This document shows, in pieces, positions 1 through 64,000 of a stretch of 64,000 bases of DNA. This DNA comes from Fonticula alba ATCC 38817. Its lineage: Eukaryota > Protista > Nucleariida. Under the pieces are notes generated by a model that was not told where the DNA came from, made no database searches, and was given only the letters and a program-made list of their open reading frames with translations. Both the position numbers and the translations under genes were made by a program. How positions within the stretch are numbered: the stretch's first letter is position 1; each line of letters starts with the position of its first letter. The stretch is taken from the NCBI GenBank assembly GCA_000388065.2, contig KB932207.1; one strand, written 5' to 3'.

Positions 1-468
1 GGCAGGAGGCCACCCGGTTGGCGTACCCTGCAGCATGGCCAGGAACTGCGAGTGCGTTTCGGCCAGATCGGCTGTCTGCAGCAGAACCAGCGTACGCGGG
101 TCAGGCAGGGCCCGGACACCGGGGACCGCCAGCCGGGCCATGCTCGGCTCATTGGCCAGGATGTATTGCTCGGCGGTGAAGCGGTCGGCCGGCAGCGAGG
201 AGCCGATCCAGTCGCCGGACGGGCGCTCGGCCTCCGAGAGGGCGGCATGCAGTGGCCCGCGGCCCTGCGCCGTGGTTTGGCTCAGGGTGCGCGGGGGAAG
301 CCCATCGCCGGAGATGAGCGGCGCGACCGGGACCCGAGTCAGCATGTCCGCTTGCGCGGCCACCCGGGCCGTCGGGGCCAGGAGGGCGCCCAGCAGCAGG
401 GCGCAGAGCAGCACAAGCAGCCGGGAAGCGCCCCTCCCGGTGGGGAGGGCGCCCTGGAGGAAGGCCAT
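1..468 (-). CDS. 5' part of an unknown secreted or membrane protein with an N-terminal signal peptide; runs off the left edge of the window
   Basis: Manual translation from the ATG at 468 gives MAFLQGALPTGRGASRLLVLLCALLLGALLAPTARVAAQADML..., open to position 1. It has a basic residue, a hydrophobic core and an AxA-type cleavage site. Not in the ORF track because there is no stop in the window. Confidence 0.6.
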   Translation of the reverse strand, partial: MAFLQGALPTGRGASRLLVLLCALLLGALLAPTARVAAQADMLTRVPVAPLISGDGLPPRTLSQTTAQGRGPLHAALSEAERPSGDWIGSSLPADRFTAEQYILANEPSMARLAVPGVRALPDPRTLVLLQTADLAETHSQFLAMLQGTPTGWPPA

Positions 469-779
469 GGCTGGGGCGGAGGGAGGGGAGGACCGGGGCG
501 GCGACGATGCAGCGAGGGGAAGGAGGGGGCGGGTGCGGGAGGAGGCAGCAGGGCAAGATGGCGCAGGCGAGCGGCGTGGTGTGGAGGAGGTGCTGTGGTG
601 GGAATCCCTGACCGATCGGGCCCCCAGCCGAAGAGAGCTGCCCCGACGAAAATGTGGCCCCTCGCGCGGGGGTGTCTAGTGTCCTGTCCTCGCGCCGGCG
701 CCCATCATGCCCACTCGCCGGGGCCACCTGCCAATGAGGCTTGGGAGTGCGAGCGCATCAGAGGACGAAGGTCAAGCAA

Positions 780-951
<172 letters not shown>

Positions 952-1474
952 GCGGCGAGAACAGGTGTAAATCGCCTGGGACAACGGGCAAGACCCAGGG
1001 AAAGCCTGGAGACATTTGTCGGGAGGGCGCAGGAAAGAGGAGCCGGATCAGGTGATTCGAATTCCGGTGCGGCGGCACCTCGCCTGAACATGCATCTCAA
1101 GCGCGGCGAAAGACATCGCCGATGTGCGTGTGTGTGTGTGTGTGTGGAGGGAGGAGGGGGGGAAATGTGCGGTTTGTGTCTATTTGCATGACAAGCCCCC
1201 ACCGAATAGGGGGAGCACGAGAAAGGGAGGGGCCAAAAAAGAGCCGGCCCCCTCGCCCGATCCCCGTTTCACGATGTCAGGGGGGGGGGGGGAGAGAAAG
1301 AAGGAGAGGGACAGAGAGGGNNNNNNNNNNNNNNNNNNNNGGGGGGGGGGGCGAGAAGTAGACTCAAGGAGAAGAGACGCGAGCAATAGCCGCTTGCCTC
1401 TGTTGCCGCCCGCCCGCCCGCCCGTCCCCCCCCCCCCGCTTAGGGCGATGCCCGCTCTGCCCATCTCTCTCCCC

Positions 1475-4400
1475 TCACTGGCTGCCATTGGGGGGAGACC
1501 CACCGGCAGAGGAGCCGGACCCGGGCGAACGCGGGCCAAAGAGCATGGCCACACGGGCGGACTGCTGACCGGGGGGCGGCGAGCCGCTGGTCGACGAGTC
1601 GGTGGGGCTTCCGCCGGCGCCCGGGGGAGCGGGGCGCTGAACCAGGCGCCCGGGGGCCGCCATCGGCGAGGCCGACTGCGACGCCGTCAAGGACGACTGC
1701 ACAAGCGGGGACTTGCCAAACACATCCACCAGGTTGGGCTTCGACGCCCGGGAGGCATGTGAAGCCCCCTTGAGGAACTGCGGCTGCGACTCCGTGGCGA
1801 AGGTGGGGCTGGTGGCGGCGGGCCCGCTGGCAGGGGCCGGAGCGGGATCGCCGCCGCCGCCGGAAGGACCCTTGCCAGCCGGGCGCGGCTGGCGACGGGA
1901 CGAGCTCCCCCCATCGCGGGTGACCAACTTCGGGGCGAAGGGGCGCTGCTGCTGCTGCTGCTGCTGCTGTTGCTCGGAGACCGGGGCACCAGGAGCAGCA
2001 GCAGGGGCAGCAGCAGGGGCATCCCCATCGCCGGCGCCGACCGGGCCATCATCACCGTCATCATCGTCATCGGAAAAGCCATCCGAGGACTTGGCCCCGG
2101 CATTGGCACTGGCCAGGTTCAGGTTGGAGATGGACTCCGGGATGTCCAGCCACAGCTGGAAGGGGTCACGGTCGGGGATGAACTCGCCATCCGGATCGCC
2201 AGCCAGGGCGGTGCTCCGGAAGCGCGAGTACAGCACCGGCATGGAGCTGGAGCTGACCAACTCCGAGACACTCAGCGACCGGGGGGACAGGTAGTTGCCC
2301 CCACGCGCGGCCAGCAGGCTCTGGATGCTGGGGGTCAGCTTGACCGCACGGCTGTACTCATTCAGCCCGGGGAAGAGCAGTGGCCGGCCCTTGTGGCGGA
2401 CCTCCACCTGGCGATTGCTGCTGTAGTACAGCAGCAGCAGCTTGCTCCAGGGAACCGACACCAGGCTGTAGGAAATGTGCGTCAGGCTCTGGACACTCTC
2501 CACACACTGGCCCAGCAGGGCGAAGGACCCGGCGGCGCTCGGGCACAGGTGATTGCTCAGCAGATCGACCGAGTCGATGTCCGACGGCTGCTTGGTGGCG
2601 AAGGCGCGCGTGGCGTCCAGCGGCCGGTCCAGCAGGATGATGGATGTCCGGTTGAGGGGGTTGTTCACCACCACGGTGCCCACCGTGCCGAAGGGCACCG
2701 ACCGGTTGGGCACCGTCCCGACAATGGCCACACGCGTCAGGAGGTACGGCATGGGCTGGTACACCGACCAGGGGGCCAGCTCATTGTCCGGGTCCACCAT
2801 CAGCGAGGGGTAGACAATGCGATCCTCGTCGACCTGCTCCTGCGACAGGAGGTATGCCGCCGGGACCGACACCAGCGGGCGCTGGTGCTGGGGAAGGGTC
2901 GGGGACATTTGGCTGCCAAGGAGGAGCGAAGCAGGGGCCGCAGAAGGGCGGACAGGCAGAAGGGAGGGGACGGCACAAGTCAGCGCGTGCGCGCGACAGA
3001 AAGAGAGAGAGGGAGAGAGAGAAAAGGAAAAAAGGAAAAAAGGAAAAAAGGAAAAAAAGAAAAAGAGAGAGAGAGAGAGAGAGAGAGAGGCAGAGCGGGC
3101 GAGCGCGGCCGCCGCCAGCGAGAGATGGACGGAAGTGACCAAGCGCGCGCATCATATGGCGGAAGAGAGGGGGAAGCCCGGCCAAGGGGGACACACGTAC
3201 AAGACACTCCGGCCATCGGCCAGCCGTTGGATGTCCCACGAGCTGAGAGACTGCGAGCCGACCGCCACGCGGAAGTGCGAGTTGAAGGAGGTGTTGACCC
3301 AGGTCTGGAAGAGGCGCGCCGACTCGATGTTCGGGAAGAGCGCATGCAGCGGGACCGAATTCTTGTCGATGCGGATGCTGCGCAGGTCCACGCGCGGCGA
3401 CAGCCGGCGGATGTTGGCGAAGTAGAGGGCCAGCAGGCCCAGCCCGGGCTTGGTGAAGAGGTACTCCACATTCTTGAGGCTCAGGGCCGGGACCGTGCCA
3501 CTGGCCCGAGCCCGGCTCAAGGCCTTGATGTAGTTCGGGGTCGGCAGCAGGAACAGCGGCGAGTACTCGTGGATGAAGGAGTCCCGCATGTTGAGGCCGA
3601 TTTCGATGGACCGGTGGGAGCTGCGCGAGCTGCCGGACCCGCCGCCCTCATTCGGGAGGACCAGCCGCAGGCGGCTGATCACACGCAGAATCAGCGACGT
3701 GGACACATTCAGCAGCTGGCCCACCTTCATCAGCGGGAAGAAGGAGGCCCAGTGCTGGTTGGTGTCGACCTTCGGCTCGATGGAGGCATCCCACGGCAGG
3801 TAGCTCGGCGGCGGGGGGGTGTACAGCTCCACCGCCACATGGCCATTCTTCAGGTAGCCCAGCACCGTGCCCAGCTGGCCGAAGGAGGCCGTGACATTGT
3901 GCTTCGGCAGCTGCACATTGTAGGAGAGCATGTGCGCGCGGCGGTTGTTCCGCTGCGGCGAGCTGCCCATCAGCAGCACCGTCGACCCGATGGGGAAGGC
4001 CTGGTCAATGGTCTTGGGCGGGCGCGCCAGGAACCGGCTGTCCGACCAGTCGCTCCCGAGGATGACCGACTGCAAGGGGGACACCACCAGCCGGGACACA
4101 TCGGCCGAGAAGGACGGCGAGAAGACCGTCGACAGGGACCCCGAGGGGGACGACCCGGCGCCGGTGACGCCGGCGGCATTCCCGGCCGCCTCGGCCCCCT
4201 CGCCGGCTTCGGCAGCCTGGCTCGCCCCCGCCAGCCCGGCCCCCTCGGTGCCGTCGGTCACCAGCAGGGCATTCGAGGTAAATGGCCGGATGACGGCCAG
4301 CTGAACCACCTGCTCGCCGGCCAGGATGGCCAGGTCATTGTAGGCATTGCTCAGGATGGCCGCGTGGTCCTGGAAATGGCGCAACCGCTCCGGGCAAAGC

Positions 4401-7400
4401 TGGAAGCAATAGACCGGCGGCTGCTTCTTAGTGCCACCGCCCAGGGGCCGGGCACTGGCGTCATCCGAGCCACTGCCACCCTCCTCCGGGGCCCCGCTGG
4501 CGCTCAGCCCGGAAAGGGGATTCACCGCCGACGGGGTAAACAGATGGCCACTGCTGATGTCCACGATGCCCACCAGCTGGCCGGCACGCAGCACCGGCCA
4601 CGAATAGTAGCACAGGCTCCCCAGCCCGGCCAGGTGGAAGTTCCGCTGGCTGGACATGAAGGCCCCATCCAGCGGGGCGGCCGGCGTCGACTGGCCAGGC
4701 CCACCGGTGCCCAGGGCCCCGGCGGCGCCCTGCTCCTGCGCGGCCTCCTGGAAGTCCGACCGGGCGGCCCCGGTGCCGGGCAGGATGAACTGCAGCGTCG
4801 GCAGGCGCAAGGCCAATGTCTCATTCTTGGCGGTCTGCCCACGCCGAGACATGAAGATCATCTGCTTGCGCACGGCCAGCGAGTGGAAGGTCGGCAGGCC
4901 GAGCGGCGCATCGGCACCCAGCCGGACCCCGGGCAGCAGGCCAAAGTGCCGGATCGGCGTCAGGCGATTGAGCTCGGCATAGCGCATGACATGGCGCTGG
5001 ACCGCGATATTGGACACCATGGTCTGGATGGTGCCACCGAGGATGCCCGGGGCCGGGGCCGCGCCATCGGCCGCCGACACCCCGGTGTCCAGCAGCGCCA
5101 GCTCATACGACACAGACGGATCATGACGGAAGACAAAGTACTCCATGGAGTTCTGGTTGCGCGAGAGCACGGCATTCGGCAGCCGGGACATCGGAAGGGC
5201 CATCACCTCTCGCAGCCGGTCGATGTCGATGAAATTCACCAACACCACCGACTCCCAGTCATTCATCTTGCCATTGAGATCCACATGGAAGTCGGCCGGG
5301 AAGAAGTCCGCCACCGGCGACTGGGCCGGGTCACTGCTCATCAATGGCCGGAGGCCCTCCGGCACCAGAGCCGCCGAAGCCGGCGGCAGCACCGACAGCA
5401 GCTGCTCGAAGGGGTCCAGCGGACGCTGCAAGTCAAAGTGCGAATAGTACCGCAGGGCCGGCTCCTGGAGGAGCTCCACCCGGGCCAGGTCCGAAATCAG
5501 CGGCGAATAGTACATCGGGAAGAACCAGCCCCAGCTGGGAATCCCATGGTAATAGTAGTACAGGACCCACTGCAAGCCGCGGTAGTACTCCAGCGACACG
5601 CGGTCCACCAGGGCCCGGTAATCCGGCCGGCGCTCCAGGTCCCGGTACTGGCTGGCCGGCAGGTAGTGCAGCCCCTGGGTGAAGGGCCCGGCGATGTTCT
5701 GCCCATCCGGCAGGCGGATGGACGGCAGATCGGCCTGCAGGTCGGCCAGATCCCGGCCCGGGGAACCATCCACCGTGACCAGGGCCTCGGCGATGGCCGC
5801 GTCATCCTGCGGCACGCCGAGGCGCGTCAGCCGGTAGACACACCGCGACCGGGCATACGCCAGGGAGAGGCGCTCGGCCGCGGCGGCCGGCGTGGCGGTG
5901 AAGGTGCGCGACCGAATCGGCGCATTGAGGTACGCCGCAAAGACCGCCTCATAATACGTCCGCATGAGGGGCATGATGCCGACGATGAGCTCCGGCACCT
6001 TGATGATCACTTGGCGATCGTCCCGCATGTACGACAGGCCGAGGTCACTGCACGCGCGCATCAGGAACGCCATGTCCATCGGGGTCAGCGTGGCCGGGAA
6101 GGCGATCTGCTGGTTGGCCTGGCGGTATTCATCGAGCGCCGGCTCGGTCAGGCCGTGCAGCAGGAAGAAGCTGCGCAGGCGCTTGAAGATCACCAACTGC
6201 GAGGGGGTGATGAAGGTGACCGTGCGCTTGTAGGCGGTGCTGGAGTCCGGGGCCGAGGCGTGGCGCGGCTCCGACGCCAGGGCCGACTGGATGGCCTGCA
6301 TGAACTCCGGCGAGAAGCTCTTCATGGAGGCATCGCCATCATCGTCATCCTCGCTGTCGTCGGTGTTGTTGGCGTTGGCGGCGTTGGTGTCATCGTCGGC
6401 CCCCGGGAGCTCGGCCAGGGGAGCAGCACCGCCGCTGCCGGCGGCGGTGGCCGAGCTGCCCAGGCCGTCGCCCTCGGAGGTGGCCCCGCCGGCCGCCCCG
6501 GCATCCGAGACCGAGGCATCACTGCGCGCCTCGACCAGCAGGTCGTGCGACACGTCCGGCGGGAATTGACTGGCCGACGCGGCACGCACCGCCGACAGCC
6601 GAGCATCCTTCCGAGAGGAGGAGGAGGAGGAGGAACCCCCGGCCCCGAGGGCCGACAGGGCGGCCGCATGCTCCGGCGAGTCGACCGCCTGCTGGACCAT
6701 CAGCCGGTCGCGCGGGTCGATCGAAATCAGACTGGCCTGGTTGGCCGAATCGAAGTAGGCCGTCTCCAGGTCGGCCAGCTCGATGAAGATGCGCCGCAAG
6801 CGCGCGGCATTCAGCACGCCCGATTCATTGATGTAGCCACCCAGGTGGGGGCGCACGCGGCGGTAGGTTTCCAGGATGACATTGAGCGAGCCCTCCGGGA
6901 TGTAGAGCGACGGCAGGTTCGGGAGGAAGTCATTGCCCACCAGCATGCAGAGGGCCACGAAATCGTCGTAGATGGCCTCCGGGTTGTACCGGTCGGCCGG
7001 GTTGGGAGAGTGCTCGCGAATCAGCGGGTCCAAGTCGCGGAACTCCAAATCCAGGGTCTCCCGCAGGAGCCCCACATAGAAGAGGGTGTACTGGTCGCCG
7101 CCGGCCACCGGGGGGAGGGGCTGCTTGGCGGCGCTGCCGCTCAGGGTCGATGCCACGATGCCGGCATTGGTGGGCCGGTTGAAGGGCGGAGCATGGAGCA
7201 GCTGCTCGCGCAGCAGGCAAAAGTGCGGCTCATGCGTGACCAGACTCAGCATGATGAGATCCGAGTCCAGGCCGTACAGACAGTGCGAGGTGTTCGGGTC
7301 GTGGTCCGGCGACTGGCGCAGCTGGCGGATGTAGGACATGATCTTGTGCTCACCCTCGCCCGGGCAGTCGGTGCCGGAAAAGATGACCTGGACATTGCGC

Positions 7401-7924
7401 CAGACCGGGTCCATGTTCATGTTCAGGTTGATCAGGTGCCGCAGGCGCCGGCCGAGGTCGTCCATCAGCTCGGTGCCCGGGGTAACGGAGTTCGTGTCGA
7501 AGACCGGCGCCGGGGCGCCCTCCTCGTCGTCATACTGGGGGGGGGCCTTGGTGAAGCGACGCGAGCGCTGCTGGTTGAGCTTGGCACGAGGGGCCACACC
7601 TGAGGCGTGGGGAGCGGGGGCGGGGGCGGGGGCGGGGGCGGGGGCGGGGGCGGGGGCGGGAGCGAGAGGACCGGGAGCAGGGCCACGAGGGGGAGGGGGT
7701 GAGCAAGCGCCCGGGCGGTGTGCGGCGAAGGGGCGCGCAGGGAAAAAAGAGCACACCATCAAGGGCCAGGTAGATCATCTTCCGCGGGCGGATAAGATGC
7801 GCCAGGCGGTTGACAACCGCGAAGACGCCGTAAGCCAGCTCGTCATCGGAGAGGAGCGGCGCGTCGGAAGTATTGTTGTGGGAGCACTGGTGGATGATGC
7901 CGTTCATGTCGAAGTAGAGGTTGT
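1475..7924 (-). CDS. XRN1: 5'-3' exoribonuclease 1; first exon(s) not visible, probably in the N gap at ~7957-8451
   Basis: Motifs DNLYFDMNGIIH, ALDGVAPRAKLNQQRSRRF, PGEGEHKIM, CLYGLDSDLIML, GNDFLP, P(F)EQLLSVLP and NGKMNDWE, plus a C-terminal SH3-like segment (RVAIVG..SVPFGTVGTVV). Exons 7924-7757, 7599-3201 and 2912-1475, with GT-AG introns 7600-7756 and 2913-3200 that join in frame. Confidence 0.93.
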
Positions 7925-7956
7925 CTATGTGGTGGTCGAGGGGGGGGCGGGGGGGG

Positions 7957-8451
7957 NNNNNNNNNNNNNNNNNNNNNNNNNNNNNNNNNNNNNNNNNNNN
8001 NNNNNNNNNNNNNNNNNNNNNNNNNNNNNNNNNNNNNNNNNNNNNNNNNNNNNNNNNNNNNNNNNNNNNNNNNNNNNNNNNNNNNNNNNNNNNNNNNNNN
8101 NNNNNNNNNNNNNNNNNNNNNNNNNNNNNNNNNNNNNNNNNNNNNNNNNNNNNNNNNNNNNNNNNNNNNNNNNNNNNNNNNNNNNNNNNNNNNNNNNNNN
8201 NNNNNNNNNNNNNNNNNNNNNNNNNNNNNNNNNNNNNNNNNNNNNNNNNNNNNNNNNNNNNNNNNNNNNNNNNNNNNNNNNNNNNNNNNNNNNNNNNNNN
8301 NNNNNNNNNNNNNNNNNNNNNNNNNNNNNNNNNNNNNNNNNNNNNNNNNNNNNNNNNNNNNNNNNNNNNNNNNNNNNNNNNNNNNNNNNNNNNNNNNNNN
8401 NNNNNNNNNNNNNNNNNNNNNNNNNNNNNNNNNNNNNNNNNNNNNNNNNNN
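7957..8451. other. Assembly gap (N run); other gaps at ~1321, 11735, 17214, 19333-19587, 24289, 30546-30827, 31718, 39741 and 58727-59000
   Basis: Runs of n, nearly all flanked by poly-G/poly-C or (CT)n tracts. Confidence 0.99.
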
Positions 8452-9133
8452 CCCCCCCCCCCCCCCCCCGGGGTTGGCAGGCCGACACGGCTGTTCGGCC
8501 GGGTGTGGAGGCGACAACGGCGGCCGGGGCCCGCGTCTCCGCAACATGCCCGGTGCCGGGACATGGGTGCCAGCAAGACACCGGGGGTTCGTGCATCGAT
8601 GCCAGGCCACTCGCACCAGTTGATCGGGTGGCCGGAAACTCGCGTGTCTGTCAAATGCGCGCGCGGCCGTGGGCGCACCAGCGCGCTCGCGCGCGCCCAG
8701 GCCACACGGGTGCACGCATCCCCCCCCGCCCCCCTGCCGCCGGCCACACGGAGGAACTTCATCTCAAAAAACGACGACCAAGCGAGTTCCCCGTTTTTTT
8801 CGCCCCCTTTCCCGCCCTCCCAGGGGTGGGGCCCGCTCGGGCAGCCCCCGGGGCGACGCACACCCGCCCGGGAGGACGCCCCCGGCGCAGGGGCGAGCGC
8901 CAGGACGCTTGCGCAAGCAGCAGCTCCCGGCGAGGCCGCTGCCCAATCACCGGCGATCGGCCCCGCCCCTAAAAACACCACGACGGAAGGCGACACGGCC
9001 CCCCTCCCGCCCCCGGCCCGGCCCGGCCCGGCGCAGGCCCCCCCTCCCCCCGGGTCCTGGGCCCCACATCCGAGCCCAAAGGGCAAGCGGAGCCCAGCGC
9101 TCAATTAAAATAAGCCCGGGCGCTTCTCACCCC

Positions 9134-9188
9134 CCCCGCTCCCCGTTCCCCGCTCCCCGTTCCCCGCTCCCCGCTCCCCGCTCCCCGC
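9134..9188. repeat. 7-bp tandem repeat (CCCCGYT)x~8
   Basis: ccccgct ccccgtt ccccgct ccccgtt ccccgct ccccgct ccccgct ccccgc, read directly. Confidence 0.9.
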
Positions 9189-9744
9189 CTCGGGAAGGTA
9201 TTTTTGGCGTAATTACCCCTCCATGTCCAGAGGAATATGCCCACACCCGGCCACGGACAAGATGGACCCAACGCCCGGGGAGGGGGGGGGGGAGCTCGGC
9301 CAGGCCTAGACGCGGGCACCCTCCCGCAGGAGCCGCCCGGGGTGACATGAGCCCGTTGCAGAGTAGACGGGAGGTAGGGTCCCCCCTCCCCCCCGCCCCC
9401 CCGCCTCCCGGCACCGGGGCGTACGTGCCCGCCCTCCTTCGCGCCCCTCCGGCCCGCAAGCGGACGCGGAACCTCAGTTCGTCTGAAGCGGCTAACGCGC
9501 ACACGGAAGTGCTCCACTTTCAGAACAGGGCCAGGGAGCGCCCCCCGCTCCAACACAGTCTGTCGCCATTCCAGACCGGTCATTCCGAAGGGCACCACGT
9601 GATGCGGCTCTCGTCGATCGGCCAGGATCCCGTCCCCTGGCCAGTGTATTGTTTGTGGAAAGGCGAAGCGGGGAAAGGAGGCTTCGGAAACGAGGATGGC
9701 AGGAGGCAGAGAGAGGGAGGGGGGGGGGGGCGGGTCCTGTGGGG

Positions 9745-9789
<45 letters not shown>

Positions 9790-10011
9790 GGAGACAGAGA
9801 GTGAGCGTGCGCACCAGAGACCCATGCTCCACCAGCGCGAAGGGACGGAGCAGAGACACAAAACAGGAAGCACACACTCCCCGGCTCGTGCGGGCCAGCG
9901 CCCCTTGGTCCATCCAAGGGCATCCGCCCGGCAATCGATGCCACCTGCTCCTGCCCTGCGCGCTCTTTCTCTCTCTCTCTCTGTGTGTGTGTGTTTATGT
10001 GTGCGTGTCTC

Positions 10012-12349
10012 TCACAGGCCCACCACGCCAGAAACGTGCTCCAGCACGAACGGAGTGATGACAGCCCGCGTGACGAAGAAAAAGATGATGCCAAGGACCA
10101 GGGAAATCGGGAGGGCAGGGAGGGCCCGCCGAAAGAAGGCAAGGAGGAAGATGGTGGACATCAGGCCAGCTGACACCGCCACCAGGCAAGTGACCGTCGT
10201 CGTCCAGTCGGACAGGGCCGCGCGGCCCAGGAGGACGCTGTAGAAAACAAAGTCCCCAAGGCCAAGCTTGAGGCCGTCGCGCGCCTTGGCCTCGGCCGGG
10301 GGGGCGTCCTCATCTTCCTGGGCCCCGGTGTCGGCGGCATCCGGATCGGCATCCGCCAAATGGGGATCCACATCGGCCGCTTCGGCCTCGGTGCCGGACC
10401 GGAGGTCCCCCTCGGAGGCGGGGGCATGTTCAGGACTGGCCGGCACCGGGCCGGTCAGATCGTGCAACTCCACTCCCTCATCGGTGAGCAGGGCCCCTCG
10501 TGGGGGGGTGGATTGGCGCCGGCGGCCGCCTCCATTCCCCCCGTGGCGGCCCCCCGTCCGGACAGGAGCGAGCACCTCGTCCGACGAGTCGACCGGCGAG
10601 GCGTCGCTCGACTTGCCCCCACCAAGGATCCCATGCTCCGGATCGTGAGCCATGAACCACACCATGGTGACTGAGCGGGGGGATGCCGCACATACAGGTG
10701 CATGCATATGCATACACAAACGCCGGAGGGGGGGGAGGGGGGGGGAGTGAGGCACCTGATTAGCATGCAGCCCGTCGCCACAGGGGGGAAGAACTAATGC
10801 GTGTGTGTGTGTGTGTGTGTGTGGAGGGAAGCGAATGGTTGCCGGCGCACCACTATACAAAAGCGCCGGGATGTCCTTCTGGTGGCGGCGACTGGCTGCA
10901 ATCAGCAGCTTCAGCGGGCCACAGGGCGTCAGCACGGCGATGATATCCCAGATGACCAGCAGCCCGAGCAACACCCAGGTGGTGATCTCGTTGATGCGCG
11001 TGAGGGACCAAGCCTGAGGTCCGGACCGAGAGCAAGCAAGAGGACAAAGCTGGGGTCAGTGGAAGTGCCAGGAAAGAAAAAGGGGCACCGGAGAGAGGGG
11101 CATGGGCAAAGGGCGCAAGGCATCGAGGCGTCCGCCGACGCACCAGGAGCGCGCTCATGACCGTCAGGTACGCCTGCTGCAGGCGCAGGTGCGAACAATA
11201 AAACACCAGGACCAAGCCGCCGACGGCAAAGTTGACTGCTGCAAAGACAATCGTAATATAGTCCATCGGGATATTGAGTGCCAAAGATTGCGAGCTGCCG
11301 GCGTTGCGCCAGGGGGGCGGGGGCGAGACGGGGGAGACGAAGCATGAGCTGAGGGTCGGGAGGTGACACGGAAGAAAGAAAGAGGCAAAAAGGCCCCACG
11401 AACACCCGGAAGAGGATGCGAAGTGCCAAAGGAGAACGCACATGGCAAACAAGGCGCCCATGCCACCAAGCAAGACGCCGGTACTGAAAATCAGGTATCC
11501 GAAGATGATCTTGAATAGGCCAAACCAGAACATGACCGCCAGGATGATGGTCATGATGATGACCGCCGAGATGATGATGATGGCGTCGATGATGAAGCCG
11601 CCAATGTTGTCGCCGGTTTCGACCGTGGAGAAGCCGAAAAGCCTGCCCGCCAGCGCGGGGAACGCCCGGGGGGTTAGGATGGAAAGCCGACGGACAGACG
11701 AAGGAAAGGTGGAGGGCGGGGGAGGGCGGGGGAGNNNNNNNNNNNNNNNNNNNNNNNNNNNNNNNNNNNNNNNGGGGCACAGAAGCAGCCCAACGCACCG
11801 CATGCCATCCGTGTCGGCACGCATCACGGCCTCCACCTTCACCCACCAGATGACCAGGCACATGCATATCAGCACCGGCCGGAAGATGTGGTCGATCTGG
11901 CGAACGTAGTGTCGAACGTCCTCAACAGTCATGCCACCGCCGCCGCCGCCGTCACCGCCATCGGCGCCAGGTTCCTCGCCGGGCTGCGTCTGTCCGGGAT
12001 CCTCCTCGTCATCGAGGACCAGCGGCGCGACGAAAAGCTGATCCGTCGAGTCGACGGTCCCCCCGTAGCCCGGGTCCTGGCCCGAGGAGTCCGTGGGCGA
12101 TGGCTGCTGCATGTCGGCCGATTCGGCGGCCCCGGGCATCGGTCCGGACAGTGGATCTTCGCTGGCGGTGTACTCCGACAGGGGCACCACGCGCGGGTCG
12201 GCCGGCGGCCCGGGCCCCAGGCGGCTGTTGTTGATTGCCGCGCCGATCCCCTCGAAGGACAGATCGTCATAGAGCACCTCGCCCTGGCCAGTGGGGTGGA
12301 CTGGCCGGCGGCCGGCCAGCGGGTCGCCAGCACCGGGTGGGTCGGCCAT
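10012..12349 (-). CDS. PSEN: Presenilin (gamma-secretase catalytic subunit, GxGD aspartyl protease), multi-exon
   Basis: IWDIIAVLTPCGPLKLL (first Asp), GLKLGLGDFVFYSVL (GxGD), PALPISL, IPALLYS|VTMVW and multiple TM segments. Introns identified at 10671-10850 and 11295-11441, among others. Confidence 0.95.
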
Positions 12350-13589
12350 GCCCGGGGGTCGGATAGAAAGCGCAAGGGAGGGCAGAAGGGTCGGAGGGAG
12401 GGCAGAGGCGGGAGAGGGGGAGCCTCGGGCTGAGGGGCAATTAAGCAGACGCGATGGCCGGCAACCGGGCAAGGGTCTTGGCCAAAGGGGTGGGCCTGTG
12501 TGCTGATGCGCCTGGGGATGAGCAAGGGCACCTGCGATCGGATGCGCACTCACCCGTGCGTCCTTGTGTTAAGGACCTGAGAGGAAGCACAAACTCACTG
12601 GCAACGGCCAAGCAACAGACCGGGGGCCGGAGCGGAGAAAAGTGGGGGAAAGGAAGAGGAGGAGGGGGAGGAGAGGATGTCTCGCTGGGCCCTGGGCTCG
12701 GACAGCTGGGCGGGGCCCCTTGAGGGTGGCCCGGCTGCTGGCCATTGATTTTGGCTAGACGCCAGTCCGCGGCGCGCGAGGCTGAACCCGGCGGATGGTG
12801 GCCCCGCCCCGCCCCGCCCCGTTTCCATGATGCCCCCCGGCTGGCGAGGGATCCGGGGGATCACCCCGATTGCCCCTGAAATGGAGTCTGCCCCCCCCTC
12901 TGTGAAAGGTGCCCCTCAGACCAACCCGGGGGGTATTTTACGCCGCGCACTCCCGCCCGCATCCCCCCCACTCATTCCACCACGCGCGAGCACAGCCCGG
13001 CCCGGCCCCTGCTGGGGCCTTTGGCCCAGGTGTCAGCCTCACGCGCCAGGCAGGCAGATTCGCCGGGCCCGGAACCGGTCCCCGCCTCCCGGGCGCGCCC
13101 GGCCCCGCGTCCCATTTTCCAGATGAGGCCAGCCCCGGCCGCCGCGCTGTTGGCGGCCCCAATCTTCGGTATGTTAAGGCGCGCCGGCGCGTTCCCACCC
13201 CCGGCCGCCCGGCCCAACGGGAAAGAAGCGCCGGAGCTTTGCTCGAATCCAATCACGCGGACGCGCCGAAGGGCGACACTGCTTCGTTGGCAATCCGGCG
13301 TCGTCAGGCTCTCGCCACACGGCGATCGAAGCCGCGCCCGGCCGGGCCCCGGACAAGGAGCAGGACCGAGGGGGCGCGACAAGGAACGGGGGCATCCGGC
13401 GCGGGGCCGTCCCCCTCCCCCCCCCGCCCCCCCCGGGAGGGAGAGATCTCGGCCGGGTGGTCTTCATGGCGGGCCGGACCACCGGCGTGAGCACGCCAGC
13501 ATGCCCGCCACTCCCCCACGCGCGTGGATTTACCCCTCCCTCTTGGCATCCTCCCTCCCGGGATTGACCCCCCCCCCCCCGCTTCCCCT

Positions 13590-16500
13590 ATGAGCGCGTC
13601 TGATGATACGCTGCTTATCCTGTATGGATCGCAGACCGGCACGGCGGCCGCCCATGCCACACGCCTGGCTATGGCCGGTCGGCGCCTCTGCCGACAGGCT
13701 GGCCGGCCGGCTGATCGCATTTCCCTGCGAAGCCTGGAACACTTTGACATGGTGCGCAGGACATCGGCCTTCTGGTTGGAGTGCTCTCGGCAGCCACTCA
13801 CTCCTCCTCCTCCTCCTCCTCCTCCTCCTCCTCGACCGCGATCCCATCATCGCAGGACACCCTGCCGGCGCACCCACGCGTGGCCATCGTCATGGCGACC
13901 ACTGGCGCCGGGGAATTCCCGGTGCCCTCGCGCGTGCGTCTACTCCTGCCACTGGCCGATGGATTGACCCCGGGCGGTGGTCTGTCCCGCGGGCGAGGTC
14001 CCTCCTCGTGTGCTTTTTCCCTCGCTCACCCATGCTGCTCACCCTGCTTCGCGCATTTGGCCAGGCTGCCTGGCGACGGCTCCTCCGGGCCAGCCTCCCT
14101 CGGACTTGGCTCGCCGCGCGCGGCACCCGCATCTCGGTCCTCGGCCTTGGCGACAGCTCATACAAGGAGTACGTGCTGGGGCGAGGCGTCAGGCCTTTGT
14201 CGCGCGCTCCGTCCGCTCGTGCCCTCGCTCATGTACCCCCCCCCCCCTCCCCCGCACCGCGAAGGGGCACACACTGACACCGATGCTTGCTGGGCCAGGT
14301 TCAACTTTGCGGCTAAGAAGCTCGCTCGGCGCCTGGCTCAGCTTGGCGCCCGGTCGATCGACCCGGCCACCGATGTCGCGTCTGCCACCTGTCTGGACGC
14401 GCGGGCCGGCGACGACGAGCAGGAAGCCACCTTCGATGCATGGGCCCTTGGGATCTTCAAGAGCATGGGCCTGGTCCCGGGCACCGAGGACGGCAGCGGC
14501 ACCTCGGCCGGCTGGGTAGATCCGGCCCGACGCGTGGTCGCCCTTTTCGGCGACAGCATGTCCGACTTTGCCCCGGACGCTGGGGCACCCCCCTTGGCCC
14601 GGCCGGCCGACGAGCACGCGAGCCTGGTGCTGTGCAGCAACCGGGTGATTGCCGGCACGGTTCCCGATGCGCTGGACCTGCGCGCCGAGGGGGAGGTCCG
14701 AGAGCTGATCCTCGCCCTGCGCACACTGTGCGTTCGGGCGGTGCAACCGGGCAGGGGTGCTGGGCTTTTCTCTTTCCTCCTTCCCCGGCCCTCAAGTGCT
14801 CTCGACTCACAGTCCCGCCTTTCCCCGTGCCAAGCCCTGCCACCCCGCTGCAGGCGGGCGACGCGTTGGCCCTTTGGCCGCGAAACCCGGCGGACGCAGT
14901 CGCCCAGGCCCTCGACGCATTGGGGATCCCCCCGGGCCATGGCGACCGCCTGGTCAGCCTCCTGGCCCTGGAGGAGGGGGACTCGCTGGAGGACCTGTTT
15001 GGTGCGTGCCCTGTCTGGCTGTCGCGCACTGCTGTGACTAGTCTGCCTTTCCCCTCGCCCTTTCCTGTCACTCGCTCGGTGGAAACGCCCGGCGTCAGGC
15101 TCACACGGGCACTCCTCGCGCGACGTCCAAAGAATGCCATCTTCTCGAGGGGTGCCCCTTGTCGGGGCTGACACGCACTCGGCCGGTGCCGCTGCGGGAA
15201 TTCCTGGCCCGCGCGCTGGACCTCAATTCGGCCCCCTCGCCGGGGGCACTGGCACGCATGGCTGGCAGGACGCGCTCGGCCCAGGAGCGCGATCGCCTGG
15301 CCGAGTTTGCCCCCCTCGCGATCCGGCGGCGCTTCGGCCTGGAGGAAATGCCCCTGGATCCGCGCGTGATCGAGCGCAACGAGTACAATGCGTACATTCG
15401 CCGCGGCCGACGCACGGCGCTCGAGGTGGTGGCCGACTTCTTTGGCTGCCGCCTGTCCGAGCGCAGCCTCGCCCGGCCGGTGGTCGGCGAGCTGCTGCTG
15501 CAGGCTGGCCAGCCCCGCCTCACGGCGTCCCAGCTCGAGGGGCTGTCCCTCAGCGGCAGCGAGCCCCACCGGCCGGCGGTTACCGGGGCCCCCTCCGGCA
15601 CCGGGTTCCACTGGGAGGACATCCTGGCGCCGGGGGGCCTTTTTAGCCCCATGCAGCCACGCGTGTACAGCATCGCAAGCGATCCGGAGCAGGTATTTCC
15701 TCTTCCTCCTTTTTGTTTCTCCCCCTCCTCCCCCTCCCTCTCTCGTTCCCCATGCGCGCCCCCCCCCCCCCCACACACACACACACACAACGCAGGCCGT
15801 GTGACTGAGACCCCAATGCGCGTGTGCCAACTCGACTGCCAGACCAATGCCATCTCGCTGATCGCCCGTGTGGTGCACTACTCGACGGCCGATGCCGATC
15901 GAGGTGGGCCGCTGAAGCCGCGCGTCGGCACCTGCACGCGCTGGCTCGCTTCGCTGGAGGCAGGTATGTGCCATGTGCCCCGGCGGGTGTGCCTATTTGC
16001 ACACATCCGGGGGAAGGTGCACAGCACGGCCTTCGCCCCATCCACGTCGCTGCCACTGACCCTGGTGACCTCGGGCCCATTGGCCTTTCCTCCGGTCTTT
16101 TCCTCTCTCTCTCTCTCTCCATGGCGGACTGCCCCCGGGCGCAGGCGACTCTCTCCGGTATGCCCCGGTGCCGGGGTCCATGAAACTCCCGGCACCCGGT
16201 GCGGCGCTGCCGCCGCTGGTTTTCGTGGCCACCGGAACGGGCTTGGCCCCCTTCCGGGCTTACCTGCAGCAGCTGCTGCGCCGGGTACCGGCTCCGCAGC
16301 TCCCGCCCATTTTGCTGGTGCTTGGCTTCCGCCGCCGTGTGGAGGCCCTCTGCCTGGCGGACCTGCTGAGGCCGGTGGCCCGTGCGTCGTCGGCCGGCAC
16401 CGGGGGCGGCGTGTGGTGCGCCTTCTCGCGCCCGGACTCCGAAGCCGGCGAGCAAGCGGTCGGCCGGCTCTTGGCCGACGCGCCAGGCCCCGATGAGTGG

Positions 16501-16965
16501 GAGTTCTCGCCGGCCCCCGGGACGGGGGGCTCCCCTGTCGCGGCCCCGCCAGCCGGCGGGCGCCGGTTCTATGTGCAGGATCTGCTGGCCGAATACCGCC
16601 CGGTGGCGAATCTGGTTGCCAGCTGGCTGCTGGAGCGCGATGCGCGGCTCTTCATTTGCGGGTGCGCGCCGTCTCTGCCGGGCCTCCTCTGGCGCTGCTA
16701 CATGCCGCCCCTCTCTTTTCTCGCCGCCCCCCCCCCTTCCCACATTTTAATTCCTCACTGACAAACGAGACGCCTGTTGGTCGCTCGCAGAAATGGCGCC
16801 CGTCTCTCGGACATGGTGCAGATGGCGGTGGCCCGTGCTCTGGTCACGGCCGGGGCACCGGACGACTTCATCCCGACTCCGAAGCAGCTCGACCAGGGCA
16901 TGGACCGTGTCCGGGGCCTGGTCAAGCAGGGCCGCATCCAGTCCGAGGCCTGGGTGGCCTCCTGA
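13590..16965 (+). CDS. NDOR1: NADPH-dependent diflavin oxidoreductase 1 (Tah18/NDOR1), multi-exon
   Basis: Flavodoxin domain LILYGSQTGTA, ATTGAGE, VLGLGDSSY|FNFAAKKLARRL; FAD-binding MQPRVYSIAS; NADPH-binding VATGTGLAPFR, FYVQD and FICG; C-terminal QSEAW. Confidence 0.88.
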
Positions 16966-17722
16966 GCACCGGCGTAGGACACCAATGCCATGGTGTGCCC
17001 TGGGGACGCACGCATCCTTGTCTTGAAAACCCATGCAATATAGATGGCCCTGTGCCGCATTTTTTTCGCCCCTCTCCCCCGCGTGCGCCAAAGCGGCCGG
17101 ACGAAAAACAAAGGCAGGGTCAAGTTTTCTAGGGGTGTATTCTTTAGCGCGGCATGGGAGAGGACAGGGCGACGCCGGCGTCAAGATAGAGCCAGGAGGG
17201 ATGAGGGGGGGGGNNNNNNNNNNNNGGGGGGGGGACGTGAGAAGACCGGCGCGCGCGCGCGCGGTGAAAAACTCAAGAACAGGAGATGGGCCGGCCGAAT
17301 GCACACCGGCAAGGAGCGCCCTGGAGGCTGGTGAAACTGGACCACCGCACGAAAGGGGCAACAAGAGGGGCAGGCGGCAGGCGGCAGGAGGGAGGAGGGA
17401 GAGGGGCGAGGAAACATGGCATGCACACATCGCTCCTCCTTCGAGGGGGAAAGGGGCAGTGACCGGAGGGGGGAGGAGGGGGGAGGGACCGAGAAGCCCA
17501 CAGGAAAAACAACACACTGCGGGGACCGGCCCTCGCCTGCCCGCGTGCCGCCGGCGCGACGCACGCGCGCAGCAGCACCCCGCCCACCTTTTTCCCCTTC
17601 TTGGCCAAGGCAAAACACGGCGTGCACATCAGACCGATTTCGCCCCGTCAAGAGGCAGCCGGAGAAAGGGGCGGGCCAGGTCAACGGCGCCGAGTTCCCC
17701 CCAGCAAGAGCGGGGGGCCGGC

Positions 17723-18763
17723 TTACTTGCTGAAGGTCTCGACGGCCAGGCGGGCAACAGTCTCCATGGTGGCGCGGTTGCTCTCGACAGCGGCCTGGAA
17801 GGACTGGTAGGTGAGCTCGGCACCACCGACACCATTGGCGAAGTTGTCCACCATGCAGATGCAGGTGTAGGCAACGCCGACCTCCTTCATGAGAGAGGCC
17901 TCATCGGCGTTGGTCATGCCGACGATGTCGCCGAGGTTGCTCAGGAAGCGGACCTCAGCCGGGGTCTCGAAGCGCGGGCCGGGGGTCTGGATGTAGACGC
18001 CTGCATGTCCAGGAGGCGGCGAGGACGGCACCGGGCGGCGGGAGAGAGAGAGAGAGAGAGAGAGAGAACGAGCGAGACACAGATGGAGGTGAGAATCGGA
18101 ACCGTGGATCTCGGGAGTGCGGCACTTTGGAGAGGGGAGAGAGAGAGACAGAGAGCCCAGCAGGGTGGTGGGTAGGTGCCGCGCTGCTCACGACGTACAG
18201 TCGGTGCGGATCTTGAAGTTGTTCTTCTCCAGCAGGTCAATGAACTGCTTGCGGAGCTCCTCGTCGTAGCCGGGGACGATGTGGCCACGGCGGTCGTTGT
18301 AGACGCAGGCCATGCCCCAAGGGGAGAAGTAGTCGTTCGGGACGCAGGCGGTGCCCGGGGGGAAGGTGTCCTTCACACCGCCGACGGAGTTGAAGCCGAT
18401 GGCCTTCTTGACACCGAGGGCCTGGAAGGCCAGGGCCACGGCCGGGGCGTTGATCTCGTGCGGCTGGTAGTAGGGCCGGCCGACGCTGACGGCATGGCGC
18501 TGGGCGAAGACAATCGGGTAGTCGGCCAGGGGGGACGGGGCAGAGCCCTCCGGGCAGGCCTCCATGACCTTGGCGCACTCGGGCAGCTTGGCCAGAGCGG
18601 CGGGGGTGACGTAGAGGATGACCTCGCCGTGGTCGGTGGTGACGAGGATCCTGGTGGAGGGGGAGGGGGGGGGCAGAGGTGTTGCAAAGGGCACATACTT
18701 GGTCATGCCAGTGTGGAAGAGGCTGCTCTGAATGAGCGAAGTGCCAGCAATGATACCGAACAT
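17723..18763 (-). CDS. MTAP/PNP-family (trimeric-type) purine nucleoside phosphorylase, 3 exons
   Basis: GIIAGTS, VFAQRH, HEIN, NSVGG, VPND, YIQTPGPRFETPAE, DIVGMT and MVDNFANG. Introns at 18651-18698 (48 nt) and 18001-18198. Confidence 0.88.
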
Positions 18764-19650
18764 AGTTGCGAAGGGGGGAGGTCGAAGTTTCGACTGTGGG
18801 GGGGAGGGAGGAGAACACGCCAGGAGAGGTCAGGAGCCGAGAGGGGGGAGGCGGGAGCCAAGGCAGGCAGGCAGGCAGCTGGGGAGGGGAGGGGACGAAC
18901 AGCAAACACTCAAACACGCGAAAAAAAGAGTCCGAGAGATGGGTGTACCCGCGGGGCCTGGGCGCCCCGGCAGCCGGTCAGTCGCCTTATATATGCCTCG
19001 TCTGGCGGTCCCCCGCGCCTCCCTTCGGGCCTCGCCTTGGCCGGGCCAGGGCATGCGGCGGGAGGGGGCGAGGCGGAAACACACCCAGGCATGCTGTTCC
19101 TGGGAAGATCGGCGTCTCTCGCACCAGGGGCACATTCGGCAGGGGCGGCCAGGGCGGGAACAAAAACAGGGGCCCGCTGCCGGGGGTCGCGCTGTGGGAA
19201 AACGTGCACCTTGGCGTCATCGTTCGGGCCGGTCGCAGTTTCGCCAGAGGCCTGGACACCCAAACGGGGAACCGGGCACACCCAGGTGGGCTGGCCGGGC
19301 CGGGCCGGGCCGGGCTGGGCTGGGGGGGGGGGNNNNNNNNNNNNNNNNNNNNNNNNNNNNNNNNNNNNNNNNNNNNNNNNNNNNNNNNNNNNNNNNNNNN
19401 NNNNNNNNNNNNNNNNNNNNNNNNNNNNNNNNNNNNNNNNNNNNNNNNNNNNNNNNNNNNNNNNNNNNNNNNNNNNNNNNNNNNNNNNNNNNNNNNNNNN
19501 NNNNNNNNNNNNNNNNNNNNNNNNNNNNNNNNNNNNNNNNNNNNNNNNNNNNNNNNNNNNNNNNNNNNNNNNNNNNNNNNNNNNNNNCCCCCCCCCCCCT
19601 CCGCCCGCGCCAAGCCCCGGCCTGCCATCCTAACCCCCTCGCGCCCATAT

Positions 19651-19689
<39 letters not shown>

Positions 19690-19690
19690 C
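19651..19690. repeat. (GCAC)n tetranucleotide repeat (intronic)
   Basis: Seen directly, just upstream of the acceptor at 19712. Confidence 0.9.
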
Positions 19691-19712
19691 CTCGCGCCCC
19701 ATGGCCCCACAG

Positions 19713-19843
19713 ACAATGCCATCCCCATCGACACCTGGACCAGCGACCCGAGCGACCGGTCCCTCATGGACCTGTTGCCCTTCCTGGATGCGCTGCGCTT
19801 CTGCTCCGATGTCCGCTCGGTCCTGTCCCTGCGCAACTGCTGA
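19713..19843 (+). CDS. CTDNEP1: Terminal exon of a CTDNEP1/Dullard/Nem1-like HAD phosphatase; upstream exons not visible
   Basis: After the acceptor cacag| the exon reads [43 protein letters not shown]. This closely matches the CTDNEP1/Nem1 C-terminus as recalled (DNAIPIKSWFSDPSD..LL.LLP.LDALRF..DVRSVL). Confidence 0.8.
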
Positions 19844-19938
19844 GTCCGCGCGCGCCACCTCCGGCGGGACGCCCTTTTGCCCTCCTCTTTTCCGTTTGTG
19901 TCCCCCGTCGAGAGGGGGAGGGAGGGGGCGCGCGGCCT

Positions 19939-19984
<46 letters not shown>

Positions 19985-20118
19985 CCCTCTCGCGCCTCCA
20001 CCCTAATCCTGGGGGGGGGGGGAACTCCCGCGTTGGGAGCGCTAAAATGGCGCTCTCTGCCTGCCAGGGCGCCGGCGTGTGTGTGGGAGAGAGCGCGCGT
20101 GCTCTGCCTTTTCGCGAG

Positions 20119-20168
<50 letters not shown>

Positions 20169-22951
20169 GGGAGGGGGCGCGCAGGGCGCGGCGGCTTGAG
20201 CGACACGGCGGCACCCAAGGAAGTTGCGATGGGTTGCAGCTGCTACTTGCTCCAAGGTGGGCGGCTCGATCGGCGACCGGCGGGGGGGCGGGGTGATGTG
20301 CTTCGCGCGAGGACCGCCCGGGCGTCGCCGCCCGTCGACAGCACCGTCAGCACACATCAATGGGCATGCCGCCGGGATCGGCCGGTTTGACGGCAGCGAG
20401 CGAGGCAGGAGGAGGGCCTGGAAGGGAGAAACACACCGGGCGAGTAACGATAAATATTCGCCTCTCCTCAAGAGCAGGCCGGACGGCGGGTGGGCGTTCT
20501 CGCCCGAGAGCACTCCGGGCACCGGCCGCGGGCCTGCTCCCCCCCGCACTGCCATCTAGCGCGGATCGAGAGCCCCCTTTGGCGGCGGCTCACGGCCCCC
20601 GGGACCGGCGCCGCCGCACGAGAGCCCGGCCAAGAGAACCCTTGAGCCTGGGCCCCACGCCCTCCGGCCGCACCCGGGGCCGGGCCGGCGGAACGGCCAT
20701 CCGATCCGATCAGGCCTCCAGGCGTGGGCCGGCCAAAACAAAGGCATCCGCCGAACGGGCCAGAAGAACGCCCCCCCCCCCCTCCGCCGCCCGCGCCCCG
20801 ATGGCCCGGCTGTGCGTCTCCGGCAATCCGGACCTAGCGACTATCCAACGTCCCGTTTCGCCGCCACCCCCCCGCTCCCGCAGTAGCCTCTAGGCAGAAG
20901 GCTAAAGAAATACCACAAAAAGGAGTGTCCGAGAGGGAGGGAGAACCGGCGCGCAGTCCTGCACCCACCCCCCTCCCGGGGGCGGGCGAGGGAGTGCCCA
21001 CACGCATTCGGGGCAGGAACCCCCCCTCCCCCCGGCGGGCGGGCCGAGGGACTGACTCGATCTCGAGAGACCGGGGGGACCAGAGCATGCCGGAAAATAT
21101 GCCCGCCTATCACTGGCGACCGCGGCGCTGTGTCGTCCCCCCCCCCCCCCCCCTGCGGCTCCGGACCCTGGACTAGGCGCGGGCGATTACGGCCTCCATT
21201 CCGGGTCCGGGGGGAGGAGCGAAAGAAAAGGGTGACTAGTGCCCCGGGGCCGGGCGGGGGGGGAGGGGGGGGGACGGGAGCCGCCAGGCCAGATGTGTGC
21301 GCGCCTCCGGCCGAGGCCCGCCCCGAGCAAGAGGCACACACCAACAGACGCCCGGGCCCTGCCAACTGAGCTAGCATCGGCCTTGCCCACCATGGAGCAT
21401 TGGAACAACCCGGGCCTGGGAACGAGCGACCGGCAGGCGCGACCAATGTAACCCAGGCTGTGCCCAGCTGGCCGGGACCCGCGCGCCGGGGGCGCATTTG
21501 TGGCGGCAGTCAGGCCCGGAGGAACGCCGGACCGGAGGCCCTCGCCGAGGGGAAGGAGGATAAACAATGCCCGCGCGCGCGCGCGCGCGCGCCTGCCCCC
21601 CTGCCTTCGGGTGAAGGCAAGAAAAGCCCCCCGCTGGTCCGGGTGTCCCCCTCAGCTGAATGCCGGCTCGAGGAAAAATCTCCCCGCGATGTGGAGGCCC
21701 GGCCAGACGCGGCGCCAGCACAGAAGCCCTCCGGGCCTGGGGGCCTCGGACCCGCCGCCCGGCAGCTGGAACGCCCTTGGCCGCCCGGGGCCGGCGGATA
21801 CCTGGCCGGGGGAGAGGACGGGCAGGCCCCCGGGGGGAGGCGCATCGCCGCACGCCCAAACCCCGCCTTTTCCCCGCTCGCATTTCGCCGCGCCCGGCCG
21901 GGCATCGTCCGTGACGAACCACCGGAATGACCCGTGCGTCCTCCTCCCCTTCCTTCGCGCCTGCTTGGCAGAGCCCAAGGACCGGCCAGCGGCCACTTCA
22001 CACACGGGACACGCCGCCGACCAGGGGCTCTCTCCCCGGCCCGCGGAGGGGATATGCGACCAGCCGCCCGGTCCCCGGCAGAGGGGCCCAGTTGTCACCC
22101 CATAGCCCCTCGCACAAAGGAAGGTGCCGCTGGTGGTGCGCGTCGGCCCACACGCCCATATATGCCACACACAGACCTCTGAGCATCGAGAAGGCCCGCC
22201 CCCCCTCGCCCGACCTGCGTTGCTCCCCTGGTTCCGGGACAGACCCTGCCGCTTTGCCCGGCCGGCTCCCCCGGGCCCTGGCGAGGAGGCTTGCCCGCGC
22301 GACGATTCAAACCAAACGGGCGCGGCACCTCCGCCAGCCGCCGCATCCCGTGGCGGCGCACCATGTCACCATATGTGGGCCGCGCGTGATCCCTCGCGCC
22401 GCTTGATCGTGGGCTACCCCGTGGCGCCGCAGCCACCGCGGCACATGCATCCACTGCCGCCTGCCTCCTGTCTTGGCGCCCTTCACGTATGGACCCCCGC
22501 CGCGGCCAGCCTGCAATAGGGACCCTACATATCCGGGCAGTCCCCCCCCCTCGCCCTCGCCCCTCGCTCCGGATTGTTGAACATATTGGCACAGCTTAAC
22601 TAGCCGCCTCATCCGGAGCCGGGGAAGCCAGTCCTCACGGAGGCCCGCCCCCCCCCCCCCCCACCTGGGGAGGGCTTATGGGCCCCCGGGGAACGGGTGC
22701 ACCAGCGCCCGCACCCTCCTCGGCCATAGCTCCTGCTCCCCACGTCTCCTCCTTGCCCTGCTCGCCTCCCCGCCTTTAGTCCACACACACACACAAACGC
22801 GCGCCTCCGCATCAGCCTCCTTTGTCAACCCCCGCCCCCTGACTCGGACAGCACCTCGGGCTGTCAGCCTCTCGCGCCGGCCAAGTGCAGATCCCCAACC
22901 CCGAGGCAACTCGCGCAGCTGGCTCGCGCCAAAACGGGTCCGACGAGTGCC

Positions 22952-24207
22952 ATGGCCCATCGTGAACAGAGTTCCCCCCTGCCTCGAGTGCGGGAGGACC
23001 CGCTCCCGCGCCGCGAGCGGGGCGAAACCATCGCCCAACGCTTCCGAGTCACCATGCTGGCCTTGGACTCGGTCAAGCAGATCACCCACCGGCGCCCCGA
23101 GGCAGGCCACCCTGGGTCGCCTGCCGCCCCGCCGGAACTGTTCAGCTCGGCAGAAAAGCTCCAGGTGCGCGCCAGGCGGATGGCCCTCGGCCCGGCCCCA
23201 CATTACCGACGCCCCGCTTGGAGCAGGACACTGATGCGCGTGGTGGCAATGAAAACCCCCAGCTGCTTGCGCTCATTCGCATGGTCAAGGAAGGCCCGTA
23301 CAACGAGTCACGACATGGGATACTCTCGGGCCCCTCGTCGCCCGGCCCCAGCAAGGATCACCAGAAAATCCTGGCCTGGCGCCAGCTCGGGCCCATGTCC
23401 AAGCAGCATGCGCAATTTGAATTCTGCCGCCTGGTCCAGGCGGTTGCCGAGCGGACCCTGGCCCAGGGATCAAGCAGTCCATCGGCCACCCAGGCCGCGC
23501 GCCTGCTGCTGGTGGCGTCTCGTGGCCGTGGCCGCGGTGCTCTCAGCCCCGGCGGAAGTTCCAGCCCTCGCGCGGAGGCGGACCCCGGGCGAGGCCCGGC
23601 CGGCGCCCGATCGCCCGATCGCATCCCCCGGCCGAGCGGCCTGCGCCATGTCCAGCTGACGGCCTATGCCAACCACCAGCACCCGGCGGGCTCCATGCCC
23701 GACGGCCGGAGTCCCAGCACCACGGCCGAAACCATGTCCGCGACCGAGGGCTTCCCCTCGCCACAGAAGAAGCCCCTGGCTCCGCCTTCGGCCGGGGAGC
23801 GGCCCCACTCGGCATTCGCCAGGGGCGATGCCACCCCCGATGCCCAGACCGTCGGATCAGAGCCCGACCCCATGGCCCGGGACAGGCAGCCCGGCGCTCC
23901 GCCAGCCGCGGGATCCGCCTCGGCCGGCGCCCTGCCCGCCGGCCGGGACTGTGCCCAGAGCAAGGCCCCGCCACTGGCCGGGGCCCCGGCACGGCCGGCA
24001 GCTCAGCCGGCCGGCCCGCCGGCCCACCGGCCCCCCCGATCAGCCCTGCGCGTGGCCCTCTCGACAGCCACCTCGGCCGGGGTCCTGGCCCTGGCCTGTG
24101 TCATGCTCATTCGGCATATGCTCGGCCGGCCGGACCTCATCTCGGCGGCCATCCTCACGGCCGTCCGGCGAATTGCACGCCTCCTCCAAGGTGGTCGAGT
24201 GCAATGA
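22952..24207 (+). CDS. Divergent acyl-CoA-binding (ACBP) domain protein with a C-terminal TM anchor (ACBD4/5/Atg37-like architecture), 2 exons
   Basis: An intron at 23165-23262 (gtgcgc...cactgat branch...cccag) joins AEKLQ|LLALIRMVKEGPYN...KILAWRQLGPMSKQHAQFEFCRLV, the ACBP pattern. A disordered linker follows, then the hydrophobic segment GVLALACVMLI near the C-terminus. Confidence 0.62.
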
Positions 24208-24978
24208 GAATGTACCCCGCGCCAGATTCGCCCCTCGAGCAGCTCCCGGCCGCCCTGCCACCATCTGTCGCCGGGGGGGGGGGGGGGGNNNNNNNNNNNN
24301 NNNNNNNNNNNNNNNNNNCCGCCGAACGGGCCAGAAGAACGCCCCCCCCCCCCCCCCCCCCCCCCCCCCCCAGCACCCCCCCGCGCCCCCCCCCCCCCCT
24401 GGGGGGGGGGGGGGGGGGGGGGAGGGCATGTAGGCCTCCCCTCTCCCTGGCCCCCCCCTCCCCCCCCCTTCTCCCGGCGACCACAGTGCGTGTGCGCGTG
24501 TGTGGGCGCACCCCCCGATGTACCCGCGCCACAGGGTCATTTGGCCAAGGGGCCAGGTGGCGCAGGCGAAGTGCGAATATGCGCCCGCTACGGAACGCCA
24601 AGGATAAAGACCAAAAGAAGGAACAATCCCAGCCACATGATGTGCGAGGAGGGGGGAGAGAGGAGAAGCAGGCACAAATGCGGCCGCAGAAAATAGGGGA
24701 CACCGGCAACGGAGCAAAAAAGAGGTAGGGTCGATCTTTTGGGGGTGTGGAGGGCAAGGGAAGAAAAGGACACACACATGGGGGGGGGGTAGGGGGAGGG
24801 AGTAGGGGAAGCAGAGAGGGGACGCGGCCCTAGCGGCTCCCCTGCGCGTACACTGGCGCGCAAGGATGCCCTTGCCCCTGCCAGTCCCGGGGCCACGCGC
24901 ATTCGGCGGAATATAGGGCCAGCTGGCCCCCGGAGAGGAAAGGAAAGGGCGGATGGAAGGGGAGGGACAGAAAGCCAC

Positions 24979-25237
24979 TTACATGTGGATGGGCTTGTCG
25001 TAGGCAGCCATGCAGGCCTCCTTCAGGGCCTCAGAGAGGGTCTGGAGGGGGAGAGAGCGAGCGAGCGAGAAGGGCGGACACGGAGAAGGAAAGTCAGCAG
25101 CAGGCATACACAATCAACGAAGGGGGAGGAGGGGGGGACGCGAGCGGCGCGCGCGCGCGCGAGCATCACGAAGGGCAGCAACAGGGGCCGCCCCTGGCGT
25201 GCTCTCCTCCCCGCCACATCTCGCAGTTGCGCGAGGG

Positions 25238-25268
<31 letters not shown>

Positions 25269-27213
25269 AGGGACAAAAGGACAGGCGAAGAGGGGAAGGA
25301 AAAACGCACCGGGTGAGCGTGGCAGGTGCGGGCAACATCCTCGGAGGAGGCCTGGTACTCGACGGCCAGGACAGCCTCAGCGATGAGCTCGCCGGCGTTG
25401 GGGCCGATGATGTGGATACCGAGGATGCGGTCGGTCTTGGCGTCGGCCAGGACCTTGACGTTACCGACGGCATCGTTGTTGGCGCGGGCACGAGAGTTGG
25501 CCATGAAGGGGAAGTCACCAACGCGGAAGGCGACGCCCTCAGCCTTGAGCTGCTCCTCGGTCTTGCCGACCTGGGCAACCTCGGGGTGGGTGTAGACCAC
25601 GGACGGGATGGCCTCGTAGTTGACATGGCCATGCTTGCCGGCGATGTTCTCCACACAGGCAACACCCTCCTCCTCGGCCTTGTGGGCCAGCATCGGACCG
25701 TCGATGACATCACCGATGGCGTAAATGCCCGGGACGTTGGTCTGGAACTGGTCGTTGACCTGGACGCGGCCCTTGTCGTCGAGGGCGACGCCGACCTCCT
25801 TCAGGCCGAGGCCATCGGTGTAGGGGCGGCGACCGATGGAAACAAGGACGACATCGGCCTCGATCTTGGTCTGAGCGCCGCCGGCCTTGGGCTCGACGAT
25901 GACGCTCTGGGCACCGGAGGACTGGTCCACGCCGACCACCTTGGTGGAGGTCATGAACTTGATGCCCTGGGAGGTGAGGCTGCGCTGGAAGGACTTGGCA
26001 ATGGCGCTGTCCATGCCGGCGCCAATGGCGTCGGCGAACTCGACGACGGTGACCTCAGAGCCGAGGCGGCGCCAGACGGAGCCCTTCGGTAGCGCGACCG
26101 CGGTCGGGGAGCAAGTGGCCAAGCTGTCAGTCGGAAGTGGAAACGAGGGGGGGGGGTCACAAGAAGGGAAGGATGACGGAGAACGCACAAGCTCGAGACC
26201 GATCACACCACCGCCAATGACAACCATCTTCTTGGGGACGGTCTTGAGGGCGAGGGCACCGGTGGAGTCGATGATCTTCTCCTGGTCGACCTGCATGTAT
26301 ATACATATGTACGTATGGATGGGTGGTGCCGTGCAAGAGAGGTGCGGCGGATGACGGGGAAGGACGGAGGGAGGAGGAGTGCAAGGGTGTCAGCGACAAA
26401 TGGGTACTAGACAGGAGGGGGGGGGGGGACGGGCGGCGGGCCAACGGCCGGGGACAATGCACGCACCTTCAGGCCGGGGAAGGGAGAGGGCTCGGAGCCG
26501 GTGGCAATGATGATGTGCTTGGCCTTGATGGCCTCGCTGCCGCCGTCGATCAGGTCGACGTTCAGGCTGGAGGGGGCGGTGATGCGGCCCTTACCCTTGA
26601 CATAGGTGACCTTGTTCTTCTTGAAGAGCATCTCAATACCGCCAGTCAGGCCGGTGACAACCTTGTCCTTGTTCTTCATCAGGGCGTCGAGGTCGTAGGA
26701 GATATCGGAAGCTGTCGGCAGGGGAGGGGGGGAAGGGGGGACAGGGCGAGGCCGTGTGAGAAGAGAGCGTGTGGGCGTGTGTGTGTGCGCGCGCGCGCGC
26801 GCGCGCACGGAAGTCGGTGGCAAAGGAAGCCCGAAGAGCAAGGAAAGAATAGTGGAAGGAGCGGCAGCAGCCGCAGCCGCAGCCACAGCGCCGAGGGAGG
26901 GGCACGTACCCTTGAGGCCGAGCTTGGGGAAGTCGTTCTTGGCAACGTGGTACATGTGGGTGGTGTTCAGCAGGGACTTGGAGGGGATGCAGCCAACGTT
27001 GAGGCAGGTACCGCCGAGCTTGCCGCGAGACTCAATGCACACGGTGTTCAGACCGAGCTGGGCAGCCTTGATGGCGGCGACGTAGCCACCGGGACCACCA
27101 CCGATGACGGCGACGTCGTACTCCTTGTTGGCCACGGCCGAGTAGAAGCGGGGGGCCACCATGCGGGCGGCGCCCAGGGGGCGAGAGAGGGAGACAATAC
27201 CGGTGCGAAGCAT
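24979..27213 (-). CDS. DLD: Mitochondrial dihydrolipoamide dehydrogenase (E3), multi-exon
   Basis: Presequence; DVAVIGGGPGGYVAA; GGTCLNVGCIPSK (redox disulfide); VIGGGVIGLE; GDVIDGPMLAHKA; CHAHP|TLSEA. Ends KPIHM* at 24979. Confidence 0.97.
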
Positions 27214-29033
27214 GGCGAAGGTAAGGGGGGGGGAGGCGAAAAGCGGAGGCGATCGGGCTGCTAGGGGCGGAACGAGGGCTCACACGTTTGGTCCGGGCGC
27301 TTCGCGCGGGGGAGGGATGGCCGGGCGGGTGCGCCAAAAAGCCCCCCTCCCCCACACGCGTCCGAGACGCCCCCCGCCGGCCGGGGGGGGGGGGACCGGG
27401 TGGTGGACAACGGGGACTCGGTCCCTGGCCATCCCTCCCCCTCCCCCCTACACCCGGGTTGGCCCCACTCGGGGGGCTCCGCGGCCAGAGACTCCTCCGG
27501 CGGAGGGACGCGCGGGCACGCTGCGCACGCTTATGCGGCTACCGCATGGGGGGGGGGGGGGGCCGAGGGGGAGGGGTGGCGGAACGTGCGTATCCCGCCA
27601 ACCGGACGGCACGCCGACACGCGACCGGCCATCCTCGCCAGCGCCGGCGGCACTGTGACGATCGGCCAGCACAGGGCGAGGGGACGGCAGGGCCAAGCAC
27701 CTGGGGGGGAGGGGGGGTTGTCCTAGGCTCGCACGCTCGACCGGAAGTGGCCCTAGGCAGGGGCCCCCACCGCCCGCGCGCACCCCGGGTCCCGGTGGCC
27801 ACCGACCAGGCACCGGGGGCATGGTCAGACCCGGCCTCTGCCCCATTAGTCCGACGGCCCGCCGCCTGGCCCTTCTCCCGGGCGATCGCCTGGGGGGGAC
27901 GCGGGCGACCCCCCTGCGCCCCCGCCCAACTCCGAGGGAACTTACGCGGGTCGCTCGGCCGGCAGACAGGACCACGAACCGGTGAAATGTCACCCCGAAC
28001 GCATGGCTGGCACACACACATACATACACACATGCATGCAAGACGGGGTACTCCATGCCCCTACACAGGTAAAACGCCCCTTGCACACACTCGCCCCTCG
28101 CCGTGATGTGTTTCCCCCGAGTTGCCCCAAAAAGCCCTAGCTCACATAGCCCCCGCCCCCCCCCCCCACACACACACACACACAAAAGAACCGAGAAACA
28201 TCGCCGGCAGCTATTTAATCCTTTTTTATTCGGCGGCTTTACTTTTCCCTCCCCCCTGGCCCGAAGCGGTCGTGGCAGCAGCTGGGGCCTCTTTTTTTCC
28301 GCCGCCTCCCCACGCCCCTCTGCCGTACTTCGTTAGGCCCCTCCCTGGCCTCCGCAAACGGGGCGGAACGTGTGTGCGCGCGCGCGCGCGTAGGACCAGC
28401 GACGAGCCGGTGCCCATCGCTTCAGGTTCCACCTCCAGGGTTATTTACTAAACAGCGCACATGCCCACCGACACCCGGGAAGTCACCGCGAGGCCACACG
28501 TGTGACAAAAGCACATGACACACCCGATTCGATTGTTATTACCTCGGCTCGGATGCACGCGCCCGGTGTTGGCACTAATACGAAGCCCTTGGTTCCTGCT
28601 CGGTGCACAGTCCTTCCCGGACCTGGTCAGCTCTCCAGTGCCGGGGGCGTAGGGGCCGGTGCTGCACATGTGTATGGGACAAGCACGGTGCGTCGTTGCC
28701 GGGCACGCCCCGCACGCGCCGGGCCCTCGCCAAAGCGTCGCCAGAGTCGTGTGCGGGATGTGTGTGCATTTTACCTGCCCCGATCTGGTTTGGGGGCTGT
28801 ATGTGCCCCGTGCTCGCGGAGGGGCGATCTCCCCGGCTGCCCCTCGCCCCTCAATCCATCCCCGTCCGCAGGTTATCCCAGCAGGGGAGAGCCGACGGTC
28901 AGTCTTCATCAGGAGGCAGAACCTTCTCTCCCAGCTCCCCTGCTGGGGGATCATGCTCCCACCCTGCCCCCCCCCCCTTTCTCCCCCCACGTCTCGGCCC
29001 TCTTTCGCCTGCACTCCGCCTTGCCTTGCCATC

Positions 29034-29236
29034 ATGGCCTCCTCCCGGGCGGTCACCCCCATGCGGGCATCGACGCCACGGACCCCGGTCTCCCCGCCGC
29101 AACTCCTACAGCAACTCGAGGGTGCGCTCCCCTCCTCCCCTTCCCGACTTTCCCACTCTCCTCGCACCATCACTGGCCCCTCGCTCGACTGTTTTCTCCT
29201 CCCGCTCCCTCTCCCTATCTCTAACACACACACACA

Positions 29237-29269
<33 letters not shown>

Positions 29270-29410
29270 CATCCCCGCTGTTCCACAGGCATCGCCGATC
29301 TGATCCACTCGCTACCAGGGAAGTCCGTCCAAGACGGCCAGGCCTACTTCAACGAGTTGGTGCTCTGCCTGGAGCGTTGCTTCCGCCACGGCCTGAAAGG
29401 TATGATCACT

Positions 29411-29456
<46 letters not shown>

Positions 29457-32400
29457 CCTCACATACACACACACGCGCTCCGCTCCCAAGCCGGGCACAC
29501 ATCTGCAACTAACTCGCAATCCACTCCTGTGTTGCTGTCCCTGCACTGACCCGCTCTGCAGGCAAAGTCACGCTTTTTGGCGGCATCGAGCGCCGGGACT
29601 ACTTTTCTTGGGTTGCCTCGCTGGCCAGCGGCGACCCGGTTCTCCGTGAAGAGGTCATCAAATCCCAGCGGGTGATCAAGGTCCGCGAGTCGCTGTCCCC
29701 ACTCGACCATCTCATGCCGACGTGTGCTTACCTTGCTCGCTCCTTCCCCCGTCTTCGGGCGCGTAGCCGACAAACCTGCAAGAGCAGGGGCGTGCCTTCC
29801 TCAAGTGGGCTCTCCGCCACCAGCTCCTGGCCGACACGACACAGAAGCTTGTCATCAAGCCCGACATCTTGAAGTGCGTTCGCGCCCAAGCCCTTTCCTT
29901 GGTTGCTTTCTCCCTCCCTCCCTCCCTCCCTCCCTCTCTCTCTCCTCCCATTTCCGTCTCCTCTCAACGCATCCTCACCATCTGTTCTGCTTCCCCCATG
30001 GCTAAAGTGAATTCTATGTGCCCGAGGCCTTCATGCAGAATGGGTATTGCTTCCGTGCTTTGGTCACCCTGTTGTATGACCTGCACGGAGTGACCTTCAT
30101 CATCCCGGGCGAAAGCTCCCCGGCACCGGCGCCTGTCCCGACACGGACGCCCCCCGCCAGCGTTCGGCCGCCCGCCGCTGTTTCTGGCGCCACTGCTCCG
30201 AACGCTGTTCCCTCGGGCACCGGTGCTTCGACTGCCACTGCCCCCGCTGTTCCCGCGTCGGCAACCAAGGCGCCCGCCATCGACGCCATCGAGAATGCCC
30301 CGGCCGCAGTTGCCGTGGCTGCTCCTGCCACGAGCTCGACCTCCGAGCCGCCTGTGTCGGCCAGTGCCCCCGGGCCCGCGTCTGCCCTGTACGACAGCCC
30401 CCCTCTCCCTCTGCTTCTGTCTCTGCCACACGCAAACACAAACACACACACACACGCACACACAATCCCTCTCTCTCCCTCTCTCTCCCTCTCTTCCTCT
30501 CTCTCCCTCTCTCTTCCTCTCTCTCCCTCTCTCTCCCCCCCTCTCNNNNNNNNNNNNNNNNNNNNNNNNNNNNNNNNNNNNNNNNNNNNNNNNNNNNNNN
30601 NNNNNNNNNNNNNNNNNNNNNNNNNNNNNNNNNNNNNNNNNNNNNNNNNNNNNNNNNNNNNNNNNNNNNNNNNNNNNNNNNNNNNNNNNNNNNNNNNNNN
30701 NNNNNNNNNNNNNNNNNNNNNNNNNNNNNNNNNNNNNNNNNNNNNNNNNNNNNNNNNNNNNNNNNNNNNNNNNNNNNNNNNNNNNNNNNNNNNNNNNNNN
30801 NNNNNNNNNNNNNNNNNNNNNNNNNNNCCCCCTCTCCCCCTCTCTCCACCTCTCTCCACTTCCGTTGCTCCCAATGTCTCCCCCCAGTTCTTACACACAA
30901 GGCCAGTACTTTTACTCACCATATCTGTGCCACCCCAGCGCCACACAGGCCAAGAAGCGCCGCCCTAGAAAGCCCAAGACGATTGCCCTCGACGAGGATC
31001 CTGAGCAAGCGGCCCCACCTGGCGACTCGCTGGCCCCCAGCGAGACTGCAGACTCAGCTGGCACACCAGGTGTTGCTGATAATGTGCCCGTCTGCGATGA
31101 AGTCCCGGGCCCAGCCGAGGCCTCGGCTGGGCCCTCGGCCACTGACGCCCCGTCAGCCGGTCCGATGGCCATCTCCTCTTCGGAGACAAAGGAAGCTACC
31201 GGCTCCGAGGACCGCGGTGCCGAGTCGCTTCCCGCTTCGTCGTCCACGCCGTTTCTTGTCAGCTCGTTGCCAGTTTATCTCCCATATCCGGCACAGCCCC
31301 CCTCGGTCACGCGGCCGGACGAGAGCGGCCACTTGCTTCCCAGCACGCCTGGCATGTCGGTCCCCGGTCTGGCTGCCATCGAGAACGCCTTCCTGCCCGG
31401 GGGCATGGATTTCACCGCGTCAGGCCCGCATGCGGCGTCCGGCTTCCCTCTGCCGGTGACCGTGCTGCCGCCTGATGTCGTGGCCAGCCCGATCCCCGAA
31501 AATGCCGGTACATTCAGCGGGCTGCCTTCGATGCCCCCGCAGCAGGCAGACGCCCTCGTTGGCTCTGGATGTGGCGCTTGCTCGGGACACCGGACGTGCG
31601 TTGTCTCTTTCCTGCCCCGGGCGCGCCCAATCCCTGGCGTACGCCCACACCCACATGCTGACTTCCTTTCCCGCCCCCCCCCCCCCTCCCCCCTGCCGGG
31701 GTGTCCGCGGCGTGTGTNNNNNNNNNNNNNNNNNNNNNNNNNNNNNNNNNNNNNNNNNNNNNNNNNNNNNNNNNNNCCGTGCACTCCAGTATGTTCGGGC
31801 CTTTGGCTGACCCCCACCCCCCCCCCCAATCGATGGCGTCGCCCGTAGCGAGGCCGAGACCCTGCGCAGCTCCATTGCCACCACCACCTCCGCCCTGGCC
31901 ACCGCGCAGGCACTCATCCAATCGCAAGGGGAACACATTCTCGTGTTTGAGAAGACAATTGCCCTGCAAACAAATCAGCTGGAGAGCGCGGCCTCCCGGC
32001 GTGATGCCCTTGAGAAGGAGGTTGACCGACTGACGGCCGAGCTTCGCATGGAGACCAGCGCCCGGCGCCGTGCCGAGGAAAATATCCGCATCTTGGAGGG
32101 GACCATCCAGCGGTGCGTCTGCCATGCCCCCCTTCCTTTCTGGGCCCGATTTTGTTCTTTCCTCCCTCCTCCGTTGCTTGTATCCCCCATCCCCACCCCC
32201 CACCCGCTGCCCGGATGCGATGCCCCCGGTCAACCTTGCTTACCCATGTCCTTTCCCCTGCCCGACCTCAGACTCGAGCACAAGCACATCACCACACTCA
32301 CCGAGAAGGATGCCTTCGCGGACGAGTCGCGCCTGACAGCCTGGGCACTGAAGAATGCCCAAGCCGCGCTGCAGCGCCTGCAGCAAGAGCGCCACCAGGT

Positions 32401-32677
32401 AGAGCGGCGAGCTTGGGTGGCGGACGAGGACGCACCGAACTGCGGCGAGTGCCATCGGCACTTTACGTTCTTCCGGCGGCGGCACCACTGCCGCCGGTGT
32501 GGGCGCATTTTCTGCCACGCTTGCTCCTCGAAGGTGGCCCTGACCACGGCGGCTCCGACCCCGGTGCGCGTCTGCGACCATTGCTACACCGCATGCACGA
32601 ATGCCGCGGGCAATGACACCGGGCCCACCAGTGTCGCCAGCGCGGGCCCCTCCCCCGGCGGCGCAGCAGCCTCATAG
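29034..32677 (+). CDS. RUN + coiled-coil + FYVE protein (RUFY/FYCO1-like), multi-exon
   Basis: RUN blocks [25 protein letters not shown] and FYVPEAFM; a coiled coil; a FYVE domain with [18 protein letters not shown] and RVCDHC (all three PI3P-binding signature motifs). Confidence 0.85.
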
Positions 32678-32993
32678 ACATATCTCGAGCCATCGGGCGC
32701 GAGCTCGGTGCTTGGTCATCTGTGCTTTTTTTTTGCTCCTTTTGACTCATATACGGGCGTGCGCCATGTTGCAAGCTCAAGGGGGGGGGGGGGTATCTGA
32801 TGTTCGTGTATTTGCGTGCGCACGGGTGTGTCCGTGCGGGGGTGCATTGTGAAGAGGAGGGTCCACGCGCGCACGTGCAGGCGGGGTGTGTGGGGGGGGG
32901 CATCCGTGTCTCTTCCCCCTCCCCGCTCCATGTCAATGGTGGAGCAGCAGGGAGAGGCCAGGAAGGTGAGGGACCGGCGGAGGCGGGCATGCG

Positions 32994-33960
32994 CTAGATG
33001 CTCTGTGGTGTGTTGTACGGGAGGCGGTGTGTTAGGGATTCTCGGGTCGGGAAAAGGGTGCAGTCACGGGGCAGGCGGTGGCAAGTGTGGTAGAGGCAAC
33101 GCGCGCGCGCGCGCGCGTGCGCACCAGCTCGGCCGCGGTGATGGCCTGCGCCAGGGTTTCCAGCGTGATGGCGCAGTTGTACGCCGGCGACTCCTGGTAG
33201 TCGTGCGTCAGGCAATGGGCCAACTCCTGGCGGAGCTTGTGCACCTGCTCAACATCAGCCGGCATGGGGCTATGGCGCACAGGGAAAAGAGGCGAGGAGG
33301 GGAGGGGGAGGGGGGGGGGGAGCGAGCGAGCGAGGGGCATTTGTCGGAAGGTCAGCCAGGCCGGGTAAACACTCTCAGAGCCGCGGGAGAGGGAAGAAAA
33401 GGGAGGGGCCTTGGGCCCATGCCGAAGGGGACCCACCTCTCCACCGGGGTCAGGGCGCTGAAGGACCGATCCAACCGGACGGCCAGGTCCTGGGTGTGCT
33501 CGTGCAGATCCAGCAGGTGCTGGCTGCGCACGCGCTCGGCCTCGAACTTCTCCAGGTTCTTGGCCTCCTCGATGGAGCGCTTGGCATCGGCGAGCGCCTG
33601 GTTGTAGCCAAGCTGATAGGTGTGGAAGGAGGCCGACCCCATGAGCAGGGACCGGCGGTCGGGGAAGAGCTGCGACAGCTCACGATCCAGGTCCAAGGAG
33701 GTGACAGCCGGGCGTTCCGCGCCGGCCGCGTCCCCGGCCAGGTGGTGCCGGAACATCTCCCGCTCGGCTAGCATCTCGAGAAAGCACTGGCTCACATCCA
33801 GCGAAGAGGGCGGCACAGCCGGGGGCTGGGCCGCGGCCGCCGGCGACGGGATCGGCGCGTCGGGGTCCGGCACCGCGGTCACCCGCTCCAAGGTGGGGTT
33901 GTCCATCGCCAGAGACCGGGTGTTCTCGGTGGAGTTCAGGGCAGAGAGGGAGTTACCCAT
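32994..33960 (-). CDS. Putative MICOS Mic19/CHCHD3-like protein, 3 exons
   Basis: Starts MGNSLS (N-myristoylation consensus), has a central charged coiled coil and a C-terminal C-x12-C (HCLTHDYQESPAYNC) followed by an amphipathic helix. Intron 1 at 33270-33436; a second intron precedes the SI* end. Confidence 0.5.
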
Positions 33961-36002
33961 GGCTACGGGGGTGGGTGGGTGGGTGGGGGGGGGGGGGATG
34001 GGGATGGGAGGGGGAGAGAGGCCGGACCTCGCCCCTGAATTTATTTCTGCAACGACCCGCTCCAGGGGCGGAGGCATATTTCTTGTCACGATCGGGCCGG
34101 CTCTCCCCGCGCCTCCTCCCCACCCCGTTGAAGGGGTGTCCTGCCAGGGAGCCAGGAAGGCGGCTGGCCGGCGAAAGTGCCCGCGCAGTCGAGGTGAGCT
34201 TGGGGTTGTCCATCTCCAGGACCGCCTGGTACTGGTACAGGTTGGGGGGATGGGGATGGGAGGGGGAGAGAGAGCGAGAGAAGGAGAGGTGTTTCAGTAA
34301 AAAAAAAGCCCAGGCAGAGAGGAGGGGAGGGGGAAATGGCACAGGAGCGCGCACCTGGTGCACGGCTTCCAAAGGCAGTGTGTCAAGGACGAAAGGAAAA
34401 AGGGGAGGGGGGAGGGGGGGGGGGAGAAGCTTGGGTGTCCTGAGTGTCCTCGCAGACCGGCGAGGCGGACTGCTCCTTTTTTGGCAATGGCCGCCCGAGG
34501 GGGGAGGGGCCGGCCGGCGCCGGCCGGCGACATATGCTCCCGGGGGAGGTTGGCTGCGCGAGTTCAAAAGCCGGGTCCAGCCCGCGATACCCGGGAGCCA
34601 ACGGACCCGACGACTAGTGCCAACTATCAAGGCTGATCACAAAGAGATCGACGATCACGCGACACGATAGCCCCCTCCAAAGATGTTGGCGGGGTAGCGG
34701 GGGCACGCCCCGGGAGCGCGGCCTTGAGGGGGGGGGGATGGAGGAGCACGGCCGGGCTGACCGCCGCACGCGCAATATTAGCGCCGGCTTCCAGGCCGCG
34801 GCGCGTGTAACTCTCTTCTTTGAGCCGGCCTATCGGCGCGCGGGCCCTTCTTTCGGTTAAGATAATCTTCCCCCCCCACATCAAGGGGGCCTCGCGCTTC
34901 TCGGCTCCTCCTCCGGCACGCCCTCGGCGAGGGCCTCTGTCCCTGCGCTCCCAACGCCAGCGAGAGGTGGCCAGCGTGGCGCGCGACCGGGGGCAGGAAG
35001 GGGGGGGGGGGGGGACGGCGATGGAGCCCCGGTGCCCCGGGCCGCAATCGAGCGTGCGTGGCTGCGGAATTATTTCCGGCCGAAGCACCGCGCGGGCCGC
35101 CCCCGCCCCCCCCCCCCCCCCACACCTCACATGCCCCCGCCCGACCACGGGGGAGGAGGACGAGGCCGATCTACTGGACACGCGCCAGCATTGACCTGGC
35201 GATCGGCCTATCACGTCTATCCGGGGATCCTCGGCGATTGCATCTTGAAGCTGGGCGACGATCTTACTCTCTCGCTCGGCCCCTGACCGGCTGGGAGATC
35301 TCTGCCTCCGGGGCCGCCCCGAGGCAAGGGGCCAGATGGCGTTGGCGTTCTCCGCTGGCCACCCCTCCCCCCCCCCCCACCGCCGCGCAGCCCCGGTAGA
35401 TGGGGCCTGACTGGTGGGCATGGGGCGATTCCCTCCAAGTGGGCGATCTGGCCCCTCGGCTGTGGAGACACCTGGGGCTGGGGCGTTTTTGGTATGGGCA
35501 GCCCGGCAGCCCGCCTCTCCGCGCGGGGGTTGTCCATGCGCGAACTGCCCGACCATACCCTTTGTGAGGATCGTCCTCGGTGACCGGCAATGGTGGCTCA
35601 GCGACACGATGCTCCTCCCGATTTCCCTCCCTGCTGCTATTCTCCCCGCCTCTCTCCTCTCCTGCCCTGCCCTTGTGCCCGAGCTTCCTTCCTTCTGTGC
35701 ACCCACGTAACGGCCTCCCTCTCTTGGACTCCGAACTCGGGAAGACGACAGTTCGCATCTCCTTGCGCACTCCTGCTCCCACGCACGCGTGCGTGCGCCT
35801 TCCCCGCCCTCCCTCCCCGCTCCGCCCCCCTTTCGGCTCACCCTCCCGCAGTATACCCGCCCAGAGTCCCCTTGCACCCCAGCACGAGCAGACACCGCCC
35901 GCGCGGAGAGAGCCCGCCCCGGCCAAGGAAGCCCTCCCATCGTGCAGGAAGCCTTCCCGATTGCCTGCTTCCAGACCGCCCCTTTCCCTCCCTCGTGCGA
36001 GG

Positions 36003-37057
36003 ATGGACCCTCGCGGAGCCCAGGGGATCTCCACCCGCTCGGCCCACAGCGAAGATGAATCGCACACGACCTTGAGCCTGCACCCTGCCGGTGGCCGGAC
36101 ATTGTCTCCTGGTGCCCGAGGCGTCCGGTCCATGGCCGGGTCTATGTCACTCTCGGGACTCGGCCATGGGCCCCGATGCCCGGGTGGCACTTCGGACCCC
36201 GACTTGCCCGGCATGAGTGCTCGCCAGCTGAAGGATCGCTTTGGCGTGCAGCTCTCCATGTCCCCGGTGTCAGTGGCCAACGCCGAGGAGCCGTTGGATG
36301 GGCTGGTCACCCTGCCATCGGATTTGCCTGGCCCCGGCCCCGGCCCCGGCCCCGGCCCCGGCCCCGGCCTGGTCCGGGCCCCCCCCAGCCCCCCGCGGCG
36401 AACATGGGCCGAACGAGCAGCCGACGACCTTGTGGGCATGGTTCTCCGCGTCTCCGGCGAGGTCTCGGCCGAGGAGGAGGCCCTCTCACCGGCGGCATCC
36501 CCACCGCCATTCGGTGGCCACCGTCATCGGGGGCCCCGTAGCTCGCACCATGAGAGCGATGACCCGGCCGGGGGCCGCCGCTTTCCGACCGACCAGCCAC
36601 TGGTCCTTGGGTCTCCAAGGCCGGCCCCGCGATTGGCCGCGCCTAGTGCGCCAGCCCCGGGCGGTCTTTTGTCCCCCGGGATCCGGGCTCCCGCGTCCCC
36701 AGCGCCGTGGTGGCCGAGCACCAGCGGTCTCATGGACCACTCCAGTGCCGGGCCGGCTACGGCCGGGCCCGTGGCCCCGCCCGCGAAGGGACCTCGGGGG
36801 CTGCACCTCCGGCGCCTCGTGGGTCTGCTCCGGTGGACAGCCACCGCGGCCGTGGCCCTCCTGGTGTGCTTCAACTTCGCCCATGCTCTACGCCAGGCCA
36901 TGCGTGCGCCAGAGCCGGTGCCGATGTTTGCCACGGCGGCGCCGCCGCTGTCCCAACTCCTGGCTCCCTTTCAGCCCGACTGCGTCCGGTGCAGCGCGGA
37001 ATTCCTACGTCAGCCGCTCGTCCGCGGGCTACAGCAACAGCAACATCAGCAAGACGC

Positions 37058-37103
<46 letters not shown>

Positions 37104-38692
37104 AAAGGTCAGCACCTCGGCGCCCGAAACCCGCCGAACCCTCGCGCCGGCACCCGGACTCGCGGCATGTCTCGGCGTGAGTTTGAGCGCTGGCAGGCGC
37201 GCCGGCTCTGGTGTTGTCCGGCTGTTGTGACGTCTGCCGACCCTATGGCCGGCTCCTCCGATCCCGGGGGACTGATTGATTGGCTAGCCTGGGCCCGGGT
37301 GTCTTTCCTCCTTTGGGGAGTTCTTTCGATGGCGGCCGCACCGCCGGCGGTCTTCCGCGCACTGAATGCCACCCCGGCGCATGTGTGGTTTTGGCTTTGG
37401 AGCCGGTCACGCTTCCTGGCCCTCAATCCCCGAGGGGCATCCGGATCGGCCGGTGGGCCAACGGCCCTGAGCAGCCCGTCGGACATGGCCGCCGGGTTGA
37501 TGTCGCCGCCCTTGCCGGAGGCCGGGGCTGCTCGTTCGCTGGAGTGGAGCTTCCGCGGCCTGGGCAGTGGGCTTATTTTCCGCCGTCGGCGGCCGGTCGA
37601 CACGCGGCGTGCCGCCATCACCTCACCCATGATCCCTCGGGTCCGGCCTGCCCGTCCGAGCCGGCCACACTTCGCCGACATCCTGGACAGTGCGGCGGCT
37701 GCTGGCCGGGCATGCCTGTCCTTCCATCGGGCGCTGCTGCTGGTGGCCATCATCGGGCCCCTTTTCTGGTCCTCTCGAGGAGGGCTCGGGTCGTTGCTTC
37801 TTGGCCAGGGGGGAGGTGTCGCCGTCACCGCCGGGCTGGGGCCTCTGGATGCATCGGCGCCTGGTGCTTCCGGCGAGTCCTGGCCGGTGCTGCCGACCCC
37901 CGTGCGGCCGTCCTTCCCCCCCGGTGCCGGCTCAATTGCCGGCACCTGCGACATGGGCGATAGCGCGCCGGTTGCCGTCCTGCCTGCGGACTGGCATCCG
38001 CAACCGCAGCCGGAGCTGGAGCCGGAGCCACAGCCCCAGTCCAGCTCCCCCCCCGGCATCGGCAGCCTTGTCGACTGGTTCGACGTGTGCCGGAGCTTGT
38101 CCCCTGCGGAGGGGCTCTGCGAACATCTGACCACCGGGCGCGGGCGTTTTGATGGGCTTTTCATTCTCCTGTGCTCGCTCCTCGCGGCGTATGTCACCTC
38201 GCTGGAGCCATCCAGCCCGCTGGACAGGGCCTCGGCCATCGGCCCCCCGGAGGACGCCCTCCTCGTGGCCAAGCCCTCGACAGATGCCGGGGGCCTGCCG
38301 CGTGCCAAGTTCCCCGGGGTTTCGGTCGGTCCTCGGCATGATGGGCTCCTTGCTCGGATGTGCATGGATTGGGGCCGGATCCGGCGGTTCCTGGCCACCG
38401 GCCGTCTGGGGCCGAGGCCCCCTCACGGCGCCATGGCCAGCGAGACCGCGCCAATTCCCGACCCCATGCAAACCAATGGCTCGGACCCGCGCCGGCGGGC
38501 CTCGTGCTCGACTTTCGGCACGCATTCAAGTGCCCCCTGCCCGGCCCCGGTCATCCGTCGACTGGAGGACCTCGGCCCGGAGGCCCGGCGTCACCTGAAA
38601 GAGCAACTGAATGACATCTGCATTGTCCAGGGCGGTGCGTGGCCGAGGCGATCCCATTTCCCTCTCCCCCTTTCGAGGGTCTCCGTCTGCGC

Positions 38693-38724
<32 letters not shown>

Positions 38725-41292
38725 CCCCCGGATCCTGTGGTCGTGTGGCCTCCACGGCACCTGCGTTGGCTGCTGACATTAACTCGCCTCCCCCCTTGCC
38801 CCTTCCTTCCTTCCGCTCTCCTTGGGCTCTCTCCATGCTGGCCCCTCGCATCTCAGGCCCCGACTTTCTACACTCTTACTTGACCAGCACCAGGTTGGTG
38901 CATGTGACACGCTACGGCGTCTTCCTGGTGGACCGGGCTGACATTGAGCGCGTGCGCGTGCACACGGCCTTCCACATGCCGGCCTCGGTGTTGTCCAACT
39001 CGCTGGGCCTGCGTGCCTGGACCTCGGAGGATGAGGAGTTCGGCGCGGAGCCGGGCTTCGGCGGGGCCGGCACCGGGCCGGGCTTCGCTTCCAATTGGCT
39101 CATGGCTGATGGGTGGTTTGGAGCCGATCTCTCTTCGCCGAGCCCGGTCCCCGGGGCCCTCGGTCTTGTTGGGGGCCCCGGCTCACACCGGTACTCGCCC
39201 AGTGGCCCCGGAGCCCTGAGCGCTGCATGGGGCACGGGCGGCTGGCAGCTTGTGGCCATGGGAGCCGGCAGCTGCGCCGCTGGCATCGACGCGGCCGGGC
39301 CCGGGGCCGAGGTGCAGGTCCTGGTTGGGACTCTCTTCCTCCGGGGCGGCATCCGGGCCTTCGATGTGTCCTTCCTGGCGCGCGATCTGGAAATCCTACA
39401 GGTGAAACTCCGGGCATCCGCGGCCGGGGGCGCCCAACAGGCGCCATTGCGACCGGATGCCCCTTCGGTGGCTGCCGCCGAGGGCGATGGCCCGGGCGGC
39501 CCGGCCCCGGAGGTCATCCACTTCGCCGCTGGCATCCGGCCGACGCTCACCCCGGCCCAGCGATTTGTTCGGCGCATGCTTCGCGAGGACCGCATCGTCC
39601 ATGGGAACTCGCGGAGGTACTTGCGCGAGGAAGCCCGGAGGCTGCAACGACCTGGCTGGGGCCCGGCCCTCGGCGACCCCTCGGTCACGAGCTTCGGTAC
39701 GGCCAAGGAATCGCTCTTCCCGCGTCTGCCCCCCCCCCCCNNNNNNNNNNCCCCCCCCCGCCCGGCCCGCTCCTCTCTGCTCGGCATGTGAAGCCGCGTG
39801 TCTGACTCCTGTCCCGCTCTCTCGGCCACCGGTTCCCCTGGCCCACAGAGGAGCCCAGCTTCCTGGCTCGGCGCCGGCCGGCCCTCGTGTCCTCGCCCTT
39901 TGCGCAGCTGCGCATTGATGCCGACGAGGCGGCCCGGGAGGCCGTGGCATGCGAGATCGCCGGCCCCGGGGCCCCGGGCAGCGGCGATTCGCCGGTGTTG
40001 CTGGAGCGTTCGCACACTGCCCCGGGGATGCTCGACCGACTGGGGTACACCTCGCCGCGGGTGACGTCGGACCTTGCGGCGCACCAGGTTTGCGAGGGCA
40101 TGCGCCATGCGGCCCTTGAGGCATCCGCTGCCCCGCGCGCCGAGGACCTGTGCATCGGGTGCATGTACCGGCCGGTGGAGGTGTGCATCCGGCGGACGTG
40201 CCACCTGCCGAGCCGGGAGCCTGGCATGGGTGGTGCCGGGGGGTCCCCGGGGCCCAGCTCCCCGGGTCCCGGCACCCGCAGTCCTCGGTCCTACATTCAA
40301 AGCCCTCTTGGCCATGGGGCCTCTCGGTCGCTGGCGGCCGGCGGGGGACCGACGGCCGCGCATCCGTGGCTGTCGCCGAACCCGCGCATCGCCTTGAGAC
40401 CCGGGGGCGGGTGGACCGCCGGAGGGGTCCCCCGACCCGGGATCATGAGCCCCATCGCGGGCCCTGGCTTGTCGCGTAGTCCCTTGGCACGGAGTCTCTC
40501 GGCGGCTTCCAACATGGCCCCGGCCCTTGCTGCCAATGGGCGCAGTCTGCACCCCCTGGCCCAGCACCACCCCCACCAGGCCCCTCTTCAGCAGCCGCAA
40601 TCGCAGCCGCAGCCGCAGCCGCAACATCACCATGACACCGGGCGCCGGGCCAATGAGTGTGGCTCATGCGAGTGTCGGCCCATGTGGTGTGGTGAATGGT
40701 GCGTCTTCTTCCCTCGACAAAGCCGGGGCTGGGCGAGAGTCTCTCTCTCTCTCTCTCTCCCCCTCCCCCCCTCTCTCTATCCACCGTGGGGATGCCGCCT
40801 ATTGCTCGTCCCCCCCGGCCTCCCTTCCGCCTCGGGATGGGGTGGCCAGCATGAGGCCATGGCCAAGCCAGTCCCAATAGAAGGGGGAGGATGGTCCAGG
40901 AAGGGTGTCTCATGGCGGATGGCGGAATTCTCCGACTAACATTAGGCGCCTCGTTCTTTCCTCGGCGCAGCCTCCTCCGGTGGTTCCTTAGCAGGCAGCC
41001 GGTCGGTCAGCAAAGCCCGATGATGGACCCGGCCACGGGGGCAACTCACCCGCAGCACCCGCCGGGGCCTGCCACCGCGGGCTTGCGCCCGGGGTGGGGT
41101 GGCGGCGGCCCTGCCGCATCGCGGTCTCTCCTGCCGGAGCCGTCCTCCCCTCGACAGACGGTGGACAAGTGGATCCTCTTTGGCCAGGCCAGTTGCCCCT
41201 CTTGTGCGCGGGACTTCTGTGCCAAGGACATTGTCTTCGCCACGGCATCCGAGCTGGCGGAGTATCGCCGCCGGACCAGCCCCCAACTTTGA
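36003..41292 (+). CDS. TMEM129: TMEM129-like ER membrane RING E3 ubiquitin ligase, ~1500 aa; start codon uncertain
   Basis: LVHVTRYGVFLV, EVQVLV..AFDVSF..LEILQVKLR, CIGCM..V.IRRTC, ECGSCECRPMWCGEC|LLRWFLSRQ and CPSCARDFCAKD match the TMEM129 pattern as recalled (CIGC..C..C..C.CRPMWC..C..KWFASRQ..CP.CR..FC..D). Introns at 38635-38856, 39697-39848 and 40699-40970. Confidence 0.8.
36330..36369. repeat. (GGCCCC)x6 hexanucleotide repeat, encoding poly-Gly-Pro in the TMEM129-like ORF
   Basis: Seen directly. Confidence 0.9.
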
Positions 41293-42029
41293 GTCCGAGG
41301 CATGGCAGCAGGAAGGGAGGGGGCGGGGGCGGGGCGAGGACTGGAGAAGTGCATGGGTCTCCTCTCTACGTTTCGACTTCCCTCCACCTCTCCCCTCCTC
41401 CTCTCTCTTGTCTCAATGTGTCTCGGTGTGAGTTGCGACGGCGCCCTTGCTTTTTTGCCCCACCCACTCAAACGGCACATTCCGTCCCCCCCCCCCCCGT
41501 CACCCTTTCTGCCCACGCTCAGTGACCACCGTCCATGGGGCGAAGGAGCGATGCATGCGCTACTTTCATGGAAGGGGGGGGGGGGGGCGCACGATGATCA
41601 GGGGAGGCAAAGGGCACGCTTATGGTCCTGCATATTGGCGGCTGGCCGCGGTGTGTGGATAATCTTGCTTGCCCCTCCCCCCCCCCCTCTCCCTGTCTCC
41701 CCCTATCTTCCCCCCTCCCCTGTCCCAACCATATACATGCGCTGTTGTCCCTGCCATGTACTGAAATCGAAACCCGGCCAGGCATATCCGTCCGTGCAAC
41801 TGCAAACAAAGGCAGTCGATAAACAGGAGGACCGGGAGACAGCACATGTGCGAAGATATTTTTTTTATGGTGCCCATGGCGCGAAATAAAAACACACCAA
41901 TGTCTTCGAAAAAATAACAACAGCAAACAAATGGAAAATGTGACACATTCCAGCGGGGGTGTTGGTGTCTAGAGGAGGGGGCGGAGAAGGAGACGGAGAG
42001 GGAAGCGCTGGAGCCGACAGGGCCAGGTC

Positions 42030-42034
42030 AAAAA
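42030..42034 (-). terminator. RNA polymerase III oligo-T terminator of tRNA-Ala
   Basis: TTTTT on the minus strand ~10 nt downstream of the tRNA 3' end. Confidence 0.75.
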
Positions 42035-42043
42035 GGAAACCTC

Positions 42044-42116
42044 TGGAGGCGGAGGGTATCGATCCCCCTGCCTGCCGCATGCTAAGCGGCCGCTCTACCA
42101 TTTGAGCTACGCCCCC
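42044..42116 (-). tRNA. tRNA-Ala (anticodon AGC), intronless, 73 nt
   Basis: GGGGGCG TA GCTC AAATGGTA GAGC G GCCGC TTAGCAT GCGGC AGGCA GGGGG ATCGATA CCCTC CGCCTCC A folds as a full cloverleaf with the G3:U70 alanine identity pair. Confidence 0.98.
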
Positions 42117-43244
42117 CGGAGATGAAGAGCACCCACCGAGCCGCGCTTATGATCATTGGCGACCGCAAGCAGTGGGGAGCCGCTGTGCATCCCCCCCCCC
42201 GGCAACGGCTGCCCCCGCGCAGGGATGGCCGATTCACCCCCCCCCCCCCCCACCCAGGAGGCAAATGTGGATGTCCTTGCCTTGGACCAGAAAAGCCGGG
42301 TGCATGCGGTACATTCGTGTGGCCACCCCAATGGGGAGTGTTGCCGGGTGCCATTCCCGCCCAAAGAGCGCCGGGAGAGACCCTTCACGGGACAAGGCCG
42401 CTACCCGGCTGTGTTCCTCGCCCGGGGACTGCGGCAGGCCGTTTCAAACGGGCCGAGAGCCGGGGCCCCTGCGCAGTCGTGGGGCTTGTTCGCCACATTC
42501 CGGGCAGAATCACACGACGGATGATGTGAATCACGCCGCACCCATCGGCCGGCGTGCCCCAATTCGTTGGGTATTAACCCAAGAAACTCAGGGGGCCCTT
42601 GGTCCTGATGCTTTAAGTGAGCGAGATAAGCGGGCCCGCAGGACCTTTGGCATTGCGTGTGGGGCGGCTTTTCTGCGTGGCCCACGACTCTGGGGCGGCC
42701 CGAGACCTGGATGCCGTCAGAACGACTGATGAGCCTTATCTCCTCCCATTGAGGGCTTCGACGCGCGGGGAGGGGGGGGGGGGGGACTTGTCATCCTTTT
42801 AGTCAGGGCCCGGGCCACATATGAGTGCAAGAGTGTCCGGCTGATGCTGGCCGCTCCCCTCCTCGGCCTGCCCCAGCTTCTCGGGCTCCCTCGCCCGAGA
42901 GGGACAGGATCAAAGGGGCGGCGGGGCGGGCAGAGGTCCGCCCCCCCTCTGCCGAAGGGAGCCTCGCCGCGTGGTTGGCTGGCCCGGGCAATGGGATCGG
43001 GTATCTGCCTTGGCCTTCAAAAGGGTGGAGGGCCGGCGGCCGGCCGGCTGCTGCTGGCCGATGACAAGTAATCCCCCATCCTCTCCTCCCTTGTCCCTGG
43101 CTCCTTCCTCCCCGCGCCCTGCGTCTGCCTCGTCCTTCCGACACCCCTGCCGGGCAACTCGGCGACCACTTCCGCTGGTGTTGCCAAAGCATCGGTCCCC
43201 CCCCCCCCTCGCCCCCCGGTCCGAATCCCACTGCTGTCCACGGA

Positions 43245-46200
43245 ATGCCCAGGATGCCGCAGCTTGAGATCACGGTTCCCCTCTCAGATCCCAGTGAATC
43301 ATTAGATGACCTCCGCCAGGATGACGACCTGGACGCGTCGCCAGCGCGCGGCATCGCGCGGTCGGATCCCACACCTTCGCCATTCGGCCCGCGGGGGGGC
43401 ATTTCCCCGGAACTCGAACAGCCAGCCGCCCACCGAGACCACTCGGTCCGAACGTTGGAGTTTCCGGAGCTCCCCTTCCGCGAGCTGGATGGTCCGGCGC
43501 CGCTGGCGAATGGCGACCTACCGCGATCAAGGGGCGCGACTATTGACAGTCAAGACGCGCCGCCTTTTTTCAGCTCCCTGACGCCACGTATGTCGAAGTG
43601 ATGGTCTCCAGCCCGGTGGTGTTCTCCTGGCCATTTGTCCTCGGTGTGTGTGTGGGTGTGTGTGTGTGTGTGTGTGCTGACGCGGTGGCTGTGTCATCTT
43701 TCTCGCCCCCCCGACCCAAACCCATCGCCGGGTCCAGTCTTTGCCTACTGCTGGCACAGGCTGAAGAATGACACCGCCAGCTTGATCTACGAGATGAACC
43801 AGCCCTTCGTCCGGAAGTTCGGGCCTGGTAACTTTGACATCGACATCCGTTGTGACATCTTCTTGCGCTTTTACAACCGCCGCTTGGAGAAGGACTTCCG
43901 GCGTTTCTTCCATGCATATGTGCGTCCGGTCGGGTGGCCGCCCAGCTCGCGCCTTTGCCCCTGCCCTGGGATATGTCCCGACGCCTGGTCGCTGGCCAGG
44001 TCCCCGGGCCTGGGCCCTGCGCTGTCGGGGATTTTGCATGACGTGGTGGTGCCTTTCCCCCGGCCGCCGTCTCGGCCTCTGACTGGTCTGTCCCCTCGCA
44101 GGATCACTCCTCCCTCATGCGCGTCATCTGCATGGACTTCCTCTTGTCCTCCATGCAGATGATCATCTTTTTCTCCCTCAATGACTACCGGGACAATGAC
44201 AATCGGAGATACTTCTCCCTTGTGGCCGGCGGCGGCCTGGTCATCTACATGATCTTGGAAAGCCTGATCTTGGTCTTCCTCATGCTCAACCGGTCTAGCC
44301 GTTGTGTCACCCTGGCCAAGTGGCTCTTTGCGATGCTGCTCTTCATGTACCCCTGGATCTTCATCCTTGGCCATGTCATTGCCCCCCGGCGGAAGGTGCC
44401 TGCCCCCTGGCCCTGCCCCCCCGATGCACCGGCAGCCGGCGGCCCATAACGGAGCTAAGCCCCTCCCTCCCCTTGCCCGACTGACGTACCATGTGCCCGC
44501 CCGCCGCCCGGTCCCCCCCCCCCCTCCCCTGCTGCCCTGCCCTGCCCTCGGCGTAAAGAGCTACAGCCAGGCATACCTGAAGTTTAATTCGGCCATGATG
44601 ATCGTCATTCCCATGATCATGATCCTGTCACGCTTGCAAATCCGCAGTGCCCTGCTTGTCAACCTGGTCAACATCTTGCTGAATGAAATTGTCCTGATCG
44701 TCTTCTACTGCATCAATTACAAGGACCTAAAGGTCTTTGGCAAGTGGCCCTTCCTGCTGCTGTCGCCGCTGTTGTACCTATTGTCGCTGATGGTGTCGGC
44801 CCTGATTGCCCTGCGCCGAGAGTACCACTCGCGGACCTTCTTCCTGCAGACGCACATCCTCTATCGTAACAAGGAGCAGCTGGACCTGGCCCAGTCCACG
44901 GCCAACATCATCCTGCGATCGATCATGCCCCGCAGGTGCGCGGTTGTTGCTTTTCAGTCTCGCTGGCTCATTGGCCCAAGCGAGCCGGCTGCTGTGGATT
45001 TGTTGGTGTTGCTCACACTCGCTGTCACACGCATTTACAATGGGCTTGGCATGGACGCCGTCTGCCCGCCGGGGCCGACCCTCGCCGTCCATCCCTTCGC
45101 GGATGACTTTGACGGCCAATGCTGGGACGACTCTCGCCCATGGGCCTCCGTGCCATGGTGTGATGTCCACGGCGCGCCCTGCCCTGCCCGACTGCCCCTG
45201 TGCCCATCTGTGCACATGTGTGCATATCTGGGCCACCATGCGGCGGCGACGGCGGTGGCGGCGACATGCGAACGCCTGGTCCACAGCGTGATGAAGAAGT
45301 TCCGCTTCGAGCAGCGCATCACCATGAAAAACCACCAAGTCCCGAGCATCCTGGAAAGCCACGCCAATGTGACCATCCTGTGTAGTGACATTGCCGGCTT
45401 CACGGCATTCAGCTCGGCCATCAGCCCGGAGGAGCTGGTCGAGACACTGTCGCTGGTGTTTGTCTGCTTCGACAGCCTGGCCCACGCGTACAAAGTGGAA
45501 AAGATCAAGACCATGGGCGACTCGTATATTGCCTGCTGCGGGGCGCCGCAATATGAGCCGCTGCATGCCCTGCGCGTGTGCATCCTTGGCTTGTCGATGC
45601 GCGATGCCATTCGCGAGTTCGACATCAAGGCCAATGTGCCCACCAGCGTCGGCCTCATGGGGCCCATGTACAGCGGGTACTTCCAGCCACTGCAGATGCG
45701 CATCGGCGTGCACACCGGTTCCGTGACCGCCGGGCTGGTGGGGCTCCGGTGCATGCGGTATGGTGCGTTCCTGGCTCACTGGCCGGCCAGCCGGCCGGCC
45801 GGCCCGGCCCGGCCCCTGCACCACTTGTGACACCAGTCACGCCCCCGGCATTGGGCCGTGCCCATTCTCCGGGAGCACCAGCACAGACCATGTGTCCCCC
45901 TTGGCCCTAGGTCTGACTCGATCGCTGTCCCCACCGCTCGCGGACCTTCCCATGCCGTGCCGTGCCGTGTCGTGTCGCGCCGTGCCGTGCCGTGTCGTGC
46001 CGCGCCGTGCCGTCATTTGGTCTCGTGTGGATCTGCCCGGCACGACGGACATTCGGATGCCGGTCTCGCTTGGCCCGACCCTTGGGGCCCTTCGCCGCCA
46101 CCGCCAGACCTCTATTCGTCCGACGTGCAGATTGCCACGGCCATCGAGGAAACCGGCGCCAAGGACATCCCGCACATATCCATCAAGACCTACCTTGCCC

Positions 46201-49200
46201 TGGGCGAGCAGGCCGAGGACTTCATCTTCGAGCGGTCCCTGGTCCGGGGCGTGTACCACCATATGATTGCCGGCCGGACCGACACCATGTGCCTCATCCG
46301 CCTGCGCTCTCTGGGCGAGGGGGTCGGCCCGGCTGGCGGGCTGTCAGCCACCACGCAAAAGGTAATTAGCTTTGCCGAGCGCCGGTTGAGGCGCTTCACC
46401 AGTGCCGTAGACCCCCTCGGACCGTCCAGCCGGTACGCGCCATGCCCTCAAAATTGTGTCTGCCCTTGTGTGCCTTCGCCTCTTTCGGGTGCTGGGCTCG
46501 GTGACCTGCCACCCTGGCCCGGTTCCGGCCCATGGCAAGCCCTCTAACCGGCATTGTGGGCGTATGTTCATTCCTCTCCCGAAGGACCTTCTCCCGGAGC
46601 AATGACAGCCAGCCGTGCGATTTCAATCCGTTCAAGGTCGAGGTGCGCCCAGGCATGAGGGGGCCTCTTCTCCCCCCGGGCCCTTGGCCATGTATTCTTG
46701 CCGGAGGTGAGGTCCGATTCCGGGCTTGCTAACTGCCCTCCATTGGGGACCATAACGCTCGGCCGGCTGTCGGCGCACGGGAAGGGGCCAAAGATGAATG
46801 CCCACCCCCCGACGGCCAGCATGCCGAATGGCAGTCACACATCGGCCGGGCCGAGCACCGAGGAGCACATCGCGTCCCCTGGCTGCCCGGCCAACAGCCG
46901 GCAGGAGCATTGCTACAGGTTCCGGGCCGAGTCCATCGCGCGGTGTGTGGCCCGGGTGTACGCCTCGCGGTGTAACAACAGCCAAGTGCGCAATGATGGC
47001 GATGGGCTGCTGCTGCGTGTGTCGAAATCCTCGCCCGCCGTGCTGGGATCGGTGCCGGCCCTGCACCGGTCGACTTCGCCACGCACCGTCGGTATCCAGG
47101 ACGAAAATGTCCTTGTGGCCGGGGCCAAGCTCAGCCGCCTGACACAGGCCACCCTGCCGAAGAAGGCCAACCACATGAAGGCCATCACCGGGCCGGTGGA
47201 GATGCTGCCGCTGCGGCCGCGCCGAGCTTCGCTGGCCGGCGGCCATGTGGGCCAAATTGCCGGCCTGCAATTCCCCCTGCCCGGGGTCGGGGTTCCGCGG
47301 GTGGATCCCGCCTGGCCGGGGGCCGAGTCGGATGCCCCCGGGGCCGAGGGCGCCAGCGGCCCATCCCCCGACCGGGCGGATGTCCCGCGGCTGGTGGCCT
47401 CGTCGGTGCCGCCGCGCGAGGTCGGCGACGAGGAGTACATGCCGGCCGGCCGGCCGCCCATGTCGGCCCCCCCGCGGGCCATGGACCCCAAGCCGCCGAG
47501 CATGGTCAACCGCTTCCTCGGGGAGATCACCGAATCGCTGTCCGGCATCTTGGGCTCCTTCCGGGGGTATGCCGCGGCTCGGACGCCGACCTTCGAGCCG
47601 CGCGAGCCGGAGCCGCCCCCGCGGCCGCCGGCCGAGGGCGGGGTTCCGCGACCGCGGCCCGGGCCCGGCGCCGGCCCCACGGCGCGCGACATGCCATCGC
47701 CGGAGCAGTACCATCTCAGTGTGTCGGTCTTCGATGACCTTGACCGGGGGGCCCTGCGGGACACCCGTTCCACGGGCATGCTCAGTCGCGGGGCCGATGT
47801 GCTGGTGATGAAGGACACCACCGACCTGCCGCCCGAGGAGCTGACTCTGCATCCGATCGCCATGCAGCGCATGCACCCATCGGTGCCGTTGAGCCAGTCG
47901 ATTGGCCACCTCCGGGACTCCTGGGCGCCTGGGAAGCCGCCCGGAAAAGCGCCTCCCCCCGCCGAGGTGGCTGCCCCCGTGTCGGATGCCCGCGCCTCGG
48001 CCGTGCCGTCCACCGACACGGACCCCATGACCCCGGGGCGGGTGGCTCGGTGGCTGGGAATAGCTCGGTGGCCCGCGAAGCGCCGATCGGCGGCCGACAT
48101 GTCGCCGGCCGCGACCGCCGCCGCCCCGCAGCCGGTCACTCGGCGCCCGAGTGAAACGCCCAGCCCCCTGCTCAGCCTCCAGACGGCCGCCGGGGCCGTG
48201 AACGGAGACGTGCCCATGTCACATCCCTCCAGCCCGCAGGCCGGTCGGCCGAAGGACAACCTCTTCCCGGATGAGGCCTTCGAGACGATCAACACATGCG
48301 GGGCCCCGAGCTGGCGACGGGTTTTTCACATTCACCACGGCGAGGCCCATCGCCAGGGGCAGGACCAGACGCCCGAGGAAACCCCGGACGAGAGGACCAT
48401 CCGCCATTTGTCCGGCAGCCAGCTCATCTATGGCATGCATCGGATGCTGAATTACACCGGTACGATGGTGGCCCGCATGCCGGGGCCCGGCAGGCATATG
48501 CCCCCCCCCCCCCCGTCCCCCCTTCGGCCCACTGTTGCCGGCATTGGGCACATCGCTGACGTGCTGGCCTCCATGCAGGGCAATTCCGGTCGAAGCTCAT
48601 CGAGCGTCGGTTTCGTGGCGACCGGGTGGTCATCGAGCATAACCACTATCTCCGGTCGATCGGGTGCTGTGTCTTCATGGGGGTGGTCATTATTGTGCGT
48701 GTCTTCCCACTGCCCGATGCGCTGTGCCTCTGCATAGCAGAAGGGGCGGGGGGGGGGGGGGGGGGGGACAAATGCGCATGCGCTGGCCTCCTGCCCGGCG
48801 GAGTTGCTGACCACCTCGTCGCATGGCCTTCCCCCGGCGGGGGGGGGGACGATTGTGTTGCCACCGACGGCAGGGGGTCCTGGCCGGAGCGGTCAACATG
48901 CCGGTCTGGACCCTGGTGCTGCACATTGTAGCCGTGGCCTTGATCTTCGTGCTGCTGGTGGTGGTCATGCTGCGCAATTGGTATGCTTCTGAGTCTCGTA
49001 CTTAATGCCCCCCCCCCCCCGCTCTCCATGTCCAGACGGGGAATCCTTCACCTGGCGGCATCCCTGCGCGGACTGACCCTTGCCGTGGCACTCAGCATCA
49101 AGTTTCTCCGCGTGGACGAGCACATCTTCGCCATCGCCACCTGCCTGCTCCTTGCGGTTCTCGGTGTCTTTGATGTGGGCTACATTCCGCGCTCGGTCAT

Positions 49201-49721
49201 GGAAGGTGCGCCAATGAGCCGCCGGTGGTCTGCACCCAGGGCGCACACGCACACACACACACACACACCCCTGCCCAGGCGGCAGCAGCTGGTCCGGCCG
49301 GCGCATGCCAAAGATACCTCCAGGTCCCCCGCCCTCCCTCCCGGCCCCTTCTTTCCTCGATGCCTTGGTCTGACCGGTGAGCCTCGCTCCTTCCTCCCGA
49401 GGGCAGATGCCTATGTCCCCAAGACCCCGAGTGTCTATGTCGGGGCAACCTTCACCATCACCCAGCTGGCCTTCTGTCTCTTCTTCTATTCGAACGGCCT
49501 GTTGTTGACGGTGCGCATCCCCCCGACGTGGGCCGAAGGGGCTTCCCGCCTGCGCCCCTATCGACGCCACATTCTGAATGTGTGTCTGTGTATGTGTGTA
49601 TATGTTCCGGCGGCTATGGCCACCCCTTTGCCTGTCTCACACGCTCATTGCAACCTTCGTGGCCCATGGGTCGATTTGTGTCTCCCTGTGTTTGCCTGCC
49701 CCACCCTCCCTCGATCCCGTT

Positions 49722-49760
<39 letters not shown>

Positions 49761-52700
49761 GCTCTCTGCATGGACCACTCCTCACTCTTCCCCTGTTATC
49801 GACCTCCATGCGATGGACAACAGTGCATCTCCCTCCTGGTCGTTCCATTCAAGATCGGCTTTGCCTGTATCTTCTTCTACGCCATGGCCAGTTCCTCCAC
49901 CTCCGAGGATGGCGTGATGACGGCTGTTACGGTGATCCTCTTTTTCTTTGTAGTCGGCATCATCAACTCCGAAAATGATCGTCTCATCCGGTATGTTGTG
50001 CCTTCCTCATCGCTCTCTCTCTCTCTCTCTCTCGCACGCTCGCTCGCTGTCTCCTCACCACCCCTGCATCCCATCCCCGCGCTCCATGGCTGACTACTTT
50101 CCCTCTCCCTTGCACCGGGCCACCGCAACCCCCCTCACAGGAAGCAGTGGTGGATCAGCCTGACCGTGCGCACCCGGACCGAGCAGCTGCAACGCGTGCG
50201 CGACCGGTCCGAGGCCCTGCTGTACTATCTCCTGCCGGGATTCGTCATCAACCGGTACGTTGACTGCCCACATGGCACCGGGCTAGGGTGGCTGCTGCTT
50301 CGCCATTGCTCGGGGGTCTACGAACACAGCCCCCCCCCCCCCTGCTAACCCCCTTCCCAACGGCCCGGCCGCTAGCCTGATGAAAACCCCGGATTTCCGC
50401 AGCCTCGCCGAGTCCTTCGACAATGTGGCCATCGTCTTTTTCAGCCTCCCCAGCCGTACGTTCAGTCGTTGCAGCGGTGCCCGCTCGCTCGACTCCCGCG
50501 ACGCCCCTTACACTGGCAGCCGATATCCGGACCCCGGCACACTGACACACCATGACCAGGGCTGATGGGGGACGAGCTGTCCGACGAGGACTCCTTGGAG
50601 ATTCTCATCCGGCTGTCGCGCTGCTTCGACCAGCTGGTGCACTATTATGGCGTGCTGAAGATCAAGGCCGGCGGGGAGAGCTTCCTGGCGATTGCCGGCG
50701 GGCCGGCCGTGTACACCTGCAATCGGCCCTTCCCGCCGCTGCCACTGAGCCTCTACGCCAGTGGCGTCCATGGGAGCTGGACCTCCCTGAAGACCATGCG
50801 TCACATTGCCCGGGTGTTGGTCCTGGCCCAGCAGCGGTACATCGAAACCGAGGATCCGGCTCAGGCCAACTGCTGGGACTCGCCTGGCCGTCCGGCGCCA
50901 TACCGACGCCTGACGAGACATTCCTTGGTCCCGGCGGGCCAAGATGGCGAGTTCCCCGGCCCCATGCTGGGCCGAGATGTGCCCCCGGCCAGGCCGGTGG
51001 CCGGAGCCGGCCCCGCCATGGATCCTGCCGGTGCTGCGAGCGGGGTCCTGCCCTCGGCCATCTGCCCGAATGGCTGGGACCCGGTGCTGTCGCCGCCGCC
51101 GCCGCCGACGTCCACCTTCCTCCACCGGGTCCCGGGGGCTGGGATGCCGGTGGCGGGCGACACCGTGCACGCCCCCCAGCCAGGCCCGGCAGGGCCTGGC
51201 AGCAGCACGCCCAGGGATGATGCCATCAATATGGTAAATACGTCGCACTTTTCCGGGCAACTTGGAGCCAAGAGCCCCCCGCGGGGGACGATAGGCATTG
51301 ATGATGCCGCCAGCTCCCTCTTGCTGCGATCCATGGCCGGGGATGTGAAGGTCCCGCGGCATGCCTGGCTACGCCAGGCCAGGCAGGCCGGCTGCGACCG
51401 GTCTAACAAGCTGGCCGGCAGTCCGGCCGGCGGATCGACCCCCCGGGCAGGCCGGCTGGCGGAGTCGCGGCCCGGCAGCGCTTCGGCCACGCGGCCCCCG
51501 CGAGATGTGGCCTCCGAGGACTTCAACCGCGCGCACATCGTGCTCCCGGAGAGGGTGGTCGCCGGCGAGCCGGCCGGCGAAAGCCTCGTCGACAGCCTGC
51601 TGTATGAGACCCTGGACCGGGACAAGAGCCAGAACTTCCGGGTCTGGCGCAACATCCGCCACTCGATCAAGCGCATGTCGCCGCAAATCGAATATCATCA
51701 ACGCCAGCCGGTGCCGCGACCATCGTTGGCCACCGTGTCGCCGCGCATGGCCAACTTGCGCGACGCCCGCATGCGCTCCCTCGGCAAGGGCGGCCGGCAG
51801 CGGGGCAAGGCCCCGGGCGGCAGGGAGCCCGGCCAGCCGGCCGGCCAAAGGCCCCAGCCGGTGGCCGATGGCCTGGACATCGGGGCCGCCATCGAGTACC
51901 AGTGCCCGGCTCTTCTGCCGGCCGACCAGCGGCTGGCCCTTTCGCCCGCCATCAACCAGGGGGGCCTGGCGTGGGACGACGATGGGATCGACCTTGCCCC
52001 GAAGGGCCCGAGGCTGGGCAGCGTGGATTGGCGCCTGTTACAGCCGTCCCGGTCGGACGGCGGCGGCCATGCAGCCCGGCGGGACTTGCGGGCGACGGGC
52101 CACGAGAGTGGGTCGCTCGCAGGGCCGGGGGGCTTCCGGTCGCCGCGAAGCGCCGACATCGAGGCCCTCGTGGAGGCCGACAGCCCGGACCTCGAGCGGG
52201 CCTTCGAGCTGGACGCCGGCGAGGACGACCTCGAGGACTTGGACATGGAGGACGGGTCCTTCCTGGTTGAGGAGTGGGAGGAGCTGGCCCGGTTGAATGA
52301 CGGCCTGACGACCCAGGCCCCGAGCCAGCGCCGGCCCATGCACATAGACTTCATGGGCTTGGACCTGTCGCGAGCCGCGCAAATCGGCGACAATCTCAAT
52401 GCCCTGTCCTCGAATGAGCACCTTTTCGATGCGGACGGCAACTTCCACCTCTGCCTGCCGACCGTGCACGAGCCCGGCACCGGCAAGTCCGAGGCGTGGA
52501 ATCACCACTGGGACCGTGAGGCCGAGGAGCTGATGCACCACGGCGCCCGCTACTGGCCGACCCACGGGGCCCAGGCGGCCGGCGGCCCGGGGGCAGGCGA
52601 GCCCGGGCGCTTCCTGGCCGAGCCGACCATGGAGTCCCCCTTCGCCGGGTCGATGCTGAGCGACCCGCTGTCGCGCTTGCTACTCCTGTCGATCCACGTG

Positions 52701-54757
52701 CAAAACCTGGGCGTTGCCATTGGGAGCTCCTTCGACAAGGACCTGCGCATCCGCGCCGGCGTCAATGGTACACATGCTTCCGGGGGGCTGCCGTGCGGCT
52801 GCCCTGGCGGACGCCGGGCAGCGCGATCGCCGGCGCGTCGGACCGAGACGGCGGCCGGGGGCCGGGGGCCGGGGGCCGGGGGCCGGGGGGAGGGGGGTCC
52901 ATGGCCGGACGGTGGCCGCTCCCTTTTTAGCCGGTGCCCCGAGCTTGCCGCCTTTTCGCCGCTGTCGCATTGGCACTGACCATTTGTCTGGCCTCCTGGG
53001 CCCGCGCCGGTCCGCGTCCCGTGCGCCGCCCTGCTGCATGGCGCCGCCGGTCATCCCGGCAGTCGGCCCGGTGGTTGCCGGGGTCATTGGCACCGACAAG
53101 TTCCTGTACGATGTCTGGGGCGACAGTGTGAATCTGGCCTCGCGCATGGACAGCACCAGCCTGGGCGGGCGCATCCAGGTGACCCGGACCGTGGTCAACC
53201 AGGCCGACTCGTCCTTTGTCTTCGAGCGGCGCGGGTCCATCATGATCAAGGGCAAGGGGCCGATGACGACCTACTTCCTCCGGAGCTTGCGCCTGTCCAG
53301 CACGGGGGGCCTTTCCGGAGGCCGGGCCCAGGTACGCCCGGTGCTGGCCCGGGTGTCGGGGCCTTTGGGGAGGGGGGAGGGGGGGGGGAGGGGCAGCGGG
53401 GGGCGGCTCGACAAAGGGCGGCCATCCCTCAGGCGGCCATGTACTGACAGGACCACCGGGCCAGCAGGGGCCCAGCGCGCGCCACTCGACGGCCAACTCC
53501 TCCGCGGTGACGCTGGTGGCGTCGGATTCGACATTGGTGGCTGCGGACCCAACCGAGGGGTCGGCCTCGGGGGCGGACTCGCCGGGGGCGCGGCCGGCCA
53601 GCAAGAAGCACAAGAAGAAGACCCTGATCGCCGGCGGGGCATTTGATGGGGCCGGGCCGGGGGGTCCCTTGAGCCCGGGCCTGGCGCCCGGGTCGCCCGC
53701 CATCCGGGACAGCCCCTCGGAATTTTGGCTCGGCCATGACATGTCTGGGCTGTACACGCGCCCCGCCTCGCCGGACCTGATGGCGGTCATGTCGGCCGGC
53801 GGCGGTCGGTCGGACTCCGAGGCCCCGAGCTCGCCCTTCTCGGCGGGAGCCCCGGGCGATGGTGCCCTGCCGGCCACCCCCCTGTACAAGGAGCCGTGTA
53901 CCTGCCCGGTGCCGGGGGACTCGCCGGAGGCCGAGCACCTCCGCCAGCACCCGCCGACCGAGGTGGAGTTGCTGAGCGCCGCGAGGGGGGCGGCCTTGCC
54001 GGCGGCCGGGAGCGCGGCCCTGGCGTGCGGCCCCGGCGACGAGTCGACTCAGCGGTCGCCACGGGCTCGGGACCCGGGCCCGGGGCCGAGTGTGGCGCTG
54101 CCGCCGGCGCCGCCCGGCGCAAGGGACCCCGGCCGGTTGGCCGGCCGGATGCATGCCCCGGAGCCGGATGGCCCCTGCCTGGCCGAGCCGGCTTCCGAGT
54201 CCCTGAGCACCCCGAGGACGACCTCCTTCGGGGACCTGCCGTGTGGCCGGCTGCCAAGCGATGACATTCGGCCAGCCACTCTCGGGGCCACGGGGGCCGA
54301 TGTGGCGCGGGACCGGCAGCGCTCGACCCTGGCCGCGGCCGGGGCCACCGGCACGGCCGACTCATCGGCCCACGGCCTCGGGCTTGGGAGCGTCTACTTC
54401 CCGGGCTTCCGGCCCTGGCGCCGGCACAGCCTCGGAGGCGACCACGACCCGGCGCACCAGGAGGCCGAGCGCTTCCACATGCAGGGGTCCCGCCGGGGCC
54501 CGATGCAGCTGCCCTTCCACTTCAGTGTGCCTGCCTTGGCGCTCAATCTGGAGGGCACCCAGTTCCGGGAGGGCGGCAGTGCGTCGAATTCCCTCTCGGC
54601 GTCGGCCAGCATGCCGCTGCATTCGTCGGCCACCCTGCGCACGATCCTGCGCACGCTGGACATGGGCCCCATTGGCCGGGGAGGGCCCGGCGGCACGACG
54701 CCACCCGCCGGCAGCCAGCCTCCCCCCGCAGACCCGGGCCACGGGGGCCCCCGGCCA

Positions 54758-54801
<44 letters not shown>

Positions 54802-54874
54802 GGAGGTCGTCCAACACCCGGCCCCTTGCCGGGCACACGGGGCCTACCACTCGGACAGCCGGCCCTTGTCCTAG
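43245..54874 (+). CDS. Giant 12-TM class III adenylyl cyclase (M1-C1-M2-C2 pseudo-heterodimer), many exons
   Basis: C1: VTILCSDIAGFT, EKIKTMGDSY, MRIGVHTGSV.AGLVG, RY|DLYSSDV. C2: VAIVFFSLP, VLKIKAGGESF, LRIRAGVN|VGPVVAGVIG..FLYDVWGDSVNLASRMDS, IKGKGPMTTYFL. Two TM clusters at ~44100-44850 and ~48630-49990. Confidence 0.9.
45952..46013. repeat. Degenerate 5-bp tandem repeat (CCGTG/TCGTG)n, intronic
   Basis: Seen directly inside the cyclase C1 intron. Confidence 0.85.
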
Positions 54875-55780
54875 GGCCGGGCGAAGGGCCGCCGGGCCGG
54901 GATCCCCCTCCCCCCCCGGCCGCCGGTGGGTGAATGTGCATCGGTGTGCATGGCCGATCGCAGGCCCCCATCCGTGGAGTTTGGCCCGGGCCGGGATCCC
55001 CCCAAGCGGCCGGCCTCATGGCCATCCGGCCCGCCTGGCCGGCGTGCGCTGCCACCTGCGCGAGGGTGGACCATGACCCCCATCCCCCCTGGGCAGGCTC
55101 TGTGAGCGCGCTTCAAACTCGGGTGTATTCTTGCACAGGATGAGGAAAATAGACAGGGGACATGTTGGTCGAGAGATGGGCTGTCCACAGGGCGGGGGGA
55201 GGGGGGAGGAGGAGCGAGGACGCGGGGAAAGACGCGGCCGAGGGGAGGTGAGCGCATGGCGCCGCGCACCGAAAGTGGCACATGCCAAGGGGGATGGAGG
55301 GGGGGGGGGAAGGGCGGGGGCCCAACGCGTGGTCTCGAGAACTGCAAGGCACGCGAGCCATCCCTGGCCCCGAGTCAGAGCGCGTAGGGGACGGCGCTGT
55401 GCCCAGCAAGACGAGCGGGCGGGGGATGGAGGCCAGGACAGAGACGGCACCCGGCGCCTCCCCTGCGCGACGGGATGCCGTTGTTTCTTGGCGCGAGTGT
55501 GTTTGCTTGTTTGCTCTCTTTTTTTTTAGATGGGGGGCGCGAATGTGCCCCGGCATCGGCATGGCTGCCTCGCCGGGTCTCGGGAGCCGGGATGCTTCAC
55601 GGTGCCTGGCCCGGGGCGCTTCGATGGAGGGGCGAGGGTGTATATGTATAAATCAATAAGGTGCCCTGCTGTGCATATGGGGAGGGGGGTGGGGGGCGCG
55701 TTGCGGCCACACATCAGGGCATCGAGTCTGTCCCAGAGGGGGTTCAGGTGCGCGCGCGCGCGCGAGCACGCCTCTCGGCC

Positions 55781-58520
55781 TCAGGTGGCGGCCATGGCGG
55801 TGCCCCGGCGGGAGGGGGCTTGCGCCGGGGCCCCGGGCATGGGCCCGCCCTTGCCGGGCTGCTGGTGGAGTTGCTGCTGCTGCTGCTGCTCGCGGCGAGT
55901 CGCGCGCACGCACAGCCCGGCCCACTGGTTGGCCGCCACGGCGGCCGTCCACTGGCCCACCATCCAGGGCACGAAGAAGTGCATGGCCACCGGGAGGGTG
56001 AAATACCGGGCCGAGCGGATGACAATGGCCAGGAAGGTGGCCATCTCCGGCGACAGGGCGGCCATGGCCTCGGCCAGCAGCAGCGACGCCGGGGACAGGG
56101 ACCCGCCCGCCTCCAGGGTCAGGGCCGCGGCCACATACCCCTCGAGGCCGTGCATCAGGAGTTCCTGGACCCAGGCAATGGTGGCCACCCCGGCCGCCAC
56201 CAGCAGGCCGATGACCGCGCGCCGCCAGAGATCGATGCCGCGCATGCGGCGCAGGTCGCCGAGGCGGGGGGTCGGCCCGGCGGGCCCGGCGGCCGCCGTG
56301 GCCGCGGCATTGCGCCGGCGGAGCTGCTCCACGCCCCAGAGGATTTGCCCGCGGCTGCGGACCGCATGCTCGGTCGGCGGCATGGCCAGCTCGCCGTCCG
56401 GCACGTCGGCCTGCTCGAAGGAATTGTCGCTGTCCTTCAGCATGTAGTGCGGCCGGAAGGGGATCTTCCGGAGGTGCAGCTGGGCCAGGTGCCGGAAGAG
56501 GAAGGCCGCCGCCAGGCCCAGCAGCTGCAGGGTCACCATGAAGGTGGAAATGCGCGTGGCCACGCCGGGGGCCAGGACATACTCGGCCGGGCGGACGCGC
56601 TCCAGCACGCCCACCGCCACGGCCAGCACGAAGACCACCTGCGCGCGGAAGGCATTCGGCCGCTGGCGCAGGAGGCTCGGCTCCGGCAGCAGGCGCCGGT
56701 CCACCGGGATGGTCCGGTCAAAGAGGGCCGCCTGGGCCGACACCTCCTGGTCATGGTCGTCCGCGTGGTCGGGGCGCGGGTCGTCGGCCGGGCCGGCCAT
56801 GGGGTCGGCGCGGGCCGTCGCCGGCGCGGCCGCCTCCCCGAGCGTGGCCCCGGCGGTGGTGGGCTTGCCGGCCGGGGTGGCGGCATCGGGGCCGGGCGCC
56901 GCGGCCCCGCGAGACCGGATCTTGCGCAAGTCCTCCAGCGCCAGGGCCGCGCGCTGGCGCATCCGCTCGTCGGCGGTCGAGGTGAGCTCCGCGGTGGCCG
57001 GCGCCTCGGAGGAGGCCTCCTGCCGGGGGCCGGGGCCGCCGTCCTCGGCCAGGCCGGGCCCCGGGCTGGGGGCGGACGGCGGACGCGACGCCCCGGCCAG
57101 GGGGGCCAGGTCGCCGCTGGCCACCTTGGCCAGGCGCTTGTCAATGACCAGGTCCCCGGCCGAGGCCGAGTCCAGGATCGGCGCCAGGGTCATGGTGGCG
57201 GCGGCCAGGTCGGCCAGGGCGGCCGGGCGCTCGCTGGCCGGCAGGTCGGCCGGCGTGACGCCGAGGCTGCTCCGCCGGGGGGGCACCGGCATGGCCGCCA
57301 GACCGGCCACCCCGGAGGCCGAGCCCCGGCGGCTGCTGGGGTCGGTGTCGGCGAAGGAGGACCGCCGGCTGGGGGGCTTCAGCTCGACGGTCTTCACCTC
57401 GGCGCCGGCGGCGGTGGCCGACCCGCCGAGCGGCCAGCGGGGCCCGCCGGCCGGGGCCGCGATCACGGTCACCGTGCTCCGGCCGCCCGGGGCCAGGAAG
57501 TATCCCGACTGGCCGGGGCCGCCGCCGGCGGCCGCGGAGTCGGCCGCCTGCGGGCCCGGCTCCGCACTGGCCGACGCCCGACGCGAGGAAGGCCGACTGG
57601 GGATGGAGAAGGTGGCCTGCTTTTCGCCGATCTCCGGGAGGATGTCCTTGCGCTCCTCCTCGTCGACATCGTCCTCCTCCTCCTCCTCCTCCTCCTCCTC
57701 CTCCTTCGGCGAGGCGGGGGCCGCCATGCTGGCCGCGGTGGGCGCGGCGGCCAGGGCCGTGGCGGCACTCGCGACGGCCGACGCCCCGCCGGGCGGCTGC
57801 TTGGCCGGCTGGATGAATGCCTCGAAGGGGGACAGCTGGCCGGTTTCGGCGGACAGAATCTGCGACCGCGGCCGGAAGCGCAATACCGGCGGGGTGAGCT
57901 GCTCATGGCCGAGGGCCCAGCCGACGCCCGGGCCGGGGCCGCCCGGCGACGCGGCCACCTCCGCGCCCAAGGGCTCCTTGTCCTCGGAGCCGGAGTCCGG
58001 GGCAGGCATGGGGGCGCCGCGGGCCGGGCCGGCCGCCAGCCCGGCCGCCGGGACCGGGGCCGACATGCTGCCGCCGGTGGCACTCACGCCGCTGCTGGCC
58101 GGGCCCGGGCCCGGGCCCGAGCCCGAGCCCGAGCTCGAGCCCGAGCCGGCCGCCTGGGCCATGGCAGCGCCCTCATCACCGCCCGCAGTCAGCATGAGAG
58201 ACTCCAGCTCCAGGGGATCCTTCTCGGTTTCCATGATGTACCGGAAGAAGTGATCATCCAGCAGCTTGTACAGCCGGACCCCGACCAGGGTGGTGAGGTA
58301 TGTGCAGAAGTAGGAAGCCCCGTAGGCCACCGCGGCGAAGGCCATGGTCACCGATTGCGAGCCGATCAGCACCGACACGGTGGCCGCCGCGCCGATGTAC
58401 CCCACGGTGGCCAGGCTGGCCAGGACGACAAACTGCTTGCGCACATGCAGCGCCATGAAGAGCAGCATGCCGGTGGCAACCATCAGATGGGCCGACGGCA
58501 GGCCCGAGGATTCTGTGCAT

Positions 58521-58566
<46 letters not shown>

Positions 58567-60724
58567 CGGCCCCCGGCGAGCGATGGAGACCGGAGGAGGG
58601 GACGGCGAAGCCGGCCGGCCGCAGGGGAGAGGGGCCGCGCACAGGAGCAGGCGTAGGCGGTCAGCACACGAAACAGCCCTCGACGGGGTCAGCGAAAAAA
58701 GGGTGGCACCAGGCAGGCAGACCCCCNNNNNNNNNNNNNNNNNNNNNNNNNNNNNNNNNNNNNNNNNNNNNNNNNNNNNNNNNNNNNNNNNNNNNNNNNN
58801 NNNNNNNNNNNNNNNNNNNNNNNNNNNNNNNNNNNNNNNNNNNNNNNNNNNNNNNNNNNNNNNNNNNNNNNNNNNNNNNNNNNNNNNNNNNNNNNNNNNN
58901 NNNNNNNNNNNNNNNNNNNNNNNNNNNNNNNNNNNNNNNNNNNNNNNNNNNNNNNNNNNNNNNNNNNNNNNNNNNNNNNNNNNNNNNNNNNNNNNNNNNN
59001 CCCCCCCCCACCACCACCACCACCACCACCCGCGGACACATCAGCCAGGGGCAAACGCACCAGGACCACAGGCAGCCAGGGGAAGCTGCTCCAGCAGGGC
59101 GACGCGGCTCTCGAACGGCGCCACCAGGGCCGCGCGGCAGTCCTCCTCAAAGAGCCCGGCGCCGCCGATCATGGACCCCAGCAGCTGGCGCGTCATGCGC
59201 AGGAAGGTCAGGTAGATGTACACACGCGAGGGGAGGGCAATGTCCCAGGTGAACATGAGCACGGCCAGCAGGGCCTCGAGGCCGGCCGACACGGGGATCA
59301 CCGCGTCCGGCAGCCACCCGCCGGACAGCTGGGCCAGCGACAGCCCCGGGCCCGGGGTGCCGAACAGGTTGACACCGCCCACCGGCCCGGCCAGGATGGC
59401 GTCCAGCCACTGGTAGGCCGTGCGCAGGCGATCCAGCCCATGGGACCAGGGGGCATCCGACCGCTGCAGGGCCACGGCCAGCTGGCGGATGGCCGGCCGC
59501 TCGGCCGCCTGGAGCTGCCGGCCAAAGCGCCCCTGGGCCAGGACCGCCACGAACCAGGCCAGGAACACCCCGAACACCAGCCACGGGGCGAACACCCGGT
59601 AGAAGCTCCGCCACCGGGCTCGCGGGGACTGGGCCTCGCGGCTGTCAAACCACCGCCCATACTGGTCGAAGAGGGTGGGCCCGGACCGGACGACGGCCGG
59701 GGCCGCCGGGGTGGCCGCCTCGCCGGCCGCCGCCGCCGTGGCCGTCAGACTCGGCGGCGGCGGCACGCTCCCCGGCCGGGAGTACCCCCCGCCGGCAAGG
59801 TGCCCGAGTGACGGCGACTCCGTGGCCAGCAGCATGGTCGGGCTGTCGGTGGCCAGAAGGGCGTCGGGGCCCGGGTGGGCGGCGGCGGCGGCGGCCGCGG
59901 CGCCGGCCCGCCGGCGGAGCCCCGCGTGCTGGCCGGCCAGATCCGCGGCCGAAGTGGACCCCCCGGCGGCCGCCGGCGTGCCAGCCCGGGCGGCGTTGGA
60001 GCGCGATTCCACCGGCGGCGGCCCGCGAGCGGATTTGGTCGACAGCAGGGCCGTCAGAAAGACCTCCTGGCTGTTGAGCACGGCGCCCGGAGGCAGCAGC
60101 CCCGCGCCGTCGGCCAGCGGCTCCGGGCGGTGCTCCGCCGGGGGGGCATCATTCGCCAGGCCCGATGGCTTGGCAGGCTCCTCGGCAGGGGGGCCATGCA
60201 CCGGGTCCGCGGGCCGGCCGCCGGGCGGGCCTGCCATGACAGTGGCCGCGTGCGCCGGCGGCGCCATGCCATCGGTGCGGGGCCGGGCCGTGCCGACGCT
60301 CCAGGCCCCGCCCGGGCCCGGATCCGGCCGCGCCGCCTGCCGGCTGGCCTGCGACGCTTGAAAGGCCTGGACCAGACGGTCGGCCTCCTCGATGTCCATC
60401 GTGCGGAAGGGCGTGCCGGGGGAGTGGTCGCCGAAGCCGCGCCCATCGTCGGCCCGGGGGTCGCCCGCATCCAGGCCATCGAGCCCCGGCAGGTGCTGGG
60501 ACGCCGGCGGCGCGGCCCAGATGTACCGCGGCACCGGGGATGCCCCCCCGACGGTCGGGTCCTCCAGCGGGAAGGCCAGCAGCGGATCCGCCGGCAGCCC
60601 GGCCGCCAGATCAGCCCGATAGCCGGCCGCGGCGGCCGCCTCCAGCGCCGCACTGATGATGCGCTGGGCGGCCTGGCGGCCGGCCAGCTCGGCATCCGCG
60701 CCGCGCTGCGACTCTTGCCGGTCG

Positions 60725-60757
<33 letters not shown>

Positions 60758-61773
60758 GTCAGACGCATGTGGATGAGCTGGCGATTGAGGGCATCGCCGC
60801 CCATGAGCGCCGGCAGCCCGGGGCTCGGGCTGGCTCCGGACCGCGCGGCGCCCTGGCCGGCGGAGTAGTCCTGAAGGCGAACCATGGCCATGGCCGGGAT
60901 GCCGGTCGGGTGACGCCCAGCCGGGCCGGATGCCGGGTGCGCCGCAGCCGGGACCACGGCCTCGGCCTCGGCAGTGGCGGTGTGCTGTGCGATGGACACG
61001 GCCAGGAAGCGGTCGGTCATGGGGGGCCCGCCGGCCAGCCCGGCCACCGCCATCGGCGACACGGGCCGCACCGGGTCCTCGGCCAGATGGCCCGGGCCCG
61101 GGTGCCAGGACGCCCCGGCCGTGGGGGGCAGCTGCGGCGTCAGCTCCTCGCGGCCCTGGGTGTCGGTCAGGGAGGGGCTCAGCAGCATGCCGAACATGCT
61201 GAAGGCCGGGGTGGCCGGGGTGGCACACCCGCTGGACATGTCCCCACTGCCCGGGCCCGGCGGGGCGTAGGCGGCAGCAGTGGCCGATGTCGAGCCCCAG
61301 GCGGGCTCGGCCGAGGTGGGCGTCGGGGCCGTGGCCATCAGCAGCCCGGAGGAAGACCCGCCCGAGGACCGCATGGTGCTCAGGGCCCGGAGGAAGGGCG
61401 TGGCCGGGGTCGGGGCCGCCGAGCAGGTGGCCAGGGGGGTGCTCGGGCCGCTGAGAGGCCCGATGCCCGGCGTGCCACTGGCCGGGCCGCGGCCCAGCAT
61501 GTATGGCGACCAGTAGGGGTTGACGGCCGGCGTGGCGCCGGCCCCGGCCGCCAATGACGGGGTCGGGTGTGGGGCCACCAGCCCCGGCGACGCCGACGCT
61601 TGGTACTTGGACGTGTCCCAGGAGGGGGTGCCCAGGCCGACGCCGCCGGGGGGAGCCTTGCCGGTGGCGGATCCGGCCGGGTCATTGGCGGCCGGCTCGG
61701 CGGCCGGTGGTGGCGGCGATGCCGCGAACAGCGCGAGCTCAGCGGTGTTCATCTTCAGACCCGGGCCCGCCAT
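55781..61773 (-). CDS. Sphingosine-1-phosphate phosphatase (SGPP/Lcb3, PAP2 superfamily)-like multipass membrane protein, ~1800 aa, apparently catalytically degenerate; 2 visible exons
   Basis: Exons 61773-59061 and 58512-55781 join in frame (GP E SSGLPSAH). Segments collinear with recalled SGPP1: GLEALLAVLMFTWD, SRVYIYL..RQLL, VALLE, ESSGLPSAHLM, LIGSQS, LLDDHF, STFMVTLQLLG, RRAVIGLL and RYFTL...FFVPW. Confidence 0.62.
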
Positions 61774-62800
61774 GGGTACATGTGTGTGTGTGTGTGTACC
61801 AGGGAGAAGTGGAGTGTGGGTGAGAAAGAGGCGGTGGGGGGCACGAAGGAGAGCGGGAAGGCGGCAGGCGCGGCAAGGGCAGCCCCCAAGGCAGCTGGCA
61901 TGCCGGCGGGCCGTACCTCTTCCGGGTCAGCGCGCCATGCGAGGCCACGGTCTGCACGGTCACAAGGCGGGTGCGCGGGCGAGATGTCGAGCACGGGACG
62001 GGTGTCAATATGGGGGGGGGGGTGCGGGGGAGATGAAACACGCAGGCAGGCCACCTCACCCACGGAGGAGGGCAATCGGTCTGCGCAGGAGTGGCGACAC
62101 AGCCAGGAAGAGAGCCAGCCATGCACCCCAGGAGGAACGGGTGCAAGGGGGCCGAACGGGGACCAGGTGTGGGGCAGGGGGAGGGGGGGCAACAAAAGCC
62201 AACACCAGCCCCATGCGGGACAGCCAGAGGCGGGACACAGTAAGGGACCAGGGCAGGAGGGCGAAGGAAGGCGACGGGGCCGGGGGGGGGGGGCAGGGTG
62301 GCAGGGGGGAGGCGCGGAGGGGGGTACCGTGCGTCGGGAAGCAAGCCCCCCGTTCTTCAAAATCCCGGTCCTTACAGTGGGATCGGTCCAGGCCGGAGGG
62401 AGGGAGGACCTGCAAAGCGGACACCGCAACGGGCGATCGAGCTGTCGGGGGTGTCGGGGTGCACACTCGCGAGCAACCAACGAGCGAGCGAAGGGGCGGG
62501 GGTGGGTGGGCGGCGAGTGGCCAGGCAAAGGGGAGCCGACACTGGGGAAGGATGTGGCTGCCAAAGGTGTCCGCAAGTACACAGGGGGGGGGGCGGGGGC
62601 GGGCGAAGCCGGGCGAAAGGCGTTAGTCAAGGCGGGGTCTGCTCGACCAGCACAGGGGACAAGGATCCTCCGCCTGGCTGCGGGGACTTTCTCACAATCG
62701 CTGGAAGCGCCAGAGAGCAGGGCACGCCAGGGATGTGTTTGCATGTGTGTGTGTGTGTGTGTGTGCGAGGACGCGAGCTCAAGAGCGACAGCGGGAGGGA

Positions 62801-62808
62801 GAGAGAAC

Positions 62809-62840
<32 letters not shown>

Positions 62841-62848
62841 GAGAGAAC

Positions 62849-62880
<32 letters not shown>

Positions 62881-62885
62881 GAGAG

Positions 62886-62924
<39 letters not shown>
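62801..62924. repeat. (GA)n-derived 40-bp higher-order repeat (2 identical units plus 1 variant)
   Basis: The unit gagagaacga-gagagagaga-gagagagaga-gacagagaga occurs at 62801-62840 and 62841-62880, with a variant at 62881-62924. Confidence 0.9.
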
Positions 62925-64000
62925 CAGCCAGATGCTTGGGAGATATCTCTGGGGGCGGGCGCGAGGCCCCGAGGCGGATGCCCGGATCGCGAAGCGCGAT
63001 CCCCCCAACGCCTCTCTCCCGGGGTGATCAAAGCTGGCCGAGGCAGGGGAGCGGGGCAAAAGGAGCGGGCAAGCAAGGGCGCAAGCGTAGATGATGCTAC
63101 GCCGAGGGGCACAAGAAAGGGTATCCTTACCGAGAATAGGGCGGGGGAGGAAGGGATGGACCGCTTCACGAGGGGGGAGGGGGCACGCCGTATGCGACAA
63201 GGAGGAGGCGAAGGGGAAGGAGAGGACGGAGTGGCTTGGGGGTGGCGGTGGGGGACCACCCAGCGGGGGTGGCGCCCAAAAAGCCCCATCTCCTTTGTGC
63301 ACGAGGACCAGAGGGGGGGGGGGAGGGCGGTGGCTAGCAGGCGCCTGGTCTTGGGGGCCGGAGGAATGAATGCCGATACGCCGGGCGTGGGCGCCGACTC
63401 GCCAGACGCCTCGAGACCCGTGAAGCGAGAATGAGGGAAGAAACCAAGACGACAGGCCCCGCCCCCCGCCCCCCGCCCCCCGCCCCCCGCCCCCCCCCCC
63501 TCCCCCTTGGCCCCTCGACACCGCCCCCTCGGAGCCGGACGGGCTGAGCCACGGCTGGCCGCAGTCCTGGGGCGCGTGTCCGCGCTCGGCCTTGCTCGCC
63601 CGGCCCCTCCTCCTCCTCCTCCTCCTCCTTGTCTCTCGCCGTCTGTCGCGCCGCTTGCCGCTGCCCCGCCCGCCGTGCCCAAGCACTCCGGACCCCCGGG
63701 ACGCGCGCCAGGGTCGTCAGGATCGCCCGACTGGCCTCTTTTTTTTTTTGACGGGACCCGATGAGTTACCATCTTGTGCCGGAGGCTTTCCCAAGTCCGG
63801 CTTGGACGCCAGGGAAAAACAGCCCCCGGGGTGCTCCGAGCGAAATCACCAGCGAGCGACTGTCATATTGGCAAATGGGGCATGAGTGCGTGCCCCTTTT
63901 TCCGCCGAAGGAGCACTCCCCACACCTGCCGGGCCCCGGGGCCCGGAGGGGGCGATCGGCTGCGCGGAGGTTGTGGGGCAAAGACATCCTGGCCCCCCCC

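What the first reader, a model, noticed from the sequence alone, without database searches (positions are those of the whole stretch)
55781..61773. Giant S1P-phosphatase-like protein with destroyed catalytic motifs: a candidate sphingolipid pseudophosphatase
Seen in sequence: the two exons splice in frame and give ...GPESSGLPSAHLM... (PSAH at 58487-58498), which is the PAP2 C2 motif (PSGH/PSTH). The flanking TM blocks run in the same order as SGPP1/Lcb3, through to the C-terminal RY.......FFVP motif. Established knowledge: PAP2/SGPP enzymes need C1 (KxxxxxxRP) and C3 (SRxxxxxHxxxD, containing the nucleophilic His). At the C1 position this protein has RQLLGSMIGGAGL (59167-59191; no Lys, no RP). 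At the C3 position it has TVSVLIGSQSVTM (58341-58380; R, H and D replaced, H->Q, D->M). The protein is about four times the size of SGPP1 because of long Ala/Pro/Gly/Gln/Glu-rich cytosolic regions (~700-aa N-tail, ~500-aa internal loop). Inference: a catalytically dead lipid-phosphate sensor or scaffold, analogous to the inactive PRG/LPPR offshoots of the LPP family but from the SGPP branch. I know of no description of such a protein.
Basis: partly seen in the sequence, partly recalled or inferred. Interest (0 to 1): 0.75.

Follow-up and report, generated by a model that had tools for sequence, protein, structure and literature searches.

The report
Giant, probably dead Lcb3/SGPP-like membrane protein
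A 1814-residue membrane protein of the slime-mould-like fungal relative Fonticula alba keeps an 80-residue stretch resembling yeast sphingoid-base-phosphate phosphatases but lacks the residues such enzymes need, so it is probably a degenerate, non-catalytic offshoot with no relatives in the databases I searched.

Summary
The gene is real. Two minus-strand exons (61773-59061 and 58512-55781) have GC3 near 0.9 in the claimed frame. Together they give exactly the 1814-aa protein already annotated for Fonticula alba (GCA_000388065.2).

PAP2 membership fails Pfam's threshold (10.7-12.6 bits against 27.2), although PAP2 is the only family reported. I fetched true Lcb3/SGPP genes from metagenomes. 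Residues 847-924 (TM3, C1 loop, C2, TM4) align in register with Candida glabrata Lcb3 at 35% identity over 80 aa (pairwise E 2e-5; 0 of 800 shuffles; P about 0.003 with PSAH held fixed). Most of this signal sits around PSAH.

No register of C3 has the nucleophilic His.

The other membrane blocks, including the C-terminal "RY...FFVP" block, resemble SGPPs no more than shuffled sequence does. The C-terminal block has no relative among 1.84 billion representatives.

The N gap was not bridged and no RNA was obtained. However, the C1-to-C2 loop is only 3 aa longer than in Lcb3, so a hidden exon is unlikely.

Verdict: probably (about 0.6) a degenerate Lcb3/SGPP-derived pseudoenzyme. The "sensor" role is speculation. 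Interest is moderate to low.

The parts
59061..61773 (-). Exon 1 (ATG at 61773; 904 codons plus 1 base)
   Evidence: GC3 is 0.85-0.95 in frame. The ORF appears. It is identical to P0001 residues 1-904.
58513..59060 (-). Intron (GT...AG). It contains a (GGT)n/G run at 59001-59039, the N gap at 58727-59000 and (CA)n at 58521-58574.
   Evidence: Sequence read. Contigs of four runs break at both repeats and none bridges the gap. The same gap is in the NCBI assembly.
55781..58512 (-). Exon 2 (2 bases completing codon 905, then 909 codons, then the TGA stop at 55783-55781)
   Evidence: GC3 is 0.87-0.99 in frame. Identical to P0001 residues 906-1814.
59629..61773 (-). N-terminal low-complexity tail, aa 1-715 (Ala/Pro/Gly/Ser-rich; poly-Q at 60727-60756)
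   Evidence: Composition. No Pfam family found.
59533..59595 (-). Predicted TM1 (aa 727-747)
   Evidence: Kyte-Doolittle hydropathy 2.38. Coordinates.
59236..59304 (-). Predicted TM2 (aa 824-846)
   Evidence: Hydropathy. Coordinates.
59149..59223 (-). Predicted TM3 (aa 851-875).
   Evidence: It aligns to the TM3 segment of Lcb3 that lies before KDxxCLPRP.
59116..59148 (-). C1-equivalent, EEDCRAALVAP (aa 876-886). The Lys position is E876, the Arg position is A885, and the final Pro is kept (P886).
   Evidence: BLASTP alignments to C. glabrata and S. cerevisiae Lcb3.
59062..59235 (-). Exon-1 part of the Lcb3/SGPP-like stretch (aa 847-904)
   Evidence: Part of the 80-aa, 35%-identity alignment. 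Alone it is not significant (P 0.87). As an in-register extension of the exon-2 part, P is about 0.02.
58454..58510 (-). Exon-2 part of the Lcb3/SGPP-like stretch (aa 906-924), containing C2 = PSAH (58487-58498) and the start of TM4
   Evidence: Pfam PAP2 profile positions 48-97 map to aa 906-952. hhalign to the SGPP set gave P 0.004. BLASTP.
58343..58381 (-). Best candidate for the C3 position, TVSVLIGSQSVTM (aa 949-961), at the TM5/TM6 turn. The Arg position is S951, the His position is Q957 and the Asp position is M961.
   Evidence: It is the top ungapped register against 24 SGPP C3 blocks, but the score is negative, so the region is not recognisably conserved. Coordinates.
56681..58255 (-). 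Internal low-complexity loop (aa 991-1515). It holds an E10D2 run (57668-57703) and four P-x-S-R-R-x-S motifs (57266-57583).
   Evidence: Composition and motif positions.
55916..56668 (-). C-terminal membrane block (aa 1520-1770, about 4-5 hydrophobic segments), including RYFTLPVAMHFFVP (55967-56008)
   Evidence: Hydropathy. The only match among 1.84e9 representatives is the protein itself. No similarity to the SGPP C-terminal half.

Best explanation
The locus encodes a polytopic membrane protein of Fonticula alba with no relatives in the databases I searched. Its six-helix core is most likely a strongly degenerate descendant of the Lcb3/Ysr3/SGPP branch of the PAP2 lipid-phosphatase superfamily.

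Shown:
- Both exons are coding in the claimed frame, and they join in frame to give the annotated 1814-aa protein.
- Residues 847-924 (TM3, C1 loop, C2, TM4) align colinearly and in register with authentic Lcb3 proteins.
- C2 is kept as PSAH.
- The C1 Lys and Arg are E876 and A885.
- No alignment register puts a His, Arg and Asp at C3.

Inferred:
- Topology as in Lcb3/SGPP, with both termini and the 525-aa loop in the cytosol and the vestigial motifs facing the lumen.
- PAP2 catalysis needs the C3 His as the phosphate-accepting nucleophile and the C1 and C3 basic residues to hold the phosphate. The protein therefore cannot dephosphorylate long-chain-base phosphates by the canonical mechanism, and it probably no longer binds the phosphate head group.
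- About two thirds of the protein is Ala/Pro/Gly/Ser-rich sequence that is probably disordered. It carries an acidic run and five P-x-S-R-R-x-S/T motifs, which fit the consensus of basophilic kinases.
- Any retained function is therefore most likely non-catalytic: a membrane-anchored, phosphorylation-regulated scaffold, as in the vertebrate PLPPR proteins. A lipid-phosphate enzyme or sensor is less likely.
For: - Coding frame and splice arithmetic.
- Identity with database protein P0001 from GCA_000388065.2.
- PAP2 (PF01569) is the only Pfam family reported for the core, always with aa 906-952/959 mapped to profile positions 48-97/104. That is the register in which real Lcb3 places PSSH.
- Twenty-five SGPP/Lcb3-type ORFs were recovered from metagenomes. 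Two are exactly S. cerevisiae Lcb3 and N. glabratus Lcb3.
- BLASTP of P0001:815-1010 against N. glabratus Lcb3: 30.4 bits, 28/80 identities, E 2e-5.
- Shuffle tests: 0/800 block shuffles reach that score, Gumbel P 6e-4. With PSAH held fixed, 3/800, P 0.003. For aa 847-930 alone, P 2e-4.
- The SGPP set scores better than 46 other PAP2 proteins, whose best E is 0.39.
- The alignment runs across the exon junction, and the C1-to-C2 loop is only 3 aa longer than in Lcb3.
- Low-complexity composition and RRxS/T motifs.
- All 8 strain variants lie in the low-complexity parts and 7 are non-synonymous. None lies in the membrane blocks.
Against: - Pfam's score is far below its gathering threshold (12.6 against 27.2 bits, E 0.12-0.44).
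- hhalign gives only 7-8% probability against the SGPP alignment (P 0.004, 26 columns). Against a PgpB alignment it gives 0.4%.
- The exon-1 part alone is not significant (P 0.87). Its in-register contribution has P of only about 0.02.
- TM1/loop, the region after C2 and the whole C-terminal block show no similarity beyond shuffles.
- The single-sequence AlphaFold2 model was unusable (pLDDT 41.6), so the fold is untested.
- There are no orthologues to show conservation.
- There is no RNA evidence, and the gap is unresolved.
Confidence: 0.6

Rival explanations
1. Chance resemblance. The protein is a lineage-specific polytopic membrane protein unrelated to PAP2. PSAH and its surroundings only mimic the C2 neighbourhood of Lcb3.
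For: - The Pfam E-value of 0.12-0.44 is within what chance gives across 24,736 models.
- hhalign probabilities are 0.4-8%.
- Every part other than aa 847-930 is indistinguishable from shuffled sequence.
- The exon-1 part alone has P 0.87.
- No PDB match by sequence.
- The language-model search ranked a PAP2 cluster only fourth, at 0.83, which is below the usable level.
Against: - The targeted shuffle tests give P 6e-4 unconditionally and 0.003 with PSAH fixed.
- The alignment is colinear over TM3, the C1 loop, C2 and TM4, with loop lengths like Lcb3.
- The SGPP-type set fits better than generic PAP2 proteins.
- The spacing and hydropathy after C2 fit TM4, a short basic loop, TM5, a turn and TM6.
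Confidence: 0.25
2. The gene model is wrong or the gene is not functional. Possibilities are an exon hidden in the N gap, a different splice, two separate transcripts, or an unexpressed, decaying gene whose long ORFs persist only because the DNA is about 75% G+C.
For: - The gap lies inside the intron and was not bridged. No RNA run was available.
- Very long ORFs occur by chance here, for example the 1184-aa antisense ORF at 55661-59215.
- 7 of 8 strain variants are non-synonymous.
Against: - GC3 of about 0.9 holds in a single frame across both exons.
- The only AG between the (CA)n repeat and the coding part of exon 2 is the annotated acceptor.
- Exon 1's frame stops 6 codons into the intron.
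- The Lcb3 alignment crosses the junction with a loop only 3 aa longer, which leaves no room for another exon.
- The public annotation uses the same model.
- No variants fall in the membrane blocks.
Confidence: 0.1
3. It is still an active lipid phosphatase that uses non-canonical residues. For example, H913 of PSAH could work with another His or Asp such as the DDH at aa 990-992.
For: The C2 His is kept. An HMM alignment can pair VRLY (aa 983-986) with the family's GRIY.
Against: - That register needs a 26-aa hydrophobic insertion. This would put the motif on the opposite side of the membrane from C2.
- It still places Asp, not His, at the nucleophile position.
- The C1 Lys and Arg are absent.
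Confidence: 0.04

Closest known systems
Yeast Lcb3/Ysr3 and animal SGPP1/SGPP2 (long-chain-base / sphingosine-1-phosphate phosphatases, PAP2 superfamily)
   Same: - An 80-aa colinear alignment over TM3, the C1 loop, C2 and TM4: 35% identity to N. glabratus Lcb3 and 32% over 62 aa to S. cerevisiae Lcb3.
- A PSxH motif followed by xxxATG, as in yeast PSSHTANATG.
- A C1-to-C2 loop length within 3 aa of Lcb3.
- Hydropathy consistent with a six-helix core followed by further membrane segments.
   Different: - The C1 Lys and Arg are replaced (E876, A885).
- C3 has no Arg, His or Asp in any register.
- Pfam PAP2 scores 12.6 bits against 58-69 bits for the real enzymes.
- The protein has 1814 aa against 401-526.
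- It has a 715-aa N-tail and a 525-aa loop of low-complexity sequence.
- The C-terminal membrane block is not detectably related.
PLPPR/PRG proteins (phospholipid-phosphatase-related proteins of vertebrates)
   Same: [quoted passage not shown] PLPPR3 and PLPPR4 have a long unstructured cytosolic domain of about 400 aa, and PLPPR3 has a poly-E box. The protein here likewise has lost catalytic residues, has long low-complexity cytosolic regions, and carries an E10D2 run and clustered kinase-consensus sites.
   Different: - PLPPRs derive from the LPP/PLPP branch, are vertebrate proteins of the plasma membrane, and carry their disordered part as a C-terminal tail.
- Here the nearest branch is Lcb3/SGPP and the organism is a holomycotan amoeba.
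- The disordered parts are an N-tail and an internal loop followed by a second membrane block.
- This is an analogy, not membership.
Generic bacterial PAP2 phosphatases (e.g. E. coli PgpB)
   Same: PSAH aligns with PSGH of PgpB.
   Different: The similarity is not significant (hhalign P 0.14, probability 0.4%). The best of 46 non-SGPP PAP2 proteins has E 0.39.

Membership tests
PAP2 superfamily (Pfam PF01569) | Score at or above Pfam's gathering threshold (27.2 bits) | tested here: not met
   10.7-12.6 bits, E 0.12-0.44, on several cuts of the core. Nothing on either exon alone. Real Lcb3 proteins score 58-69 bits.
PAP2 superfamily | Motif C1, KxxxxxxRP | tested here: not met
   The aligned position reads EEDCRAALVAP. 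Lys is replaced by Glu, Arg by Ala, and only the last Pro is kept.
PAP2 superfamily | Motif C2, PSGH (PSTH/PSSH in SGPP/Lcb3) | tested here: met
   PSAH at aa 910-913 (58487-58498), in register with Pfam profile positions of about 52-55 and with PSSH of Lcb3.
PAP2 superfamily | Motif C3, SRxxxxxHxxxD, with the nucleophilic His | tested here: not met
   The best ungapped register gives S951, Q957 and M961 at the R, H and D positions. No register among the eight best restores all three.
PAP2 superfamily | PAP2 fold (six-helix core with the motifs on one face) | tested here: inconclusive
   Hydropathy fits six helices with a short basic TM4-TM5 loop. The AlphaFold2 single-sequence model had pLDDT 41.6, so no fold search was justified. 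No homologues exist to build an alignment.
Lcb3/Ysr3/SGPP branch | Significant sequence similarity to authenticated members | tested here: met
   Met only for aa 847-924: E 2e-5 pairwise, empirical P 6e-4, and 0.003 with PSAH fixed. The reference set was authenticated by exact identity to S. cerevisiae and N. glabratus Lcb3.
Lcb3/Ysr3/SGPP branch | Related C-terminal membrane half after C3 | tested here: not met
   P 0.65 by shuffles, hhalign P 0.41, and best BLASTP E 3.5.
Lcb3/Ysr3/SGPP branch | Long-chain-base-1-phosphate phosphatase activity | not testable with these tools
   This needs an enzyme assay or complementation of a yeast lcb3 ysr3 mutant.
PLPPR/PRG | Descent from the LPP/PLPP branch (vertebrate family) | not tested
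   No LPP or PLPPR sequences were fetched. The comparison is functional only and rests on PMC9520309.

The most novel reading that the evidence does not exclude
An independently evolved counterpart of the vertebrate PLPPR proteins in Holomycota. It would be a catalytically dead descendant of the ER sphingoid-base-phosphate phosphatase that was expanded about four-fold with disordered, kinase-regulated cytosolic regions and a new C-terminal membrane block. It would work as a membrane scaffold or regulator of sphingolipid metabolism or signalling.
Probability: 0.15. Interest if true: 0.55.

Novelty: new variant of a known kind. Interest (0 to 1): 0.35.

Why it matters
Catalytically dead PAP2 proteins are known from the LPP branch (PLPPRs). 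I found no description of one from the Lcb3/SGPP branch.

If the homology and expression hold, the gene shows that this ER enzyme can also be turned into a non-catalytic membrane protein, here in a deep-branching relative of fungi.

The weight is limited. It is one gene in one species, with no orthologues in the databases searched, no expression data and no fold confirmation. The similarity covers only about 80 residues.

Tried and rejected
- Exon-by-exon Pfam scans found nothing. NCBIfam found nothing.
- Word-index protein searches found nothing. These used the exon-2 C-terminal block (500-1590 aa candidates) and the core (177-562 aa candidates).
- The third word search, seeded with E. coli PgpB, returned only 73-99% identical enterobacterial PgpB. 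The resulting narrow profile gave hhalign P 0.14. That was a poor use of a search.
- Language-model atlas: nothing for the exon-1 block. For exon-2 aa 1-130, a PAP2 cluster ranked only fourth at 0.83.
- PDB sequence searches of all blocks found nothing relevant.
- AlphaFold2 without an alignment gave pLDDT 41.6, so no fold search was run. I did not fold the core with an SGPP alignment. The model would only reflect the family rows, which makes the test circular.
- A metagenome scan for relatives of the C-terminal block found none.
- Reads: I asked for kind 'any' and got no RNA holders. DNA contigs did not bridge the gap.
- An SGPP HMM aligned VRLY (aa 983-986) to the family's GRIY. I rejected this as C3. 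It needs a 26-aa hydrophobic insertion that would flip the topology, and it still lacks the His.
Full report
**What is there**

The window is 55-77% G+C eukaryotic DNA. On the minus strand, an ATG at 61773 opens a 2713-nt exon that ends at 59061 before a GTGCGT donor. After an AG at 58514-58513, a 2732-nt exon runs to a TGA at 55783-55781.

The two lengths sum to 5445 nt, which is 3 x 1815. GC at third codon positions is 0.85-0.99 in the claimed frame along both exons. Both exons are therefore coding in that frame. Long ORFs in other frames, such as the 1184-aa antisense ORF at 55661-59215, are a by-product of the base composition.

The one large profile search, made with the exon-2 C-terminal block, returned a stored protein, P0001. 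It has 1814 aa and is 100% identical. It is the annotated product on scaffold KB932207.1 of GCA_000388065.2, which is Fonticula alba. All later work on the joined protein used that stored protein by reference.

**The gap**

The intron (58513-59060) holds a (GGT)n/G run, 274 N and a (CA)n repeat. I laid contigs of four DNA runs on the gene: the probable source sample, a soil metagenome, a 2025 isolate series and a sediment metagenome. All are nearly identical to the window, but they break at 58513 and 59040, and none crosses the gap. My single run search offered no RNA run.

Continuity is therefore not shown directly. Four things speak for the annotated splice:
- Exon 1's frame stops six codons into the intron.
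- The annotated acceptor is the only AG between the repeat and the coding part of exon 2.
- The phases fit.
- The alignment to Lcb3 described below runs across the junction with a C1-to-C2 loop only 3 aa longer than in yeast. That leaves no room for another exon.

**Is it PAP2/SGPP?**

Neither exon alone hits any Pfam family. On cuts of P0001's core, PF01569 (PAP2) is the only family reported. It reaches just 10.7-12.6 bits (E 0.12-0.44) against a cut-off of 27.2. The hit always maps aa 906-952/959 to profile positions 48-97/104.

The following searches gave nothing:
- NCBIfam.
- PDB sequences.
- Two word-index searches.
- A metagenome scan for relatives.

A single-sequence AlphaFold2 model was unusable, with pLDDT 41.6.

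To test the SGPP claim properly I needed real SGPP sequences. A degenerate DNA pattern for R-I-Y-x-G-M-H-x-x-L-D, scanned over metagenome contigs, gave 109 loci. Twenty-five distinct ORFs among them carry KDxxxxPRP, PS[ST]H and the C3 motif. Two are exactly S. cerevisiae Lcb3 and Nakaseomyces glabratus Lcb3. These reference proteins score 58-69 bits on PF01569.

BLASTP of P0001:815-1010 against this set gives a best hit to N. glabratus Lcb3 of 30.4 bits: 28/80 identities, pairwise E 2e-5. The alignment is colinear from the loop before TM3 through TM3, C1 and the C1-C2 loop, and through PSSH/PSAH into TM4. S. cerevisiae Lcb3 gives the same register over 62 aa (E 0.025). Forty-six non-SGPP PAP2 proteins from the same scan do worse, with a best E of 0.39.

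Calibration by shuffling within 10-residue blocks gave these results:
- Whole query: 0 of 800 shuffles reach 30.4 bits, Gumbel P 6e-4.
- aa 847-930 alone: P 2e-4.

There are limits to this evidence:
- An SGPP HMM scores only 6-7 bits. Its empirical P is about 1e-3.
- hhalign gives P 0.004 and a probability of 7-8% over 26 columns.
- The exon-1 part alone is not significant (P 0.87).
- The in-register contribution of the exon-1 part, with exon 2 kept intact, has P of about 0.02.
- TM1 plus its loop (P 0.28), the region after C2 (P 0.40) and the C-terminal block (P 0.65) are indistinguishable from shuffled sequence.

I put the probability that the core descends from an Lcb3/SGPP-type protein at roughly 0.6-0.7.

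**Catalytic motifs**

- C1: by the Lcb3 alignments, C1 (KDYCCLPRP) corresponds to EEDCRAALVAP (aa 876-886, 59116-59148). Lys becomes Glu, Arg becomes Ala, and the final Pro is kept.
- C2: PSAH is kept.
- C3: I slid a 34-column block of 24 SGPP sequences along aa 906-1000. Its score is negative, and no register supplies the His.
- An alternative HMM pairing of VRLY (983-986) with GRIY needs a 26-aa hydrophobic insertion. It places the motif on the wrong side of the membrane and has Asp at the His position.

C3 lies in uninterrupted exon-2 sequence. The loss of the nucleophile therefore does not depend on the gap.

**Architecture and likely working**

Hydropathy gives six segments in aa 727-983 with a short basic TM4-TM5 loop (HVRKQ). 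A second block of about 4-5 segments lies at aa 1520-1770.

The N-tail (aa 1-715) and the loop (aa 991-1515) are Ala/Pro/Gly/Ser-rich. Their features include:
- A Q10 run.
- An E10D2 run.
- Four P-x-S-R-R-x-S motifs within aa 1215-1320, where about 0.3 would be expected from composition (my estimate).
- A fifth motif, RRGT, at aa 1806.

With Lcb3-like topology (inferred), these regions are cytosolic.

PAP2 chemistry needs the C3 His as the phospho-acceptor and the C1 and C3 basic residues to bind phosphate (established knowledge; see also PMC9520309). Canonical hydrolysis is therefore excluded, and phosphate binding is unlikely. A non-catalytic, phosphorylation-regulated membrane scaffold is the best guess. 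It is analogous to PLPPR3 and PLPPR4, which combine altered catalytic residues with a roughly 400-aa disordered domain and a poly-E box. That function is inference only.

**Conservation**

The C-terminal block has no relative other than the protein itself among 1.84e9 representatives.

Eight single-base differences separate the window from the environmental and isolate contigs. All lie in the low-complexity parts and seven are non-synonymous. None lies in the membrane blocks. With eight events this is only a hint (my estimate is P of about 0.07).

**Literature**

Full-text searches found nothing on this protein, nor on a dead SGPP-type protein.

**Verdict**

The sequence observations are largely right. 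The SGPP/Lcb3 relationship is supported for one 80-residue stretch but fails formal membership. The loss of catalytic residues is supported, with C1 re-placed. The colinearity of the remaining blocks is not supported. Function, expression and the gap remain open. I rate it a new variant of a known kind (a PAP2 pseudoenzyme) of moderate to low interest.

Noticed in passing
window 57266-57583 and 55799-55810 (minus strand; P0001 aa 1215-1320 and 1806-1809): Five copies of a short motif, P-x-S-R-R-x-S/T: PSSRRAS, PPSRRSS, PSSRRGS, VPPRRSS and APSRRGT. Four are clustered in the internal loop. They fit the consensus of basophilic kinases (PKA/AGC/CaMK-type). About 0.3 copies would be expected from composition.
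   Followed up: partly
window 55781-61773: Nearly identical DNA (0-3 differences per contig) is present in a soil metagenome, a sediment metagenome and a 2025 series of runs from another labelled organism. The organism or a very close strain therefore occurs in those samples.
   Followed up: partly
window 56794, 56874, 57750, 60327, 60463/60464, 61049, 61536: Eight variants separate the window from other runs. Seven are non-synonymous, all lie in low-complexity regions, and none lies in the membrane blocks.
   Followed up: yes
window 55781-55980 and 57981-58180: Summed contig depth is 30-50 times higher than elsewhere in all four runs. These are the CAG (poly-Q) repeat and the GGCTCG/GGCCCG (Gly-Ser/Gly-Pro) simple repeat, which are evidently shared by many loci and organisms.
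   Followed up: no
window 55661-59215 (+ strand): A 1184-aa antisense ORF covers exon 2 and the intron. It is an artefact of the roughly 75% G+C content, not a gene, because the GC3 signal belongs to the minus-strand frame.
   Followed up: partly
window up to about 54874 (+ strand); L002:9900-11993: The neighbouring gene is convergent, with 3' ends about 900 bp apart, and encodes a 2832-aa product. Another note of the scan places an adenylyl cyclase with a large insertion at 50700-52661.
   Followed up: no
L034, L038, L056, L060, L106 (metagenome contigs): The motif scan recovered exact S. cerevisiae LCB3 and Nakaseomyces glabratus LCB3 genes, and a Torulaspora delbrueckii PAP2-family gene, on metagenome contigs. 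Yeast genomes are therefore well represented in that collection.
   Followed up: yes
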